NCBI GenBank assembly: GCA_044070495.1
Contig: JBIPSI010000001.1
Coordinates: 1-64,000 of the forward strand
DNA from: Spirulina sp.
GTDB taxonomy: Bacteria > Cyanobacteriota > Cyanobacteriia > Phormidesmidales > Phormidesmidaceae
DNA: 64,000 bases
Direction: 5' to 3'
A program made the translations under genes and the position numbers. Of this stretch, positions 1 to 64,000 are shown one piece after another. Under the pieces are notes generated by a model. It saw only the letters and a program-made list of their open reading frames with translations, did no database searches and was not told the DNA's origin. Position 1 is the first letter of the stretch; each line of letters starts with the position of its first letter.

Positions 1-137
1 GTCGTCGCCTCAATGTCGATTACGAGCGCTTACCCGAATCCTCGGAGGCCTTCATTCACATCGCCATGATTCGCATCATGCTACGGAGGCTCGCGTGAGG
101 GGTTTAATACCTCATCTCCGTGTTTTTAAATATCCTC
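1..137 (+). mobile_element. IS5-family (IS1031-like) element, 3' end only; transposase C-terminus 3..98
   Basis: Frame 3 reads RRLNVDYERLPESSEAFIHIAMIRIMLRRLA*, a typical IS5 C-terminus. It is followed by a terminal-repeat-like TTTTTAAATATCCTC ending at 137 and a TTA target at 138-140. Confidence 0.85.
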
Positions 138-536
138 TTAGTGATGACGAATCCAGAGGATTTTGTATATTCTCCAGAAGCTGAAAGTTCTCTGCAACAA
201 CCTGAAATAGAAACAAGACTGCAAGTGGCGAGGCAACTGGCAACACAACATCCAGAGTCAGCTATTCTTTATTCCTGGTCTCTTGTTGAGGCAACATTAA
301 GGCTTGTTGCAGAGCATGAGGGAATGAGCCTACAAAGACTTGATCCGCTCTATTTAGTAAAGCAATTAGCAACTGAGGGTGTGATTTCACGCTCTGAGTA
401 CCAGTTACTTATGAATGCAATTTCATTGCGTAATGCAGTTGCCCATGGCTTCCAAACAACTCAAATTACCCAAGAGTCTGTCTATCAGCTAATTGATCTT
501 GCAGAGCAACTGTTGACAACTTTGCCTATTAGTTAG
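138..536 (+). pseudogene. C-terminal part of a REase_AHJR-like/HEPN-motif protein interrupted by IS5
   Basis: Frame resumes at the TTA target (LVMTNPED...). Contains WSLVEATLR and an RNAVAHG (RxxxxH) motif; no native start. Confidence 0.6.
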
Positions 537-664
537 GACTACTTCGGCCCACAAAAAACACAATAGGAACACGAATTTTATGAAAGTTTATGTTTTGAAG
601 TAACGATTGAACCAGGATCGGCCAGAGAAAGAAAATTCACATAAGATAGTGGATGAGCATTGTT

Positions 665-853
665 ATGGGTACTCAAATCACGATTACCTTGCCAGACGAC
701 ATTTACCAACGAGCCGAACGCTTTGCGCGTCTTGCGAACCGAGACATTGCCAGCGTTTTAGCCGACACGATTCAACATTCCATCCCACCCGTCAGCCTAG
801 ATGTGCTTGGCCTGCAACCAGTCGCCGATCTCCCCGACGACCCTGACGAGTAA
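665..853 (+). pseudogene. Truncated antitoxin-like (ribbon-helix-helix-type) small protein
   Basis: MGTQITITLPDDIYQRAERFARLANRD N-terminus, stopping abruptly at PDDPDE*. Confidence 0.5.
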
Positions 854-991
854 CCGTTTACATCCCCCCTACCTTTGAACGAGAAATCAAGGGTTATGGC
901 GATTTAGCCAGGAGGGAGTGAATGCTTACCTAGTGGCAGCAAAGACTATACTGTAAGAATATGGCAGCTTAGCTAGGTAGAGTGAGATCGT

Positions 992-1303
992 ATGCTAGCC
1001 CTGAGTTATCCACACATCGAAAAGCTAGACAATCAGCCTGCACGATTACAGCGATTGCCGCGCATTCGAGTCGCGCAAATTGTTATGGACTATCTCGCCT
1101 ATGGTTGGTCTGTAGAGGAAATATGCCGACAGCACCTTTACCTAAAGCCAGCCGAAGCCCATGCAGCAATGGGCTACTATTTTGACCATCAAGAAGAAAT
1201 CGACCGAGAAATCACCCAAGAGTGGGATCAGGTGCAAACTAGCATAACGCAAGTAGCTAGATCGCCTTTTTACACCAGAATGAAAGCAAAAGGACTGCTG
1301 TAA
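992..1303 (+). CDS. DUF433 antitoxin
   Basis: RIRVAQIV...GWSVEEICRQHLYLKPAEAHAAMGYYFDHQEEID DUF433 signature; abuts a PIN gene. Confidence 0.85.
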   Translation: MLALSYPHIEKLDNQPARLQRLPRIRVAQIVMDYLAYGWSVEEICRQHLYLKPAEAHAAMGYYFDHQEEIDREITQEWDQVQTSITQVARSPFYTRMKAKGLL

Positions 1304-1654
1304 GTGGCCATTGCTTTGTATATGGATGTTCACATTCCCCAAGCCGTTACAGATCAGTTACGCCGTCGAGGTATAGATGTATTGACGGCCTTTGAAGATG
1401 AATGCCAAGAACTCCCTGACGATCAGCTTTTATTAAGAGTGACTCAACTTAATCGAGTTCTGTTTACCCAAGACATTCGATTTCGCGTTTTAGCCGAAAC
1501 CTGGCAAGTCGAAGGAAAGCCATTTTCTGGCCTAATCTTTGGTCATCAACTTGGAGGCACAATTGGCCAGTTCGTCAGAGATTTAGAATTAATTGCCAAG
1601 GCTTCAGAACCCGATGAATGGATAAATGCAGTTGAGTATATTCCGTTCAAGTGA
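1304..1654 (+). CDS. DUF5615 PIN-like toxin
   Basis: LYMDVHIP...GIDVLT...DDQLL...RVLFTQDIRF pattern; GTG start directly after the DUF433 stop. Confidence 0.85.
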   Translation: MAIALYMDVHIPQAVTDQLRRRGIDVLTAFEDECQELPDDQLLLRVTQLNRVLFTQDIRFRVLAETWQVEGKPFSGLIFGHQLGGTIGQFVRDLELIAKASEPDEWINAVEYIPFK

Positions 1655-1761
1655 CAGGCAAGATAAATATCGTTATTCGGTCTGAATATTGAATAGACTA
1701 GATCTTAAAAATTTTGGCCAGAAAAGCTTGCGTTCTTTCAGAAATCAAACAGGATTACTAT

Positions 1762-1920
1762 AGATAGTGGATGGGCATTATTATGAATACTCAAATCACA
1801 ATTACCTTGCCAGACGAAATTTACCAACGAGCTGAACGCTTTGCGCGGCTTGCTAACCGAGACAGCGAGTGAGCTAATTCCTGAAGGCCTTCGACAGCGA
1901 GTGAGAGAAGCGGCTAATAA
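1762..1920 (+). pseudogene. Second copy of the antitoxin-like 5' end joined to a probable HNH nuclease N-terminal remnant
   Basis: 1762-1864 is a diverged direct repeat of 644-746. Then comes SELIPEGLRQRVREAANN, which resembles cyanobacterial HNH N-termini but lacks the CxxC. Confidence 0.5.
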
Positions 1921-1945
1921 TCAGTCCCCCTACGCCCAAACCCCC

Positions 1946-2356
1946 ATGGCACAAATCACCATTGATATTCCCGACGACCTAGCTCAACAGCTTGCCCCCT
2001 ACCAAAGCCAATTTTCCGACCTGTTTACTCGGCTCATCGCCACAACCCTCCTCAGCCCCCAGACCCCAGAGCAAACGGCTCCCATGCCTAACTTGCTCAA
2101 CTCCTCCAGCCTCTATCAAGAAATTCTCGACCTCCTCATCAGTCAACCCACCTCAGAGCAAATCATTGGCTTCAAAGTCTCTGAACCTTCCCAAAGCCGT
2201 TTGCAAACGCTGCTGCAAAAAAATCGTGAAACAGCCCTCACCCCCGCCGAAACCGCCGAGCTAGACCTGTACGAGCAACTCGATACCTTGATGGCTCTGT
2301 TGAAGGTTCGGGCCTACGCCGCCCTTAACTCCTGTGATAGCGTTGCAGTTCAATAA
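1946..2356 (+). CDS. Antitoxin-like hypothetical protein (type usually paired with an HNH nuclease)
   Basis: MAQITIDIPDDLAQQL...RLQTLLQKNRETALTPAETAELDLYEQLD; 3' end runs into the IS1 remnant. Confidence 0.6.
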   Translation: MAQITIDIPDDLAQQLAPYQSQFSDLFTRLIATTLLSPQTPEQTAPMPNLLNSSSLYQEILDLLISQPTSEQIIGFKVSEPSQSRLQTLLQKNRETALTPAETAELDLYEQLDTLMALLKVRAYAALNSCDSVAVQ

Positions 2357-2653
2357 TCCCTCGACGTCTCCGTCGCACGGGCAATGCCTGCTAGGGGGAT
2401 CTTCTCGCGTCACAACCGATTCACCAGTGCCTTGGTCTCCTTCGGTTTCGGTTGCCATTGCGGGTTCTCCACGAATTGACGGCCACAGTCCCGGCACTTG
2501 TAATTTTGCTTCCCCCGATGGCTAGTGCCGTTCTTGGAGATATCGTGAGACCCACAGGTCGGACAAGTCATCTCGATGGTCATGTGCTTGTCTCCCCGGT
2601 TATCGTGGTGGCGTAGCCTGATTTTCCTCCGTCCCGTGCATTAATGCACTACC
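2335..2653 (-). mobile_element. IS1-family remnant (InsA-like zinc-ribbon/HTH pseudogene plus left end)
   Basis: Minus strand from 2583: MTIEMTCPTCGSHDISKNG...KQNYKCRDCGRQFVENP...L*REKIPLAGIARA, with an internal stop at 2410-2412. Terminus GGTAGTGCATTAATGCAC at 2653. Confidence 0.85.
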
Positions 2654-2774
2654 AAAGCAAGATGTGTGTACACGGTAGCCCTTATCAAGGGGGGCAAGGT
2701 GAACCGACTACGGATAGCACCTGGGGGATCTGAAGTCCTCAAATGTGTACCTCACTGAACCAAGAACCGCTATA
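2654..2774. repeat. Right end of a GCTAC/GTAGC-type MITE followed by the right half of an ATAGC..GCTAT-type repeat
   Basis: aagatgtgtgtacacggtagc then ccttatcaaggggg...gtacctcact...gaaccgctata; matches copies at 8676 and 27070. Confidence 0.7.
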
Positions 2775-2840
2775 GCGTTCTTGACCTGAACCACGAGAGT
2801 TCTTAAACCGAATTACACCTCTTCCACCATCGTGACCCCT

Positions 2841-3497
2841 ATGGCTAAATCCGATCCCAACCGTGTGCTGCGCCTGTTGCCTCTAGTGGCGGGGGGCTTA
2901 GGGGGAACGCTGCTTCTGGTCAACCGCATCCTCACGCCAGGGTTGACGGAATCCCAGGCCCGCTCGGACGTGATGGGGGTGATCCTCAGTGCCCTGTTGA
3001 TTTTGACCGGGCTGCTGTGGCAACGAGTGCAGCCCATCTCCCCGGAGGCGGTGGTGCTGGAGGGCGAGGAAGGCTTTGATCTAGAGGCCACCCTGCCCGA
3101 CGAGGTGAAGACGGAACTGGCCTGGGCCTCCCACCTGCTGCTAACCAACACAGTGACGCGCTCTGTGCTGGTGTATTACCAGGGGCAGGTGTTGCTGCGG
3201 CGAGGCATCCTGGGGCCAACGGCAACGGTAGACCCTGGCCCCATCCTGAAGCGGGTGCTGGAAACGGGTAAGGCCGTGTATTTGGTGAACCTAAAGATCT
3301 ACCCTGGTCGGGTGGAGTTTACCTATCTGCCCCCCAACACCCAGGGGGTAATCTGCCAGCCTTTAGGAAATCAAGGGGCGCTGATTTTGGCCGCCAATGC
3401 CCCCCGCAGCTACACCAAACAGGATGAAGCCTGGGTGGAGGGCATCGCCGATAAGGTGGGTCACTCCCTCGCCACCGCCGCCCCAGCCGAGGCGTAA
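2841..3497 (+). CDS. Cofactor assembly of complex C subunit B (CCB2/CCB4 family)
   Basis: LLLVNRI...QARSDVMGVILSALLILTGLLWQ...ELAWASHLLLTNT...FTYLPPNTQGVICQPLG. Confidence 0.85.
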   Translation: MAKSDPNRVLRLLPLVAGGLGGTLLLVNRILTPGLTESQARSDVMGVILSALLILTGLLWQRVQPISPEAVVLEGEEGFDLEATLPDEVKTELAWASHLLLTNTVTRSVLVYYQGQVLLRRGILGPTATVDPGPILKRVLETGKAVYLVNLKIYPGRVEFTYLPPNTQGVICQPLGNQGALILAANAPRSYTKQDEAWVEGIADKVGHSLATAAPAEA

Positions 3498-3572
3498 CTG
3501 GGGGGACACGGGCTGCAAAAGGGGATCTTCTGGGGGATACTTGAAGACATCCATGACGATATGTAACACGCG

Positions 3573-4424
3573 ATGACTGCTGCGGTTTGTCTGCAAAATG
3601 TCCACAAGGTCTACAACGGCGTGCCCGTGGTCAACGACCTCTCCCTCTCCATTGAATCCGGGGAAGTCTTCGGCTTGCTAGGGCCAAACGGAGCGGGCAA
3701 ATCCACCACCATTCGCATGGTCACTACCCTCACTCGGCCCAGCCAGGGGGATATTGTGGTGGCCGGGTACGACGTCAACCGTCAGCAACTAGACGTGCGC
3801 CGCCAGATTGGCGTGGTGCTGCAACAAACCAGCGTCGATGGCGACCTGACGGTGTGGGAAAACATGGAATTCCATGGCCGGATGCACCACCTTCCCACCG
3901 CCCAACGACGACGCAGCATCGATACCTGGCTGGAGTACGTGGAACTGCAAGATCGGCGGGATGACAAGGTGAAAACCCTCTCCGGCGGCATGAAGCGGCG
4001 GCTGCAAATTGCTCGCGCCCTGCTGCACAACCCCAAGATTTTGTTTTTGGACGAACCCACCGTAGGATTGGATCCGCAAACCCGCCGTCGCCTCTGGGAA
4101 ATCATCCAGCGCCTCAACCAGCAGGGCATGACCATGCTACTCACCACCCACTACATGGATGAGGTGGAGTACCTCTGTAACCGCATTGGCGTGATGGATC
4201 AGGGCAAGCTGATTGAATTGGGCACCCTAGATCAACTGAGGCAGCGCCACGGCCAAGGCATCGTTATGACCCAGCGGGACGGCCACTGGGACTACCAGTT
4301 TTTCCCTACCCTAGAGGACGCCAACACCCACCTCAACCAGCAATCCGACAAAACCGGCATGATGGCACGCCCCTCTAACCTAGAGGACATTTTTGTGGAA
4401 CTCACCGGGCGCAACCTCGATTAA
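3573..4424 (+). CDS. ABC-2 type transporter ATP-binding protein
   Basis: Walker A GPNGAGKS, signature LSGGMKRR, Walker B ILFLDEPT, TTHY. Confidence 0.9.
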   Translation: MTAAVCLQNVHKVYNGVPVVNDLSLSIESGEVFGLLGPNGAGKSTTIRMVTTLTRPSQGDIVVAGYDVNRQQLDVRRQIGVVLQQTSVDGDLTVWENMEFHGRMHHLPTAQRRRSIDTWLEYVELQDRRDDKVKTLSGGMKRRLQIARALLHNPKILFLDEPTVGLDPQTRRRLWEIIQRLNQQGMTMLLTTHYMDEVEYLCNRIGVMDQGKLIELGTLDQLRQRHGQGIVMTQRDGHWDYQFFPTLEDANTHLNQQSDKTGMMARPSNLEDIFVELTGRNLD

Positions 4425-4473
4425 AGGCGGTATCGTAGGAGCGACATATCCTCGCCCCCAAGGAGCTATCAGT

Positions 4474-4917
4474 ATGGATTTGATGGGTTTAGTCAACCAA
4501 GCCATCGCCAGCAGCGACACCGAAGCCAGCAGCAGCCTGGTAGGGTCACTGCTCGGTAGCCTCAACCAAGCCCCCGTGGAAAACACCCAAATTGGAGCCA
4601 TCGCGGGCCAGTTGCAGCAGGTGTTGCAAGCCAAAAGCCAGGGCCAAGCCGATGCCGGATCGCTCATGGGCGTGCTGCAAGCGGTGGCCAGCAGCGGTGC
4701 CATCGAACAGCTTTTGGCCTCCGAGCAGGTGTCCGCCATTGCCCAGCAAGTCGGCGTAGATCCGGCCATGGTTCGCAATATTACCCCCGTCATCGCCCAA
4801 TTTTTGGTGAAAGGATCCAACAACCAGGGTGGCGGACTCTTACAAAAGGTGCTGTCTGGAGAAGTTGACCTGGCCCAGATGGCGAACCTAATCGGCATGG
4901 CCAGCAAGTTTCTGTAA
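4474..4917 (+). CDS. Hypothetical Gly/Gln-rich protein (DUF937/YidB-like)
   Basis: AAGGAG Shine-Dalgarno upstream; QVSAIAQQVGVD...ITPVIAQFL helical motif. Confidence 0.65.
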   Translation: MDLMGLVNQAIASSDTEASSSLVGSLLGSLNQAPVENTQIGAIAGQLQQVLQAKSQGQADAGSLMGVLQAVASSGAIEQLLASEQVSAIAQQVGVDPAMVRNITPVIAQFLVKGSNNQGGGLLQKVLSGEVDLAQMANLIGMASKFL

Positions 4918-5026
4918 CAAGTTGCCGTCAGTCGATCTCGGTTCACGGTAGAGCCACCGTCTTGGCGGTCTTCGTAGTAGGTCATAGGATGCTGACTGAC
5001 ACAATGCCAAAAAGCCTTGATATCTC

Positions 5027-5111
5027 GTAGGTTGGGTGGCGCGATAGCAGAACCCAACAAGCCCGAAATCCTCGGCAAGTGTTGGGTTCCGCTTCGTTGC
5101 ACCCAACCTAC
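5027..5111. repeat. GTAG-type REP doublet
   Basis: GTAGGTTGGGT..AACCCAAC ... GTTGGGTT..ACCCAACCTAC inverted pair. Confidence 0.75.
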
Positions 5112-5203
5112 TTTGGAGAGGTGTCAGGCAATCAGCATAGGATGACCATCCCCCTTGATCCACTGATCTCTAACTTGTACCGATACCCTGAGTTTCCACC
5201 CGA

Positions 5204-5788
5204 ATGTCCAGCCTAGCCACCACCATTGAAGCGATTTTATACCTTAAAGGACAACCCCTCTCCATTGCCAAACTAGCGGAACTCGCCCGCTGTGAGCGGG
5301 AAGACATCGAAGAGGGGCTGATCGACCTGATGGACGACTACGCCCACCGGGACGGTGCCCTGGAAATTGTGGAGACGGTGGATGGCTACTGCCTTCAGCT
5401 TAAGGAGCGCTATCGATTTTTGGTGGATATGCTGATTCCCCTAGACCTAGGGGTCGGTGCCCTGCGCACCCTCGCCGCCATTGCCCTCAAAGGCCCGATT
5501 AGCCAAACCGATCTGGTAGATCTGCGTGGATCGGGAGCCTACCAGCATGTCCAAGAACTGTTGACCCAGGGCTTTGTTCGCAAGCGCAAACAGTCCGAAA
5601 GCCGTTCCTCCCTGGTGCAAGTCACCGACAAGTTCTACCAGCACTTTGAAATTGACCAACTGCCCAAACTGCGGCCAAAATCCCCCGGCCAACCCGCCGC
5701 AGACGACCTAGTGGACGAAGACGACCCCACAGACGAACCCCCAGAGGAGGATTCCGTAACACCAGAAACCCCTGATGCCGACCTCTAG
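5204..5788 (+). CDS. scpB: SMC-Scp complex subunit ScpB
   Basis: IEAILY...LRTLAAIALKGPISQTDLVDLRGSGAYQHV...TDKFYQHF. Confidence 0.95.
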   Translation: MSSLATTIEAILYLKGQPLSIAKLAELARCEREDIEEGLIDLMDDYAHRDGALEIVETVDGYCLQLKERYRFLVDMLIPLDLGVGALRTLAAIALKGPISQTDLVDLRGSGAYQHVQELLTQGFVRKRKQSESRSSLVQVTDKFYQHFEIDQLPKLRPKSPGQPAADDLVDEDDPTDEPPEEDSVTPETPDADL

Positions 5789-5843
5789 ATCTCTGGGATT
5801 CCCGTGATACAATTAAAGACTGTGTCGAAAATTAGGGTTAACC

Positions 5844-6041
5844 ATGCCAAAACTGAAGTCTCGCAAAGCGGCGGCCAAGCGTTTTCGCCGCAGTGGCAGC
5901 GGCAAAATCATGCGTCGTAAGGCGTTCAAGAACCACCTGCTCCAGCACAAAAATGCTGAGCGCCGCTCTCGCCTCTCCAAAGCCGTCGTGGTTTCTGAGG
6001 AAGATGCGCCCAATGTTGAACTGATGCTGCCTTATCTCTAG
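5844..6041 (+). CDS. rpmI: 50S ribosomal protein L35
   Basis: [36 protein letters not shown]. Confidence 0.98.
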
Positions 6042-6142
6042 GTCGCATCAGGCTTTAGGCTAGCGTTGGTTAGCCGTCCTCCATCCCATTTTGTTTGGGT
6101 TATTTGTCTAGGTTAAACGTCTCCCCAAGGATTTAAACAGTC

Positions 6143-6493
6143 ATGGCACGTGTGAAGCGCGGCAATGTTGCCCGGAAGCGCCGCAACAAAATTCTCAAAC
6201 TGGCTAAGGGCTTTAGAGGCTCCCACTCTAAGCTATTCCGCACCGCCAACCAGCAGGTGATGAAAGCCCTGCGCTACGCCTATCGCGACCGTCGCAACCG
6301 CAAGCGCGATTTCCGTCGCCTGTGGATTACCCGCATCAACGCCGCAGCCCGTCTGCACGACATTAGCTACAGCCAACTGATGGGCCAACTGAAGAAGGCC
6401 AACATCGAGATCAACCGCAAAATGCTGGCTCAAATGGCCGTGCTTGATCCCGATGGTTTTGCCAAGGTTGTGGAAGTTGCAGGCAAAGCCTAG
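6143..6493 (+). CDS. rplT: 50S ribosomal protein L20
   Basis: [26 protein letters not shown]...[16 protein letters not shown]. Confidence 0.98.
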
Positions 6494-6547
6494 AACCCAG
6501 ACACAGCCTTAGGTTTTGGCATGGCGATCCAGAAACCGTAGCGGACA

Positions 6548-7333
6548 ATGGCGATGCAGTCTCTCCGATCCGTTTTCTTCGGTTTCAGTCTTATTCTGGG
6601 GGTACAGACCACTGTATCCCCAGTTTTTGCTGCGGATTTAGACACGATTCAGGCCCGTGGCTACCTGATTGTGGCGGTGCGCGAACATTGGCGACCCCTC
6701 AGCTTTCGCGATGACACCGGGGAATTAGTGGGGCTAGAGGTGGACTTGGCCCGTCAACTGGCCCAGCGCATTTTTAATAACCCCGATGCCCTGGTGCTGG
6801 AGGTGGTCAGCAACCGTGAACGCCTGCCTGCGGTGCTGGAGGATCGGGTGGATCTGGCCATTGCTGGGCTAACCCAGACCCCGGAGCGCATGAGACTCGT
6901 CAACTTTAGCCTGCCCTACTATTTGGATGGGGCTGGAGTTGTGGTTCGAGAGGGAAATCAGCACGACACCCTTCAGTCCCTTATGCAGGGGCGGATTGGC
7001 CTACTCCAGGGTTCTAGCACCCTAGCCGCCGTGCGCTACCTGCTGCCCCAGGCTCAACTGGTGCCCGCCGAGAGCTACCAAGCTGGGCTAACTCAACTGC
7101 AACAAGGGCAGGTGGAGGCTTTTGCGGGGGATATCAGCACCCTAGTCGGCTGGCAGCAAGAACAACCGGGCTATGCCCTACTGCCCACCGTCATCACCGC
7201 CGAACCCTTGGCCATCGCCTTGCCCCACGGCACCCAGTTCAACGACCTGCGCCAATTGGTGGATCAAAGCCTGCGGGAATGGCACCAAAGCGGCTGGCTG
7301 GAGGAGCGCACCACCTTTTGGGGACTGCCTTGA
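6548..7333 (+). CDS. Amino-acid-type ABC substrate-binding protein (SBP_bac_3)
   Basis: Signal peptide; IQARGYLIVAV...GLEVDLA...VDLAIAGLTQTPER...FSLPYY. Confidence 0.9.
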   Translation: MAMQSLRSVFFGFSLILGVQTTVSPVFAADLDTIQARGYLIVAVREHWRPLSFRDDTGELVGLEVDLARQLAQRIFNNPDALVLEVVSNRERLPAVLEDRVDLAIAGLTQTPERMRLVNFSLPYYLDGAGVVVREGNQHDTLQSLMQGRIGLLQGSSTLAAVRYLLPQAQLVPAESYQAGLTQLQQGQVEAFAGDISTLVGWQQEQPGYALLPTVITAEPLAIALPHGTQFNDLRQLVDQSLREWHQSGWLEERTTFWGLP

Positions 7334-7412
7334 CCCCTGCCAGGGGCCTAACTCATGCCAAGATAGGAACAGATTTGTAGGACGCGCATTTAGTAGGACG
7401 CATATTGAATCC

Positions 7413-7949
7413 ATGGAGAACAGCAAGCTACTTTTGACCTATCTGGCCATCCTTCTGGTGTTGCTGAGCGTCGCCGCCTTTTTTGTGGTGCGCCAGGTGC
7501 TCAAAACTCGCCGCATCGAGGGCACCCTATCACGCCTACAAAACAAGCTCACCAAGGAAAAGGGCACCGCCCAGGAATACTACGAACTAGGAAGCTTGCT
7601 GCTCGACAAAAAGCTCTATACCCAGGCTGCCCTCTACCTCCAGCAAGCGCTGAAGCAGGTGGATGGCGAAGAAATCGAAAACGCGGCCCTGGTCTACAAC
7701 GCCCTTGGCTATGCCTACTTTGCCCAAGAACAGTACGACCTAGCCATCCGCAACTACAAAGAAGCGCTCAAGGTAGCCCCAGACTACGTCACGGCCCTCA
7801 ACAACCTAGGCCACAGCTACGAGCGCAAGCAATTGATGAACCAGGCTCTCGAAACCTACGAAAGCGCCCTCACCCTAGAACCCAGTAACGGCACCGCCAA
7901 GCGACGGGCCGAGTCTCTGCGGAAACGCCTAGTTCCCTCTGGCCAATAG
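7413..7949 (+). CDS. ycf37: TPR protein Ycf37 (PSI assembly)
   Basis: N-terminal TM helix and three TPRs (YYELG, YNALGYAY, ALNNLG); downstream of rplT. Confidence 0.8.
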   Translation: MENSKLLLTYLAILLVLLSVAAFFVVRQVLKTRRIEGTLSRLQNKLTKEKGTAQEYYELGSLLLDKKLYTQAALYLQQALKQVDGEEIENAALVYNALGYAYFAQEQYDLAIRNYKEALKVAPDYVTALNNLGHSYERKQLMNQALETYESALTLEPSNGTAKRRAESLRKRLVPSGQ

Positions 7950-8028
7950 GTCGTTCATCTTGGGGTTGATCTGCTGAGTTGAGGCAGGTCGGCCTAGGGG
8001 GTTCTACCTGTCGGCACCAATTGTTGAA

Positions 8029-8056
8029 GGAAGCCCAGACTTAGGTCTGGGCTTCC
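8029..8056. terminator. Hairpin / putative terminator after ycf37
   Basis: GGAAGCCCAGAC-ttag-GTCTGGGCTTCC perfect 12-bp stem; weak U-tract. Confidence 0.5.
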
Positions 8057-8137
8057 GAGTAGAGTTTTCAGCGAGGCCACCGCTACAATCAAATCACCCC
8101 CTAGCGTTTCGTATTCGTCCCAGGGAGGACAGGGCTA

Positions 8138-8653
8138 ATGGTGGCGGTGCATGGCCATCTGTTAATTGGGCCACCGGGGAGCGGCAAAAGCACCTTGGCT
8201 CGGCAGATTCAAGCCAGTCTGCCCCAAAGTTGTGTGGTGTCTACCGACCAAATTCGTCAAACCCTGTACGGAAATGCGGCGGAACAAGGGGCATGGCCGG
8301 ACATTGAGGCGGAGGTGGTGCGGCAAATTATCCAGGCCCTAGGGCGAGGAGATGCGGTAATCTATGATGCCACCAATGCACGGCGATCCTGGCGAGTAGC
8401 CTTTTTACAACGATTACACCCCCTAGGAATTCCCTGGGTAGGCTGGTATTTAAAGACGCCCTTGGCCCTTTGCCAACAGCGTAATCTCCAGAGAGATCGC
8501 CAGGTGCCCGCAGCGGTCATTGAGACCTCCTACGAAGCCCTACAGCGGTGTCCCCCCTCAATAGCCGAGGGTTTTGTGGCCATTTATGCCCTTGAGGGGG
8601 AGGCACCCTACCCCCAGGTGGATCACTATCTTCGGCAAATCCAGAAACCGTAG
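8138..8653 (+). CDS. AAA_33 P-loop kinase (polynucleotide-kinase-like)
   Basis: GPPGSGKSTLA, STDQIR, YDATN..R, RNLQRDRQVP. Confidence 0.85.
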   Translation: MVAVHGHLLIGPPGSGKSTLARQIQASLPQSCVVSTDQIRQTLYGNAAEQGAWPDIEAEVVRQIIQALGRGDAVIYDATNARRSWRVAFLQRLHPLGIPWVGWYLKTPLALCQQRNLQRDRQVPAAVIETSYEALQRCPPSIAEGFVAIYALEGEAPYPQVDHYLRQIQKP

Positions 8654-8675
8654 GGTCGATAAGGATGAACCCTGA

Positions 8676-8825
8676 TATAGCGGATTCCACTCGAATGAGG
8701 TGCGTTGTGGGGATCCCCCCTGCCCCCCTTGATAAGGGGGGTACAGAGCAAAACTTAGACAGCTAGATACTGGGGGGATCTAGAACCTAGCAACGGTGTA
8801 CCTCACTCTGCCGAGAACTGCTATA
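8676..8825. repeat. Complete ATAGC..GCTAT-type MITE-like repeat with internal C/G hairpin
   Basis: TATAGCGG...GAGGTGC...CCCCCCTTGATAAGGGGGG...GTACCTCA...CTGCTATA. Confidence 0.75.
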
Positions 8826-8935
8826 AATATTGTCTGATTATCAAAACCGAGCCTTAAAGGTGGTTTAATGCTGCCTCAAGAAGCTCTCCGCTGAGCGGAT
8901 TCCGTCTTCTAATCTTCTGCTGCATTTGCAAGGGT

Positions 8936-9526
8936 ATGAACATCTTTAAAGTTGGTTCTGGTAGTCCCACGCCTGAGGATATTGGTCGCTGGTGTAGACG
9001 GATGGGGTGGTTTGGCTTGATCATGCAATCCATGCTGGGGTTTATCCCGCTGCTGGTGGTGGTCACTCGCATCTTCAGGAGCCAGCAGGTTGGGGGGTTT
9101 GGCGGAGGGCTATGGTTAGCGATTGTCTGCCTGCTGGTGTTGCTGTTCAGCATTTACTGGTGTTTTCGCTACACCCAGCTAGCGGCTCGTCTGATGCGCA
9201 CGGATAATCGCCCACCGAAATCTGCCGTCAAGCGGGCGCTGAAGCTAGGCCTACTTTCCAATCTAGCCATCCTCAGTTTGGCCACCCTGATTGCGCTCTG
9301 GCAGGTCAGTGGGATGACCCTACGACTGCTGTCGGTGCCTCAGGGGGCAGCAGTACTGGCTCCCAATGCGGCTGTGCCCTCGGCAGCATTGATCACCCCC
9401 TCTAACATGATTGCGATCTACGCCATGGTGAGCACCATTGCGGCAGGGCTGGTGGGGCTGATTGTGGCGCTGCTGCTGATCTACGTTGTGGGTCGTCACC
9501 GCGTTGCCCAAGATACCTTTGTGTAG
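8936..9526 (+). CDS. DUF3611 family (Tic21-like) membrane protein
   Basis: RRMGWFGLIMQ...FSIYWCFRYTQLA...RPPKS..KRALKLGL; four TM helices. Confidence 0.8.
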   Translation: MNIFKVGSGSPTPEDIGRWCRRMGWFGLIMQSMLGFIPLLVVVTRIFRSQQVGGFGGGLWLAIVCLLVLLFSIYWCFRYTQLAARLMRTDNRPPKSAVKRALKLGLLSNLAILSLATLIALWQVSGMTLRLLSVPQGAAVLAPNAAVPSAALITPSNMIAIYAMVSTIAAGLVGLIVALLLIYVVGRHRVAQDTFV

Positions 9527-9619
9527 GTTCCGGTGTGTAGGTTCCGGTGTGTAGGTTCCGGCCAGAGTAAGCTCAGGCCAGAGTAGGCTCAGCACACCCA
9601 GGGTGGCTCAAGACTCGGC

Positions 9620-11005
9620 CTAAAAGTCGATGCTGTCGGGGGTGCGGGGGAAGGGAATCACATCGCGGATGTTGCCCATTCCGGTCATAAACTGCACTAA
9701 GCGTTCAAATCCAAGGCCAAATCCGGCGTGGGGCACGGTGCCAAAGCGGCGCAGATCCAAGTACCACCAGTAGTCTTCGATGGGCAAACCCGCCTCCTGA
9801 ATGCGGCGTTCTAGCACGTCCAACCGTTCTTCGCGTTGGGAGCCGCCAATGATTTCCCCCACCTTGGGAGCCAGCACGTCCATAGCCGCAACCGTCTCGC
9901 CGCCGTCGTTCAGACGCATGTAGAAGGCTTTGATGCCCGTGGGATAGTCGGTGACGATGACGGGCTTTTTGAAGAGTTCCTCCGCCAGATAACGCTCGTG
10001 TTCGGATTGCAGGTCGATGCCCCACTGCACCGGGAACTCGAAGGTTTTGTCGGCCTTTTCCAGCAGTTTGACCGCTTCGGTGTAGGTGATACGCTCGAAG
10101 GTGTTGTTAATAATGTTGTCGGCGGTGGCGAGGACGGAATCATCAATGCGCTGGTTGAAGAATTCCATGTCCTCCGGGCAGGCGTTCAGCACCGAACTAA
10201 AGATGTACTTGAGGAAGTCCTCGGCCAAATCCATGTTGCCCACCAGGTCGCAGAAGGCCATTTCGGGTTCCACCATCCAAAATTCCGCCAGGTGGCGGGA
10301 GGTGTTGGAGTTTTCGGCTCGGAAGGTGGGGCCAAAGGTATAGACATCCTTAAAGGCCATGGCCATGATCTCGGCCTCTAGCTGGCCGCTGACGGTGAGG
10401 TAGGCGGGTTTGCCGAAGAAATCCTGGCTGTAGTCCACAGATCCTTCGGCGGTTCTGGGTACTTGAGTTAGGTCAAGACCCGTGACCGCAAACATTTCCC
10501 CTGCCCCCTCGCAATCGCTGGCGGTGATGATGGGGGTGTGCATCCACAAAAAGCCCTGTTCTTGGAAAAACTGGTGGATGGCCTGGGCGCAGGCATTCCG
10601 CACCCGAAAGACAGCCCCCAGGGTGTTGGTGCGGGCGCGCAGATGGCCCAGGCCACGTAGAAACTCAAAGGAATGGCGCTTTTTCTGAAGGGGATAAGTC
10701 TCTCCATCCGCCGTGCCAAAGACGGTGATGGTCTGGCCCTGAAGCTCCACCCGCTGTCCCTTACCGGGGGATTCCACCAGGTCGCCACCAATCTCCACGG
10801 AAGATCCCGTGGTCAGCGCCTTGACCACCGTGTCGTAGTCGGCCATGTCGGCATTCAGCACCACCTGCAACCCCGCCATGGAGGATCCATCGTTCACCTC
10901 CAAAAAGGTGATGCCCTTGCCCTCTCGCTTGGTGCGTACCCAACCCTGAAGGGTGATGGCTTGGCCTGGGGTGCCGGAATGCAGAATGTCTCGAATACGT
11001 GGCAT
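9620..11005 (-). CDS. asnS: Asparagine--tRNA ligase
   Basis: [54 protein letters not shown]. Confidence 0.98.
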
Positions 11006-11183
11006 GGTTCAGCGCAGGTTAATGGGTCACTGTTCCCTATTTTGACCCATGTTGCCCCTCTCACCCATGTCGCTCAGGATGTCCTGGGATGGGATGACGG
11101 GTCGGGCGGCGTTGGCTGGGTGCTTCCTCTCGGTAAAATCCTAGATCGGCCTAGTCCGCTGAATTCTAGTCCGCTAAATTGAG

Positions 11184-11385
11184 ATAGCGGATTTTCCTTG
11201 AATGAGGTGCACTAAGATCCCCCCAGCCTCCCTTATCGAGCTACTGTGTACACACAAGTCCTTGACGTAGACGATATAGGGAATCGATCCCCCCTAGCCC
11301 CCCTTAAAAAGGGGGGCGGAATCAAAGTCCCCCTTTTTAAGGGGGATTTAGGGGTATCTCCAAGGACTTACGGCATGAAAACAAG
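11184..11385. repeat. Left half of ATAGC-type repeat with an inserted GCTAC-type MITE
   Basis: ATAGCGG..GAGGTGC..CCTTATCGA then GCTACTGTGTACAC...CCCCCCTAGCCCCCCTTAAAAAGGGGGG...GAAAACAAG. Confidence 0.7.
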
Positions 11386-11498
11386 GGTAGTCCTATTTCG
11401 TACAGGCTAGAGAATAATCAGGCGACCCTAAAGACCTTACGGCAGTAGATTGCTGTTTCTGGCTGATTTTTCTCTGACCCGTAGATTAATGCACTACC
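11386..11498. mobile_element. 113-bp IS1-derived miniature element
   Basis: Begins GGTAGTCCTA, ends TTAATGCACTACC; last ~35 bp resemble the IS1 end at 2618-2653. Confidence 0.6.
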
Positions 11499-11533
11499 AG
11501 AAATGTATGTCTGAAGATCCTGGAGAATGCCTG

Positions 11534-12091
11534 ATGTTGGGTGATCTATTGACCTCGGAAACGCTGTGGCACTGGTTACGCCGTCTGGGCCTAGCTTTGT
11601 TGCTGGGTTTGGTTCTGTTGCTGGCCACCGCTGCCCCGGCCTGGGCCTCCGTTCATACCTACCACGAACAACCGGGTCAAACCACCTATCGTTCTCGCCA
11701 AAGCCTGCGCGACCATCGGGATTTGGCTTGGCAGGCGACGGTCTTCAAGCGCTACCGAGGGCAGGATATCCAGGGCATCTACCTGCGTTTGGTGGGTTTT
11801 CCGGGGCAGGTGACGGTGGATCGCCAGGGGGGCCTCACCATTGAGACGGGCACCACTGCCCAGTGGGTCGCTCCCTATGCCTTGGATCCCCAAACTCCGG
11901 CCTCAGTGCTTCCGGATAACGTCAGTCAGTACGACATGGCCGATGTGTTAGGGGATCTGTCCCGTCCTATTCCCCTCACCCTGGCGGTACCCTTGGTGGG
12001 TCAACCCCCGGCCCGTTTGGTGGTGGCCCCCTACGTGGTCGAAGAATGGCTCACCATTGCCCACACCCTCCCCACCGACCCAGACCTGTAG
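11534..12091 (+). CDS. DUF3122 domain exported protein
   Basis: Signal peptide then EQPGQTTYRSRQSLRD...AWQATVFKR...LRLVGFPG. Confidence 0.8.
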   Translation: MLGDLLTSETLWHWLRRLGLALLLGLVLLLATAAPAWASVHTYHEQPGQTTYRSRQSLRDHRDLAWQATVFKRYRGQDIQGIYLRLVGFPGQVTVDRQGGLTIETGTTAQWVAPYALDPQTPASVLPDNVSQYDMADVLGDLSRPIPLTLAVPLVGQPPARLVVAPYVVEEWLTIAHTLPTDPDL

Positions 12092-12239
12092 GGTGGGGGG
12101 CCTGTGGGGAGGAACGTATCAAGGGATCCCAATGGGGCGAAAATCCAAAGAAGGCTGAACTTGTTGGGGCAAGCCCAAAGATTGGCACTATCCTGATAAA
12201 GACTTCTGTATTGCGCCACTGTCCAGTCCAGCCGTAGTT

Positions 12240-13151
12240 ATGCAAAACTTTCTGCCCATCGCCTATTTTGAAGGCCAGTTTCGGGATTTTAACGACGCCA
12301 AACTTTCCATTGCCACCCACGCCCTGCACTACGGCACCGGAGCCTTTGGCGGATTGCGGGGCATTCCCGATCCTCAGCAGGAAGGGCAGATCTTGTTGTT
12401 TCGGCTGGATCGCCACAGTCAGCGCCTTAGCACCAGTGCGCGACTGTTGAACTACGATCTACCCGCCGAAACCATTCAGTCGGTGCTGGTGGATTTTGTC
12501 AAGAAGAATCAGCCTCAGGTGTCGTTTTATATGCGGCCCTTTGTCTACACCTCAGATTTGGGCATTTCTCCCCGCCTGCACAAGGTCGAAAAGAATTTCT
12601 TTGTCTACGGCCTAGAGTTGGGGGATTATCTCTCCCCGGAGGGGGTCTCCTGCCGGATTAGCTCCTGGTATCGCCAGGAAGACCGCAGCCTGCCCCTGCG
12701 CGGCAAAATCAGCGGGGCCTACATTACCTCCTCCCTGGCCAAAACCGAGGCGGTAGAATCCGGCTTTGATGAGGCGATTCTAATGAATTCCCAGGGCAAG
12801 GTGAGCGAGGCCTCCGGGATGAATGTGTTCATTGTTCGCAACGGCAAGCTGATTACCCCCGGCTTTGAGCAAGACATCCTGGAGGGCATCACCCGCGACA
12901 GCATCCTCACCGTGGCCCGTGACCTGGGCATCGAGGTGGTGGAGCGTCCGGTGGACAAAACGGAACTATTCATTGCCGACGAAGTGTTCCTCAGCGGCAC
13001 GGCAGCCAAAATTACCCCGGTGCGCCAGGTGGAAACCTACACCACCCCCACCCATCGTCCCATTACCACCCTGCTGCGCGACAAACTAACCGCCATCACC
13101 GAAGGGCGCGATCCTGCCTACGAATCCTGGGTTTTCCGGGTGGCCCTGTAA
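12240..13151 (+). CDS. ilvE: Branched-chain amino acid aminotransferase
   Basis: THALHYGTGAFGGLRG, KISGAY, EASGMN, LEGITR, GTAAKITP. Confidence 0.95.
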   Translation: MQNFLPIAYFEGQFRDFNDAKLSIATHALHYGTGAFGGLRGIPDPQQEGQILLFRLDRHSQRLSTSARLLNYDLPAETIQSVLVDFVKKNQPQVSFYMRPFVYTSDLGISPRLHKVEKNFFVYGLELGDYLSPEGVSCRISSWYRQEDRSLPLRGKISGAYITSSLAKTEAVESGFDEAILMNSQGKVSEASGMNVFIVRNGKLITPGFEQDILEGITRDSILTVARDLGIEVVERPVDKTELFIADEVFLSGTAAKITPVRQVETYTTPTHRPITTLLRDKLTAITEGRDPAYESWVFRVAL

Positions 13152-13329
13152 TACTCAATCCTGTTTGGCTGCCCTTGATTCCCCAGCGGTGCATTGCGGC
13201 TCGTTAAGGTGATTAAGACGTAGACCGGTAGAGGGTAGAGCCGCGTAGGCTGTGCCGCGCCCTTGGCGCTATGCACCCTACGAGTCCTAGGTTTTCCGCA
13301 TTGCCCTGTAGGGTCTAGGCTCAATTGGT

Positions 13330-14466
13330 CTAGGCTTCGGCGGGTTGGTATTCCCACAGGCGCAGGGTGCCATCCCAGCCAGCACTTACCCAGCGAGGAA
13401 TGCCGTCGCTGTTGGGTACCGAGGTCACCGACCACACCCGCCCTTCATGGCCCTGGAGAATGGCGATCAGCTTGCCCTGGTCGATGTGCCACAGCCGCAC
13501 CGTGCCGTCATTGCTGGCGGTGGCGAGTAAGCGACCATCTTCGTTGAAGGCGAGGCTGTTGACCGGGGCGCTGTGGGCCTTGAAGGCGGTGATCTGTCGG
13601 CCACTGTTGAGCTTCCAAAACCGCACGGTGCAGTCGGCCCCGGCGCTGGCTAGCATCCAGTTATTGGGGCTAGCGGCCACCGAGAGCACCTCCCCGTGGT
13701 GGCCCCGCAGAACATGGTCGCGGCCCTTACCCCGTAGTCGATGGAGGCGCACCGTATGGTCTTGGCTACCGCTGATCAGCGTGGTGCCATCGGGGCTAAC
13801 CGCCAGGGTCCGCACCCAGTGGGTATGGCCGCTAAAGCGATGGATTAGGGCTTGATCCGGCATCCGCCAAACGCCAATGTGGTTATCTTGGCCGCCGCTA
13901 AACAGATAGCGTCCTTGATGACAGAAGGTGATGGCCCGCACCCAGTCGCCATGGCCTTGGTATTGCCCTAGGCATTCGCCATCGTGTAAGCGCCAGAGGT
14001 AGATGGCGCTGTCGTTGCTGACGGTGGCAAAGGTTTGGCTGTCGGGGCTGATGGCCACCGCCCGTACCCAGGCCCGGTGATGGTCGAGGGTATACAGCAG
14101 GGTGCCCGTGGCCAGATGCCACACCCGCACCGTTTTGTCGCCGCCGCCGCTGACCATTAAACTGCCGTCCGCACTGATGGCTACGGAACGCACCCAACTG
14201 GTGTGAGCCGCTATCACGCGGGTACAGGCCCAGCGATGGGCGGTGTAGGGAGAGAGCACAGGTTGTTCTGCTGGAATCTCGGTGGCAGATGGCTCGATCT
14301 GGCCCAAGTCCGCCATATCCACCAGCTCTAGGGCTGGATCTTCCGAGGGCAACCCCTCACCGCTATTGAGGTTACTGGTTAGGTCCGTGGTTCCCCAGGG
14401 GCTTGGGGAGTTAGATGAATGGTCAGGATGCGAAACAGGCATCGCGAGGGAAGTCTTAGTCTGCAT
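13330..14466 (-). CDS. WD40-repeat protein
   Basis: About seven GH..WVR.VA.S.DG...SG..D.TVR.W repeats. Confidence 0.9.
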   Translation of the reverse strand: MQTKTSLAMPVSHPDHSSNSPSPWGTTDLTSNLNSGEGLPSEDPALELVDMADLGQIEPSATEIPAEQPVLSPYTAHRWACTRVIAAHTSWVRSVAISADGSLMVSGGGDKTVRVWHLATGTLLYTLDHHRAWVRAVAISPDSQTFATVSNDSAIYLWRLHDGECLGQYQGHGDWVRAITFCHQGRYLFSGGQDNHIGVWRMPDQALIHRFSGHTHWVRTLAVSPDGTTLISGSQDHTVRLHRLRGKGRDHVLRGHHGEVLSVAASPNNWMLASAGADCTVRFWKLNSGRQITAFKAHSAPVNSLAFNEDGRLLATASNDGTVRLWHIDQGKLIAILQGHEGRVWSVTSVPNSDGIPRWVSAGWDGTLRLWEYQPAEA

Positions 14467-14690
14467 GGATTCAGCCAGTCTGCTAGGACAACGGTTCTGG
14501 GGGGCACCATGGGGGCTGTGCGGTCCACTAAAATCCGCACAAAGGTGCTGGCCTATCCCTCAACCTCAGGTTTCGGGATATCCGAATGATCACCGTTGAC
14601 TACACCCTGTCAGTATCCTATTTCCGAAACGTTCCCTTTGGGTATAGAAAATTCTGGGGTCTAGGGATTTGCGATGGACGGCCTAGCCCG

Positions 14691-16922
14691 CTAACGGACG
14701 CACTGGGGATGGAGGCCACCCTGCTGACAGATGTAGGCGATCTGGTCGGCATCTAGGTTTTTGGCCTCAGAAAAGTCTACGGCGGCGAGGGCATCGCCCG
14801 ATTCTGGTTCGGTGAGGGGGGCGATAAAGCCATTTACCGGGGCAGTGGCGACGGCCACAAAGGTTGCTCCTTGCAAATTGGCCCCCGCCAGGTTGGCCCC
14901 TTGGAGTACCACGTCTTGCAGGTTGGCGTTTTGCAGGTTGGCGTTTTGTAGGTTGGCGTTTTGCAGGTTGGCCTGGGTGAGGCGGCTATGGCTAAGGTCG
15001 GCCTCGGCTAGGTTGGCCCCGTTGAGGGTGCTGTCTTGCAGGTCGGCGGCCTGGAGGTCGGCCCGTACCAGGGTGGCTTCGCTGAGGTTGGCCCCGGCTA
15101 GGGTGGCCTCCCGCAGGCGGGCCTCGGTGAAGTCGGCCTGGGTAAGTTGGGCCTCGGTTAAATCGGCCCCCACTAGGCTGGTGCCTCGGAATTGGGCCTG
15201 ATCGGCCTCGGCGGCAATGAACAGGGCGCTGCTGGCATTGGCCCCAGAGAAATCGGCGTGATGGGCCTTGGCGTTGCTGAGGTTAGCCCGCAGCAGGCTG
15301 GTATTGGCAAAGAGGACGTGGCGCAGTTGGGCCGCCACTAGGCTGGCCTCGGTGAGGTCGGATCCACTGAAGTCGGCAATCCAGTCGTCGAAGGTATCAG
15401 GGCGACCATCGGGGCCGGGGTCAAACAAAATCGCCTTGCGCAGCCGCGCCCCCGACAACACCGCCCGGTGCCAGCGGATTCCGGCCAGGTTTTGCTGCTC
15501 TAGCACCAGGGTAAAGGTGTCTGGCCCCTCCAGCACATGGGCGAGGTTGGTGCCACTCAGGTCTGCGCCGTTAAACTGGCCGCTGTGTAGCACCAGAATC
15601 TTTGCTAGGGTGCGCTTTACGGTGCGCTGGCGCAGTTGGGCAATCAGACGTTGGTCGGGGGCGAGGGCCACAATGTCGTTGGCCAGGGTGAGGTTGAGGC
15701 GTTGGAGATGGGGAAGGGTCGGTGGCCCTAGGGTGACCAAGGCCTGCTGAATCGTATCTAGGAGGGCCGGATCCCCCGTTTGGGCCAAGAGATCCACCAG
15801 TAGGGTAATGGCCCTGGGGTCTTGGCTGCTGGCCAGGGCCAGGGCTGCCGCCTGCTGATCCCGAAAGGTGTTGGCCTTCAGGCTCAGGTTTTCCACGAGG
15901 GCGAGAAATAGGTCGTCGCTGCCGATGGTTCCAGGGGAGACCGTGGGGCCGACCATCGTCTGCCGCCGCCAGCCATAGCCCAGGGCCATTGCCAGGGCCA
16001 AACCCGCCACGCCCAGCCCCACCCAGCCCCAGGGCAACGGCCACCACCGCCGAGATCGAGCCTCCTCCAGGGGGGAGAGCACAATCGCCCGCAGGCCCCC
16101 TTCCTCTTGGGTGACGGTCAGCAGTTGGGCCTGGGCAAAGGGAAATAGCCGATGGGCCGCCGTGGCCACTGTGGGCCTCACTAGGGCGGTTTGGGCACCG
16201 TGGGGGGAGGCCACATCGACGGTGGCGTTCCGGGCTTCGGTGTGTTTGACGGGAAGCTGTCCGCCCCGCAGCAGTAAGACTTTGGTACCCGCCAGGTGAT
16301 CGTGGAGGGCACGCCGCGAGGAATTCGTGAACCCCGTGGCCCCCAACGCCAACCCACAGGCCAGCACCAGGCCACCACCGCTCACCGCCGTCAGCAGGGT
16401 GCCGCTGCCCAGCCACACCAGATAGGCCACCCCCAGGGGGCAACCCACCCGACCCAGGCCCTCCCGCAGCAGGGCCACGCGGTAACCGGGCATCTCGTTG
16501 TCTAGGGTGACCACCTGCAACCCCAACCAAGCCTTGGGCCAGCTTTTACCCGTCCGCGCCAGTTGGTGGATGTGCCCCCCCGCCAGAAGTATGGGCAGCA
16601 GCACCCCACTAAACCACAACAAATTGGTGGCCACGGGCACCTCATTCACCAAGCTGGTGCGGGGCCGTCCCAGGGTGCGAGCCGCGCCCTCCTGCACCAC
16701 CTGCGACACCGGATTCAGGGGCACCAGATTGACCTCAACCCGCTGACGCACGGCTTCCCCCAGCGCCCAGGGCACCGCCGCTGATCCCACCAACACCGTC
16801 ACCTCTAGCCCCCAGGCCAACAGCCGTCGTAGGGCCAAGCTATGGCGGTTCGACAGCACCCCCTTCACCCGATCCGCCGATACGGGGGTTGCCATAGATT
16901 GGGGATGGGACGTCTGGGCCAT
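14691..16922 (-). CDS. RDD + HEAT-like + pentapeptide repeat protein (HglK-like)
   Basis: RRLLAWGLE and RRALHDHLAGT RDD motifs; C-terminal A(D/N)Lxx repeats. Confidence 0.85.
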   Translation of the reverse strand: MAQTSHPQSMATPVSADRVKGVLSNRHSLALRRLLAWGLEVTVLVGSAAVPWALGEAVRQRVEVNLVPLNPVSQVVQEGAARTLGRPRTSLVNEVPVATNLLWFSGVLLPILLAGGHIHQLARTGKSWPKAWLGLQVVTLDNEMPGYRVALLREGLGRVGCPLGVAYLVWLGSGTLLTAVSGGGLVLACGLALGATGFTNSSRRALHDHLAGTKVLLLRGGQLPVKHTEARNATVDVASPHGAQTALVRPTVATAAHRLFPFAQAQLLTVTQEEGGLRAIVLSPLEEARSRRWWPLPWGWVGLGVAGLALAMALGYGWRRQTMVGPTVSPGTIGSDDLFLALVENLSLKANTFRDQQAAALALASSQDPRAITLLVDLLAQTGDPALLDTIQQALVTLGPPTLPHLQRLNLTLANDIVALAPDQRLIAQLRQRTVKRTLAKILVLHSGQFNGADLSGTNLAHVLEGPDTFTLVLEQQNLAGIRWHRAVLSGARLRKAILFDPGPDGRPDTFDDWIADFSGSDLTEASLVAAQLRHVLFANTSLLRANLSNAKAHHADFSGANASSALFIAAEADQAQFRGTSLVGADLTEAQLTQADFTEARLREATLAGANLSEATLVRADLQAADLQDSTLNGANLAEADLSHSRLTQANLQNANLQNANLQNANLQDVVLQGANLAGANLQGATFVAVATAPVNGFIAPLTEPESGDALAAVDFSEAKNLDADQIAYICQQGGLHPQCVR

Positions 16923-17429
16923 AATCCACCGTTGCCGATACAGCACTACCGAGCAAGCCTGCTAGCAAAAGCCGACCTTTAACCACCACCCTAGGTTTCC
17001 AGGTTTCCAGGTTTCCAGGTTTCTAGGTTTCCTTGGACCTTGCCCCAGCGTTCCCCGCGTTGTATCGATGGAAGATATCCGCTGGACTTTCCATGGATCG
17101 CACATGCCGTGGATCCTAGTTTTGGGGAGTCCCATGGAGAGATGTCTGCCTTCGAGGGGCTAGGGATGGCGATAGTGCTTTATGTTGTAGCACTCAATAG
17201 CGGTTATGAGCATAGAACTTCGCAGAACTCGAACAACCCCGGTCGGGCACTCCGAAAACTGGCATAATCTAGCCGATTCCCTTGCCTAGGCTTTCTACCA
17301 TGGAGATAGGTTAATCCATGCCTATCCAATGGGTTGATCGGCTATCGAGGTACCCCTATCGCCACCGATGTTAGGGGTTTCGTTCACAACATTAGTTCAC
17401 ACCCTTTGGGCTAAGGAGGCCCTGCGGCC

Positions 17430-17843
17430 ATGAAAGCGATTCGTCAAACCCTTACCCTATCCGCCGTTACGCTTGCTGTTGCCTTAGCATCTGGCCCCAG
17501 CTTGGCCCAGGCCGTGGCCCAAACGCCACTGGTCCAGCCCTTACAGATCCAGGGATCGGTTCGCCCTAGCCAACCCTCCACCTGTGGCGTTCTGCCCACG
17601 GAACCTACCCAGGTTTTGGAGGTAACGGAGGACTTCGCGGCCATCAGCATCGCCACCAGCGGTAGCCCTGGGCTGACCCTATTTGTTGAAGGCCCCAATG
17701 GCTTTAGCGAGTGCCATATCACCAGCGACGCTGCTGGTACGGTCAATGCTCCGGGACTGCTCAACCGGGGCCGCTATCGCTTCTACGTGGGCAACGCTAA
17801 TCCGGTGCCCACCGCCTACCAACTCACCCTCAGCCAAGATTAG
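17430..17843 (+). CDS. Secreted hypothetical protein
   Basis: AAGGAGG SD, signal peptide, two Cys, TLFVEGP..GRYRFYVG motif. Confidence 0.7.
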   Translation: MKAIRQTLTLSAVTLAVALASGPSLAQAVAQTPLVQPLQIQGSVRPSQPSTCGVLPTEPTQVLEVTEDFAAISIATSGSPGLTLFVEGPNGFSECHITSDAAGTVNAPGLLNRGRYRFYVGNANPVPTAYQLTLSQD

Positions 17844-17889
17844 CCGCACCATCTGCCCATCGACCGTCAATGGGTAATCTGAGGTCGGG

Positions 17890-18495
17890 CTAGAGCAACT
17901 CCCTAGCACGGCGCACGGTATAGGGCAGAACACCCACCAGCAGGGCAAAGGCCTCATCGGGCACCTGCTCCACAATGCTGGGATCGAAGTAGCTCTTAAA
18001 TTGCTCTAGGATCATCCGCGCCCGGTCGATGGCCACGGGTTTGTCAGTAAAGTTTTGGGTAAGGCGCACCCATTGCAAGCGAATCTTGAGAGCCTTCTGC
18101 TGCTCCTCCGGGCTGGTGGAAGGCAGCAGGGATAAACTACCGAGGGGAATCACACCCCGGCAATCATCATCCAGGCCACCGCCCACGGCGGCTCCGGGAC
18201 CAGCAAATTCTGTGTAAAACTCTTTGTGGATAATGAGACCATTGCGGCGACGACTGTTGACAATCCACAGATTTTGACCACGGATTTTGGTCAAAATGTC
18301 GTCATTGGCCGATCCAGGCTGGGAGGATGGCGACGAACCTTGCCCCCCTACCATTGGGGCTGGGTAGGACGTAGCCATAGATATGGGTCTGATCAAGCGA
18401 GATGGAACAACATTTGCTAGGGCCGAAGGGATACCTGGCTGGGGCCACCCCAATGGGCTAGGCCCTGAAGGGCTGGGCTCAAAGTAGTAGCTCAT
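17890..18495 (-). CDS. Conserved cyanobacterial hypothetical protein (possible Crp-like C-terminal HTH)
   Basis: NSRRRNGLI...EFAGPGAAVGG...FALLVGVLPYTV. Confidence 0.6.
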   Translation of the reverse strand: MSYYFEPSPSGPSPLGWPQPGIPSALANVVPSRLIRPISMATSYPAPMVGGQGSSPSSQPGSANDDILTKIRGQNLWIVNSRRRNGLIIHKEFYTEFAGPGAAVGGGLDDDCRGVIPLGSLSLLPSTSPEEQQKALKIRLQWVRLTQNFTDKPVAIDRARMILEQFKSYFDPSIVEQVPDEAFALLVGVLPYTVRRARELL

Positions 18496-18754
18496 GCTGA
18501 CCAAGCACCGAGGGACAAAAACCGAGGGACAAAACGAAACGATGCGCCAACACACTATCGTTCAGGTCATATTCTAAGGCACCCTTTCCTAAGTTTTCGA
18601 GGGAAGCCCTAGAATCCCCTGAAGGGCGCATTAATTTCTAGATCTAGAGTATGAACTTTACGTGAATTCATCTCCGTAGATTCATCCGTGAGTCCATCCG
18701 TAGATATGCCTCCAGAAGATATGCCTCCAGAGATACCTCCACCTCACAGCCGCG

Positions 18755-19435
18755 CTAGGATGTACCTGGCCTAGGGGACGATGCCACGGCCTTGTGAAGC
18801 AGCAGACGCCGCGTTTGCAGCCCAAGCCACACCGCCAGGGTTTCTTCGTGGTGAAACACCTCGAACCCCGCTCGGCGATAGAGGCGGCGCGCTCCCGGAT
18901 TATCCTCCATCACATGTAAATAGAGGTGGTCAAGCTGCCAGGTCGTGGCTAGGGCTTCACAGGCGACCAACAGTTGAGCTGCCCAACCCTGCCGTCGATG
19001 GGACTGGGCCACCGCCAGGTTGGAAATGTAGGCATACTGGGGGCTGGTGGGTTGCCAAGGCCAGGACTGCCGCTGGGAGATCTCCACTGTACCCACAATG
19101 ATGTCTTTAGCCAGAGGGGCTTCGGCCAAGGAAGGGCTGCCGACCGTCGCTGGAGCCACTACCGCAAGGCAGGCATAGCGGGATCGATCCGTTTTAAGGC
19201 GCTGTTTTAAATCTTCCTTAATGCCGAGCTTGAGGATGGGATACAGCCAAGCCAACCAGCCCGTATGGTCATAGAAACTACTGGCCAGCACTTCCGTCAG
19301 TTCTTCCAAGTCCTCTAGGTTGGCGGCCCGAATGTGGGGCGAGGGCCAAGGGTGGGGGGTGGCTCGCTCCTGGGAACGGTGGACTGCCGCAGGGGCCCCA
19401 GTCCGCAGAGATGCATCGAAGGTGGATTCAGCCAT
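18755..19435 (-). CDS. GNAT N-acetyltransferase
   Basis: YISNLAVAQSHRRQGWA...LHVMEDNPGARRLYRRAGF. Confidence 0.9.
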   Translation of the reverse strand: MAESTFDASLRTGAPAAVHRSQERATPHPWPSPHIRAANLEDLEELTEVLASSFYDHTGWLAWLYPILKLGIKEDLKQRLKTDRSRYACLAVVAPATVGSPSLAEAPLAKDIIVGTVEISQRQSWPWQPTSPQYAYISNLAVAQSHRRQGWAAQLLVACEALATTWQLDHLYLHVMEDNPGARRLYRRAGFEVFHHEETLAVWLGLQTRRLLLHKAVASSPRPGTS

Positions 19436-19556
19436 GGCATCTAAAAGTACGATTAAAGTACGCGGCTATAACCGGGGACATGGACAATTGGGGACGCTCT
19501 GGAAAAACTATAGCGGTTCTCCCCTGTGCTAACGCCCGTTCTAAGGTTAGTATCCC

Positions 19557-20570
19557 ATGACGACTTCGCCCTTTTTAACGCGGATTGAGTCCTCTAGAGA
19601 CCCCAAATCCCTTTGGCCCTTGGCGGCGGGGCTATCTGGGCTAGCCCATGGCATCTTGCTGCTAAGCCTACAGCCCTGGGCGAAGGTGGCCCCCTCCGTT
19701 GCCCACTCCCTTCAGCCTATTCCGATTCAACTGGTGGCCCTAGAGTCCAGTTCTGCGGCATCCCCAGAGACGTTTCCAAGGACATCCCCAGTAGCGTCTC
19801 CAGAGACTTCCCCAGAGACTTCCCCAGAAACAGTCCTAGGGACACCGCCCCATCAGAGTACCGCCCTACCAAAGCCCGGTGCTCTCCCGATTCCCGCCGA
19901 TGCCCCGTCGGTCAATCCTGAACCCATTCAGCCCCCGCCCCCAACCCCTCCAACGAGACCTCCCCAGGCAAGGCCAACGATCCTCCCTAACCCGTCATCC
20001 ACCGCCATCCCCGCCTCTGTAACCCCGCCGAACGTGCTTCCTGCGCCCAGTCTCCCGCCCCCCTCCTCCCCCCATCCCCCCACCGATTCTTTCCCCGTGG
20101 AGCAGCCCACCCTTCGCCCTGATCCTATCCCCCCACCTACGCTAGGTCCTGTCCCAGAACCTACCCTCCACCCGTCACCCGCCACCCCCACTCCTCCTAC
20201 CCCCACCGGGGGCCAACTCGTACCCCTAGGGATCAGCGCCACCCCCTACGGCAGCGATTGGCCCGATACCCCACCCCAGTTGTTGAGCACCGCCGAGATT
20301 GCCCTAACGCCATGGCTGGCTGGGTGTGGTGTGGCCGATTTGGGAATGATCGCGAGTCTGGGCACAACGGTGCGAATGCAGCTTCGGGTGCGGGTGGAAG
20401 CCGATGGCACCATCTCAGCGGCCTACGTGGATACCAGCAGCGGCAATCCCGCCCTAGACAACCTGGTAAGCTGCATAGGACAGCGGCAACTGAGACTCGC
20501 TCCAGCCATGGTGGCAGGACAGCCAACGATCACCGATGCCTACCAGGTTGAGGTGCAGGTGCAGTTTTAG
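19557..20570 (+). CDS. TonB-like proline-rich periplasmic protein
   Basis: TM helix with S..AH, long Pro-rich linker, C-terminal VEADGTI...SSGNPALD. Confidence 0.75.
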   Translation: MTTSPFLTRIESSRDPKSLWPLAAGLSGLAHGILLLSLQPWAKVAPSVAHSLQPIPIQLVALESSSAASPETFPRTSPVASPETSPETSPETVLGTPPHQSTALPKPGALPIPADAPSVNPEPIQPPPPTPPTRPPQARPTILPNPSSTAIPASVTPPNVLPAPSLPPPSSPHPPTDSFPVEQPTLRPDPIPPPTLGPVPEPTLHPSPATPTPPTPTGGQLVPLGISATPYGSDWPDTPPQLLSTAEIALTPWLAGCGVADLGMIASLGTTVRMQLRVRVEADGTISAAYVDTSSGNPALDNLVSCIGQRQLRLAPAMVAGQPTITDAYQVEVQVQF

Positions 20571-20625
20571 GGAAGGGTCGCTGGTTGACCAGAAACCAAG
20601 CAAAAAACCTGGGACAAGAAGCAGC

Positions 20626-21720
20626 ATGACGTGGGACGCGATTGTGGTTGGGGCCGGAATGAGTGGCATTACCGCCGCCCAGCGGTTGTCCCAGGCGGGA
20701 TATCGGGTGTTGGTGCTGGATAAATCACGGGGGCTGGGGGGGCGCATGGCCACCCGCCGGGTGTCGTGGCCCGATGCAACAGACTCGCTGGTAGGCCCGG
20801 TGACGGTGCCCGTTGACCATGGCTGTCGGTTTATTCAGCCTGGGGGGGCACTGGAGGCAGACTGGCCGACAGATTGGCTGGCCCAGGGGATTCTGCAACC
20901 CTGGCAGCCAGCGGAATTTTCCCTGGGGGCCGATGGACGGTGGCAACCCCGCACTCAGACGACTGACCCAGGCCCGTACTACGTGGCCCCCCAGGGCATG
21001 AACACCTTCGCGAAGGCCCTGGCAACGGGGCTATCGATTCAGCGCCAGAGTCGGGTTACCCAGGTGACGCCCACCGATCAGGGCTGGCGGGTGGACTGGG
21101 TTGAGGGGGCCGAGGAAGCTTTGGCGGAACCGCTGAAGGCGAGAACGGTCGTGTTGGCCCTACCAGCGGGCCAGATTGTTTCCTTGGTGGCGGCCAATCA
21201 GCATCCTGCTCTGGAACCCTTTTTAGCGGCGGCTGAGGCGGTCATTTTCGACCCCGTGATTACCGTGATGGCGGGCTATGCTCCGACGGCCCCAACGCAC
21301 CTGACAGAACCCAACCCCGCAGGGTGGATGGGGTGGGGGCAGGGCCATCCGGTGCTGCGCTGGATCGCCCTCGACAGCGGCAAACGTCCTGAGCCGCCCT
21401 ACCCGGTGGTGGTTGCCCATAGCACGGCCTCCTTTGCCCATGACCACTTTGAAGCCGAGAATCTCGATGCGGTGGGGCAGCACATTCTGGAACAAGCCGC
21501 TCAATCCTTAGAACCTTGGCTGGGGCAGCCCGATTGGATGCAGGTTCACCGCTGGCGCTACGGCTTTGTAAAAAAAGCACACCCCACCGAGATTCTGGTC
21601 ACCGAAGCGGTGCCGACCTTGGTAGGGTGTGGAGATTGGTGCGTTGGAACGGGGGCAGAGGGGGCGCTGCGTTCTGGAGCCGCCGCTGCCCAACACATTA
21701 TTCAGAACTTGGAACCCTAG
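20626..21720 (+). CDS. Renalase-like FAD-dependent oxidoreductase
   Basis: GAGMSG, DKSRGLGGRMATRR, DHG, HRWRY, CGDWC...EGALRSG. Confidence 0.9.
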   Translation: MTWDAIVVGAGMSGITAAQRLSQAGYRVLVLDKSRGLGGRMATRRVSWPDATDSLVGPVTVPVDHGCRFIQPGGALEADWPTDWLAQGILQPWQPAEFSLGADGRWQPRTQTTDPGPYYVAPQGMNTFAKALATGLSIQRQSRVTQVTPTDQGWRVDWVEGAEEALAEPLKARTVVLALPAGQIVSLVAANQHPALEPFLAAAEAVIFDPVITVMAGYAPTAPTHLTEPNPAGWMGWGQGHPVLRWIALDSGKRPEPPYPVVVAHSTASFAHDHFEAENLDAVGQHILEQAAQSLEPWLGQPDWMQVHRWRYGFVKKAHPTEILVTEAVPTLVGCGDWCVGTGAEGALRSGAAAAQHIIQNLEP

Positions 21721-21786
21721 CCGGGAAAGTCTAAAAGCAAGAACCTAGACCTACCCCAGCCCTTAGCAGATAACGAAACCTAACGA

Positions 21787-21969
21787 CTAAATGCTAGCCG
21801 CAGAGTAGTCGCTACCTTCTTTGTTAGCGTTGTCGCCGCCTTCCTCATCGGCTCCTCGGTTGTTCCGCTTAAAGAAACGCTGACCCCCAGAGCGCTTTTT
21901 GCGGAACTTGCGGGCATAGGCTTGGTTTCGCAGAGCTTTTTCTTTCTTGGGATTGCGACGCTTCGACAT
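21787..21969 (-). CDS. Small basic hypothetical protein
   Basis: MSKRRNPKKEKALRNQAYARKFRKK; GAGG SD upstream; Lys/Arg-rich N-half and acidic tail. Confidence 0.7.
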   Translation of the reverse strand: MSKRRNPKKEKALRNQAYARKFRKKRSGGQRFFKRNNRGADEEGGDNANKEGSDYSAASI

Positions 21970-22390
21970 TATTCAGTAACCTCAGACAACAGGGCAGCCG
22001 TGATCGGAATTAGAAGGCACTCAAGGAAAGAAGTATGTAGCCAGACCCCACGAAACACTGAGATGTTAAGGCGTTGTGTTTCGTGGCAATGCCTAGAGCC
22101 TGGACGATCTGCCCAAGTAGGAGCCAGGGAATCACCCATCACATGACCAGAGGTTAACTGTAACACATCTATGCAAGCCCCCTCGGCGATTCCGGCAAAT
22201 CTCTAGAAAAAGGCTCCGGACAAACCCCGGCTCGGCCCCTGGCTCGGCTGAAGGGTTGCCCTAGGGAAGATTGGCCCTTTGATGAGTCCACCTCGACGAT
22301 TTCAAGGTCTAGGAATTCGGGATCATATCAAGGGCTGGGGATCGGGAGTTTCTCAAGGCCTAGGAATCGGGATCTTCCTAAGGGATGGAG

Positions 22391-23101
22391 CTAAAAATCG
22401 ATGGCGGCTTGGAAGGCATCCCAGGCGAGAATGTCTTGCACTAGGGATTGATAGCCCAGCACGTTGGGATGGAGGCCATCGGCAGAAAGACGCGCCTGCC
22501 ACCAGGCGTCCCCTCGGTGCAGCCAGAGATCCAGGATGTCTAGGTAGGGAATGTTGTGGCTTGCGCAGATGAGGCGGGTGGACTCTTTGTAGCGCCACTG
22601 CTCGCGCTGGGAATAGTACAAGACCTCGGAGAAGGGCATGGCGGCTTCGTTAACGGGCACCATGCCCACAAACAAAACGGGGCAAAACTGATGGGCCTCG
22701 GCCAATAATTCGGAGATCGTCTGTTCAAAGTCGTCAAAGTCGGTGTAGTTGCGGCCTAGGGGACGGCCCACCCTGGCCGAGTCGTTGGTGCCCACGGAAA
22801 TCACCAGTCGGTCGGGGAGGCGGTTGCGGATTTCCCCCCGATGGCGAAATTCGTGGGCTAGGCGGGTCTGCACTTGGCCAGCCCTATCCCCCCGTACCCC
22901 CAGGTTGTAAAAAACGGCCCCAGGGGTGCCCGGTTCCATGGCCCGCCGCCGCAGTCGTTCGACCCAGCCCCCCCCTTCCGGGTCGCCATAGCCATAGACC
23001 AAGCTATCGCCAACCACCACCACCTTCTGGGGATGGGTCAGCCGTGCCGGAACGCCAGAGTGGGGTTGGGAAGGGGTGATGGGGGATGAGGTGGCGACCA
23101 T
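22391..23101 (-). CDS. GDSL/SGNH hydrolase
   Basis: GDSLVYG, NLGVRG, GTND, DGLHPN. Confidence 0.92.
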   Translation of the reverse strand: MVATSSPITPSQPHSGVPARLTHPQKVVVVGDSLVYGYGDPEGGGWVERLRRRAMEPGTPGAVFYNLGVRGDRAGQVQTRLAHEFRHRGEIRNRLPDRLVISVGTNDSARVGRPLGRNYTDFDDFEQTISELLAEAHQFCPVLFVGMVPVNEAAMPFSEVLYYSQREQWRYKESTRLICASHNIPYLDILDLWLHRGDAWWQARLSADGLHPNVLGYQSLVQDILAWDAFQAAIDF

Positions 23102-23459
23102 ACAGAGATTCCCAAGACCGAGAACAGCAGAGATAATGGAGCCTCAAACGCTCCCCTCGATTGACTAGAGCCAGCGATCAGGGCATCCGTAAGGACGATC
23201 TCCCTGGTCTAGCTAACCATAAATGTTTCAATAGTTTACGAGAGAACCTGATGGTTTACGAGGGCAGGTAATCGCTTAAAAGGCTGAGAGAATCAGCGAA
23301 AGGGCGATTCTAGGCGGTTTGACACTCTAAAGCAAATCCAAAGTTTTGCCGATCTTCAAAGACTTGGGTTTTAGGATGCCATAGAGCGACGCCCCTATTT
23401 TTTGGTCATCGCATTAAATTCTGCTTCTTCCCCTCGCGCCTCCCCTGTGGAGATCGGCT

Positions 23460-24449
23460 ATGCAAAAAATCCCGGCCCCCTTCTGGACTCTGATCATCGG
23501 GGTCATCGTGACTCTGGTCAGCCTTTGGTATGGGCAAAACAACCACCTGCTGCCCGTTCAAGCCTCGGAACAAGCGCCCCTGGTGGATGACTTTTTTAAT
23601 GTTATGGTCACCATTGGCACGGCCCTGTTCATTGTGGTGCAGGGTGCGATTATCTATTCCTTGATTCGCTTTCGTCGCCGCAAAGGGGATGATACCGACG
23701 GCCTACCCATTGAAGGCAATCTGCCCCTAGAAGCCTTCTGGACGGCGATCCCCGCCATCATCGTGGTCGGCTTAGGACTCTACAGCGTCGTGGTGTTTCA
23801 AGACATGGGTGGCTTTGCCCCCGGTGGTCACCACCACGGTGGCGGCATGATGATGGCCCAAGCCCCCCAGAAAACCATGGTAGACGTGGGTTCCCCCATG
23901 CTGGCCCAGGCCGGAGAGGGGAGTAAAGACCGCCAGGTCTACGGCTTTGGCGCATCGCCCATGGTGGAGGGCAATCAGCCTGACCTAACGGTGAACGTCA
24001 CCGGGATGCAGTACGCCTGGATTTTCCGCTACCCCGACACGGGCATTGTGGATGGTGAACTCCATGTGCCCATTGGCCAAGATGTGCAGTTGTTGATCGA
24101 GGCCCAGGATGTGATCCATTCCTTCTGGGTGCCCCAATTCCGCCTCAAGCAAGACGCCCTGCCGGGACAACCCGCCGAACTGCGCTTTGTGGCCACCAAG
24201 GAAGGCACCTATCCCGTCGTCTGCGCCGAACTCTGCGGAGCCTACCACGGCGGCATGAGAACCCAGGTAATCGTCCACTCCCTGGAAGACTACGCCGCCT
24301 GGGAAGCCAGTCGCGTCGCCGAACTCCCCGGTGCCTCTGAAACCGTTGCCCTAAATCCCGCAACCCTGACCGACGCCGAATACCTAGCCCAAATCGCCCA
24401 AGATATCCCCATCGAAGCCACCCAACTCGCCCAACTCGCCCAACCGTAG
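23460..24449 (+). CDS. ctaC: Cytochrome c oxidase subunit II
   Basis: DVIHSFWVP and CuA motif CAELCGAYHGGM. Confidence 0.97.
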   Translation: MQKIPAPFWTLIIGVIVTLVSLWYGQNNHLLPVQASEQAPLVDDFFNVMVTIGTALFIVVQGAIIYSLIRFRRRKGDDTDGLPIEGNLPLEAFWTAIPAIIVVGLGLYSVVVFQDMGGFAPGGHHHGGGMMMAQAPQKTMVDVGSPMLAQAGEGSKDRQVYGFGASPMVEGNQPDLTVNVTGMQYAWIFRYPDTGIVDGELHVPIGQDVQLLIEAQDVIHSFWVPQFRLKQDALPGQPAELRFVATKEGTYPVVCAELCGAYHGGMRTQVIVHSLEDYAAWEASRVAELPGASETVALNPATLTDAEYLAQIAQDIPIEATQLAQLAQP

Positions 24450-24700
24450 GGTGGGCACCGCCCACCATCACCCCCAACCGTAGGGTGGGCACTGCCCACC
24501 ATCACCCCATTGGTTAAGCAAACTCCTCCCGCCAATTGGAAAACCCATAGGTTGGGTTTCACCCAACACCCAGCCCTCGCCAATGACGACCAACCCTAAC
24601 GACAAAAAAACTTGATGCCAAAAATCCCCTATGTTGGGTGCCGCTAGCGCTTTACCCAACCTACCGTCCAACAACCAATAACCAATAACCAGCAACCAAT
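24440..24700. repeat. REP cluster (two tandem 34-bp GTAGGGTGGGCA units, a second REP doublet, heptamer repeats)
   Basis: CCAACCGTAGGGTGGGCAC(C/T)GCCCACCATCACCCC x2; TAGGTTGGGT..ACCCAAC ... CCCAACCTAC; AATAACC repeats. Confidence 0.8.
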
Positions 24701-24734
24701 CCCGTACCCAGACGTTTTTAACCAAACCCCCTTT

Positions 24735-26378
24735 ATGGCTCAAGCAGACATTTCCCTCAACAGTCCTGTGGCCCCCCACGGACATCCCGACAAATGGAAG
24801 TGGTACGACTACTTCACCTTTAATGTGGATCACAAGGTGATTGGGATTCAGTATCTCGTCACCTCGTTTTTGTTTTACCTGGTCGGCGGTTTCATGGCGG
24901 TGATGCTGCGGACGGAACTGGCTACGCCGGATTCTGATTTCCTCAGCCCCGAACTCTACAACGCCTTTCTCACCAACCACGGCACGATCATGATCTTTCT
25001 GTGGATTGTGCCCGCCGCCATCGGGGGATTTGGCAATTACTTAATTCCCCTCATGATTGGGGCGCGGGATATGGCCTTCCCCAAGCTCAATGCCATTGCC
25101 TTTTGGCTCAATCCTCCCGCTGGGGCGTTGTTATTAGGCAGTTTCTACTTTGGCGGTGCCCAAGCTGGGTGGACATCCTATCCGCCCCTGAGCGAAATTA
25201 CCGCCAACGCTGCTCAGACGATGTGGATTTTGGCCATTGTGCTGGTGGGAACCTCCTCTATTTTGGGTTCCGTTAACTTCCTAATCACGATCTGGAAGAT
25301 GCGGGTACCCAGCATGAAGTGGGATCAAATCCCCCTGTTCTGTTGGGCCATGGTGGCGACCTCCATCCTGGCACTGTTTTCCACTCCCGTCCTCGCCGCT
25401 GGACTAATTCTGCTGCTGTTTGATATCAACTTTGGCACCTCGTTTTTTAAACCCGATGCAGGCGGCAACGTGGTTGTGTATCAACACCTCTTTTGGTTCT
25501 ATTCCCACCCGGCGGTGTATTTGATGATTCTGCCCATCTTCGGCATCATGTCGGAGGTGATTCCCGTCCATGCCCGCAAGCCAATTTTTGGTTATAAGGC
25601 GATTGCCTATTCATCGCTGACCATCTGTTTTGTGGGCCTATTTGTGTGGGTTCACCACATGTTTACCAGCGGTACGCCCCCCTGGATGCGGATTTTCTTC
25701 ACCATTTCCACCCTCATTGTGGCGGTACCCACGGGGATCAAAATCTTTAGCTGGGTGGCTACCCTCTGGGGCGGCAAAATTCGTTACACCACGGCCATGC
25801 TGTTTGCGGTGGGGCTGCTGTCGATGTTCGTGTTTGGTGGCCTTAGCGGTGTTACTTTGGGCACTGCACCGTTTGATATCCATGTCCACGACACCTACTA
25901 CGTGGTGGGCCATTTTCACTACGTGCTATTTGGCGGTTCGGTGTTTGGAATTTATTCAGCGGTGTACCACTGGTTCCCAAAAATCACCGGGCGAATGCTG
26001 AATGAAAAACTGGGCCAAGTTCACTTTGTCCTCACCTTTATCGGCACCATTCTCACCTTCACCCCCATGCACGCCTTGGGAATGCAGGGAATGCCCCGCC
26101 GCGTGGCCATGTATGACGCGCAATTTACTGACCTGAATCAACTGGTGACCGTGGGTGCCTACATCCTTGCTGTTTCGGTGATTCCTTTCTACATCAACGT
26201 GCTGTGGAGTTGGAGCAAAGGCCCCAAGGCAGGCGATAACCCCTGGAATGCCCTCACCCTGGAATGGACGACGGCCTCTCCCCCGATCATCGAAAACTGG
26301 GAAGTGCTACCCGTGATTACCCATGGCCCCTATGAGTACGGCCATGACCCAGAGGAGGAATTAGAAACGGTGTCCTAA
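24735..26378 (+). CDS. ctaD: Cytochrome c oxidase subunit I
   Basis: DHKVIGIQY, HLFWFYSHPAVY, VWVHHMF, HDTYYVVGHFHYV. Confidence 0.98.
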   Translation: MAQADISLNSPVAPHGHPDKWKWYDYFTFNVDHKVIGIQYLVTSFLFYLVGGFMAVMLRTELATPDSDFLSPELYNAFLTNHGTIMIFLWIVPAAIGGFGNYLIPLMIGARDMAFPKLNAIAFWLNPPAGALLLGSFYFGGAQAGWTSYPPLSEITANAAQTMWILAIVLVGTSSILGSVNFLITIWKMRVPSMKWDQIPLFCWAMVATSILALFSTPVLAAGLILLLFDINFGTSFFKPDAGGNVVVYQHLFWFYSHPAVYLMILPIFGIMSEVIPVHARKPIFGYKAIAYSSLTICFVGLFVWVHHMFTSGTPPWMRIFFTISTLIVAVPTGIKIFSWVATLWGGKIRYTTAMLFAVGLLSMFVFGGLSGVTLGTAPFDIHVHDTYYVVGHFHYVLFGGSVFGIYSAVYHWFPKITGRMLNEKLGQVHFVLTFIGTILTFTPMHALGMQGMPRRVAMYDAQFTDLNQLVTVGAYILAVSVIPFYINVLWSWSKGPKAGDNPWNALTLEWTTASPPIIENWEVLPVITHGPYEYGHDPEEELETVS

Positions 26379-26380
26379 CC

Positions 26381-26441
26381 GTAGGGTGGGCATTGCCCAC
26401 CTTGTCCCTCAATTCTCAATGGTGGGCAATGCCCACCCTAC
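26381..26441. repeat. GTAG REP doublet
   Basis: GTAGGGTGGGCATTGCCCACC-spacer-GGTGGGCAATGCCCACCCTAC. Confidence 0.85.
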
Positions 26442-26468
26442 ATGCTGTCCCTTCGCCCCTAATTCCCT

Positions 26469-27065
26469 ATGCAAGGTACGATTGACTCTGCTACGCCCGC
26501 CGTCGCCCATGAGGAACATCAGGATCTTCGGGTTCTGGGGTTGCTTACGTTCCTGGCCTCGGAATTTTTGATGTTCGCCGGATTTTTTGCGGTGTTTCTG
26601 GTGTTCCGTAGTTCCATTGCCGAATGGCCCCCTAAGGAAACCGAGGTCGAGCTTTTGCTGCCTGCGGTGAACACCTTTATTCTGGTTTCCAGCAGTTGGG
26701 TGATTAACCTCGGCACGAAAGCTATTAAAAAGAATGATCTGGCTAAAATGCGGCTTTGGTTTGGCATCACCGCCGCCATGGGGGCCGTCTTTTTGGTGGG
26801 GCAAATCTACGAATACTTGACCCTAGGCTATGGCCTTAAAACCAACCTATTTAGCAACTGCTTTTACCTAATGACGGGCTTCCACGGATTGCACGTTTTC
26901 ATTGGCTTGCTGCTGATTTTGGGTGTGCTGTGGCGTTCTCGTCGGGCGGGGCATTATAACGATGTCACTCACACCGGGCCGGAGATGGCCGAAATCTACT
27001 GGCACTTTGTTGATGTGGTGTGGATTGTGTTGTTTACGCTGATCTATTTGCTAACGCTGTTTTAA
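26469..27065 (+). CDS. ctaE: Cytochrome c oxidase subunit III
   Basis: FLASE, TGFHGLHV, YWHFVDVVW. Confidence 0.97.
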   Translation: MQGTIDSATPAVAHEEHQDLRVLGLLTFLASEFLMFAGFFAVFLVFRSSIAEWPPKETEVELLLPAVNTFILVSSSWVINLGTKAIKKNDLAKMRLWFGITAAMGAVFLVGQIYEYLTLGYGLKTNLFSNCFYLMTGFHGLHVFIGLLLILGVLWRSRRAGHYNDVTHTGPEMAEIYWHFVDVVWIVLFTLIYLLTLF

Positions 27066-27069
27066 TCGG

Positions 27070-27215
27070 TAGCCATAGAGGTATGTCCTAATTAAACGAT
27101 GATTCCCCCTATCTCTCTGATCAAGGGGGGAATTGTCGTGAAACTTAGGCCGTTAAGCACGAGGAAGATCTAGAACCCAACAATGGTGCATCTCGCACTA
27201 TCAAGAACTGCTATA
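27070..27215. repeat. Diverged ATAGC..GCTAT-type repeat
   Basis: GATCTAGAACC...GAACTGCTATA shared with 8676-8825. Confidence 0.65.
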
Positions 27216-27309
27216 TCTTGCGACACTCGTTCATAGGATACTTTGACTTTTATGTTGTATTCATGAAGCAGAATCCTAGGTTCTTGCAACAGCAATAGGG
27301 ACAAAAAGG

Positions 27310-29841
27310 CTACTGGTTAAGGCACCTATCGGTCTGGTTGAGAATGGCGGGATAGAGGTCGGCAAACCATTCGTTGGATACGGCCTTTTCGCTGTCGCTG
27401 GCCAGATATTGGTTAACCATTGTCCGCCACTGCGGGTCGTTTTCTGGCAGGGCGAGGCCGTAGAATTCGCAGGTGAGGGGCTGGTCGGGGAAGAGGGAAA
27501 AGTCTTCCGGGGATTTCCCTCCTAGGATCAGCGTGGCGTAGGTCAAAATGCCATCCCCCACAAAGGCATCAATGCTGCCCGATTGTACGGCCTGGATGGC
27601 GGTTTCGCGCCCCTCTGGCCCGGAGAAGGTGACCCGTTCGGCGGCGGGATAGGTGGTTTGCACAAAGGTTTCGGTGGTGGTGTTGCGGAGCACCCCTAGG
27701 CGCAATCCAGCTAAGGACAGGTTGGGGTTGACTGGGGTAGCCGGATTCGCCAGGGTCAAAAATCGGGCGCTGCTGACGAAAATGGGACTGGAGAAAACAA
27801 CCCCCGGTAGGTCGGTGCGGAGGGTGTTGGGGCCACATTCTAGGTGAACGAAGCCGTCTTTTACGAGGTCGTAGCGGTTGTCTAGGGTGGAGGTGAGTTC
27901 TACGACCTGAATGGGGGTATCGCGCTGCAACTGCTCGGTTAGATAATTCCCCAGAGACAGGGCCAAATTGCCGCAGTAGCCATCCCAGGAGCCATCTCGG
28001 TCGATGAAGCCGAAGGGAGCCGCGTCCTTACGCAGGCCCACCTTTAGGACTCCGGTTCGTTCAATTTCGGCCAGCACGCTTTCATCCCGTGGGGGCGGGG
28101 TAGGGGCTAGGGCGGCGGGAATCACCGGGGTGGGGGGCGCGGCACCATAGGCGGCTTCGAGCTGGTTGGCGGAGAGGGCGGAAATGATATTCACCGCCAT
28201 GGGCTGGTCGGTGCTGAGAAATTCGCCATAGCGGGCCGTGAGGTAGGGCAAAAATTCGCTTTGGCCGCGCAGATGGGCATTCCAAAAAGCAACGCTGAGT
28301 CCTTTGTAATAGCGAGAACCAATGTCTCGATGCTGCCCCGCCAGCAGTTGAAAAATTCCCCCAGCCCCATCTCGTCCGGGTTTGGAGGTAAAGTGGGTAC
28401 CGCGTTCAAAGATGGCAAAATACTTGGGCTGAGTTTGCAGCCACACAAAGGGATGAATTTGCTCGGTAATCACTGTGGAAACAATATCGTTTTCCCCGGA
28501 CACCATCAGAATGGGCACGTCAATTTGGCCAAAACCCTCTGGGCCATACAGCCCCCCACCCACGGCATGGGCGGCCACAATGGCCTTCACCCTAGGGTCT
28601 TGAAGTTCGTAGTTTTGGGGTGGCAAAAATCGGGCACGGCACTCTAAATAGAGCGCAAAGTTGAAGATGACGTTCTCCTGATCGCAGTTCGCTATGAGGC
28701 GGTTGTAGTTGATTTCTGCCCCCGCCAAGGCCAGGGCTGTGGAGGCCCCTAGGGAGTCTCCCACCACGCCAATGCGGTTTATATCGGCCACCGCTGCCCA
28801 TTCCGGTGAAGCAGCGCTAAGTTCCTCCAATTTGTCGATTAAGAAGGAGATTTCCTGGGGTCGATTGATGAATTCCATCGGGCTGAGGAGGGTATTCAAT
28901 TGCCCGTTTAAATAGGTTTGGCGGTAGGCCAAATCGCTGCCCACATGATCGGGCAAAATGACAATAAAGCCGTAGGAGGCCAGGTGCTCTGCCAAGAACG
29001 TAAAGCTCTCTTTGACATCTCCAAAACCGTGGGAGATGATCACAATGGGGGCGGGTTCGGTTAACCCCGTGGGCAGGTAAATATCGGAGTCGTAGTCGTA
29101 GTTGACGGTGAACCCCGCCGCCGTTTGGCGGGCGGCGGGATTGGTGACCGTGATAGTGTCCTTTTGGAAGGCGTAGGGGCCAGGTTGGCTGAGGTCGGGC
29201 AAGGCCGCTGCATTCAGATCGGCTTGGGTCTGGGCTTCCGCCACCGCCTGGGCCTGAATGGCGGCATTGGCGGCCCGGTTGTAGCTGAAATACAGGGCCA
29301 ACTCGCGCCGCAGGGCCAGCAGATCCATCAGGTCAACGTGGATAGCCTGGGCCGGAAAGGCTCGCAACACATCGATCATCGTCCAGCCCTCAGCATCCGC
29401 CTGAGCCGCCGCATTAATCACCGCCGCCCGCAGGGCAATGTGCCCATTTTGGCCCGGTATAGTCTGCACCACCTTGCCCAGGTTAAACAGCACATCTCGC
29501 CCCAGGGGAGAGTAGGCCAAGTTATCCACGGTGGCGACATCTAGGGGCAGCGGCAAGGTGAGACCCCTCTGCATTTGCTGGATTAAGGACTCGTTTAAAA
29601 CCCCTCGATAGAGCCTCATGCTGGGGGGAATCTCCCCCGTTGTCGCCAGGGTTTCGAGATCATCTACCGAAATACTGAGTACCAGTGGCCCGGTTACGTT
29701 AATGCGAATGTCCTCGGCACTGTGACTAGGGCGGGGGTGAATGGCATCGGTTAGCACAGCCCCGGCAAGGGCAGCGACGGCCAGACTGGTGTGCAGAAAA
29801 CCACGGTGCAGAAAACGGCGGAATCGAGCGGTGTGGGCCAT
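27310..29841 (-). CDS. DUF1400 + alpha/beta hydrolase fused to a C-terminal SBP_bac_3-like domain
   Basis: AEDI N-domain, SHGFG, PDHVGS, GDSLG, GTHF; then GVLKVGLRKDAAPFGF...HLECGPNT...AFVGDGIL...CEFYGLALP. Confidence 0.85.
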   Translation of the reverse strand: MAHTARFRRFLHRGFLHTSLAVAALAGAVLTDAIHPRPSHSAEDIRINVTGPLVLSISVDDLETLATTGEIPPSMRLYRGVLNESLIQQMQRGLTLPLPLDVATVDNLAYSPLGRDVLFNLGKVVQTIPGQNGHIALRAAVINAAAQADAEGWTMIDVLRAFPAQAIHVDLMDLLALRRELALYFSYNRAANAAIQAQAVAEAQTQADLNAAALPDLSQPGPYAFQKDTITVTNPAARQTAAGFTVNYDYDSDIYLPTGLTEPAPIVIISHGFGDVKESFTFLAEHLASYGFIVILPDHVGSDLAYRQTYLNGQLNTLLSPMEFINRPQEISFLIDKLEELSAASPEWAAVADINRIGVVGDSLGASTALALAGAEINYNRLIANCDQENVIFNFALYLECRARFLPPQNYELQDPRVKAIVAAHAVGGGLYGPEGFGQIDVPILMVSGENDIVSTVITEQIHPFVWLQTQPKYFAIFERGTHFTSKPGRDGAGGIFQLLAGQHRDIGSRYYKGLSVAFWNAHLRGQSEFLPYLTARYGEFLSTDQPMAVNIISALSANQLEAAYGAAPPTPVIPAALAPTPPPRDESVLAEIERTGVLKVGLRKDAAPFGFIDRDGSWDGYCGNLALSLGNYLTEQLQRDTPIQVVELTSTLDNRYDLVKDGFVHLECGPNTLRTDLPGVVFSSPIFVSSARFLTLANPATPVNPNLSLAGLRLGVLRNTTTETFVQTTYPAAERVTFSGPEGRETAIQAVQSGSIDAFVGDGILTYATLILGGKSPEDFSLFPDQPLTCEFYGLALPENDPQWRTMVNQYLASDSEKAVSNEWFADLYPAILNQTDRCLNQ

Positions 29842-29912
29842 AGTAAGTCAGGGGTGGGTAGGAATAGAAATGGTGGATAGTTGAGGGCTGGATTGAGGGC
29901 ATGGAACGCCAC

Positions 29913-30998
29913 TCATCCCGTTAACGCCTCATCATTTTCAGCGGTTGCAGGGGCAAGGCTTTCGTTCGGCGATCCCGATCCCATCAGTTGCGCTAAAAGC
30001 TGGGTTTCGGGGAACGGCTCTAGTAGCAAGGTTTTGACCATCACCGTTAGCGGCAGGGCCAAGAATGCGCCAATGGGGCCTAAAATCCAGGCCCAAAAGA
30101 CTACAGCCAAGAAGGTAACAATGGTGGAAAGATCAAGTCCTTTGCCCAGGTAGCGGGGGGCAATGGCAATGTCGAAAAAGTTGTTAATCAAAGTGTAGCC
30201 TACGGCAAAGATAAGCGCCTTGGACCAGCCGAGGGTGAGTAGCGCAATCAGGGTAGGGGGAATTAAAGAAATGTAAAAGCCCACATTGGGAATAAAATTG
30301 AATAGGAAGGAAAAAACACCCCATAAAATCGCGAAATTAATCCCCAAAAGGCCCATAAGAACGATCTGCAACAGGGCGGTTAAGGCTCCTAGCCAGCTTT
30401 TAATCAACAGGTAGGTGCTAATGCTGCTAGAAAAGGAGCGAAATCGGGCCAGCATTGGCGGATCGGTGGCCAGTCCATGGTGCAGGCGACCAGAAAAGTT
30501 GGGGGCGCTGGCCAGCATATAAATGAAAATTAGCAGGGTAAACCCAACATTAGAAACCGTGCCCAACAACGCCGAAACGAAGTACAGCAAAGCTTGAAAA
30601 ATTCGTCCCGGCTGAAACCACTCTAGATCTTTAATATCCTGTCCCTGAATTCCCCGACTATCGAGCCATTGAACGAACTCAGTAAGCTGTTGATCAATCA
30701 GGTTGCGATAGGTGGGTAGCTCGGCGGAGAGCTGGGCTAGGGAAGCCGCTAAAAACAGAATCAACACCAGGCCAGAGACAATCACCCCCAGCAATACCAG
30801 GGTGTAGGCCAGCCAGCCCGGTAGCCCCCGCGCCTTGAGCCACTGCATCAGCGGAGTGGTGACCATCGCCACAAACAGGGACAGCAAAATAGGACTCATC
30901 AAGTCCGAAACGGCACGCAGCCCTGCCACAATTAGCACCAAACTAGCCAGCCCCAGCAGTAGGGGGATAATGCCACGTTTTTCTAGGGATGTCGTCAT
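29913..30998 (-). CDS. AI-2E family transporter
   Basis: PILLSLF...FNFIPNVG...FWAWILGPIGAFLALPLT. Confidence 0.9.
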   Translation of the reverse strand: MTTSLEKRGIIPLLLGLASLVLIVAGLRAVSDLMSPILLSLFVAMVTTPLMQWLKARGLPGWLAYTLVLLGVIVSGLVLILFLAASLAQLSAELPTYRNLIDQQLTEFVQWLDSRGIQGQDIKDLEWFQPGRIFQALLYFVSALLGTVSNVGFTLLIFIYMLASAPNFSGRLHHGLATDPPMLARFRSFSSSISTYLLIKSWLGALTALLQIVLMGLLGINFAILWGVFSFLFNFIPNVGFYISLIPPTLIALLTLGWSKALIFAVGYTLINNFFDIAIAPRYLGKGLDLSTIVTFLAVVFWAWILGPIGAFLALPLTVMVKTLLLEPFPETQLLAQLMGSGSPNESLAPATAENDEALTG

Positions 30999-31152
30999 TG
31001 TTGAGTCCTGTTTTGTGAGCTAAATGCTCGATGATTGAGCTGTTAAAGCTTTGCTTATAGTGGTTCTCGATAGCGTGATGTCAAATCCGAATCAGAAAAA
31101 ACTAATTAATCGAAAAGCCGCAGGGGAGAGGTCTCCTCATCCTCCTTAATAA

Positions 31153-31345
31153 GCTCCTGTGTATACGCATCTTCTTTTCATATCACAAGTCCTCGGAGAT
31201 CCCCCTAAATCCCCCTTAGAAAGGGGGACTTTGACTCCGCCCCCCCTTTTTAAGAGGGTATTGACTCCGGTTCCCCCCTTTTTAAGGGGGGCTAGGGGGG
31301 ATCAGCAGGATAGATCTCATCCAAGAAAAACCCACTGTATATTAG
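31153..31345. repeat. GCTAC-type MITE copy (degenerate end)
   Basis: GCTCCTGTGTATACGCATCTT...CCCCCTAAATCCCCCTTAGAAAGGGGGACTTTGA...GGGGGGCTAGGGGGGATC. Confidence 0.7.
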
Positions 31346-31366
31346 GGTTCATCGTTAACCGATGCC

Positions 31367-31828
31367 CTAGGCTTCTGCTTCCGTGGCCTCGTCGGTAGGT
31401 TCACCTTCAACGGGAACTAAGGTGATACTTTCGGCTACCATGCGAGCTTCAATCGCTTCCAAAACGGCAATTTCGGCTTCTTCGGCGGCGGCGGCGGCAA
31501 AGAGTAGGGCGGCCAGGGCATATTCCTCGGCTTTGTCAGCTCGTTTCAAAAGTTTGGCCTGTTCTTTCTGATCTTTCCATTCAGTGATCTCAGCCTCCAC
31601 CTCTGACTTTTTGGCCTCCAGCCGTTGGGCTAGGGTTTCCTTGGCGGCTTTTACCTCATCTTTTTTGGCCTCCAGCTTTGTTTTGGCCTCGGCGAGTTTG
31701 GCTTTGACGGTACTCTCGGCTTCTTTTGAGGTTGTCGTCAGCTTTTCCTTCAGTTGTTTAAGATGGGCTTCAATCCCGGTAAGGCGCTGATTTAGATCAC
31801 TGGTAAACTGATTAATTTTTTCGCTCAT
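31367..31828 (-). CDS. Coiled-coil hypothetical protein
   Basis: GAGG SD; Lys/Glu/Ala-rich heptads; RADKAEEYA..A. Confidence 0.7.
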   Translation of the reverse strand: MSEKINQFTSDLNQRLTGIEAHLKQLKEKLTTTSKEAESTVKAKLAEAKTKLEAKKDEVKAAKETLAQRLEAKKSEVEAEITEWKDQKEQAKLLKRADKAEEYALAALLFAAAAAEEAEIAVLEAIEARMVAESITLVPVEGEPTDEATEAEA

Positions 31829-31938
31829 GATGACCTCGTTTTAGGTGCTTAAACTGTAAACGATCTGATGGCTCGACTCGACAAAATCAGTAACTAAACG
31901 TTAGACAACTCACCCCAGCAACGCCCAGTAACAAAAAC

Positions 31939-34878
31939 CTAAAACGCCAAGGGGGCCAGCGGTGCAATCTCTGGATTTTCCCCACCAAGCTGGTTGGTGC
32001 GGAGCATCCAGGCGGTGGCCCCTTGCCGCAGAAAACATTCGGTGATGCTGTTGCTGGCCACCCTAGGCAACACCGTGCGCCAGCTCACCAGCCCTCGTCC
32101 CAGGGTTTTGAGGGGATCGTCTTCTAGGGTGCTGCCCAGAGCGGCGGCTTCGGTGGCCCAATCGGCGCGGGCACTGCCCCAGGGCATCAGGTGATGGCGC
32201 AGGTCTTTCCCTAGGTGCTCTAGTTGTTGAAGATTCTGGGCGAGGTCGGGGTTTTGCCGCATCCAGGCGTTGAGGTCGGCCTGGGAGTAATCCGCATTGG
32301 AGCGTACGGAGCGGGCCATCTGTTGCAGGGCGGCATAGAGGCTTTGGTTGGAGTCTTGGGCGCAGTTGTTGGCGGGGCCGACGTAGGTGCCACCACTGCC
32401 GTCGCCGATGCGATAGCGGGCGGCCATCACCTCTAGCTGGCGAATTAGGACATCTAAGGGGGATGGCTCTTGGCCTGCGGTCACCGGATAATGGCGGGTG
32501 AAGGGGGGAAAGTGAATCAGCGTATCGGCCACGGGGCGCAGGCCAATCCAGCCAAACTGGCGATCCCCCATGTAGCGCGACCAGTGCATGGTTCCGGCGG
32601 TTAGCCCATCCGGGTTTTGGGTGTAGATCTGGTGATAGACGATGTCAAACCGCAGCTCGTCGGTGAGCGGCTCCTTCACAACGGTGGCCACGCCAAAGGA
32701 GAAATGCCCAAAGTAAACTGGCCCCTGGGCGGCGGGTTCAATCTGGTGGCCACCGATGCCGCCGTAAACGTGAACCAGCAGGGCGCGGGTGCCCTCGTTC
32801 CAGACCGGCTGGTGGGAGCGATAGGCCAACTGCACCGAGCTAATCCGGCCCTTTTGCGCGGCCAAGTCTCCCCAGGCGGTTTGCTTTAGGTAGGTTTTGA
32901 CGGGTTTTCGTCCAACGATCTCCTGATCGGGCTGGAGCTGGAACAGGGCACGGGGAGCCACCGCCCGCACCACAAACGGATCGGCTCCACCCATGGCATC
33001 ACGGCCCATCGCGCCATAGATGTACCAGCCCGTTTCGTTCAGGGGCGACCGCTCAATCCCTCCATTGGTGAAGGGGGCGGTGCCGTTGCCATTGGCCACC
33101 ACCTGGGGCAACCACACCGCTTCCTGAATGCCATCAAATTGGCCGCTAACTTTATTGAAATGAACGACCTGGAACTGTTCAGGATCATCCCCTCGCGCTT
33201 CGTCGGGATCGATCCCCGCCACTGGCCCTAGAAATTTCACCAGGCCATAGTACAGCCCAGTGATTTGAATCGGTTCGTGGGCAATACGCAGGGTCAGCGG
33301 GTAGTGGGAGGACAGGGGAGCGCGGTTGGAGGGTTCCACCTGCACCGGATCGGGCAGGGCCACGATCATGTCGTCGTTGGGATGTGCCCCGGCCAAGGAT
33401 TCCAGGGGATTCACCCGTTGCCAGTGGTTGAGACGGGTGGGATAAACCCCGCCCTGCTGACTTTTGTAGGTGGCCTGGGGGCTGAAGTGGACATCCTTCG
33501 TCACCTGCTGCAAATAGGTCTGCACCTGGGGTTCCTCGCTCCAGCCCAAGCTGACCACGGTGCCGATCAGGTGGGCGTATTTTTCGGGGGCGTGGTGAAC
33601 CTCAAAGGGAACGGTCTGGGGCTGGCGCTGATCGGGCTGAGGCAGCAGCAAACGGCCCATCCAGGGGGCCATGGGACGGTAGCGATCTAGGGGCAACGCC
33701 GCCCGCACCGGGTAGCCCTCGGCTCGGTTAAAGGGAGCCTGTCGATAGCGTTCCAGCGTGCTCGGCAGGGGAATGGGTTGCCGTTCTTTGAGGGGGGCCG
33801 TGCCCTGGAGAATCTCCGCCACCCACTGCACGGTCTGCTGCAACGCCGTTCGACCATCGGGCAACACCCGCTCAGGATCCATCACCCCACCAGGGACTTC
33901 GTGCCCCACTGGCCCCAGATTGATCAGGCTCACCTTCCCCAGCCGCTTACTACGGTTCCAGTAGGACAGCGCCATCAACTTCCAACGCTTTGGGAAAAAG
34001 ATCGGGCCGAGCCGTTCGATTTTGTCTTGGTCGCCCACCAGATGGTAGATATGCTCCAGTTTGAGGATGTTGTTGTTGCCGCTAAACACCCCCGCAATGG
34101 AGATTAAATCAATCGGAGCGGGCAGAGCCTCTTTTAGATAGGGAACCGCCCCCATGGAAATTTGACCGCCGCCGCTAAACCCAATCAGGGTAATGGGCAC
34201 CCCACCGTGGGGCGGGTAGCCGTGGTTGATTAGGCTGTTGTAAATCACCTGGGCCGTACCTCGGTTGTAGATCGGGCCATAGCGCTGATCCGCCGAGATC
34301 CAGACCACAAAAATATTGCGTAGGTTAATTAAAAAGGCTAACAATCCACCCGTTTGACTGGTTTTCTTTTGATTTGCCCAGTTCCAAAACCACGAAAAAG
34401 GTCGATCTTTGCTAGTAAGAGATCGATTCATAGGAGAGTAGGGCATTAATCCCCGAATGATTTGAATATTGTTGGGCAACGTCTGATCTAACTCATCTAA
34501 GAACTGCTCAACATCTGGCAAGTAATCAAAGGTAGATTGACCAATGCCATCCAGATAGACGACGTAGTGAGAAATATCTGTACCGACCGAAATTTCTCCT
34601 TGCAATGAACCCAGATTTTCCGTCGTAGCCTGCACCGGATCGCCATACCAACCCGCCCACCAGCCCAGGGTTTCTAGCGGCATCAATAGAATTGTAACGA
34701 TGAGGGCAATGAGTCCCATCCCCACCAGGTTGATGATGAGCTTAGCCGTCACCGTCATCGTCGCAAAAGCCGCCTGCACTAGGGGAATTACAAGCGGCAA
34801 AAACAGCGTTAGGAGCAATACCCCTAGAGCCAGGATCAATATTTTTTTAAAGCGACGGGACGACAACAAAGACATCAT
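31939..34878 (-). CDS. Large membrane-anchored protein with a Ser-hydrolase domain and a conserved C-terminal domain
   Basis: N-terminal TMs, PLETLGWWAGW, YLDGIG, GFSGG, GH; C-terminal GHFSFG and NNCAQDS. Confidence 0.75.
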   Translation of the reverse strand: MMSLLSSRRFKKILILALGVLLLTLFLPLVIPLVQAAFATMTVTAKLIINLVGMGLIALIVTILLMPLETLGWWAGWYGDPVQATTENLGSLQGEISVGTDISHYVVYLDGIGQSTFDYLPDVEQFLDELDQTLPNNIQIIRGLMPYSPMNRSLTSKDRPFSWFWNWANQKKTSQTGGLLAFLINLRNIFVVWISADQRYGPIYNRGTAQVIYNSLINHGYPPHGGVPITLIGFSGGGQISMGAVPYLKEALPAPIDLISIAGVFSGNNNILKLEHIYHLVGDQDKIERLGPIFFPKRWKLMALSYWNRSKRLGKVSLINLGPVGHEVPGGVMDPERVLPDGRTALQQTVQWVAEILQGTAPLKERQPIPLPSTLERYRQAPFNRAEGYPVRAALPLDRYRPMAPWMGRLLLPQPDQRQPQTVPFEVHHAPEKYAHLIGTVVSLGWSEEPQVQTYLQQVTKDVHFSPQATYKSQQGGVYPTRLNHWQRVNPLESLAGAHPNDDMIVALPDPVQVEPSNRAPLSSHYPLTLRIAHEPIQITGLYYGLVKFLGPVAGIDPDEARGDDPEQFQVVHFNKVSGQFDGIQEAVWLPQVVANGNGTAPFTNGGIERSPLNETGWYIYGAMGRDAMGGADPFVVRAVAPRALFQLQPDQEIVGRKPVKTYLKQTAWGDLAAQKGRISSVQLAYRSHQPVWNEGTRALLVHVYGGIGGHQIEPAAQGPVYFGHFSFGVATVVKEPLTDELRFDIVYHQIYTQNPDGLTAGTMHWSRYMGDRQFGWIGLRPVADTLIHFPPFTRHYPVTAGQEPSPLDVLIRQLEVMAARYRIGDGSGGTYVGPANNCAQDSNQSLYAALQQMARSVRSNADYSQADLNAWMRQNPDLAQNLQQLEHLGKDLRHHLMPWGSARADWATEAAALGSTLEDDPLKTLGRGLVSWRTVLPRVASNSITECFLRQGATAWMLRTNQLGGENPEIAPLAPLAF

Positions 34879-35528
34879 TTACCCTGATAGTGAGAATCGC
34901 GCTTAAGGCCCGTTTCTAATAGTGTTTCGATACCCTGAAGATCCGTAACGAGAGAAGTGCCCGCTGTGGTATTGGATAGCCAAGTTCCTAAGGCTCTGAT
35001 CGGACGTCCGAGGGTACGCTGCAAGATCTGGAGGAATATCCAGCCTAATAAACCGCTCATAAAAGACGGCCAAAGTCCTAGACCTGTGGACACACTAAAT
35101 CCCTGGACAAACACTAGCAGCACCCATAGAGCTAGGAAAATCTGAATGGGTACACCAAAGTAGGGCGAAGCAATTAAAAAGCTCAGCAATTGTGGAGCCG
35201 TTGCTAATCCTACGGTGTGGTAGACCAGTCGCAGATCAAGATCTTGTTGAAAAATGACTTGGCTAACAAACAAAGTGCTGGCAATCCAGAAGCCATAGCT
35301 AAAGACAAATAGAATGGCTCCTAGGCAAAGACTGAGGAAAAAACGAATCGGTTTAACGCGATTGATAAATAGAATTAGCCCCTGACCAACGGACTGAGAA
35401 AATCCTGCCAAGAGCAACACTTGAATAGCAATTTGATTGGCATTGGGCAGATCAGCCATGGCCTGAAACGATTCAGGATTAAATAACATCGCTCCCTTGA
35501 CCAAGGGCCAAAATTCAGTAGATGCCAT
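34875..35528 (-). CDS. Yip1-like multi-pass membrane protein, translationally coupled to the downstream gene
   Basis: SQSVGQGLILFINRVKP; about five TMs; ATGA overlap at 34875-34878. Confidence 0.7.
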   Translation of the reverse strand: MASTEFWPLVKGAMLFNPESFQAMADLPNANQIAIQVLLLAGFSQSVGQGLILFINRVKPIRFFLSLCLGAILFVFSYGFWIASTLFVSQVIFQQDLDLRLVYHTVGLATAPQLLSFLIASPYFGVPIQIFLALWVLLVFVQGFSVSTGLGLWPSFMSGLLGWIFLQILQRTLGRPIRALGTWLSNTTAGTSLVTDLQGIETLLETGLKRDSHYQGK

Positions 35529-35532
35529 CGCT

Positions 35533-36525
35533 TTAGCCTAGAAGTTGCTGAACTTTAGATAAGAATCGCCACGCAATTAAAAGCTGAGAGAAGTAGGTCG
35601 CGGATACTTTCTCATAGCTTTCTTGGGGTACGGCCTCTTGCAAGGGAATACCCGTGTGGTTAACAATGTATTCTTCTAATTCGCTAATGGTTTGAGGGGC
35701 AAGACTACCATCAATGTGAACCGCAATGGCCGTTCTTCCCCAATAGCGAAAGGGTACAGCGGCCAGCAGGAATGCAGGTTTATCCAGCTCCAGCATAGCG
35801 GCCAAATCTAAGGGGATCGATAGACTAGGCAAAGGGGTAGGGGTTGGTTCGAGGATGAGATTAACCCGGTAGCCTTTGGTATTTTGAGTATCGGCAAAGC
35901 GGGTAGGTAGGAGATCATCCAACTGGCTATGGCCTACTTGAATCACCACATTAGCGTCAATTTTTTGGACATCAATCCACCTCACAAAAGCCGCTTCCCG
36001 TTGCAGCATTTCCTGTTCTAAGGCCTCGGCTTTGTGGCCCCGCTTTTTCACATCGCGCTCCCACTTCCAGGCCCATTTCACCTGTCGGTCAGGATCGACA
36101 TACAGACTAAAGTCTAGAAACGGCAGAAATTGGGGATACAGAACATGCAGTCCTTCCACGACGATAATTGGAGTTGGCGGAAAGACCTCTGGTGGATCCA
36201 ACTGTCCAGTACCGTGATTATAAATGGGAACGTCTATCGTCTTTCCCTGTTTGAGATCGGCTAGGTGTTGAGCTAGCAGGTCTAGATAGTTGGCCTCTGG
36301 ATCGAGGGGAAGTCTACCACTCTTCTGGCGCTGCTCTCGATCTTCCTTGTGGTAGCCATCGGTGCAAATGGTTGATACAAGATCTTCCCCAATTAGCCGC
36401 CGAATACCGTTACTAAAGGTAGTTTTGCCGCTGCCACTATCACCCGCTACACCAACGATAATAGGCGTTTTTAGATTTTTTAAGGAATCCCGAAGGGTAG
36501 GGTGATTGATCTGGTGTGAGGTCAT
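35533..36525 (-). CDS. Phosphoribulokinase/uridine kinase family protein (non-canonical PRK)
   Basis: IVGVAGDSGSGKTT, DGYH..DR..R, YNH, EGLH, WKWERDVKKRGH. Confidence 0.85.
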   Translation of the reverse strand: MTSHQINHPTLRDSLKNLKTPIIVGVAGDSGSGKTTFSNGIRRLIGEDLVSTICTDGYHKEDREQRQKSGRLPLDPEANYLDLLAQHLADLKQGKTIDVPIYNHGTGQLDPPEVFPPTPIIVVEGLHVLYPQFLPFLDFSLYVDPDRQVKWAWKWERDVKKRGHKAEALEQEMLQREAAFVRWIDVQKIDANVVIQVGHSQLDDLLPTRFADTQNTKGYRVNLILEPTPTPLPSLSIPLDLAAMLELDKPAFLLAAVPFRYWGRTAIAVHIDGSLAPQTISELEEYIVNHTGIPLQEAVPQESYEKVSATYFSQLLIAWRFLSKVQQLLG

Positions 36526-36553
36526 AAACAGTTTCCCTGATGGCTGAATGTGG

Positions 36554-38623
36554 TTAGAAAAACATAAAGAGTGATAGTTGCAGCGTTACCCAAGGACTAG
36601 TAGATTGGTTGACGGCCCCACGAATAGCGCTGCCAGGAAAGGCCACAGAACCGACCCCTTGAAGCATAAAGTTTTGGGATAGAAAATAGCGACTGGTTAG
36701 CAAAAATTCTTGACCGATGTAGCGTGACCCAAGATTGGCCAGGGCTGGATTGCCGCCCAGATTATTCAGTTGGTCGGCAAAGCGGTAGTAGTAATCCAGC
36801 GAAATTGAGAGGTCTGGACTAGGCTGGGCGCTGAGGGTGATGCGGTGGGAAAAGCTGTTGCTGTTGGGATAGAGCTTGCCCAGGCTAATGCCCTGCAGCC
36901 AGTCCGATAATCCTCCGGCTTGGAGAGGGTCGAACCGTTCGTAGGTGGCGGTGTTGGGGTTATCGCCGCTAAATCCGGCAAAGCGGTAACTGAGGGTGGG
37001 ACGCCAGGACACATTTTCGGCGGTGTAGCCTAGCCAGAGGGATCCACCCTGAGCAGCCATCGCTTGCTGGGCGCTGAATTGGTAGGCGTATTCCCCTTCG
37101 GCCCACAGCCCCGGTACACCAAAGAGGGTGGACTGGCGGATGCGGGGGTTGATCACCTGCAAACCGTCGCGGGTGAAGCGGTCGCCGTTGGGCAACAGGT
37201 AGGCCCGGTTGGATTGGGGCACGGTGATGTAGGACAGCACCGCCTCTAGCCCCTGGTTGTTGTGGTAGGCGAGGCTGGTGCCGAGGTATTGGGTGCCGCT
37301 GTCGGCGATGGGCAGTTCGTCCGGTTCTAAAAAGAAGCCTTGCAGCCGAAAATCGCCCCAGCGCAGGTTGGCTAGCACGGTCATATCGTAGGCGGTGCGC
37401 GGGTTAGAGTAGCTGGCCCCTCGCTCTAGGGCATTGGCCGAACCGCTGAACTGGGAAAACAAAAAGCCCTGATTCAACTGAAAAATTTGCCGTCCTGCTG
37501 ATAGGTTAAACGACAAAGGACGCCCTGGTTCTGCCAAAAGTATGCCGCCATAGAAGTCTTCCACACCGCCATAAAAACGGTTGTCGGTGCGGAAAATGTC
37601 GGGTTGCAGGGTGCCAGATAGCGTGTAGGAGGCCGCCCCATAGAGGTAGGCTGGGTGGTCTCCTAGTTGAGTAATACCTGCTATTCCGGGTTCTAAATAA
37701 GCCTCACCCCACGCCACGGTTTCGGTAGGGCGGTAGGGGCCAGCTACAAAATCTTCCGCCGCCCCAAACCAGGGATTGCTATCGCTAAATACCCCCAAGC
37801 CACCGTTCAAAATAAATTTTACGAGGGCGCGATCATCCTGATACAGGGTGGGAAAATCCTGAAAATTGCCGCTTGCCAGAATCCCGGTGGGTGGAGCAAC
37901 GGCGTCTTCAGCATCTTCCGGTTGCAGCGTAATCAGCAAGGCCAAAATAACCGCTCGTCCCGGACGACTCGACTCATATAGCCGATATTCCGCCGCCTGA
38001 ACAAAGGGGAGTTGTTGCACTTGGCGCAAGCTTTGATCGGCAAAGAGAGTGCTAAAGTTTGACCCTACCTGCAATCCAAAGGTCTCGGCGATTTGTTCTT
38101 GCAAAACGGTGTTTTGGTCGGGATCACCTGTGGGGTTGCGGAGGTGAACATACACCTGCTCTAGAGGCAAGCCTTCGCCAAAACGGGGAGGAATCCGCAG
38201 GCCCACGTTGGGATCAACGGTGCTGAGGGGATCCGGTAGGGGCTGGGTTTCGTCGGTGAGGGGGAGGGTCGCCGCCGATTCTGAGGTGGGTGGATCGGCG
38301 GTTAAGATGACATCCTGATGGGGGATGGCTGATTCGGTGGTAGGGCGAGGAGACCTCGCCCCTACGGGTGGGTGGAGTGAGGATTGGGGGTATGAAAAGT
38401 AGGTGGGATCAAACGGTGGAGCTAAGTCTGTAGCGGCGGCGGTGGGCTGAGGGTGATCTGGAGTGGTGATGGTGGTTGCCGTTCCGGTGGCGGTGGCGGC
38501 TTCGGTTGTAATCCTTGCGGTTGAAGCCTGGGCAGCGCTGGGGGAAACCAACGCTAGACTCGCCAAGATAGAGATCGAAATCTCTCGCCAAAACCCACCA
38601 TATCCACTGCAAAGATTCGCCAT
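36554..38623 (-). CDS. Outer-membrane beta-barrel (alginate-export-family-like)
   Basis: Signal peptide, alternating amphipathic strands, GRQ motif, SGDNP...ERFDPL, C-terminal Phe. Confidence 0.75.
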   Translation of the reverse strand: MANLCSGYGGFWREISISILASLALVSPSAAQASTARITTEAATATGTATTITTPDHPQPTAAATDLAPPFDPTYFSYPQSSLHPPVGARSPRPTTESAIPHQDVILTADPPTSESAATLPLTDETQPLPDPLSTVDPNVGLRIPPRFGEGLPLEQVYVHLRNPTGDPDQNTVLQEQIAETFGLQVGSNFSTLFADQSLRQVQQLPFVQAAEYRLYESSRPGRAVILALLITLQPEDAEDAVAPPTGILASGNFQDFPTLYQDDRALVKFILNGGLGVFSDSNPWFGAAEDFVAGPYRPTETVAWGEAYLEPGIAGITQLGDHPAYLYGAASYTLSGTLQPDIFRTDNRFYGGVEDFYGGILLAEPGRPLSFNLSAGRQIFQLNQGFLFSQFSGSANALERGASYSNPRTAYDMTVLANLRWGDFRLQGFFLEPDELPIADSGTQYLGTSLAYHNNQGLEAVLSYITVPQSNRAYLLPNGDRFTRDGLQVINPRIRQSTLFGVPGLWAEGEYAYQFSAQQAMAAQGGSLWLGYTAENVSWRPTLSYRFAGFSGDNPNTATYERFDPLQAGGLSDWLQGISLGKLYPNSNSFSHRITLSAQPSPDLSISLDYYYRFADQLNNLGGNPALANLGSRYIGQEFLLTSRYFLSQNFMLQGVGSVAFPGSAIRGAVNQSTSPWVTLQLSLFMFF

Positions 38624-38798
38624 CACACCACAGATCACACACCGCAGATCACAGAGCAACCATCCGGGAAATGAGAACCCATCCGAACCAGGAAACCCCT
38701 GATTCTCACCATGGCAAACGGTAGGGGAGAGGTTTCCTCAACCATCCATACAAGGGGTAAACAGGTCGGCTCGATGATGATCATTTCCCGGCAGGAGC

Positions 38799-39593
38799 CT
38801 ATTCTGGCTTGAGGCGGATGCGCTTGCCGCCACCGGAGACTTGCAGGGTTTGGCCGCTCACCCAAGACCCCGCTGGAGAGGCCAACCACAGGAAGGCATT
38901 GGCGATGTCTTGGGGTTTTCCGGCCCGCCCGGTCAGGTTATCGGGGTGGGCGAGGGCATACTGAGCCGCTTCGTCCAACCCCGCCGCCGCATAGCCCTCG
39001 GTGATGACGGTGCCAATCAGCACGGTGTTAATCCGCACCTGCTTAGCAAAGTAGTGGGCCAGACCCAGCATCATGTGATTCAGGGCGGCTTTGGCGGCAG
39101 AATAGGCAATAAAATCAAAGGCTGGCACGGTTCCCACCAAAGAACCGGAGTTGGTAATGGTGGCATTGGTGGCCTGCAACAGGTAGGGGCGGCAAGCCGA
39201 GGTCATCCGCATGGCCGAAAGGGTGTTGAGTTTGTAGCTCTCGATCATGTCCTCTAGGGGAACCTCCAGGGGATCATCGTAGGCGCGGCCCCAGCCCACG
39301 TTATTGACCAGGGTAGACACGCCGCCAAAGGCTTCAACGGTTTTGGCCACACAGTTTTGGACATCCTCCTCCACCGTGACGTTGCAGCCGATGCCGATTA
39401 CGTCATTGCCCGTTTCGGCCTGAATCGCCGCCGCCGTAGCCTGGGCTTTTTCGCCATTAAGGTCAGCAATCATCACCTTAGCGCCAGCCCCCGAAAAGGT
39501 TTTGGCAATGGCTTCCCCAATATTTTGGGCACCGCCCGTTACAATGGCGACTTGGCCATCCATGCGAAAGTCTGCAAATGCATCAAACGTCAT
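38799..39593 (-). CDS. SDR oxidoreductase
   Basis: TGGAQNIG, NNVG, YSAAK, G.P.DIA; GGAG SD. Confidence 0.92.
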   Translation of the reverse strand: MTFDAFADFRMDGQVAIVTGGAQNIGEAIAKTFSGAGAKVMIADLNGEKAQATAAAIQAETGNDVIGIGCNVTVEEDVQNCVAKTVEAFGGVSTLVNNVGWGRAYDDPLEVPLEDMIESYKLNTLSAMRMTSACRPYLLQATNATITNSGSLVGTVPAFDFIAYSAAKAALNHMMLGLAHYFAKQVRINTVLIGTVITEGYAAAGLDEAAQYALAHPDNLTGRAGKPQDIANAFLWLASPAGSWVSGQTLQVSGGGKRIRLKPE

Positions 39594-39642
39594 AGGGTCT
39601 CCTTAGCAAAATTCAAGACTCAAAATTCAAAACTCAAAAGGG

Positions 39643-40410
39643 CTAGTCAAGTTCTTGCAGACCGCCACCGCTGACGGTAAGGACTTGTCCGCTCACCCAG
39701 CTTGAGGCTGGAGAACAGAGGAAAAGTGCGGCGTAGGCAATATCGTTGGGTTCCCCCAATCGGGCTAGGGGGGTATTTTTGAGCATGGCTTTTTCGATGT
39801 CTGGAGTAAGCACCGTAGCCAAAGCATCGGTTTTAATGGCTCCAGGGGCAATGGCATTCACCCGAATATTTTTGGGGCCAAGATCAAAGGCAATATTGCG
39901 GGTCAGGTGGCTTTCTGCGGCCTTGGAAGAACTGTAGGAAGCCATGTTTTTGTTTTTGTTATCTCCTGCCATGGAGGAGATATTGATGATGGCTCCACCG
40001 CCAGCAGCTTCCATGTGGGGAGCACAGAGTTGGCAGAGATGAAACACCGAAAACACATTCAGTTTATAGGCCCAAATGAAGGTGTCCATCGGCATGTCAA
40101 AGGGCTTTGGCCCACCGCCCCCGGCATTGTTAATGAGAATGGTGATTTTGCCAAAGGCGTTGATGGCAGACTGCACCAAATTAGCTAGGGCGTCATCGTT
40201 GGTGACATCGCAGGCGACGGCAATGGCTTTGCCTCCCGATTGGTTAATGCCATCGGCCACCACAGCGGCAGTTTCTTCCTTGAGATCACTTACCACCACC
40301 GCTGCACCTGCCTGGGCGAAAAGTTCGGCAATGCCGCGACCAATCCCTGCACCACCCCCGGTCACGATGGCAACTTGGCCATCCAATTTAAAAGCATCTA
40401 ACACAGTCAT
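39643..40410 (-). CDS. hdhA: 7-alpha-hydroxysteroid dehydrogenase-like SDR
   Basis: NNAGGGGPKPFDMPM, LNVFS, MASYSSSKAA, NIAFDLG, SWVSGQVLTVSGGGLQELD closely match E. coli HdhA motifs as recalled. Confidence 0.8.
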   Translation of the reverse strand: MTVLDAFKLDGQVAIVTGGGAGIGRGIAELFAQAGAAVVVSDLKEETAAVVADGINQSGGKAIAVACDVTNDDALANLVQSAINAFGKITILINNAGGGGPKPFDMPMDTFIWAYKLNVFSVFHLCQLCAPHMEAAGGGAIINISSMAGDNKNKNMASYSSSKAAESHLTRNIAFDLGPKNIRVNAIAPGAIKTDALATVLTPDIEKAMLKNTPLARLGEPNDIAYAALFLCSPASSWVSGQVLTVSGGGLQELD

Positions 40411-40462
40411 GGTTGCATAGTCTCCTAGATCGGTTAAGCGTGGAATTTTTATCGAAGACACT

Positions 40463-40957
40463 CTACTCAGGGCGCAACATATCTCGCATGACGGCGGCAT
40501 TGATAAACCAAGCCGCGATTCCAGCAATGAGGCCCAAAATGATCGCTCCCACGATGGGCGTTACCATTACCGTGCCTACGAACTTTTGGACAAAGAGTGC
40601 GACTAGGGCAGCGGTACCAAAGGCAAAGAGTGAGTAGAACAGAATGGTTCGCACACCAAAGAAGAAAAACGGTCGATTCAGCAACTCTGGAGAGGCAAGC
40701 TGAAGCTCTTTGGCTTTCTTACCAAAGGTAAAAAATGCGATGCCTCCTAGAATGACCGACAATAAAAAGGCTGTCATTACCCCGGTGGAAAAAATGGTTT
40801 TCTCATGGGCAGATATGGTATCAACCGTCAACGGCACCACATCTTGACCGCGAAACATAAACCAGCCGATTACGCCATTGATTACCGCGTTGATAACGCC
40901 ACTGATGATCGCATCTTTTTGAATGCAATCTCTGGCATTGTGAGACGCAAAAGTCAT
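40463..40957 (-). CDS. Four-TM hypothetical membrane protein
   Basis: Four hydrophobic segments; first gene of the minus-strand run. Confidence 0.7.
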   Translation of the reverse strand: MTFASHNARDCIQKDAIISGVINAVINGVIGWFMFRGQDVVPLTVDTISAHEKTIFSTGVMTAFLLSVILGGIAFFTFGKKAKELQLASPELLNRPFFFFGVRTILFYSLFAFGTAALVALFVQKFVGTVMVTPIVGAIILGLIAGIAAWFINAAVMRDMLRPE

Positions 40958-41091
40958 AGATTTTCCTTTGGGAATCGGTCTTTTCTAACATTCCCAGGCA
41001 AGCATGGCATCAAAAGGTGAAAAATTTGTGTAATATGAAAAAGTATTGACCCTAAACTTTTTTGGCCTGCGACAAATCGATGTGAAGTTCT

Positions 41092-42288
41092 ATGAAAATC
41101 CTGCTAGTTTCCGCTGAGCAAGGGCAGCGAAAGGCGCTTCACCACGCCCTGTCTCGCCACAGTTTTATTGTGGATGTGGCCAGCGACGGGGAAGAAGCTT
41201 GGGACATGCTGAAAGCCTTTCGCTACGATGTGGTGCTGCTGGAGGTCCAGTTGCCGAAGTTGGATGGCCTTAGTCTGTGCCATCGTCTGCGGGAGGTGGG
41301 AAATCCGGTGCTGCTGTTGATGATGGTGGAGGCCGATGGGGCAACGACGGGGGTGCAGGGGCTAGACCACGGTGCCGATGCCTACTTGACCCTGCCCATC
41401 CAGGAAGATGAACTGCTGGCCCACCTCCGCGCCTTGGCCCGCCGGGGTTTTCGTCGGGCTGGCCCCACCTTTTACTGGGGGCCGCTGCGACTGGATCCAA
41501 TGGCTCAACAGATCACCTGCCAGGGGCAGGCGCTCAAACTCAATCGCAAGGAATATCAACTGCTGGAGCTATTTTTGAACCAGCCTCGCCGGATGTTCTC
41601 CCGTGGCGACATTGGCGACCGCATTTGGCCCCTGGAAAGCGACCTGCCCAGCGATGCCACGATTAAAAGCCATATCCGCAGCATTCGCCGCAAGTTAGAG
41701 CGGGCTGGTATTTTGGACTTTATTCAGACTCACTATGGCCAGGGCTATTGCCTCAATCCGGCCTACGATCCGGGCACGAAGGCGAAACCTCCTGTTACCA
41801 CCATGCCAGAACTGATGATGGACAGTATTACGGCCAACATCTGGCAAGAATTGATGGCTGCCAATGCCCAACTTACTCAAGAAATTGAGCAGCGCAAGCA
41901 AGTAGAAGCCCAACTGCGACGGTCAGAAGTGATGCTGCGGAATGCCCAGCGGGTGGCGCAAATTGGCTGTTGGGAGGCCACCATCAGCACCCGTGAGGTC
42001 TACTGGACGGAGGAAATGTACCTGATTCACGGCTTTGATCCTAGCGACCCGCCCCCCACCCCAGAGCAAATAGAAGCCCTGATTCACCCGGATGATCAGC
42101 AACTTCATGCGGACGTGATTCAGGCAGCGGCGCAGCGGGGAGAACCCTTTGAAGCAAATTTGCGTATTATTCGGGCCGATGGGGAGGTGCGCTACATCAA
42201 CGCCCGTGGGGGGCCGCTGTTTGACGATGACGGCAAGATGGTTAAACTCACCGGAACCACCTTTGATGTCACTCGCTGGCATCGGTAA
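41092..42288 (+). CDS. OmpR-type regulator: degenerate receiver + winged helix + C-terminal PAS
   Basis: LNRKEYQLLE...TIKSHIRSIRRKL...THYGQGY; PAS IHPDD...RIIRADGEVRYI...GTTFDVT. Confidence 0.85.
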   Translation: MKILLVSAEQGQRKALHHALSRHSFIVDVASDGEEAWDMLKAFRYDVVLLEVQLPKLDGLSLCHRLREVGNPVLLLMMVEADGATTGVQGLDHGADAYLTLPIQEDELLAHLRALARRGFRRAGPTFYWGPLRLDPMAQQITCQGQALKLNRKEYQLLELFLNQPRRMFSRGDIGDRIWPLESDLPSDATIKSHIRSIRRKLERAGILDFIQTHYGQGYCLNPAYDPGTKAKPPVTTMPELMMDSITANIWQELMAANAQLTQEIEQRKQVEAQLRRSEVMLRNAQRVAQIGCWEATISTREVYWTEEMYLIHGFDPSDPPPTPEQIEALIHPDDQQLHADVIQAAAQRGEPFEANLRIIRADGEVRYINARGGPLFDDDGKMVKLTGTTFDVTRWHR

Positions 42289-42360
42289 GGCTTTGGGAAA
42301 GGAGGCAAACCGAGCAATCACCAGGTCAGCAGTGGGGTCGATGCGGACGTGGGGCGAGTT

Positions 42361-42398
42361 GTCACAGAACCGCCACAGCCCTGTCACCTAGCTGTGAC
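42361..42398 (+). promoter_or_regulatory. Putative OmpR-type operator (three 11-bp-spaced GTCACA-like repeats)
   Basis: GTCACA 42361, GCCACA 42372, GTCACC 42383, inverted TGTGAC 42393. Confidence 0.5.
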
Positions 42399-42541
42399 AT
42401 AGGGTGCTTAAGGTGCCCAACAAGGTTAGTCGGTCGAGCCGTGATGCCCCATCGGTAAGACTCGACCTAACCTGTCTGTGCGATCAGCACTATTGATCAA
42501 CCGTTGATCAACCACAGACGATGCTAGATGAGGATTTATCC

Positions 42542-43018
42542 ATGCGAACCTCCCAATTTTTAACGGGCACCGTAGCGACCCTGTTGTTGATGGGTGCCCC
42601 TGGTGGAGCCGCCCTGGCGCAGGTATCGGCTCCTGCCCCTGCCCCCCAAACTCAGCTTTCCGAAAGCCAGATTGACCGCTTTGTTAGCGCCTATCAGGCC
42701 ATTCAAGCCATCCAGGAAGAGATTCAGCCTGACCTGATCATGGCGGTAGAATCCCAGGGTCTATCGGTGGAGGACTATAACCGCATCGCCGAGGCTCAGC
42801 AGTCCCCAGAGATGGCGGCGAATATTCCCGCCGATGAGACCGAACAATTTGCGGCGGCGGTGGAGCAGGTGAGGGCCATTCGCGCTGAAGCCCAGGCCGA
42901 AATGGAAACCGCCATTCAGGCGGAAAACCTTACCCCAGAGGAGTTTGGCCAAATTCTCACCCTGGCCCAGCAGGATCCCCAGGTGCAGGCCATCATTAGC
43001 GAGCGGCTGGCCCAATAG
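42542..43018 (+). CDS. DUF4168 exported protein
   Basis: Signal peptide; two repeats like FV.AY..IQ...VESQGLSVEDYNRI and QQDPQVQAII. Confidence 0.8.
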   Translation: MRTSQFLTGTVATLLLMGAPGGAALAQVSAPAPAPQTQLSESQIDRFVSAYQAIQAIQEEIQPDLIMAVESQGLSVEDYNRIAEAQQSPEMAANIPADETEQFAAAVEQVRAIRAEAQAEMETAIQAENLTPEEFGQILTLAQQDPQVQAIISERLAQ

Positions 43019-43054
43019 CCCCCTACACTCCTGCGAAGACTGCCCTACCGATTG

Positions 43055-43083
43055 GCCCCCTAACCGCGTTAGGGGGCTTTTTT
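43055..43083 (+). terminator. Rho-independent terminator
   Basis: GCCCCCTAAC-cgc-GTTAGGGGGC followed by a T-run. Confidence 0.8.
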
Positions 43084-43096
43084 ATGGCCCCATAGC

Positions 43097-44593
43097 CTAG
43101 CCTCCAACCCCTTGGCCAATCCAAGCCGACTGGGGCGGTAGATGTGCCCCCTCTGGCCCGATGTGGGCTTGGCGGTAGGCCCAGAGGGTTTCCCAGGTCT
43201 GGGTTGAGCTGGACTGATTCTCCCTGGACTGTCCGAATGCCTGGAGTTGCTGAGCCGTTAGCGTGGTTGCAACGTTCCCGGCATTGAGAACGACGAGGAT
43301 CGTTTCGGCGTCCCGGCCCTCGTCTTTCAGGGTTCTGGTGAACCCATAGGTGTTTCCCTCGGCATGGCAGACCTGGTAGGTGCCCGTACGCAGGGCGGGG
43401 TGTTGGTGGCGCAGGGCAATCAGGGCTTTGTGGATGTGCAAAAGTTCCCGATTCCAGGCCGACTCTGGCGGAAAGGTGCGGCGGCAGTCGGGGTCGAGTT
43501 CTCCGGGTAGGCCCACCTCGTCGCCATAGTAAAGGCTGGGGGCACCGGGAAAGGTCAGCAGCAGCACCGTTGCCAACACCACGCTGGCCTCGTCTTCCCC
43601 CACCACCGACAGCGCCCGCGCCACATCATGGCTAGAAAGCAGGTTGAGCTGAGTAAGCTGGATTTCCCAGGGATAGAGATCCAGCAACGCCTGAATCTTG
43701 GCCCCATAGCCCGCCGCATCCAGGGCCGGATAGGGAAAATAGTGGGGAATTTCCACCAACTCCCGCCGCACCCGATCCCCCGCCGCAAAGGCCAGGGTTG
43801 GCCCAGTAAATAGGTAGTTCATCACCCCATCAAACTGGGTGCCATCGAGCCACTGGCGGGCATCCGTCCACACTTCGCCGACGATGTAAGCATCAGAATT
43901 AATGGCCTTAATACGATCCCGAAACTCCTGCCAAAAGCCCGCTGTCTTCACCTCGTAGGGCACATCCAGCCGCCAGCCATCAATGCCCTGGCGCACCCAA
44001 TATTCCCCCACCCGCATCAGGTATTCCCGTGCCGCCGGATGGTCGTGGTTAAAGGTGGGCAGGGCGCGATTATCCACCCAGCTTTGATAATTGGCTGGCC
44101 TACTGCCATCGTAGGCCGACAGGGGCCACCCCTCCACCCGAAACCACTCTAGCCAGGGGGAATGGGGGCCATTTTCCAAAATGTCGTTAAAAAAGAAAAA
44201 GCCTCGGCTAGCATGGTTAAAAACCCCATCCAACACCACCTTCATGTCCCGCTGGTGGGCGGCCTCTAAAAGGTCAAAAAATGCCGCATTTCCCCCCAAT
44301 AATGGATCAACCTGGTAGTAATCGTGGGTGTGGTAGCGGTGGTTGCTGGCCGACTGGAAAATCGGCGTGAAGTAGATTGCCGTAATCCCCAAGTCTTGCA
44401 AATAGTCCAGCTTTTCGAGGACTCCCCACAGGTCACCCCCCTTATAGCCAAACAAGGTTGGCGGTTCATCCCACGGCTCCAAGGCCACCGCCATCGCTGG
44501 GTTATCTACCCGCCGCTGGGTACGGGCCATGCGATCCGGAAAAATCTGGTAAAACACCGCCTGTTTCACCCAGTCCGGCGTTTGAATAGCCAT
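43097..44593 (-). CDS. GH13 neopullulanase/cyclomaltodextrinase
   Basis: FYQIFPDR, DGVFNH, GWRLDV, GEVW, SHD, YYGDE. Confidence 0.92.
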   Translation of the reverse strand: MAIQTPDWVKQAVFYQIFPDRMARTQRRVDNPAMAVALEPWDEPPTLFGYKGGDLWGVLEKLDYLQDLGITAIYFTPIFQSASNHRYHTHDYYQVDPLLGGNAAFFDLLEAAHQRDMKVVLDGVFNHASRGFFFFNDILENGPHSPWLEWFRVEGWPLSAYDGSRPANYQSWVDNRALPTFNHDHPAAREYLMRVGEYWVRQGIDGWRLDVPYEVKTAGFWQEFRDRIKAINSDAYIVGEVWTDARQWLDGTQFDGVMNYLFTGPTLAFAAGDRVRRELVEIPHYFPYPALDAAGYGAKIQALLDLYPWEIQLTQLNLLSSHDVARALSVVGEDEASVVLATVLLLTFPGAPSLYYGDEVGLPGELDPDCRRTFPPESAWNRELLHIHKALIALRHQHPALRTGTYQVCHAEGNTYGFTRTLKDEGRDAETILVVLNAGNVATTLTAQQLQAFGQSRENQSSSTQTWETLWAYRQAHIGPEGAHLPPQSAWIGQGVGG

Positions 44594-44683
44594 GCCCTCT
44601 GCCTCGGTTGCTACCCCGTTAGGCTATCGTCATCTGCCAACCCTGGCTAGGGGAAGCCCATCGGGTAGAATATTACTGATCCT

Positions 44684-44757
44684 GGGGCTGTAGCTCAGCA
44701 GGATAGAGCGACCGCCTCCTAAGCGGTAGGTCGCGGGTTCAAATCCCGCCAGCCCTG
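44684..44757 (+). tRNA. tRNA-Arg(CCT)
   Basis: GGGGCTG/CAGCCCT acceptor stem, anticodon loop CTCCTAA, T-loop GGTTCAAATCC. Confidence 0.95.
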
Positions 44758-44760
44758 TAG

Positions 44761-44791
44761 CCCAAAGCCCTTGCATTGCAAGGGCTTTGGG
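44761..44791 (+). terminator. Hairpin after tRNA
   Basis: CCCAAAGCCCTTGCA-T-TGCAAGGGCTTTGGG inverted repeat. Confidence 0.65.
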
Positions 44792-44980
44792 TGTTTAGGG
44801 GAACTTTTAATCCCCTTGCGAACTCCCCTCTCTCCCAAATCCACGGAAACGTATTGTTCTCGTCATGGTCGATGATGGTGCTAGAGGTGGATGTCTGTGG
44901 CCCCTGCCTGCATCAGGTCATCCACAAAGCCGGGCCAATGCGCTTGGGCCACTCGTTGACTTATAAAAGGCCTAAAGACG

Positions 44981-45024
44981 TTTTATCCGGTTATCAGGAA
45001 ACTCTCAGGTGCGGTTGCTAGGTT
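44981..45024 (+). promoter_or_regulatory. Putative OmpR-family box plus -10 upstream of the kinase
   Basis: TTTTATC-N6-TCAGG-N6-TCAGG-N9-TAGGTT; the same layout recurs at 47463. Confidence 0.6.
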
Positions 45025-45071
45025 TAAGGGTGTGACGCGCTAGGGTTGGCGCATTCCTGAGAATTCCTAGG

Positions 45072-46547
45072 GTGGCTATGGCACCGATGCGGTATCGCTT
45101 ACGAACATTTCTCCACCGCTGGATTGACCTCAACTCGCTTCAGGTGCGGCTCACCGCTGGAGTAGTCTTAGCGTCGTTGGTGGCGATGGCGGGGTTAACC
45201 GGATGGCTGGGCTGGCGTACCCAGGCAATTTTGCTGGATAGTCACGTCCATCAGGCCAGTTTGGTGGTGGCCCGCTTTCGAGAGGATGTCGATTCCTACG
45301 CAGATCAGATGTCTGTTCAAATGGCGATGCAGAAGGTGATCAACCACCGCACCACCGGGGATTTAGCCCTATGGGTGACGACTTCAGCGGGGGATGTGGT
45401 AGCCCAGTCGGAAACCCTCACCATGGGGTCTTGGCAGGGATCTGGGGTGGCTGAGGCGCTGCTTACCCAGGCGATGGCGGAAGGGATTGCGATCCAGCCG
45501 ATTCAGACCTGGGTGTTTGTGGTCTGTGCCGAGCCGTTAGCCATGGAGGGCTTCCCCACCGCCACCCTGCACCTCGCCAACGACATCACGGCAGAATACC
45601 AGGGGCTTCAGCAGTTGATTCGGATGCTGTGGCTGACCGGGTTGGTGATGGTGGCGCTCCTCGCCCTGGTCTGCACGCTGTATATCCGTCGTGCCCTGCG
45701 GCCCATTCGCCAGATCAATCACCTCGCCAGCCAGGTGACGGTAGACAACCTAGGCCAGCAGACCTTTTCGCTGCCCGCCGCCCCCACAGAGGTGGCTGAG
45801 TTGGTGCAGACCTATAACCTGATGCTGACCCGACTGGCCAAGGCTTGGGCACAGCAGAAGCGGTTTATCAACGATATTTCCCACGAGCTACGCACGCCGC
45901 TGACCCTGGTGCAGGGCTATCTAGACAGCACCCTGCGACGGGCCGATACCCTCACCCCACCCCAGCGCCAGGGGCTAGAAATTGCCGCCGCCGAAACCCA
46001 CCGCACCATTCATCTATTAACGGAACTGCTGGAACTGGCCCGCCTCGACAACCACCAGCGAACCCTGACCCTGGCCCCCGCCGACCTGGTGGATATCGTC
46101 AAAACGGCTATCGCTGTGGTGGTGGATGAGGCGATCCCAAAAACCGATAGCCCGTCCCGAATTCAACTGGAGACCCCAGGCGTGTCCCCGGTGGTGCAGG
46201 TGGATCGAGACAAGCTGGTGGCCGCCCTAGTGGAACTGCTGGACAATGCCCTGCGCTATTCGGACACCCACCAGCCGATTCGGGTGCAGGTGTTGGCTCA
46301 GCCAGATTGGGCCTTGGTGCAAATCCACGACCAGGGGCCAGGGATTCCGGCCCAGGATCAAACGGGGGTATTCGACCCCTTCTACCGGGTGGATGAGAAT
46401 CGATCTCGCCAGGGCGGCGGCACGGGCTTGGGGCTGACCCTAGTGCGGTCGTTGGTGGAGGCGATGGCGGGCCAGGTGAGTTTGCGATCCCAGCCCCAGC
46501 AAGGCTGTGTGTTTACCATTGCGCTGCCCCGATCATCGGCAGGGTAG
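45072..46547 (+). CDS. Membrane sensor histidine kinase (HAMP-HisKA-HATPase)
   Basis: Two TMs, ISHELRTPLT, DNALRYS, DQGPGI, GGTGLGL. Confidence 0.95.
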   Translation: MAMAPMRYRLRTFLHRWIDLNSLQVRLTAGVVLASLVAMAGLTGWLGWRTQAILLDSHVHQASLVVARFREDVDSYADQMSVQMAMQKVINHRTTGDLALWVTTSAGDVVAQSETLTMGSWQGSGVAEALLTQAMAEGIAIQPIQTWVFVVCAEPLAMEGFPTATLHLANDITAEYQGLQQLIRMLWLTGLVMVALLALVCTLYIRRALRPIRQINHLASQVTVDNLGQQTFSLPAAPTEVAELVQTYNLMLTRLAKAWAQQKRFINDISHELRTPLTLVQGYLDSTLRRADTLTPPQRQGLEIAAAETHRTIHLLTELLELARLDNHQRTLTLAPADLVDIVKTAIAVVVDEAIPKTDSPSRIQLETPGVSPVVQVDRDKLVAALVELLDNALRYSDTHQPIRVQVLAQPDWALVQIHDQGPGIPAQDQTGVFDPFYRVDENRSRQGGGTGLGLTLVRSLVEAMAGQVSLRSQPQQGCVFTIALPRSSAG

Positions 46548-46608
46548 CGGAGACCGTAGGGGCGAGATCTCCTCGCCCGCTGATACTCAACAGGAGGCAA
46601 GGCAGGCG

Positions 46609-47304
46609 ATGACAGCAAAGACGTTAGCGAAGATTCTCATGGTAGACGATGAGGCGAACCTGGCCCAGTTTGTGAAGCTTGAGCTGACCTACGAAGGCTA
46701 TGAGGTGAACGTGGCCCACGATGGTCTATCGGGGTTGATGGCGGCTCGCGACCAAGAACCCGACCTGATCATCCTGGATTGGATGATGCCGGGACTGAGC
46801 GGGGTGGAGGTCTGTCGTCGTCTGCGCCAAACCGGATCAAAAACCCCGATTATTTTGCTGACAGCCAAGGACGACATCAGCGACCGGGTGGAAGGGCTAG
46901 ACGCTGGAGCCAATGACTATGTGGTTAAACCCTTCAGCATCGAGGAACTGATGGCGCGGGTGAGGGCACAACTGCGATCCCTCCAACCCCAGGAGGCCGA
47001 GCAGTTAGTCTATGCTGACCTCAGCCTAGACCGCAAAAGCCGCCAGGTGGTTCGTAATGGGCGATCCATTGAGCTAACCGCCAAGGAGTTTGACCTGCTG
47101 GATTACCTGATGACCTACCCGCGCCAGGTGCTCACCCGCGACCGCATCCTCGAAGAAGTGTGGGGCTACGACTTCATGGGCGACTCCAACATCATTGAGG
47201 TCTATATTCGCTACCTGCGCCTAAAACTGGAGGCCGAGGGCGAACCCCGCCTGATCCAAACCGTGCGCGGCGTCGGCTACGTGCTGCGAGAAGCCGCTTT
47301 CTAA
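46609..47304 (+). CDS. OmpR-family response regulator
   Basis: VDDE, LDWMMPG, LTA, KPF, LTAKEFDLL, IQTVRGVGY; AGGAGG upstream. Confidence 0.95.
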   Translation: MTAKTLAKILMVDDEANLAQFVKLELTYEGYEVNVAHDGLSGLMAARDQEPDLIILDWMMPGLSGVEVCRRLRQTGSKTPIILLTAKDDISDRVEGLDAGANDYVVKPFSIEELMARVRAQLRSLQPQEAEQLVYADLSLDRKSRQVVRNGRSIELTAKEFDLLDYLMTYPRQVLTRDRILEEVWGYDFMGDSNIIEVYIRYLRLKLEAEGEPRLIQTVRGVGYVLREAAF

Positions 47305-47462
47305 GCCTAGTTTTTTACCTTAAGGAGATTTCTGGAAAATGTTCTCCCCCATGGTGGGCAGTGCCCACTCTACGGTGGCTATAGTCGCCGCCTAAAGCAG
47401 GGATCTTTTTTCCTAGAAGTCTCTTAGCTTCTCAGCTTCCTCTCATTGTATTTTAGGCTACT

Positions 47463-47506
47463 TTCTATCAACCATTCAGGGAAGACTCAGGCCAGCCTCG
47501 CACCAT
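47463..47506 (+). promoter_or_regulatory. Putative OmpR-family box plus -10 upstream of the microprotein gene
   Basis: TTCTATC-N6-TCAGG-N6-TCAGG-N9-CACCAT. Confidence 0.6.
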
Positions 47507-47561
47507 GGGAACTGTAAACCCCATAGGAAACGAGGGACATTCCCCTCGTTAGGAGGAACTC

Positions 47562-47735
47562 ATGAAACGGACCATCATCTCTGGTTTGACGATTCTAATC
47601 TCCAGCTTGACCCTGGCTTCGGCGGCGATGGCCTCCCAAACGACGATCCACGATTTAGCCGCAGACTTAAATGGCGATGGCGTGGTCACCCTGGGAGAAC
47701 TGGTGAAGCACAACCGCGACCAGCGGCAATCCTAA
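47562..47735 (+). CDS. 57-aa secreted microprotein with one EF-hand-like loop (absent from the ORF track)
   Basis: AGGAGG at 47551; MKRTIISGLTILISSLTLASAAMA-SQTTIHDLAADLNGDGVVTLGELVKHNRDQRQS*. Confidence 0.8.
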   Translation: MKRTIISGLTILISSLTLASAAMASQTTIHDLAADLNGDGVVTLGELVKHNRDQRQS

Positions 47736-47746
47736 GGGGATATTTG

Positions 47747-47780
47747 GACAGTGGTAGTGCATTAATGCACTACCACTGTC
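47747..47780. repeat. Perfect 34-bp palindrome between convergent genes
   Basis: GACAGTGGTAGTGCATT|AATGCACTACCACTGTC. Confidence 0.85.
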
Positions 47781-48830
47781 TTATTCGGCCTTAAGCAAAA
47801 TGATTTCCTGGCGCAGGCCGGAGAGAGTGGATTGTCCGGTACAAAACAGGACGGTTTTGATCTCCGCAATCAAAACCTCAGCCAGGGTAGCAACGGCTTC
47901 TTCCGAGTCGCTGGCGGCTTTGAGGAAGGGATAGGCCAGCCCGGCCAGGTCGGCCCCTAGGGCGAGGGTTTTGGCTACGTCTAGCCCGTTGCGGAGGCCA
48001 CCGGAGGCAATCAGCGGCAGGGTGGGGGCCACTTGGCGGGCAGCGATCAAGCAATCGGCGGTGGGGATGCCCCAATCGGCAAAGGTTTGGCCCAGGCGGC
48101 GCTGGATGGGGTCAACGGCCCGTTCGCTTTCTACCTTGGCCCAGGAGGTACCCCCGGCCCCAGCCACATCCACCGCCGAGACTCCGACCTCCATCAGTCG
48201 TTTCACCAAAGGCGCAGAAATACCGTTGCCCACTTCTTTCACGACCACAGGGACGGGCAGGGCGGCGCAGATTTGCCCAATTTTGGCGATCAGCCCCTTA
48301 AAGTTGGTGTCGCCACGGGTTTGCACCGCCTCTTGCAGGGGGTTGAGGTGCAAAATTAGGGCGCTGGCTTCCAGGTGTTCCACCACCCGACGGCATTGGT
48401 CGATGTCGTAGCCGTAGTTGAACTGCACTGCCCCCAGGTTGGCCAGCAGCAAAATATCCGGGGCCACCTCCCGTACTCTAAAGGTGGTGATCAGGGCGGG
48501 GTTTTCTATCGCCACCCGCTGGGAACCCACCCCCATGGCCAACCCGTAGCGCTGGGCCGCCGCCGCCAGCCGTTGGTTGATGCGATGGGCTTCCTCGGTG
48601 CCGCCCGTCATGGAAGAAATCAGCAGCGGTGCCCCCAGACGATGGCCCAAAAACGTGGTGCCCAGGTCAAGATCCTGCCAATCTACCTCTGGCAGGGCAC
48701 AATGGCGAAACCGAAACCGCTCCAACCCTGTGGTGACCTGGCGGCACTGCACACCCTCGTCTAGGCAAATCCGAATGTGATCCGCTTTGCGGGTCTGGGT
48801 TTCGTGGGCAGCAATGGGCGATACAGTCAC
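47781..48830 (-). CDS. fni: Type 2 isopentenyl-diphosphate isomerase
   Basis: [40 protein letters not shown]. Confidence 0.97.
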
Positions 48831-49013
48831 AGGGTTAGCTCAGCAACGTTCGCTTTCCATAGTAGGAAAGAACGGCGGTCTGGGCATAGGGGACGACCTC
48901 ACCCAACTCCAAATCCCTGATGCTGAGTAGCGCATTGTTCAGCCGGACAAGGAAACCTTGCCTCGACCGTTGGCTGGCATGGTTTTGACTTCTGACTTCT
49001 GACTCCCGACTCC

Positions 49014-49562
49014 CTAACCTTCCGGCTTCAACAACTGCACCCCATCCCGACCATCGGTATCGTGCAAAAACACCTTCACCAGTTCGTCCTTGGCGGTGGG
49101 CAGCACTCGACCGACAAAATCGGGGTGGATGGGCAGTTCCCGGTGGCCTCGGTCTACCAGGACAGCCAGACGAATGGCACTGGGACGGCCATAGTCCAGC
49201 ACGGCATTGAGGGCGGCGCGGATGGTGCGTCCGCTGTAGATCACGTCATCCACCAGAACGACGACTTTATTGGTGAGGTCGAAGGGAATTTTGGTACGGG
49301 CGGGGGTGCGGGTGCTAATTTTGTCCAGATCGTCGCGGTAGAGGGTGATGTCGATGGCCCCCACCGGCAACTGCACCTCTTCCATGCGCTGAATTTGGTG
49401 GGCCAGCATGTGGGCGAGGGGCACCCCACGGGTATAGATGCCCAGCAGCACCAGATGGCGCAGGTCGCCCCCCCGCTCAATCACCTCCGAGGATAGACGA
49501 TTGAGGGTGCGCCGCATTTCTTCGGCAGACAAAATTTCAACAACGGGACTGCTGGCACTCAT
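49014..49562 (-). CDS. pyrR: PyrR regulator/uracil phosphoribosyltransferase
   Basis: [41 protein letters not shown]. Confidence 0.97.
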
Positions 49563-49748
49563 GGGGGCTACCTGGGCGGTAAAGAAGACCGGAAATACAA
49601 GATATCACCGACCCACACTATACCCGACCTCTCCTTGTCTAGCTTCACCGACGGTCACGTCCAGGAGGATGGGTGCTGGGGTATGCGCTGACCGTTGGAA
49701 CGGCGACGGCGTTGGACTTAGGCATCAGACTGAGATGAACGACAACGG

Positions 49749-51026
49749 CTAAACGGGTTGATCCCATCCATGGGCTGGGCTGAGGGCTAGCAGACGCTCT
49801 AGCTTGGGCACCGTTAGGGGTAGCGCCAGCGTCAGATCGACCATTGCCGCTAACGGTGCCATCGGGGCTGGCAAGGGGCCGATTTCCCCCAGGAGGACGA
49901 TCTTAGGGCGTGGGGGTGGCAAGGTCTGGAGGTCGGCGGCGAGGGTGGTTGCATTGTCTTGGCTGAGGAGCACGAGGAGGTGGGGCGGCTGACGTTGCAG
50001 GATCGGGAGCGCCTCTGCCCAGTGGGTTTGTCGGCGCATTTGCCAGCCGCAGAGTTGAAGGTAGGTCATCCAGGGATGGGATCGGTGGGGGTCGGGGTCT
50101 AGGAGGAAGAGGCTGGGGGGCGATACCGACGTTTCTAACGGGTGGGGAGAACGGCTAGGACGGCCATCCACGGGCAGATACAGCGAAAATCGGCTGCCGT
50201 GCCCCTCTTCCGACTCCACGGCGACGTAGCCGCCGTGAAGTTGGGCCAGTTGTTGGGTGAGGGCAAGGCCAAGGCCCGTGCCGTCGTAGCGGCGGTTGAG
50301 GTCGCTATCCAGTTGGGTAAAGGGCTTAAAGAGCCTACCGCGTTGATCGTCGGCAATGCCAATGCCCGTATCGGCCACCTCAAACTGCACCATGCCCCCG
50401 ACAGACTGCACCGTCAGGGTCACCTGCCCTTGATCGGTAAATTTGATGGCGTTAGATAGCAGATTCAACAACATTTGGCGCAGGCGCTGTTCGTCCGCCA
50501 CGCAGGTCTGGGCGGCCTCCGCTACCTGACAAAACAGGGTAATGGGCTTAGCCGCCACGCGGGGGGTCACCATGGCTAGGCACGTGTGGCACAGGGCCGG
50601 AATATCCACCTCAGACAGCCGCAAATGTTCCTGTCCGGCCTCCACCTTTGAGAGGTCGAGGATGTCGCTAATCAGGGCTAGGAGATGTTCTCCGCTGGCA
50701 TGGATGCAGTTGAGGTATTCTAACTGCTTCGAGGTTAGCGGCCCCACCACCTGCTGGCTGAGCAGGGATGATAACCCCAGAATGGCGTTGAGGGGGGTAC
50801 GCAGTTCGTGGCTCATCATGGCCAAAAACTGGCTCTTGGCCCGACTAGCTGCCTCGGCAGCCTGTTGCTGCGTCATTAGGGCTTGCTGTTCCTGCAATTG
50901 CTGGGCCACCTGGGTAGCAAACTGCTGATACAGCAACTCCCGTTCCGCTAACAATTGCTGAAGCCGCTGAAAGGCCGCCTGATCACGACAGAGAGGACGC
51001 AGATCATCCAGATTTGGAGAACCCAT
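49749..51026 (-). CDS. Soluble histidine kinase with C-terminal pseudo-receiver
   Basis: AKSQFLAMMSHELRTPLN, NLLSNAIKFT, DTGIGI, GTGLGL; tail lacks the receiver Asp and Lys. Confidence 0.85.
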   Translation of the reverse strand: MGSPNLDDLRPLCRDQAAFQRLQQLLAERELLYQQFATQVAQQLQEQQALMTQQQAAEAASRAKSQFLAMMSHELRTPLNAILGLSSLLSQQVVGPLTSKQLEYLNCIHASGEHLLALISDILDLSKVEAGQEHLRLSEVDIPALCHTCLAMVTPRVAAKPITLFCQVAEAAQTCVADEQRLRQMLLNLLSNAIKFTDQGQVTLTVQSVGGMVQFEVADTGIGIADDQRGRLFKPFTQLDSDLNRRYDGTGLGLALTQQLAQLHGGYVAVESEEGHGSRFSLYLPVDGRPSRSPHPLETSVSPPSLFLLDPDPHRSHPWMTYLQLCGWQMRRQTHWAEALPILQRQPPHLLVLLSQDNATTLAADLQTLPPPRPKIVLLGEIGPLPAPMAPLAAMVDLTLALPLTVPKLERLLALSPAHGWDQPV

Positions 51027-51287
51027 GGCAACAAAGCAAAGGGACAGGGGTGCCCCACCCGGTAAGGGCAGGCCATAGTCTTAGAAATCCCAGATTGTGA
51101 CGGTCTGAATCTTCAAAATGGGCCGGAAATCTAAAAAAAATCTGTTTATCTTGGCCTGCCCGCCGCAGGTTTGTCGCCAGTAACTCGGCCCAAACAAGAA
51201 TGGCAGAGGATATGCTCCCTCTGCCATAGGCTTGCAATCTTTACTGATGAAAGGGGTTTGAAGGCAACCAACCCCTAACGCCTGGGT

Positions 51288-51614
51288 TTACCAGCGAGAG
51301 AACTCGCGGTTGCCGCCGCCGTTGCCACGACCCCCAAAGTTGCCACGGGGTGCGCCACCACCGGCCCGCTTTTCCTTGGGACGAGCCTTGTTAACCCGCA
51401 GCTCGCGCCCCATCCATTCCGCACCGTCTAGGGCCTCGATAGCCGCATCTTCGTCGGCTTCCTTCTCCATTTCCACAAAGGCAAAGCCCCTGGGACGACC
51501 CGTTTCCCGGTCGGTGGGCACCGTCACTCGGCTAACGGCCCCGTACTCAGCGAAGACTTCGGTAATGTCTCCCTCAGTAGCGTTGTAGGCAAGGTTCCCT
51601 ACATAAATCGACAT
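51288..51614 (-). CDS. rbp: RRM RNA-binding protein with Gly-rich tail (Rbp family)
   Basis: MSIYVGNL, DRETGRPRGFAFVEM, LDGAEWMGR.LRVNKARP. Confidence 0.95.
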   Translation of the reverse strand: MSIYVGNLAYNATEGDITEVFAEYGAVSRVTVPTDRETGRPRGFAFVEMEKEADEDAAIEALDGAEWMGRELRVNKARPKEKRAGGGAPRGNFGGRGNGGGNREFSRW

Positions 51615-51649
51615 GGCACAACTCCAAATTAGACGTGAAATGTAGACAA

Positions 51650-51742
51650 GTTCGATTCGGAGTGGTACTCACCGATTTACCCGAGAACTGAGATCAGACA
51701 CTGAGATCAGACTGTGACTAACCAGCCTACCGAAAACAAAAC
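51650..51742 (-). promoter_or_regulatory. rbp-type 5' UTR boxes
   Basis: Minus strand TTTTGTTTTCGGTA and CTCCGAA resemble boxes described in cyanobacterial cold-inducible rbp leaders. Confidence 0.5.
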
Positions 51743-51865
51743 ATGTTACCCGCCTACTGTAACACAAGGCATCGAGGCGTGAATGGTTTGTAACACAGTG
51801 TCAGCAATGCTTATGGCCGTTTGGGATCGCCCCTGGAGCGACTTAAATGGCAGGAGGCCCGCGAC

Positions 51866-52750
51866 CTAGATCGATACCCTCGAAACCGAGGGACTGGGGC
51901 GGGCTTCGACCAATGCGGGCACCGGGGCAGTGGGCCAGGCTGGAACAGGGCCGGTCGGCAATTGGGGCTGCCCCTCGGCCCGCACGGGTGGGCGCGGGAA
52001 GGTGAGGGGAAAGGGGCCATAATCTTGGAGATGCGACTGACGCAGATGCCCCGCTTGATTGGCCTGCCAGAGGGTGCCGCTGTTGACCTCCAGACAGGTC
52101 AACCAATGCCCTTCACAGGCGGCAGTATCCAGGCAAATGGTATGCCCTAGATTCAGGGGATGGCCGCTGCGTTGGGGGGTGTGGCCACAGATTAAGATTT
52201 TGCCCGAGGGGTGGGGCTGAGGTCGCTGAAGCTTATCCCAAAAAATAGCCTGATCCGGTTGTTGCAAAAGAGGCCGGTGGGGGGATAGGGTACCGTGGAG
52301 AAAAATGTATTTTTCCGTGGCAAACCACCGGAGACCTTGGTGCTGCAACAGGTGCCAGTGGCTATCTGGAACATGGGTTAATGGAGAATCGACAGCGGGG
52401 TCATCCCTAACATTCGGGTTGCCGCCTACAGAGAGGTGATCCGTCCCACCGTCCGCTGCCCCGTAGGAGGTTAAGGTCTGCTGATCAACCAGAACCTCGC
52501 CGTTAACGATGGCCCTACCTAACCGTCGAGCGATCAGGAATTTGATCTCATGATTCCCTAGAAGGGGCACCAAGATGCCCTCCCGAGAAAGCCGGACTAA
52601 GCTATCTAAAACAGCCTTAGAATCCGGCCCTTTGTTAACATAATCGCCTAGGGTAACAACACAGTCTCCAGGCCGAGGATCAATGGCCGCTAACAGTGTA
52701 TTTAAAGCCGTTGCACAGCCGTGGATATCTCCGACCGCAAAGAGGCGCAT
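51866..52750 (-). CDS. Metallophosphoesterase (PPP Ser/Thr phosphatase-like)
   Basis: GDIHG, GDYVNKG, GNHE, GHTP, LDT. Confidence 0.9.
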   Translation of the reverse strand: MRLFAVGDIHGCATALNTLLAAIDPRPGDCVVTLGDYVNKGPDSKAVLDSLVRLSREGILVPLLGNHEIKFLIARRLGRAIVNGEVLVDQQTLTSYGAADGGTDHLSVGGNPNVRDDPAVDSPLTHVPDSHWHLLQHQGLRWFATEKYIFLHGTLSPHRPLLQQPDQAIFWDKLQRPQPHPSGKILICGHTPQRSGHPLNLGHTICLDTAACEGHWLTCLEVNSGTLWQANQAGHLRQSHLQDYGPFPLTFPRPPVRAEGQPQLPTGPVPAWPTAPVPALVEARPSPSVSRVSI

Positions 52751-53089
52751 AACCGACCTATAGCCTTAGAAAAATCAGGTTGGTCGGTATTTAGTAGAGA
52801 CCTTACCTAGCACAGACCGAAAGGCTTTCTCAAGCCCAAAACTGCCCATAGATGAAGAGCAATTAGGAAACTACTTAATATCAAATTCCAACCTAACTTC
52901 AATATATCAAGACAGCCTTTAGCTCAAGGTTATTGTGAGTTTAAGCCAGAGTTAAGGATGGATCTGGGCCGTCCGGAAACCTGGGTGTCAGTCGTGGCGG
53001 TTGTGGGGCTGTCCATGGCACTAGGTCAACCAGGGGCATGATTCGCTACCATAGGCGATGACTGGAACCTGGAAGCGGCGCGAAACCCT

Positions 53090-53797
53090 ATGAAAGTCAA
53101 GCCTGTTTTGATTATTGGCACGGTTGTTTTGGTCGGGCTTGCGGCGGGGGCCGGAGCCGGAGCCGCCTACTATTGGATGCAGGCCACGGCCCTGCCACCC
53201 GCCACCCAAACGGCAGAGACCCTACCCGTGGTTCTAGCCACCAATCGACCCAACACCAGCGCCGAATCGGTGATTGCCCAAAAGCTGGCCAGCGGCGAAG
53301 GAGTGCGCTACGAGGGCGGCAATCGCGTCGCCATCACCCTGTCTGAACCGGAGGTGAACCAACTCATCCTAGACGGTTTGGCCCAGGTGCCCGAAGCCCA
53401 ATCGGTGCTGGCATCATCCCAGGGCATTAGCACCACGATCCAAGGTCAGCGAGTTCGCAGCGGCATTACCCTCAACCCAGCGGATTTGCCCACCGAAAGC
53501 CTACCACCCCAGGCCCAGCGCGCCTTGGCAATGGCCAACCTATTGGGCAACAATTCTCTCTATGTGGGCATTGAGGGCAGCCCTAGGGTAGACAACGGAC
53601 GCCTGGTTCTCAGCGACGATACCCAAATTCAGGTGGGACGCATCAACCTCACCCTGGCGGATATTGAGCGGGCCACGGGGATGAGTGCTGACCAAATTAG
53701 CCAAACCCTCAGCGTCACCCTACCCCAAACGGGGCTTACCGTAGACGGCCTAGAGTTTTCGGAAGGGGCCGCCATCCTACGCGGAGCCATGCCCTAG
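53090..53797 (+). CDS. Membrane-anchored hypothetical protein
   Basis: N-terminal TM; ITLSEPEVNQL...QVGRINL pattern. Confidence 0.65.
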   Translation: MKVKPVLIIGTVVLVGLAAGAGAGAAYYWMQATALPPATQTAETLPVVLATNRPNTSAESVIAQKLASGEGVRYEGGNRVAITLSEPEVNQLILDGLAQVPEAQSVLASSQGISTTIQGQRVRSGITLNPADLPTESLPPQAQRALAMANLLGNNSLYVGIEGSPRVDNGRLVLSDDTQIQVGRINLTLADIERATGMSADQISQTLSVTLPQTGLTVDGLEFSEGAAILRGAMP

Positions 53798-53855
53798 GTT
53801 GCCCCCAATGTTCTAAGGTAAAACACAGAACGCTAGCGCTGGGTTAACCGTTGCG

Positions 53856-54365
53856 ATGAACTATCTTGTTGCCGTGCTCGAAAACCGTCTGAAGGCGGAG
53901 GAAGCCTACGCCGCCCTCGAGGAGGCCAAGGTGCCCAAGGACAGTATGGATATCCTGGGCCGAGGCTTTAAATCCGCCGATGAGTATGGCCTGATTGACC
54001 CCGCCGACCAAGCCTGGAAGCAAATTCGACTGATGATGCTGTGGCTGGTGCCCTTTGGCTTTGGGGCGGGGTTTGTGTTTAACATCATCACCGGGTTAGA
54101 TACCTTTGCCTGGACGGGTCGCCTGGGTAACCAGATGATCGGCGGTCTGCTGGGGGCAGTCTCCGGGGCGATGGGGGCATTTTTCATTGGCGGCGGGGTC
54201 GGTTTGGCGGTGGGCGGCGGCGATGCCCTGTCCTACCGCAACAGTCTGTCTGCCGGAAAGTTTTTGGTGGTGGTGCGCGGTTCCGAGGCGTTGGTGCGCC
54301 AAGCTACCCCCATCCTGCGCCGTTTTCGCCCAGAGGCCATCCAAGGCTACAGCGCCAGTGATTAG
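53856..54365 (+). CDS. Conserved two-TM hypothetical protein
   Basis: GFKSADEYGLIDP...WLVPFGF...YRNSLSAGKFLVVV. Confidence 0.7.
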   Translation: MNYLVAVLENRLKAEEAYAALEEAKVPKDSMDILGRGFKSADEYGLIDPADQAWKQIRLMMLWLVPFGFGAGFVFNIITGLDTFAWTGRLGNQMIGGLLGAVSGAMGAFFIGGGVGLAVGGGDALSYRNSLSAGKFLVVVRGSEALVRQATPILRRFRPEAIQGYSASD

Positions 54366-56073
54366 CGAAATAGCTGACGTTGTGGCGATGGTTCCGGCGC
54401 AGCCCGATGCCTGGGACTATCGCTACGAAGGCCGCTGTCCTCGCACCGGGAACCTCTACCGCCTGCCCCGCACCACCCTAGCCAAGGCCGCAGCCCAGGG
54501 GTTGATGGACACCCTGGCCACCGACCCCCAAGCCCTTGGTGAAGGCAAAATGTACGGGGTGCTGCTGGTGCGGGTTCCGGGCCAGCCTGGGCGTGAGGGC
54601 ATAGCCGTCCTAAAAGCCTTTTCCGGCCTATGGCGGGGGCAAGCCGAGCGTCCAGGGTGGGTGCCGCCGATTCCTGGCCGCGAGCAGGTCGCCCTGTTAG
54701 AAGCCCATACCCTCGACCAGTTACATCGGATCAAAACCCGTTTGCAATCTCTAAACGCCCTGCCAGAACGAGCCACCTACGCCCGTCTGTCGGCAGAGTT
54801 TGACCAACAGCGCCAAGTTTTGAACCAACGCCATCGGCAGCGGCGGGAGGATCGGGCACAGCAACGACAGCGCCTCACGGCCACCCTCAGCGGGAAGACA
54901 CTCGCTACGGCCCTAGCGGCCCTCGACCAAGCCAGTCGGGGCGACAAGGCGGAACGACGAGACTTTAAGCAAAAACAATCCGACGCTTTGGATGCCCTCG
55001 CGGCAACGATCCAGGCGGCGGATACCGAAATGCAGGAACTCAAACGGCAGCGGCGGGCTTTGTCCCAACAGCTTCAGGCGGCGATGCACGCGGTCTATCG
55101 GCTCACCAACTTTGTTGGAGATTCCCTTACCCTGGCGGAAATCCAGGATTTAGCCCAACCCAACGGCCTGCCCACGGGCACGGGGGATTGCTGTGCCCCT
55201 AAGCTGCTGCACTATGCCGCCCAGCACGGCCTACAACCCCTGGCCCTGGCGGAATTTTGGTGGGGGCCACCCCTGGGAAATCGGCAGTCTGGCCAGTTTT
55301 ACGAAGCCTGTGAAGAACGCTGCCAGCCGATTCTGGGCTTTCTACTGGCAGGACTTTCTGCTGGGTCTGGGGCTAGGGCTGGGGCTGGATCGGTCATGAC
55401 CTCTGTGGACACGACCTCTGTGGATTGGGATCTACCGATTCTCTATGCCGACGACTGGCTGGTGGTGGTGGATAAACCCGCTGGGCTACTCTCGGTGCCC
55501 GGTCGCTATGGGGATCGTCAGGATAGCGTGTGGTCTCGTCTACAACTGATGTTGCCGGATGGAGCGAATCTACGCCCCGTGCATCGCTTGGATCAGGCGA
55601 CCTCTGGCATCCTCGTATTAGCCCGCACCGCCGACAGCCACCGCCACCTCAGCCAGCAGTTTGCCGAGCGTCAAGTTCACAAAGTCTATGAAGCCCTGCT
55701 AGAAGGCACCCTATCTCAAACCAGCGGCTGGATTAACTTACCCCTCGGCCCTGACCCCCAGCATCCGCCTCGGCAACGGGTTGATTGGCACCAGGGCAAA
55801 CCCAGCCAAACCTATTTTGAGGTGCTAGATCAGGACGATGGCGTCACCCGTGTAGAACTCATCCCCCACACCGGACGCACCCACCAACTGCGGGTTCATG
55901 CCGCCCATCCCCAGGGGCTAAATGCGCCCATTCGAGGGGATGCCCTCTACGGCCCAGTCCCCTATTCTGAGAATGCCAACTTCCAGCGGCTCCACCTTCA
56001 CGCCAAAACCCTGACGATCACCCATCCTCACCACCAAACATCGCTTACGGTTACAACTCCGGTGCCGTTTTGA
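54358..56073 (+). CDS. Long-form RluA-family pseudouridine synthase
   Basis: C-terminal KPAGLLSVPG, HRLDQATSG, TGRTHQLRVH; N-terminal GKMYGVL, coiled coil, CCAPKLL. Start uncertain (GTG 54358 or ATG 54388). Confidence 0.9.
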   Translation: MISEIADVVAMVPAQPDAWDYRYEGRCPRTGNLYRLPRTTLAKAAAQGLMDTLATDPQALGEGKMYGVLLVRVPGQPGREGIAVLKAFSGLWRGQAERPGWVPPIPGREQVALLEAHTLDQLHRIKTRLQSLNALPERATYARLSAEFDQQRQVLNQRHRQRREDRAQQRQRLTATLSGKTLATALAALDQASRGDKAERRDFKQKQSDALDALAATIQAADTEMQELKRQRRALSQQLQAAMHAVYRLTNFVGDSLTLAEIQDLAQPNGLPTGTGDCCAPKLLHYAAQHGLQPLALAEFWWGPPLGNRQSGQFYEACEERCQPILGFLLAGLSAGSGARAGAGSVMTSVDTTSVDWDLPILYADDWLVVVDKPAGLLSVPGRYGDRQDSVWSRLQLMLPDGANLRPVHRLDQATSGILVLARTADSHRHLSQQFAERQVHKVYEALLEGTLSQTSGWINLPLGPDPQHPPRQRVDWHQGKPSQTYFEVLDQDDGVTRVELIPHTGRTHQLRVHAAHPQGLNAPIRGDALYGPVPYSENANFQRLHLHAKTLTITHPHHQTSLTVTTPVPF

Positions 56074-56305
56074 GGACGCTGTTTTGAGGGGATGCCTTAA
56101 GGCCTTGTCAACGTGGGCCAACTATTCTCCAAATGCCCATAGACTAAGGGACTCTGGCCACGACTACCAGGGAGTAAACTCCCCGGCTGATTGCAGAAGT
56201 CTGCTGAAGCAGACTGGGAAACTCGGCTCCCAATCCTCTTCAGAGGATTTTGGCTTTGAGCCTGGGACTTCTAGTCCTAGGCCCTTAACCCAAACGGGGG
56301 ATAAC

Positions 56306-56770
56306 CTAGCGAATACCGGCCTTTTCGAGTTGTTGGCGCAGGCGGCGGAGGTGGCTGGTGCGGCTGCTTAAGTTCGCTGTTTTGCCAGCAATCAGCACAT
56401 AGATTTTTCCAGAAAAGCGGCCCGATAACCCCGTCCGCTGATAGACCAAAATGCCGTCATCGCGGGCGTCGGGCACTTCGCTGTAGCCCATGTCGGCCAG
56501 GATGTTGGTGAGTTGTTGCCTAAAGGTTTTTTGACTGGGGCAGGTGAGGGTGAGGGTGCTGCTGCGGTTGAGGCTGGCCCCTACGAGTCCGCCAATGACC
56601 CCAAACAACAGCCCGAACTGATTGGGCTGGCCTGTTTCTAGGCCCACGCCCAGGGTTTGGGTGGCCAGCAGGGTGGTGACGAGGGCCGTCCCTACAAAGT
56701 AATAGAGAAAGGTAAGCCCAAAACCAGGGCCTTGGGGGAGAACGGGACTGTCTTCTGGGGCGGATGGCAT
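56306..56770 (-). CDS. Hypothetical membrane protein
   Basis: Two TMs (FLYYF...GGLVGA) then a soluble domain. Confidence 0.6.
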   Translation of the reverse strand: MPSAPEDSPVLPQGPGFGLTFLYYFVGTALVTTLLATQTLGVGLETGQPNQFGLLFGVIGGLVGASLNRSSTLTLTCPSQKTFRQQLTNILADMGYSEVPDARDDGILVYQRTGLSGRFSGKIYVLIAGKTANLSSRTSHLRRLRQQLEKAGIR

Positions 56771-56843
56771 GGCAAAGACGCGCTAGGAAGAACCGAATGG
56801 GGGGCGAAAGCTCCTGGATGGGAACTTGGCTGGAGCTAGGAGC

Positions 56844-57200
56844 TTAGTAGCGGGGCACGGATCGATCCACCACCGTGGAGTAGGCATCGATGCCGCCACT
56901 GATGTTGTGCAGGTGGGTGAACCCTTGCTGGGCTAGCCATGCACACATTTGGGCGGATCGCATTCCGTGGTGGCAGAGCACGGCGGTTTCTTTGTCGGCC
57001 TCAAGCTGGCTGTGGATGGTTTCGCCCCAGCGGGCAAACTGGCTGAGGGGCAGGTTTATAAACCCCGGCAGACTGGCTAGGGCTAGCTCATCGGGTTCGC
57101 GTACGTCGATGAGTTGGAGGTCATCCCCGGCGGCTAGGCGCTGGGCCAAGGTTTCGACAGACATGGACTGGAATGGAACAGATTCGGGTGACATCGCCAT
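56844..57200 (-). CDS. Rhodanese-like protein
   Basis: IDVREP, CHHGMRS, GGIDAYS...VPRY. Confidence 0.9.
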   Translation of the reverse strand: MAMSPESVPFQSMSVETLAQRLAAGDDLQLIDVREPDELALASLPGFINLPLSQFARWGETIHSQLEADKETAVLCHHGMRSAQMCAWLAQQGFTHLHNISGGIDAYSTVVDRSVPRY

Positions 57201-57249
57201 AGTGAATTACAACAAACTTCCGTGGATCATGGTGGATCGCAATCATGAA

Positions 57250-58134
57250 TCACAGCAAACTGCCAAGGATCATCCCCAAGAGCAACATAAAGCCTAGCTG
57301 CACATTCTGACGAAAGATTTTTCCGTAGAGCCGGGGGGAGGGGTTGTAGCGACTGAGCAGGTAAGACTGGCGCGACCACAGGATCAGCGCCAGGGCTAAG
57401 GTTACCCAATAGGGCCAGTTGAGGAAAAGGACGCCCCCCAGCCACACCAGCGAAAGCCAGGTGCCCAAGAAACAGAGGCCCACCATTTGGGGGGTATAGT
57501 CGCCAAAAAACAAGGCCGCCGAATTCACCCCAATGCGTCGATCATCCTCTCGGTCGGGGATGGCGTAGACCGTGTCAAAGCCGAGGGTCCACAGCACCAC
57601 CGCCAGCCACAGAATCCAAGCCGGGAGTTCTAAGCTGCCCGTCACCGCCGCCCAGGGAATCAGCACCGCAAACCCCCAAGCCAAGGACAGCACTAACTGC
57701 GGCACCGGAAACACCCGCTTGGCCGCTGGATACAGCAAAATGAACGGCACCGCCAGCACACAGAGCCAAAAGCTGAGGCGATTGAGGTACAGGGAGAGGC
57801 CATAGGCGCAGATCAACGACACTCCCAATACCCCAAAGGCCACCGCCACCGACAGTTCACGGGAGGCCAACGGTCGCTTTTGCGTGCGCTGCACCTTGGG
57901 GTCAATGTTGCGATCCCAGAGGTCATTCACCACACACCCCGCCGCGCTGGTGGCCAGGGTACCTAGCACAATCACCCCCACCAGGGGCCAAGGGGGTTGC
58001 CCCGCCGCCGCCAAAAACACCGACCACAGGGCCGGAATCATCAAAATTAGGCGACCGGTGGGCTTATCCCACCGCAGCAGGCGCAGGATGGCCCCCACCG
58101 TGGAGGGAGAGGATTGGGACGGAGAACTGGCCAT
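57250..58134 (-). CDS. ubiA: 4-hydroxybenzoate prenyl(solanesyl)transferase
   Basis: RWDKPTG, NDLWDRNID...RPLAS, YPAAKR, DTVYAIPDREDD. Confidence 0.93.
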   Translation of the reverse strand: MASSPSQSSPSTVGAILRLLRWDKPTGRLILMIPALWSVFLAAAGQPPWPLVGVIVLGTLATSAAGCVVNDLWDRNIDPKVQRTQKRPLASRELSVAVAFGVLGVSLICAYGLSLYLNRLSFWLCVLAVPFILLYPAAKRVFPVPQLVLSLAWGFAVLIPWAAVTGSLELPAWILWLAVVLWTLGFDTVYAIPDREDDRRIGVNSAALFFGDYTPQMVGLCFLGTWLSLVWLGGVLFLNWPYWVTLALALILWSRQSYLLSRYNPSPRLYGKIFRQNVQLGFMLLLGMILGSLL

Positions 58135-58396
58135 GGCTTTAGGACAACAACAGGTGCGGAAAACCGCTGAAAAGAGTCAAAAATAAGCCGTTAAACGATG
58201 AAAGACTTCATTGTCTTCAGTTTATATTCACGTTTCAGGAAAAACGTTCCTTAGGGAACGGCTAGGCGTTAACGTGGGGGGCAAGGTTACCGTGTCAACG
58301 TTACCTAACGTTACCTAATTGTAGGCACTTTCGCCCCCACGTCCCTAGGGCTGGCTTACCATAAAATTATTGTCTTTCTGGAATTCATCGCCTTTC

Positions 58397-58480
58397 TATA
58401 GCGGATTTCCCTTAAGTGAAGTCCATGGCGATGATCCCCCCTGCCCCCCTTGTTAAGGGGGATACAGCGCAAACACCCCT
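58397..58480. repeat. Left part of an ATAGC-type repeat
   Basis: TATAGCGGATT...GATCCCCCCTGCCCCCCTTGTTAAGGGGG..ACAG; matches 8676. Confidence 0.6.
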
Positions 58481-58538
58481 GCCTAAAAATCTCTGCCGCG
58501 TTCCCCGGTGCCCTGTGACTGCCGCCCTACCCAATGCC

Positions 58539-59309
58539 ATGGATTTGGCCCCCCATCCAAATCCCGATACCCCCAATGCCCTCGCCATTGACTACCCCAG
58601 TTCAGACGGTGAACCTGTGGCCGAAACCTTTACCCACCTCTACGCCCTGCTGGTTACCCTGGAGGTCTTGCGACAGTATTTGGAGGGCCAGCGGGCGACG
58701 GTGTTGGCCAACCAGTTTCTCTACTATTCCCAGGGCATGCCCAAATTGCGGGTGGCCCCGGATGTGATGGTGATTTTTGGGGTAGAACCCGGGGGCCGCG
58801 ACAACTACAAAATTTGGGAAGAGGGCCAAGTGCCCAGCGTCATCTTTGAGATGACCTCCGCTGGCACCCAAGACCAGGACAAAACCTTCAAAAAAACCCT
58901 CTACGAACAGCTTGGGGTGGTGGAATACTGGCTGTTCGACCCCCGTGGCGAATGGGTGGAGGATCAACTGCAAGGCTATCGCCTAGAACACGACCTCTAC
59001 CGCCCGATTACCGATGGCCGCAGTGTGCCCCTGAACCTACGACTCCAGGTGGAGGGTAGCCTGATTGGGTTCTACCGCGAGGATACCGGAGAGAAACTGC
59101 TGATTCCGAGCGAACTGTCCCAGGCCTTGCGCCAGGAAGCTATCGCCCGCCAGCAGGCCGAACAACGGGCCGAACAGGAGCACCAGCGGGCCGAACAGGA
59201 ACGCCAGCGGGCCGAACAGGCCGAAGCACGCCTCGCCGAACTCCAGGCGCGTCTGAAGGCAGCGGGGGTTAATCTGAACGGCGACAACTTCAGCGGCGAA
59301 AATGCTTAG
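58539..59309 (+). CDS. Uma2 (DUF820) endonuclease-like protein
   Basis: YPSSDGEPVAE, APDV, FEMTS, LGVVEYWLFDP; EQERQRA repeats. Confidence 0.92.
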   Translation: MDLAPHPNPDTPNALAIDYPSSDGEPVAETFTHLYALLVTLEVLRQYLEGQRATVLANQFLYYSQGMPKLRVAPDVMVIFGVEPGGRDNYKIWEEGQVPSVIFEMTSAGTQDQDKTFKKTLYEQLGVVEYWLFDPRGEWVEDQLQGYRLEHDLYRPITDGRSVPLNLRLQVEGSLIGFYREDTGEKLLIPSELSQALRQEAIARQQAEQRAEQEHQRAEQERQRAEQAEARLAELQARLKAAGVNLNGDNFSGENA

Positions 59310-59521
59310 CCCTCACTCCCAGCCCCTCTCCCCTAGGGCTACTGCTTGTACGCATCTTGTTTTCGTGCTGCAAGTCCTTGGAGATCCCCCTAAATCCCCC
59401 TTGTGAAGGGGGACTTTGAATCCAGTTCCCCCCTTCACAAGGGGGGCTAGGGGGGATCAACCCGAGGAACCCAACGGAATAGAAACTTGTATATAAACGG
59501 TAGCCCATAGGGCGAGGGGAG
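59309..59521. repeat. CCCTCTCCC-type REP interrupted by a complete GCTAC..GTAGC MITE (59338-59504)
   Basis: CCCTCACTCCCAGCCCCTCTCCC-[GCTACTG...CGGTAGC]-CCATAGGGCGAGGGG. Confidence 0.75.
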
Positions 59522-59610
59522 CTAGAAGCGTTCCCATGGGGCAGAGCCAAAACAGCGCTAGGATAACCGTGAAAAATGCGTCAATAAACCTGTCCGAGCG
59601 CTGAGGTGGA

Positions 59611-60015
59611 ATGGCTGACATGACCACAGAACGACTCTTTCTGGCCCTAGCGGCCCTCCTCGGTGGAACAGCGGTGGCCACCGGGGCCTTTGCCACCCAC
59701 ACGCTCCGGGGGCAACTCTCCCCGCGTCTGCTGGAGGTGTTTGAAACTGGATCTCGCTACCAGATGTACCACGCCCTGGCCCTGGCGGCGGTGGGTCTAG
59801 CCCTAGCGATGTCCTTAGGCCATGGGGTCTGGCTGCGGGTGAGCGGCTGGGCCTTGGTGCTGGGTACCCTCACCTTTTCGGGTAGCCTCTATGCCCTGAG
59901 TCTTTCTGGGATAGGCGTCCTAGGTGCAGTGGCTCCTTTGGGTGGGGTGATGCTGATGGTGGGCTGGGCCTGCTTTGGGGTGGCGGTCTGCCTGGGGGTA
60001 AGCCCTACGCCCTAG
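59611..60015 (+). CDS. DUF423 membrane protein
   Basis: GAFATH, YQMYHAL, FSGSLY, APLGG. Confidence 0.9.
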   Translation: MADMTTERLFLALAALLGGTAVATGAFATHTLRGQLSPRLLEVFETGSRYQMYHALALAAVGLALAMSLGHGVWLRVSGWALVLGTLTFSGSLYALSLSGIGVLGAVAPLGGVMLMVGWACFGVAVCLGVSPTP

Positions 60016-60092
60016 GGGGTTGCTCAGGCTATGATACCCCCAGGGTTTTCGAGCCTTGGCCCATTCCTATCCTCTGAACGCTGAGCTTACCG

Positions 60093-60320
60093 ATGTTTGA
60101 ATATCTCCGCCCCCGATCCCTGGAGCCAGCCCAGGACGTGATTGAGTATCTGGCGCTGCACCAGGCGGCCCAAGACTTTCGGCTGGAGGTAGAGTATCGG
60201 GAACAGCGGGACGCCTACTGCCAGTGGTACGACCAGACCGCCGCCGAAAATCGCGCCACCTTAGCACGGATGCAGCGGGAAACGAATCTTCTGGCTTGGT
60301 TTAGTGGGTGGTCGGCCTAG
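60093..60320 (+). CDS. Small conserved hypothetical protein
   Basis: FRLEVEYR...YCQWY...ENR...M..ETNLLAWF. Confidence 0.65.
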   Translation: MFEYLRPRSLEPAQDVIEYLALHQAAQDFRLEVEYREQRDAYCQWYDQTAAENRATLARMQRETNLLAWFSGWSA

Positions 60321-60384
60321 GGGTTGTTCCAGAGACAGTCCAAAGAGTTGTGCCCAAGAGTGTTGTGCCCAAGAGTTGTGCTAC

Positions 60385-60621
60385 CTAAATCATCTCCAGT
60401 TCATCGGCCTTGAGGTGGGCGCGAAAGGGTCGCTTGGCCCCCTCTACGGCAAACTCAACCTGAACCGGAAAGTTAGGACTGATGGGCCGACCTTGGTAGT
60501 CGCTGAGCACTCCGACAACGGTACCTTCTAGCCCTTTTGCATCAAAGGCTTCATTCCGGTGCAGCGGGTGGTGGTAAAAAATAACCGATGCTTTGATGCG
60601 AACTCGATTGCCAATATCCAT
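60385..60621 (-). CDS. ftrV: Ferredoxin-thioredoxin reductase variable chain
   Basis: GNRVRIK..V.FYHHP.HR...GLEG...GRPISPNFP...F.AHL..DELE. Confidence 0.92.
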   Translation of the reverse strand: MDIGNRVRIKASVIFYHHPLHRNEAFDAKGLEGTVVGVLSDYQGRPISPNFPVQVEFAVEGAKRPFRAHLKADELEMI

Positions 60622-60881
60622 AAACACACACTCGCCTTTCTGGATCCCCACTCACGCCTGAAACCAGCGGGGGCCATCATCTACACAGCCTTACCATCTT
60701 TACACAGGATGGGCCTTGGCCTGCACCCTATTCATCTAGGCTCCCCTTTTCCTGAGATTCAGGTAACCAAGTGCAAAGGCTAACGAAGAACTCTGTGGAT
60801 TTCTATCGTTTTCGTTATAGCCTCAATTCCGCAGGGCTGGCTATGGCGTAATGGGAGATGAAGCGTTAGGCAATTATACTC

Positions 60882-61109
60882 ATGGCTGACCCCTCAGATC
60901 GAACCTTCATGGCCTCCCTTCAGCAATTGGTTGTGTCCCTGCTGGCCCAACATGCCTACAGCATCTGCGACCTAGCCCAGGAATGCGCTCAGCAACTCCA
61001 TGCGCCCATGTGCGAAATTATGACGCCCCTTGCCGATAGTCTATGCGAAATGATGGACGGGGGCCGAGTCCACTACGACCGCCAGCAGCACCTTGTCATC
61101 CTAGGTTAG
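60882..61109 (+). CDS. Small hypothetical protein with four Cys
   Basis: 75-aa ORF filling the gap, divergent from ftrV. Confidence 0.5.
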   Translation: MADPSDRTFMASLQQLVVSLLAQHAYSICDLAQECAQQLHAPMCEIMTPLADSLCEMMDGGRVHYDRQQHLVILG

Positions 61110-61140
61110 ATATCTAAGGATTGGCCCTAGCCCTGTGGTT

Positions 61141-61566
61141 TTAGGGTTCCAGCAGGTCTGCGATTTGTCGCGCCATGGCCGCTATCTCAGGATCTTGCTG
61201 GGCGGCTAGGGCGCTTCTCTCTTGAAAGGCGTGGCCGATTTCGGTAGCTTGCAAAAGGTGGCGCGCCTCTGCCATCAGTTCCTCGGCCCGAACGAGGGGC
61301 TGGGGTTGTTTGGCCATCAGCACTTCGTCGATTTGCACAATAAATTGAGAAATCGGACGCAGCCAGCTAAATTGCTCGTGGTTGAGCACCAAGCGCAGAT
61401 ACTCGCCTCGGTGGGGAATGGGGCCATAGGTGGCTTCATAGATATCTTTTTCGGCATCCATCAGGTGTTTGTGAGCTTTGAGCAACAGAGGCCGCAGTTC
61501 GCGCAGTTGGGCAAAGGCGGGATCGGAGGCGGGATTTCCAACAGTCATACCGTAACGCTGTAGCAT
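61141..61566 (-). CDS. Hypothetical helical protein
   Basis: LL..HK.L.DAE...YE...G.I...LVLNH.QFSWLRPIS..IV.IDE. Confidence 0.65.
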   Translation of the reverse strand: MLQRYGMTVGNPASDPAFAQLRELRPLLLKAHKHLMDAEKDIYEATYGPIPHRGEYLRLVLNHEQFSWLRPISQFIVQIDEVLMAKQPQPLVRAEELMAEARHLLQATEIGHAFQERSALAAQQDPEIAAMARQIADLLEP

Positions 61567-61686
61567 AGACACTGCCCTCACCTTTCCACGAAAAGTTGGT
61601 GATTTCAAGGGGTTGTGCGGGGATTGACCCTGCTTGGGCAAGGTTGGGTTTAATGCAACAATGACCCTACGTGTTTAACGGCCACT

Positions 61687-62394
61687 ATGACCTTTACTAC
61701 CGTTCATCCTGGTCAACTGTCGATTATTGCCAGCGACTCTGAGGCTCGACCCATGAGCTTTTTGCAAGGGGGAGAGCGTTTAGGCTACGAGCCAGCGGTG
61801 GCGCGGGCAGTTTGCCAACGGCTGGGCCTAGAGCCGGTGTGGTTTAACTATCCCATCGATCAGTTCTACCCGGTGTTGAGCGAGGGGCAGCACGATGTGG
61901 TTTGGTTTAACCAAGCCATCACCCAAGAACGCCGCGCCTGGGCCGACTTCACCCGCCCCTACGGTCGCTTCGATGAGGCTATTCTGGTCTTGGAGGAAAG
62001 CCCCATTGAGGGATCGCAGCATCTGGCAGGCAAGCGCCTCGGCACCCTAGAAACGCGGCCCCACATCCTGCTCCAGGACGATTGGCCGGAGGTGGAATGG
62101 GTCACCTTCCCCGACCGAGATGCCGCGTTTACCACCATGATCAGCGCCCTCAAGGCGGGTCAGATTGATGCGGTTTTGGAGGATGCGGTGCTGTTGCTCA
62201 CGGTGGAAGCCGATGATCCTAGCCTGCGGGTGGCCTTCCAGCGTTCGGCCCAGCAGCCCTTTGGGGTGGGGGTGTTGCCCGGCAATCGAGAACTGCTCGA
62301 TGCCCTCAACCAAGCCCTCAACCAGATCATCATGGATGGCACCTTGGCCAAACTCTGGGCTCAGTGGATTCCCTATAAAGCGTTTCCTTTTTAG
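61687..62394 (+). CDS. SBP_bac_3-like substrate-binding protein without an evident signal peptide
   Basis: GYEP.VA, AITQERR...DFTRPY, LKAGQIDA, DGTLAKLWAQW. Confidence 0.8.
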   Translation: MTFTTVHPGQLSIIASDSEARPMSFLQGGERLGYEPAVARAVCQRLGLEPVWFNYPIDQFYPVLSEGQHDVVWFNQAITQERRAWADFTRPYGRFDEAILVLEESPIEGSQHLAGKRLGTLETRPHILLQDDWPEVEWVTFPDRDAAFTTMISALKAGQIDAVLEDAVLLLTVEADDPSLRVAFQRSAQQPFGVGVLPGNRELLDALNQALNQIIMDGTLAKLWAQWIPYKAFPF

Positions 62395-62519
62395 GCTAAG
62401 TTGAGTCTCAGCCTAGCGAGGATCCACCACGCAGCCAACCCAGCTTTCGGCTATGGTTGGGTTACAGAAAACACCTCAATGGGGCCAACGCACCCACAGA
62501 CGCACACACGGACGCCACG

Positions 62520-62954
62520 ATGATCGCAAGCCAAGGGCCAGGGGAAGGCACCCATAAAATTACCTGTCAAGTCTTTGTCTACGGCACCCTCCAGCCGGGG
62601 GAAACGGGTTTCCGCCGTTTCTGCGAGCCCTACACGATTGATCAGCGGTCGGCCCAGGTTCCCGGTCGTCTCTACCATCTGCCCCTAGGCTATCCGGCCC
62701 TCACCCTAGAAGAGGGCTGGGTGAAAGGGATTTTGCTCACCCTCTCCACCACCGCCGCCCTGGCCAAGCTAGATGAATTTGAGGCCTTTTACCCCGACCA
62801 CCCCCAAGACAGCGAATACCAGCGCCTTTGGCACCGGGTCTACGATAAAAATCAGGCCCTACTCACCTACGCCTGGGTCTACGCCATGACCCGAGACCAA
62901 GTCGAATCCTTAGGGGGGGAATGGCTCCCCGATGGCGTCTGGACCAGTCAATGA
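62520..62954 (+). CDS. Gamma-glutamylcyclotransferase (AIG2-like)
   Basis: VFVYGTL, GYPAL, LDEFE...YQR, AWVY. Confidence 0.9.
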   Translation: MIASQGPGEGTHKITCQVFVYGTLQPGETGFRRFCEPYTIDQRSAQVPGRLYHLPLGYPALTLEEGWVKGILLTLSTTAALAKLDEFEAFYPDHPQDSEYQRLWHRVYDKNQALLTYAWVYAMTRDQVESLGGEWLPDGVWTSQ

Positions 62955-62986
62955 TCCGCCCTTTACCCTGATCTTCACCATCCCCC

Positions 62987-63286
62987 GTGTCCCAGATTTA
63001 CTACCTCCTCCGTTCCCGCGCCGATGGTCGCTACCTGGCGGCCCGCCCCCGCAGCACCGATGCCGCCCAATCCGCTGGGTTTCTGCTGGTCTTCAAGGCC
63101 GACTATGATGCCCTCAGCTATCTCAATGCCCATGCCCCCGACCTCAGCGATCAGTTTACGGTGGAAGCCGTCACCCCCTCCAACCTTAAGCCCTTGCTCA
63201 CCCGCTGGAATTTTCAGGGGTTGGGCATGGTCGAAGATCCGCGTTTACCCAATGTTGAGTTTTTTAACCGCGCCCCAGAGGTTTAG
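62987..63286 (+). CDS. Conserved hypothetical protein
   Basis: YYLLRSRADGRYL...LLVF...DALSYLN.H...RW.F.G.G.VEDP. Confidence 0.65.
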   Translation: MSQIYYLLRSRADGRYLAARPRSTDAAQSAGFLLVFKADYDALSYLNAHAPDLSDQFTVEAVTPSNLKPLLTRWNFQGLGMVEDPRLPNVEFFNRAPEV

Positions 63287-63393
63287 GCCATCTAGGGCGT
63301 TGCGAGATAGGAGGATACTTTCCCTCAACCCAAGAATGCGGTACCTTGTTCAATCTTCAAGGTTACGGAAATTCAAGGTCGTGAAATTCAGGG

Positions 63394-64000
63394 TCACCCA
63401 TCCCATTTCACCTTAAATAGGCGAAATAGTTCGTAGTCGCGGTGGGAAACCACCCGTGCGCCAACGGATTTCACCAGGGCAGGCCACTGGTCGAGGGGAT
63501 CGAGCTGCACCTCGGCCCCCAGGTAAGTTTCTAAAATGGCCCAGCTTTCGGCCAGGGGTGCTTCGGGGTTGAGGGCATCGAACAGAAAGTGCCCTCCCGG
63601 TTTGAGAACTTTTTTCACCTGTTGCAGCACCGTTTCCCAATAGTCGGCGGGGTAGTAGCAGCTTACCCCGGTGGCGATGACTAGGTCGAAAAACTGGGGT
63701 TCGTAGTTGTCTTGTAAACGGTGGGCAGGGGCTTGCTTCATGCCCTTGAACAGCTTGGAATTAAGCTGTGGCCCCCTAGCGGTGACGGCCTTGCAGGCAA
63801 ACTCGCTGATGTCTTGGCCGTGGAAGAGGGCATCCCAGTCGCGCCAGGGGTAGACCAAAAAGCTAATGCCGCAGCCCAGGTCGAGGCAGTGATCCTTTTT
63901 GTGGGGTTTTATCGACTCCCAAAAGGGCGTGGCAATGCGCGGCGTTAACCGTCCGGCCACCCAGTCTTTGAACAGGGGCATTTCTTCAATTTCCTGGGGC
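63394..64000 (-). CDS. Class I SAM-dependent methyltransferase (5' end beyond the window)
   Basis: LDLGCG, DIS, VLKPGG; frame stays open to the window edge. Confidence 0.85.
   Translation of the reverse strand, partial: PQEIEEMPLFKDWVAGRLTPRIATPFWESIKPHKKDHCLDLGCGISFLVYPWRDWDALFHGQDISEFACKAVTARGPQLNSKLFKGMKQAPAHRLQDNYEPQFFDLVIATGVSCYYPADYWETVLQQVKKVLKPGGHFLFDALNPEAPLAESWAILETYLGAEVQLDPLDQWPALVKSVGARVVSHRDYELFRLFKVKWDG

Follow-up and report, generated by a model that had tools for sequence, protein, structure and literature searches.

Activation of the PhoB/PhoR type, working through pho boxes, belongs to the OmpR/PhoB family of regulators. There, a protein with a receiver domain and a winged helix uses direct repeats with an 11-bp period that lie right against the -10, where they stand in for a -35, and its own operon carries such a site. 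The locus described here is alike in all of these respects, but its half-site is TCAG(G/C) and not the pho-box sequence. In the MgrB-PhoQ, CpxP-CpxA, and ZraP-ZraS systems, a small exported product of the regulon shares a compartment with the sensor domain; MgrB is a membrane-anchored peptide, and CpxP and ZraP, at about 150 aa, are helical proteins. The present locus likewise has a candidate exported product, a small peptide, but none of those three is known to have an EF-hand, and the peptide gene here is usually unlinked to its system. The canonical EF-hand proteins, with Entamoeba CaBP1/2, calmodulin, and the polcalcins as examples, have the same D-x-N-x-D-G-x-V-x-x-x-E loop and following helix as the peptide, but the known ones have paired hands, whereas the peptide has one hand in a 33-residue mature chain behind a predicted cleavable signal peptide.

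CarSR of Pseudomonas aeruginosa is a two-component system whose small Ca2+-related targets in cation homeostasis include CarO, an OB-fold protein, and CarP, a beta-propeller (PMC10574481). Neither of these is an EF-hand protein, and the likeness of CarSR to the present system is one of description. Bacterial EfhP is grouped with the EF-hand proteins for comparison with the peptide (PMC10574481). CSE, the cyanobacterial Ca2+ sensor EF-hand protein, is a small protein of filamentous cyanobacteria (PMC13578307); set beside CSE by description, the peptide is also a small EF-hand protein, but one that is predicted to be exported and that has one hand. A literature search, in which subscription journals are thinly covered, found no paper on this peptide family, box, or system. 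Coordinates below are those of the window, meaning the whole 64-kb stretch of DNA that was analyzed, and the kinase, regulator, and peptide genes, with their promoters and the peptide leader, are on the plus strand.

The peptide family

The pre-peptide is a 57-aa ORF at 47562-47735, taken from the ORF list, with a Shine-Dalgarno AGGAGG at 47551-47556, 5 nt 5' of its ATG. Residues 1-24 (47562-47633) have the look of a signal peptide, with MKR, a hydrophobic core, and A-M-A, and downstream of the predicted A-M-A cut is the mature peptide of 33 aa (47634-47732). The latter contains the EF-hand loop DLNGDGVVTLGE, D35-E46 (47664-47699), and a conserved C-terminal N51-x-D53-x-R55 at residues 51-55. 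The ORF, Shine-Dalgarno, signal peptide, and loop, along with a leader hairpin taken up below, all lie where the original prediction had put them. Its word "unannotated" is correct for the ORF track it had used, but not for public records, which hold the orthologs under the names "hypothetical protein" or "EF-hand domain-containing protein".

A paralog of 71% identity is present in the same genome (G000:C56:3046-3231). Beyond this genome, the peptide gene turns up in 11 of 24 genomes from the genus and 89 of 150 from the family. The dN/dS values have a median of 0.20 over 71 pairs, with every pair below 0.5. In an alignment of 30 sequences, every one has D35, G40, and E46, and conservation reaches at least 90% at N37, D39, and V42; N51, D53, and R55, which the EF-hand itself does not need, are conserved as well. 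When the family profile is compared with the PDB, the best 60 matches are all EF-hand proteins, with 2jnx at E = 1.4e-9. Because of the paralog, the orthologs, the low dN/dS, the invariant loop residues, and the EF-hand PDB matches, the 57-aa ORF is, on these comparative grounds, a true conserved gene, and the secreted EF-hand peptide that had been proposed for it is a genuine conserved family of the exported type. An atlas look-up with the peptide gave a score of at least 0.9 for its own cluster alone.

The 12-residue loop, D35-L-N37-G-D39-G40-V-V42-T-L-G-E46, has the ligands of a canonical EF-hand at positions 1, 3, 5, and 12, with Gly at 6 and a hydrophobic residue at 8. A single peptide scores 16.3 bits with Pfam EF-hand_5, below the gathering cut-off of 25.9, and 14.4 bits with EF-hand_1, below the cut-off of 25.4. 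Dockerin type I was considered and rejected at 14.2 bits against a cut-off of 22.9, the peptide having one segment and an E at loop position 12. Foldseek finds no match for the AF2 model in the PDB at E ≤ 0.001, which is expected because the chain has 57 residues and 24 of them are signal peptide. The model itself has a pLDDT of 74.9 overall and 82-86 across the helix-loop-helix part, with an exiting helix over residues 44-56 and an entering helix of just 3 residues, 32-34. We infer that the peptide is an exported EF-hand-type protein of the Ca2+-binding type. As for whether 2 hands might pair, there is a two-module relative of 105 aa, P0026, which fits pairing and does not show it, and a complex prediction for 2 mature peptides with 2 Ca2+ scores 0.01 against a mark of 0.42, which speaks neither for nor against.

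The two-component system and its promoter box

The sensor histidine kinase is encoded at 45072-46547, with the ATG at 45078 more likely to be the conserved start. It is laid out as TM1, periplasmic domain, TM2, HAMP, HisKA, and HATPase_c, the last 3 being Pfam domains, and the periplasmic domain has about 133 aa, at about residues 49-181, between 2 TM segments that were assigned by eye. Kinase matches of at least 57% identity are found in 34 of 52 other genomes of the genus. The response regulator of the OmpR/PhoB family follows at 46609-47304, with a receiver domain (Response_reg, 8e-33) and a winged helix (Trans_reg_C, 5.4e-30). Its best NCBIfam match is NblR (NF045914) at 284 bits, below the cut-off of 300, and it scores 245 against the 296 set for PhoB, so it stays below every equivalog cut-off. 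A regulator ortholog is present in 133 of 150 other genomes of the family. Public sources name the relatives' proteins as Nodosilinea and Phormidesmis. By its Pfam domains, the pair is an OmpR-family two-component system, as first proposed.

The predicted promoter/operator of the kinase-regulator operon is 44981-45024, TTTTATC-CGGTTA-TCAGG-AAACTC-TCAGG-TGCGGTTGC-TAGGTT. Its units are a weak TTTAT at 44982-44986, then TCAGG at 44994-44998 and TCAGG at 45005-45009, followed after a 9-nt spacer ending in TGC by the -10 hexamer TAGGTT at 45019-45024. No sigma-70 consensus promoter with -35 and -10 is found within 44600-47900. In the 64-kb window, TCAGG-N6-TCAGG has exactly 2 sites, one in the kinase and one in the peptide upstream region, where 0.19 would be expected, and 2 or more occurred in 2 of 100 shuffles. 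The genome-wide scan for this motif, which had been suggested as a check, gives 7 sites on both strands of the 5.31-Mb genome, and the kinase and peptide sites are among them, but the other 5 (C4:39933, C7:147552, C14:37651, C19:73340, and C38:30460) were discounted, as they fall within ORFs or have no gene 3' of them.

Conservation of the box at the kinase is complete in the orthologous loci examined. The form TCAG(G/C)-N6-TCAGN-N9-TAnnnT stands ahead of the kinase in 30 of 30 orthologous loci, as does the fuller form TA-TCAG[GC]-N3-YTC-TCAGN-N9-TAnnnT with its extended -10 (TGn-TAnnnT), and the kinase box is also found in 11 of 12 stretches from other genera. In G047 the box persists even though the kinase gene has suffered an internal deletion, which also speaks for an operator. 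Conserved direct repeats with a period of about 11 bp sit beside the -10 of the system's own operon, and this is what one would expect of the autoregulation through direct repeats near the -35 that the original prediction had proposed.

Other genes with the box

A looser version of the box pattern has 10 matches in the genome, 7 of them outside long ORFs, and these matches include the kinase, both peptide copies, a DM13 gene, and a VTT gene. Orthologs of the DM13 lipoprotein have 4 units spaced at 11 bp in 11 of 12 loci, and the one that departs from this belongs to G010, a genome in which the search turned up no regulator ortholog. The VTT operon encodes a COG0398-type VTT/DedA membrane protein and a pyridine-nucleotide disulfide oxidoreductase, and the VTT/DedA orthologs have the box in 10 of 10 loci. 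Two genomes, G062 and G022, have a box 3' of the regulator, with VTT as the next gene in G062 and the oxidoreductase in G022. From coordinates, a VTT paralog is divergent to the kinase in 22 genomes, with its own opposite-strand box in all 8 loci checked.

A matrix trained on 48 kinase, DM13, and VTT sites, all from other genomes, ranks the kinase (35.8), DM13 (34.1), and VTT (30.3) promoters 1 to 3 in this genome, and the next match scores 21.3. The top match of a matrix trained on kinase promoters alone, C1:176283, was rejected as chance, being inside a 973-aa ORF. Because it stands ahead of all 30 orthologous kinases and of 2 more conserved targets, the box is very likely the operator of the regulator, going by sequence comparison. 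The DM13 lipoprotein and the VTT/DedA-oxidoreductase operon would be the better-supported members of its regulon.

The target list also bears on what the regulon might be for. One alternative is a response to metal or redox stress, in which the peptide would buffer a toxic Ca2+-like cation (lanthanide, Cd2+, Pb2+, or uranyl) and not Ca2+. The target oxidoreductase is of a class that includes mercuric reductase (PMC10127716), and one PDB match of the peptide profile, with a weak E of 0.017, is a protein with bound lanthanum. The best NCBIfam match of the kinase is to the heavy-metal sensor kinases of TIGR01386 (cztS_silS_copS), but its 207.2 bits are below the cut-off of 292.55, and the sensor domain has no conserved His, Met, or Cys cluster bar one Cys. 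The loop is that of a plain Ca2+-type EF-hand, and among the box-bearing genes of this genome there is no efflux pump or metallochaperone. We consider a metal-stress role rather improbable.

Cyanobacterial Sec signal peptides serve both membranes, and the sequence decides neither way between the periplasm and the thylakoid lumen, where the peptide would have a part in luminal Ca2+ handling. The company that the peptide keeps argues for the periplasm: the other box-bearing genes encode a lipoprotein and an envelope-type membrane protein, none of the genes with the box in this genome is luminal or part of a photosystem, and the kinase sensor domain is expected to face the periplasm. A luminal destination is accordingly rated as distinctly improbable.

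The peptide promoter and its link to the system

The peptide promoter has 4 repeat units in 47453-47506, namely TTAGG at 47453-47457, TCTAT at 47464-47468, TCAGG at 47476-47480, and TCAGG at 47487-47491, with the -10-like CACCAT at 47501-47506 after a 9-nt spacer. The segment 47463-47506, TTCTATC-AACCAT-TCAGG-GAAGAC-TCAGG-CCAGCCTCG-CACCAT, aligns without gaps and in the same register to the kinase box at 44981-45024, just as the original prediction had it, and the layout recurs upstream of the paralog and orthologs. The further idea, that peptide and system share one promoter box, survives in part. The full two-repeat box with the same N9 is found in this genome, in G005 and G050 where the peptide is beside the regulator, and in G004 at an unlinked copy. 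Elsewhere it is mostly the proximal repeat alone that is seen, and the middle repeat is degenerate (TTATT) in most species. The peptide promoters are without the TA and YTC flanks, and their -10 begins with C. Neither peptide promoter of this genome is among the best 40 matches listed for the kinase matrix or the best 30 listed for the kinase, DM13, and VTT matrix. The peptide sites are weaker matches to the box than the kinase, DM13, and VTT sites are.

These weaknesses raise the possibility that the peptide genes are under another regulator, such as an OmpR-family paralog, or under none, with the likeness of the boxes partial or incidental and the adjacency a local rearrangement. Besides the matrix results and the degenerate distal repeat, it is favored by the peptide being directly 3' of the regulator in 3 of 26 loci and unlinked to the system in most genomes, so that the synteny proposed with the kinase/regulator pair applies to 3 genomes and is not the usual arrangement. 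Five genomes searched at E ≤ 1e-30 have 12 to 20 regulator-like regions each, so related DNA-binding proteins are plentiful. On the other side, in 19 of 29 distinct peptide promoters the proximal TCAGN stands exactly N9 from a -10-like hexamer (TCAGN-N9-nAnnnT, 69-94 nt 5' of the ATG). The remaining 10 promoters lack this pattern, which the reverse complement shows in 2 of 29 and shuffles in 1.2 on average. One of the 4 genomes with the full box is G004, where the genes are unlinked. The phyletic link is also close: just 2 of the 89 genomes with the peptide have no regulator ortholog, both being incomplete (84% and 73%), and within the genus 23 of the 30 genomes that have the regulator also have the peptide, against 0 of the 8 that lack it, counts that come from related genomes and are not independent. 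A different regulator or none seems somewhat unlikely to us, and the peptide is likely to belong to the regulon, judging from these promoter and co-occurrence patterns.

The predicted 5' leader of the peptide, 47507-47561, consists of the conserved GGGAACTGTAAACC, a hairpin at 47529-47550 with an 8-bp stem, and the Shine-Dalgarno. The whole leader folds no better than shuffles (z -0.40), so the folding energy gives no support. Across 10 peptide leaders there is a consensus stem of 6 pairs, 3 of them changed on both sides; with the energy unsupportive, it is the local stem alone that is conserved. An Rfam scan of 44500-48000 has a tRNA at 44684-44757 as its sole match above threshold, with none for the leader. 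A 16-bp hairpin at 47746-47781 separates the peptide gene from a convergent gene on the minus strand (47781-48830). This hairpin folds at -31 kcal/mol (z -7.4; 0 of 200 shuffles fold equally well) and is probably a two-way terminator. Most orthologous peptide copies also have hairpins 3' of them, as read by eye. RNA-library contigs of a relative, from 4 runs of one sample, span the stretch from the regulator 3' end through the box and leader to the peptide ORF (in 3 of the 4 runs); DNA carry-over is possible in these, so they cannot prove transcription, and the uncovered kinase region carries no meaning.

Apart from being an output, the peptide might also bind the kinase periplasmic domain in a Ca2+-dependent way and tune its signaling, in the manner of MgrB-PhoQ, CpxP-CpxA, or ZraP-ZraS. 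With its signal peptide it would share a compartment with the sensor domain, and both the phyletic link just described and the otherwise unneeded N51, D53, and R55 would fit a docking partner. The distribution argues the other way, since 46 genomes with the regulator show no peptide, G007 has 3 peptide copies and a best kinase of merely 38% identity, and G047 has kept the box and the regulator with an internally deleted kinase gene. There is also no evident sequence relation to MgrB or CpxP, Pfam and NCBIfam scans with the peptide being sub-threshold or empty. We therefore hold such tuning to be very improbable. The same goes for its most specific form, in which the peptide would be a detachable Ca2+-sensing subunit whose Ca2+-loaded or Ca2+-free form docks on the periplasmic domain and sets kinase activity. 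If true, the system would sense envelope Ca2+ through a peptide that it induces itself, and we know of no such feedback design among EF-hand proteins or cyanobacterial two-component systems.

Discussion

The comparisons show that the peptide ORF is a real gene and that the box is both conserved and specific. The account that we prefer, and put at somewhat better than even, is of an autoregulated two-component system that would drive its own operon, the DM13 lipoprotein, the VTT/oxidoreductase genes, and the peptides, with the peptide an exported EF-hand of the Ca2+ type. The phosphorylated regulator would bind the TCAG(G/C) direct repeats at their 11-bp spacing, the last repeat ending 9 nt before the -10, and would activate promoters that are without a -35 in the PhoB manner. 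Through this operator it would drive its own operon, the DM13 lipoprotein, and VTT/DedA with the oxidoreductase, and through the weaker sites both peptide copies. The pre-peptide would then leave by the Sec route and, once cleaved behind A-M-A, yield a single EF-hand of 33 residues in the periplasm or possibly in the thylakoid lumen. In that compartment the mature peptide may bind Ca2+ or a similar cation by way of D35, N37, D39, the V41 carbonyl, T43, and E46, probably once it has paired with another copy.

On this account, the peptide is probably one output of an ordinary, undescribed envelope signaling circuit. The operator is clear and testable, and nothing found calls for a new principle. 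The peptide itself would be an unusually small natural EF-hand protein, which may make it a handy model for Ca2+-driven pairing and for the buffering of cations by exported proteins. What the locus offers more broadly is an uncharacterized two-component regulon, conserved across a single family of cyanobacteria, with a small target set of its own operon, a DM13 lipoprotein, VTT/DedA with an oxidoreductase, and probably the EF-hand peptides. We know of no established role in cyanobacteria for any of the target proteins, and so the regulon gives a handle on all of them together.

The box and the kinase-regulator promoter

The sensor histidine kinase (45072..46547, +) and the adjoining OmpR/PhoB-family response regulator (46609..47304, +) form a system whose upstream region, 44981-45024, had been seen to align without gaps to 47463-47506, the region in front of a 57-aa EF-hand pre-peptide, and this alignment is borne out as T(T/C)TATC-N6-TCAGG-N6-TCAGG-N9-hexamer. 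TCAGG-N6-TCAGG occurs in the window at these two sites only, with 0.19 expected and two reached in 2 of 100 shuffles; the genome-wide scan proposed as a check gives 7 occurrences in the 5.31-Mb genome. A search of 44600-47900 for sigma-70 promoters having a -35 element found none. About 230 nt 5' of the kinase promoter box is a tRNA gene (44684-44757, +; Rfam tRNA, 71.7 bits), and just upstream of the region are an OmpR-like response regulator, recognized by eye, that carries a long extension at its C terminus (41092-42288, +), and a secreted DUF4168 protein (42521-43018, +; Pfam 1.1e-19).

Of 52 other genomes in the genus, 34 have a kinase match of at least 57% identity, with the regulator adjoining wherever the DNA was fetched. 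All 30 loci examined have the kinase promoter in the form TA-TCAG(G/C)-N3-YTC-TCAGN, 9 nt (usually TGn-ended), TAnnnT, and a box of this type is also present in 11 of 12 stretches from 11 other genera. Judged by sequence, this is an extended -10 promoter, with two repeats centered near -35 and -24, and the box is very likely the operator of the adjacent kinase-regulator system. An internal deletion at L082 (G047:C60) has fused the first codons of the kinase gene to a C-terminal remnant, and the promoter box is retained together with an 80%-identical regulator orphaned by the deletion. The listed GTG start of the kinase (45072) is probably not the true one, as orthologs align from ATG 45078. 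The kinase comes closest to heavy-metal sensor kinases and the regulator to NblR, both below the curated cut-offs. The kinase's sensor domain has conserved motifs, and no metal-ligand cluster is evident in it.

Other genes carrying the box

A loose pattern including the -10 has 10 matches in the genome, 7 of them outside long ORFs. These precede the kinase, both peptide copies, a DM13 gene, a VTT/DedA-type gene and a 502-aa membrane protein without a Pfam family (G000:C1:100548, -), and the last has no evident gene (G000:C55:2906, -). Comparative checks confirmed the DM13 and VTT genes as carrying the predicted box. The DM13-domain lipoprotein gene (L052/L055, G000:C10:145985-146545, -) has four TCAG-type units at an 11-bp period and a TATGGT -10, and its orthologs have four units at the exact 11-bp period with TATAGT in 11 of 12 loci, the exception being G010, whose best regulator match reaches 48% identity.

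The VTT/DedA-type (COG0398-like) membrane protein gene (G000:C17:117027-117842, -) has its box 41 nt before the start and is followed in a predicted operon by a pyridine-nucleotide disulfide oxidoreductase (start C17:116889, -); an association of COG0398 DedA proteins with such oxidoreductases appears in an excerpt of PMC10127716. VTT orthologs have the box in 10 of 10 loci. In two genomes, a box is found 3' of the regulator, where the next gene is VTT (G062) or the oxidoreductase (G022). In most of the genus a VTT paralog is divergent to the kinase, with 22 genomes counted by coordinates, and the 8 such loci checked have their own box on the opposite strand. No box accompanies the paralogs of four genomes that lack the system; in total, 19 of 30 loci have one. 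With a matrix of 48 unique sites taken from other genomes, the three top-scoring promoters in the source genome are those of the kinase, DM13 and VTT, in this order, with a wide gap before the fourth.

The peptide gene and its family

On re-reading the sequence, every feature that had been described for the peptide gene is where it was placed. The ORF (47562-47735, +) is preceded by an AGGAGG Shine-Dalgarno (47551-47556, +), 5 nt 5' of the ATG, and by a leader hairpin with an 8-bp stem (47529-47550, +, by folding). The N terminus has the classical layout of a Sec signal, with MKR, a hydrophobic core and A-M-A, and residues 35-46 are the EF-hand loop DLNGDGVVTLGE. The leader sequence is conserved, and a 6-pair stem is kept immediately 5' of the Shine-Dalgarno, leaving the ribosome-binding site uncovered; both sides have changed at 3 pairs among 10 sequences compared, mainly within one lineage. 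Folding also gives a 16-bp hairpin (-31 kcal/mol, z -7.4) that ends the gene and lies directly against the convergent gene's stop codon.

The ORF stands as a true gene, having a paralog, orthologs in the family and a median dN/dS of 0.20 (71 unsaturated pairs from 17 distinct coding sequences, every pair below 0.5). The paralog (L002, G000:C56:3046-3231, -; 71% identity) has its own TTAGG-N6-TCAGG box with three extra TCAGG units farther upstream, and shares the conserved leader start with a different hairpin sequence; downstream of it, on its strand, is an ORF that looks by eye like a PAS-type histidine kinase. Among the other genomes of the genus, 11 of 24 have copies; the count for 16 other families is 0 of 16 genomes. 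When a family profile is used, 89 of the 150 other genomes searched within the family have them, and a class-wide draw gives 25 of 39 genomes of the family with one strong match outside it. There are up to four per genome, some in tandem.

An exhaustive search gave 50 proteins at E <= 0.001, of which 21 are 37-74 aa and one, P0026, is a 105-aa form with one signal peptide and two tandem EF-hand modules, each followed by an N-R-D-E-R motif, which reads as a natural fused pair; the rest are long multi-EF-hand proteins matching in the loop only. Public names of the relatives, from Nodosilinea and Phormidesmis, are "hypothetical protein" or "EF-hand domain-containing protein". In an alignment of 30 sequences, D35, G40 and E46 are invariant, and conservation reaches at least 90% at N37, D39, V42, N51, D53 and R55. 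The single sequence is below the Pfam EF-hand cut-offs; the best 60 matches of the family profile to solved structures are all EF-hand proteins (top 1.4e-9). In the AF2 model (pLDDT 74.9), the signal helix is followed by an entering helix that is very short, and the exiting helix spans 44-56.

Probable membership of the peptide in the regulon

The original prediction had the kinase and peptide genes sharing one promoter box. This holds here and in G005, G050 and G004, where, as at the paralog, a full two-repeat box stands at equal distance to a -10-like hexamer. In G005 and G050 the peptide gene directly follows the regulator, and in G004 the genes are unlinked. In 19 of 29 distinct promoters (12 genera), a proximal TCAGN precedes nAnnnT by exactly 9 nt and lies 69-94 nt 5' of the start codon, compared with 2 of 29 for the reverse complement and a mean of 1.2 for shuffles. 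A regulator ortholog is present in 87 of 89 peptide-bearing genomes, the remaining two being 84% and 73% complete, and within the genus the peptide occurs in 23 of 30 regulator-bearing genomes and 0 of 8 that lack the regulator, counts that overstate the evidence because the genomes are related. Counted against membership are the degeneracy of the distal repeat in most species, the 10 of 29 promoters without the proximal pattern, the failure of both matrices to list the peptide promoters, the 46 genomes that have the regulator and no peptide, and the rarity of the expected synteny with the kinase/regulator pair, linkage being seen at 3 of 26 loci. On balance, we lean toward the peptide being a regulon member with sites weaker than those of the core targets.

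In G004, about 2 kb separate a peptide copy (C10:10897-11088, -) from the VTT ortholog (C10:8127-8828, -) downstream of it, within C10:8127-11088, a second type of linkage between regulon members. In another genus, the peptide promoter at L127 (G396:C1) has four tandem 13-nt units beginning TCAGT, not 11-bp spaced units.

Contigs are present in four RNA libraries from one sample of a related organism. In 3 of the 4 runs they run from the 3' end of the regulator through a shorter spacer, the proximal box and the leader into the peptide ORF; they show no start or level and do not exclude DNA, and so are a weak hint of expression.

Comparison with known systems

Literature searches brought up no publication that deals with the peptide family, with the box or with the system. 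By analogy, the circuit would act as a PhoB-type autoregulated system whose output is small and exported. Closest to it in idea are CarSR with CarO and CarP (PMC10574481) and, equally, regulon-encoded periplasmic modulators. The circuit belongs to none of these families.
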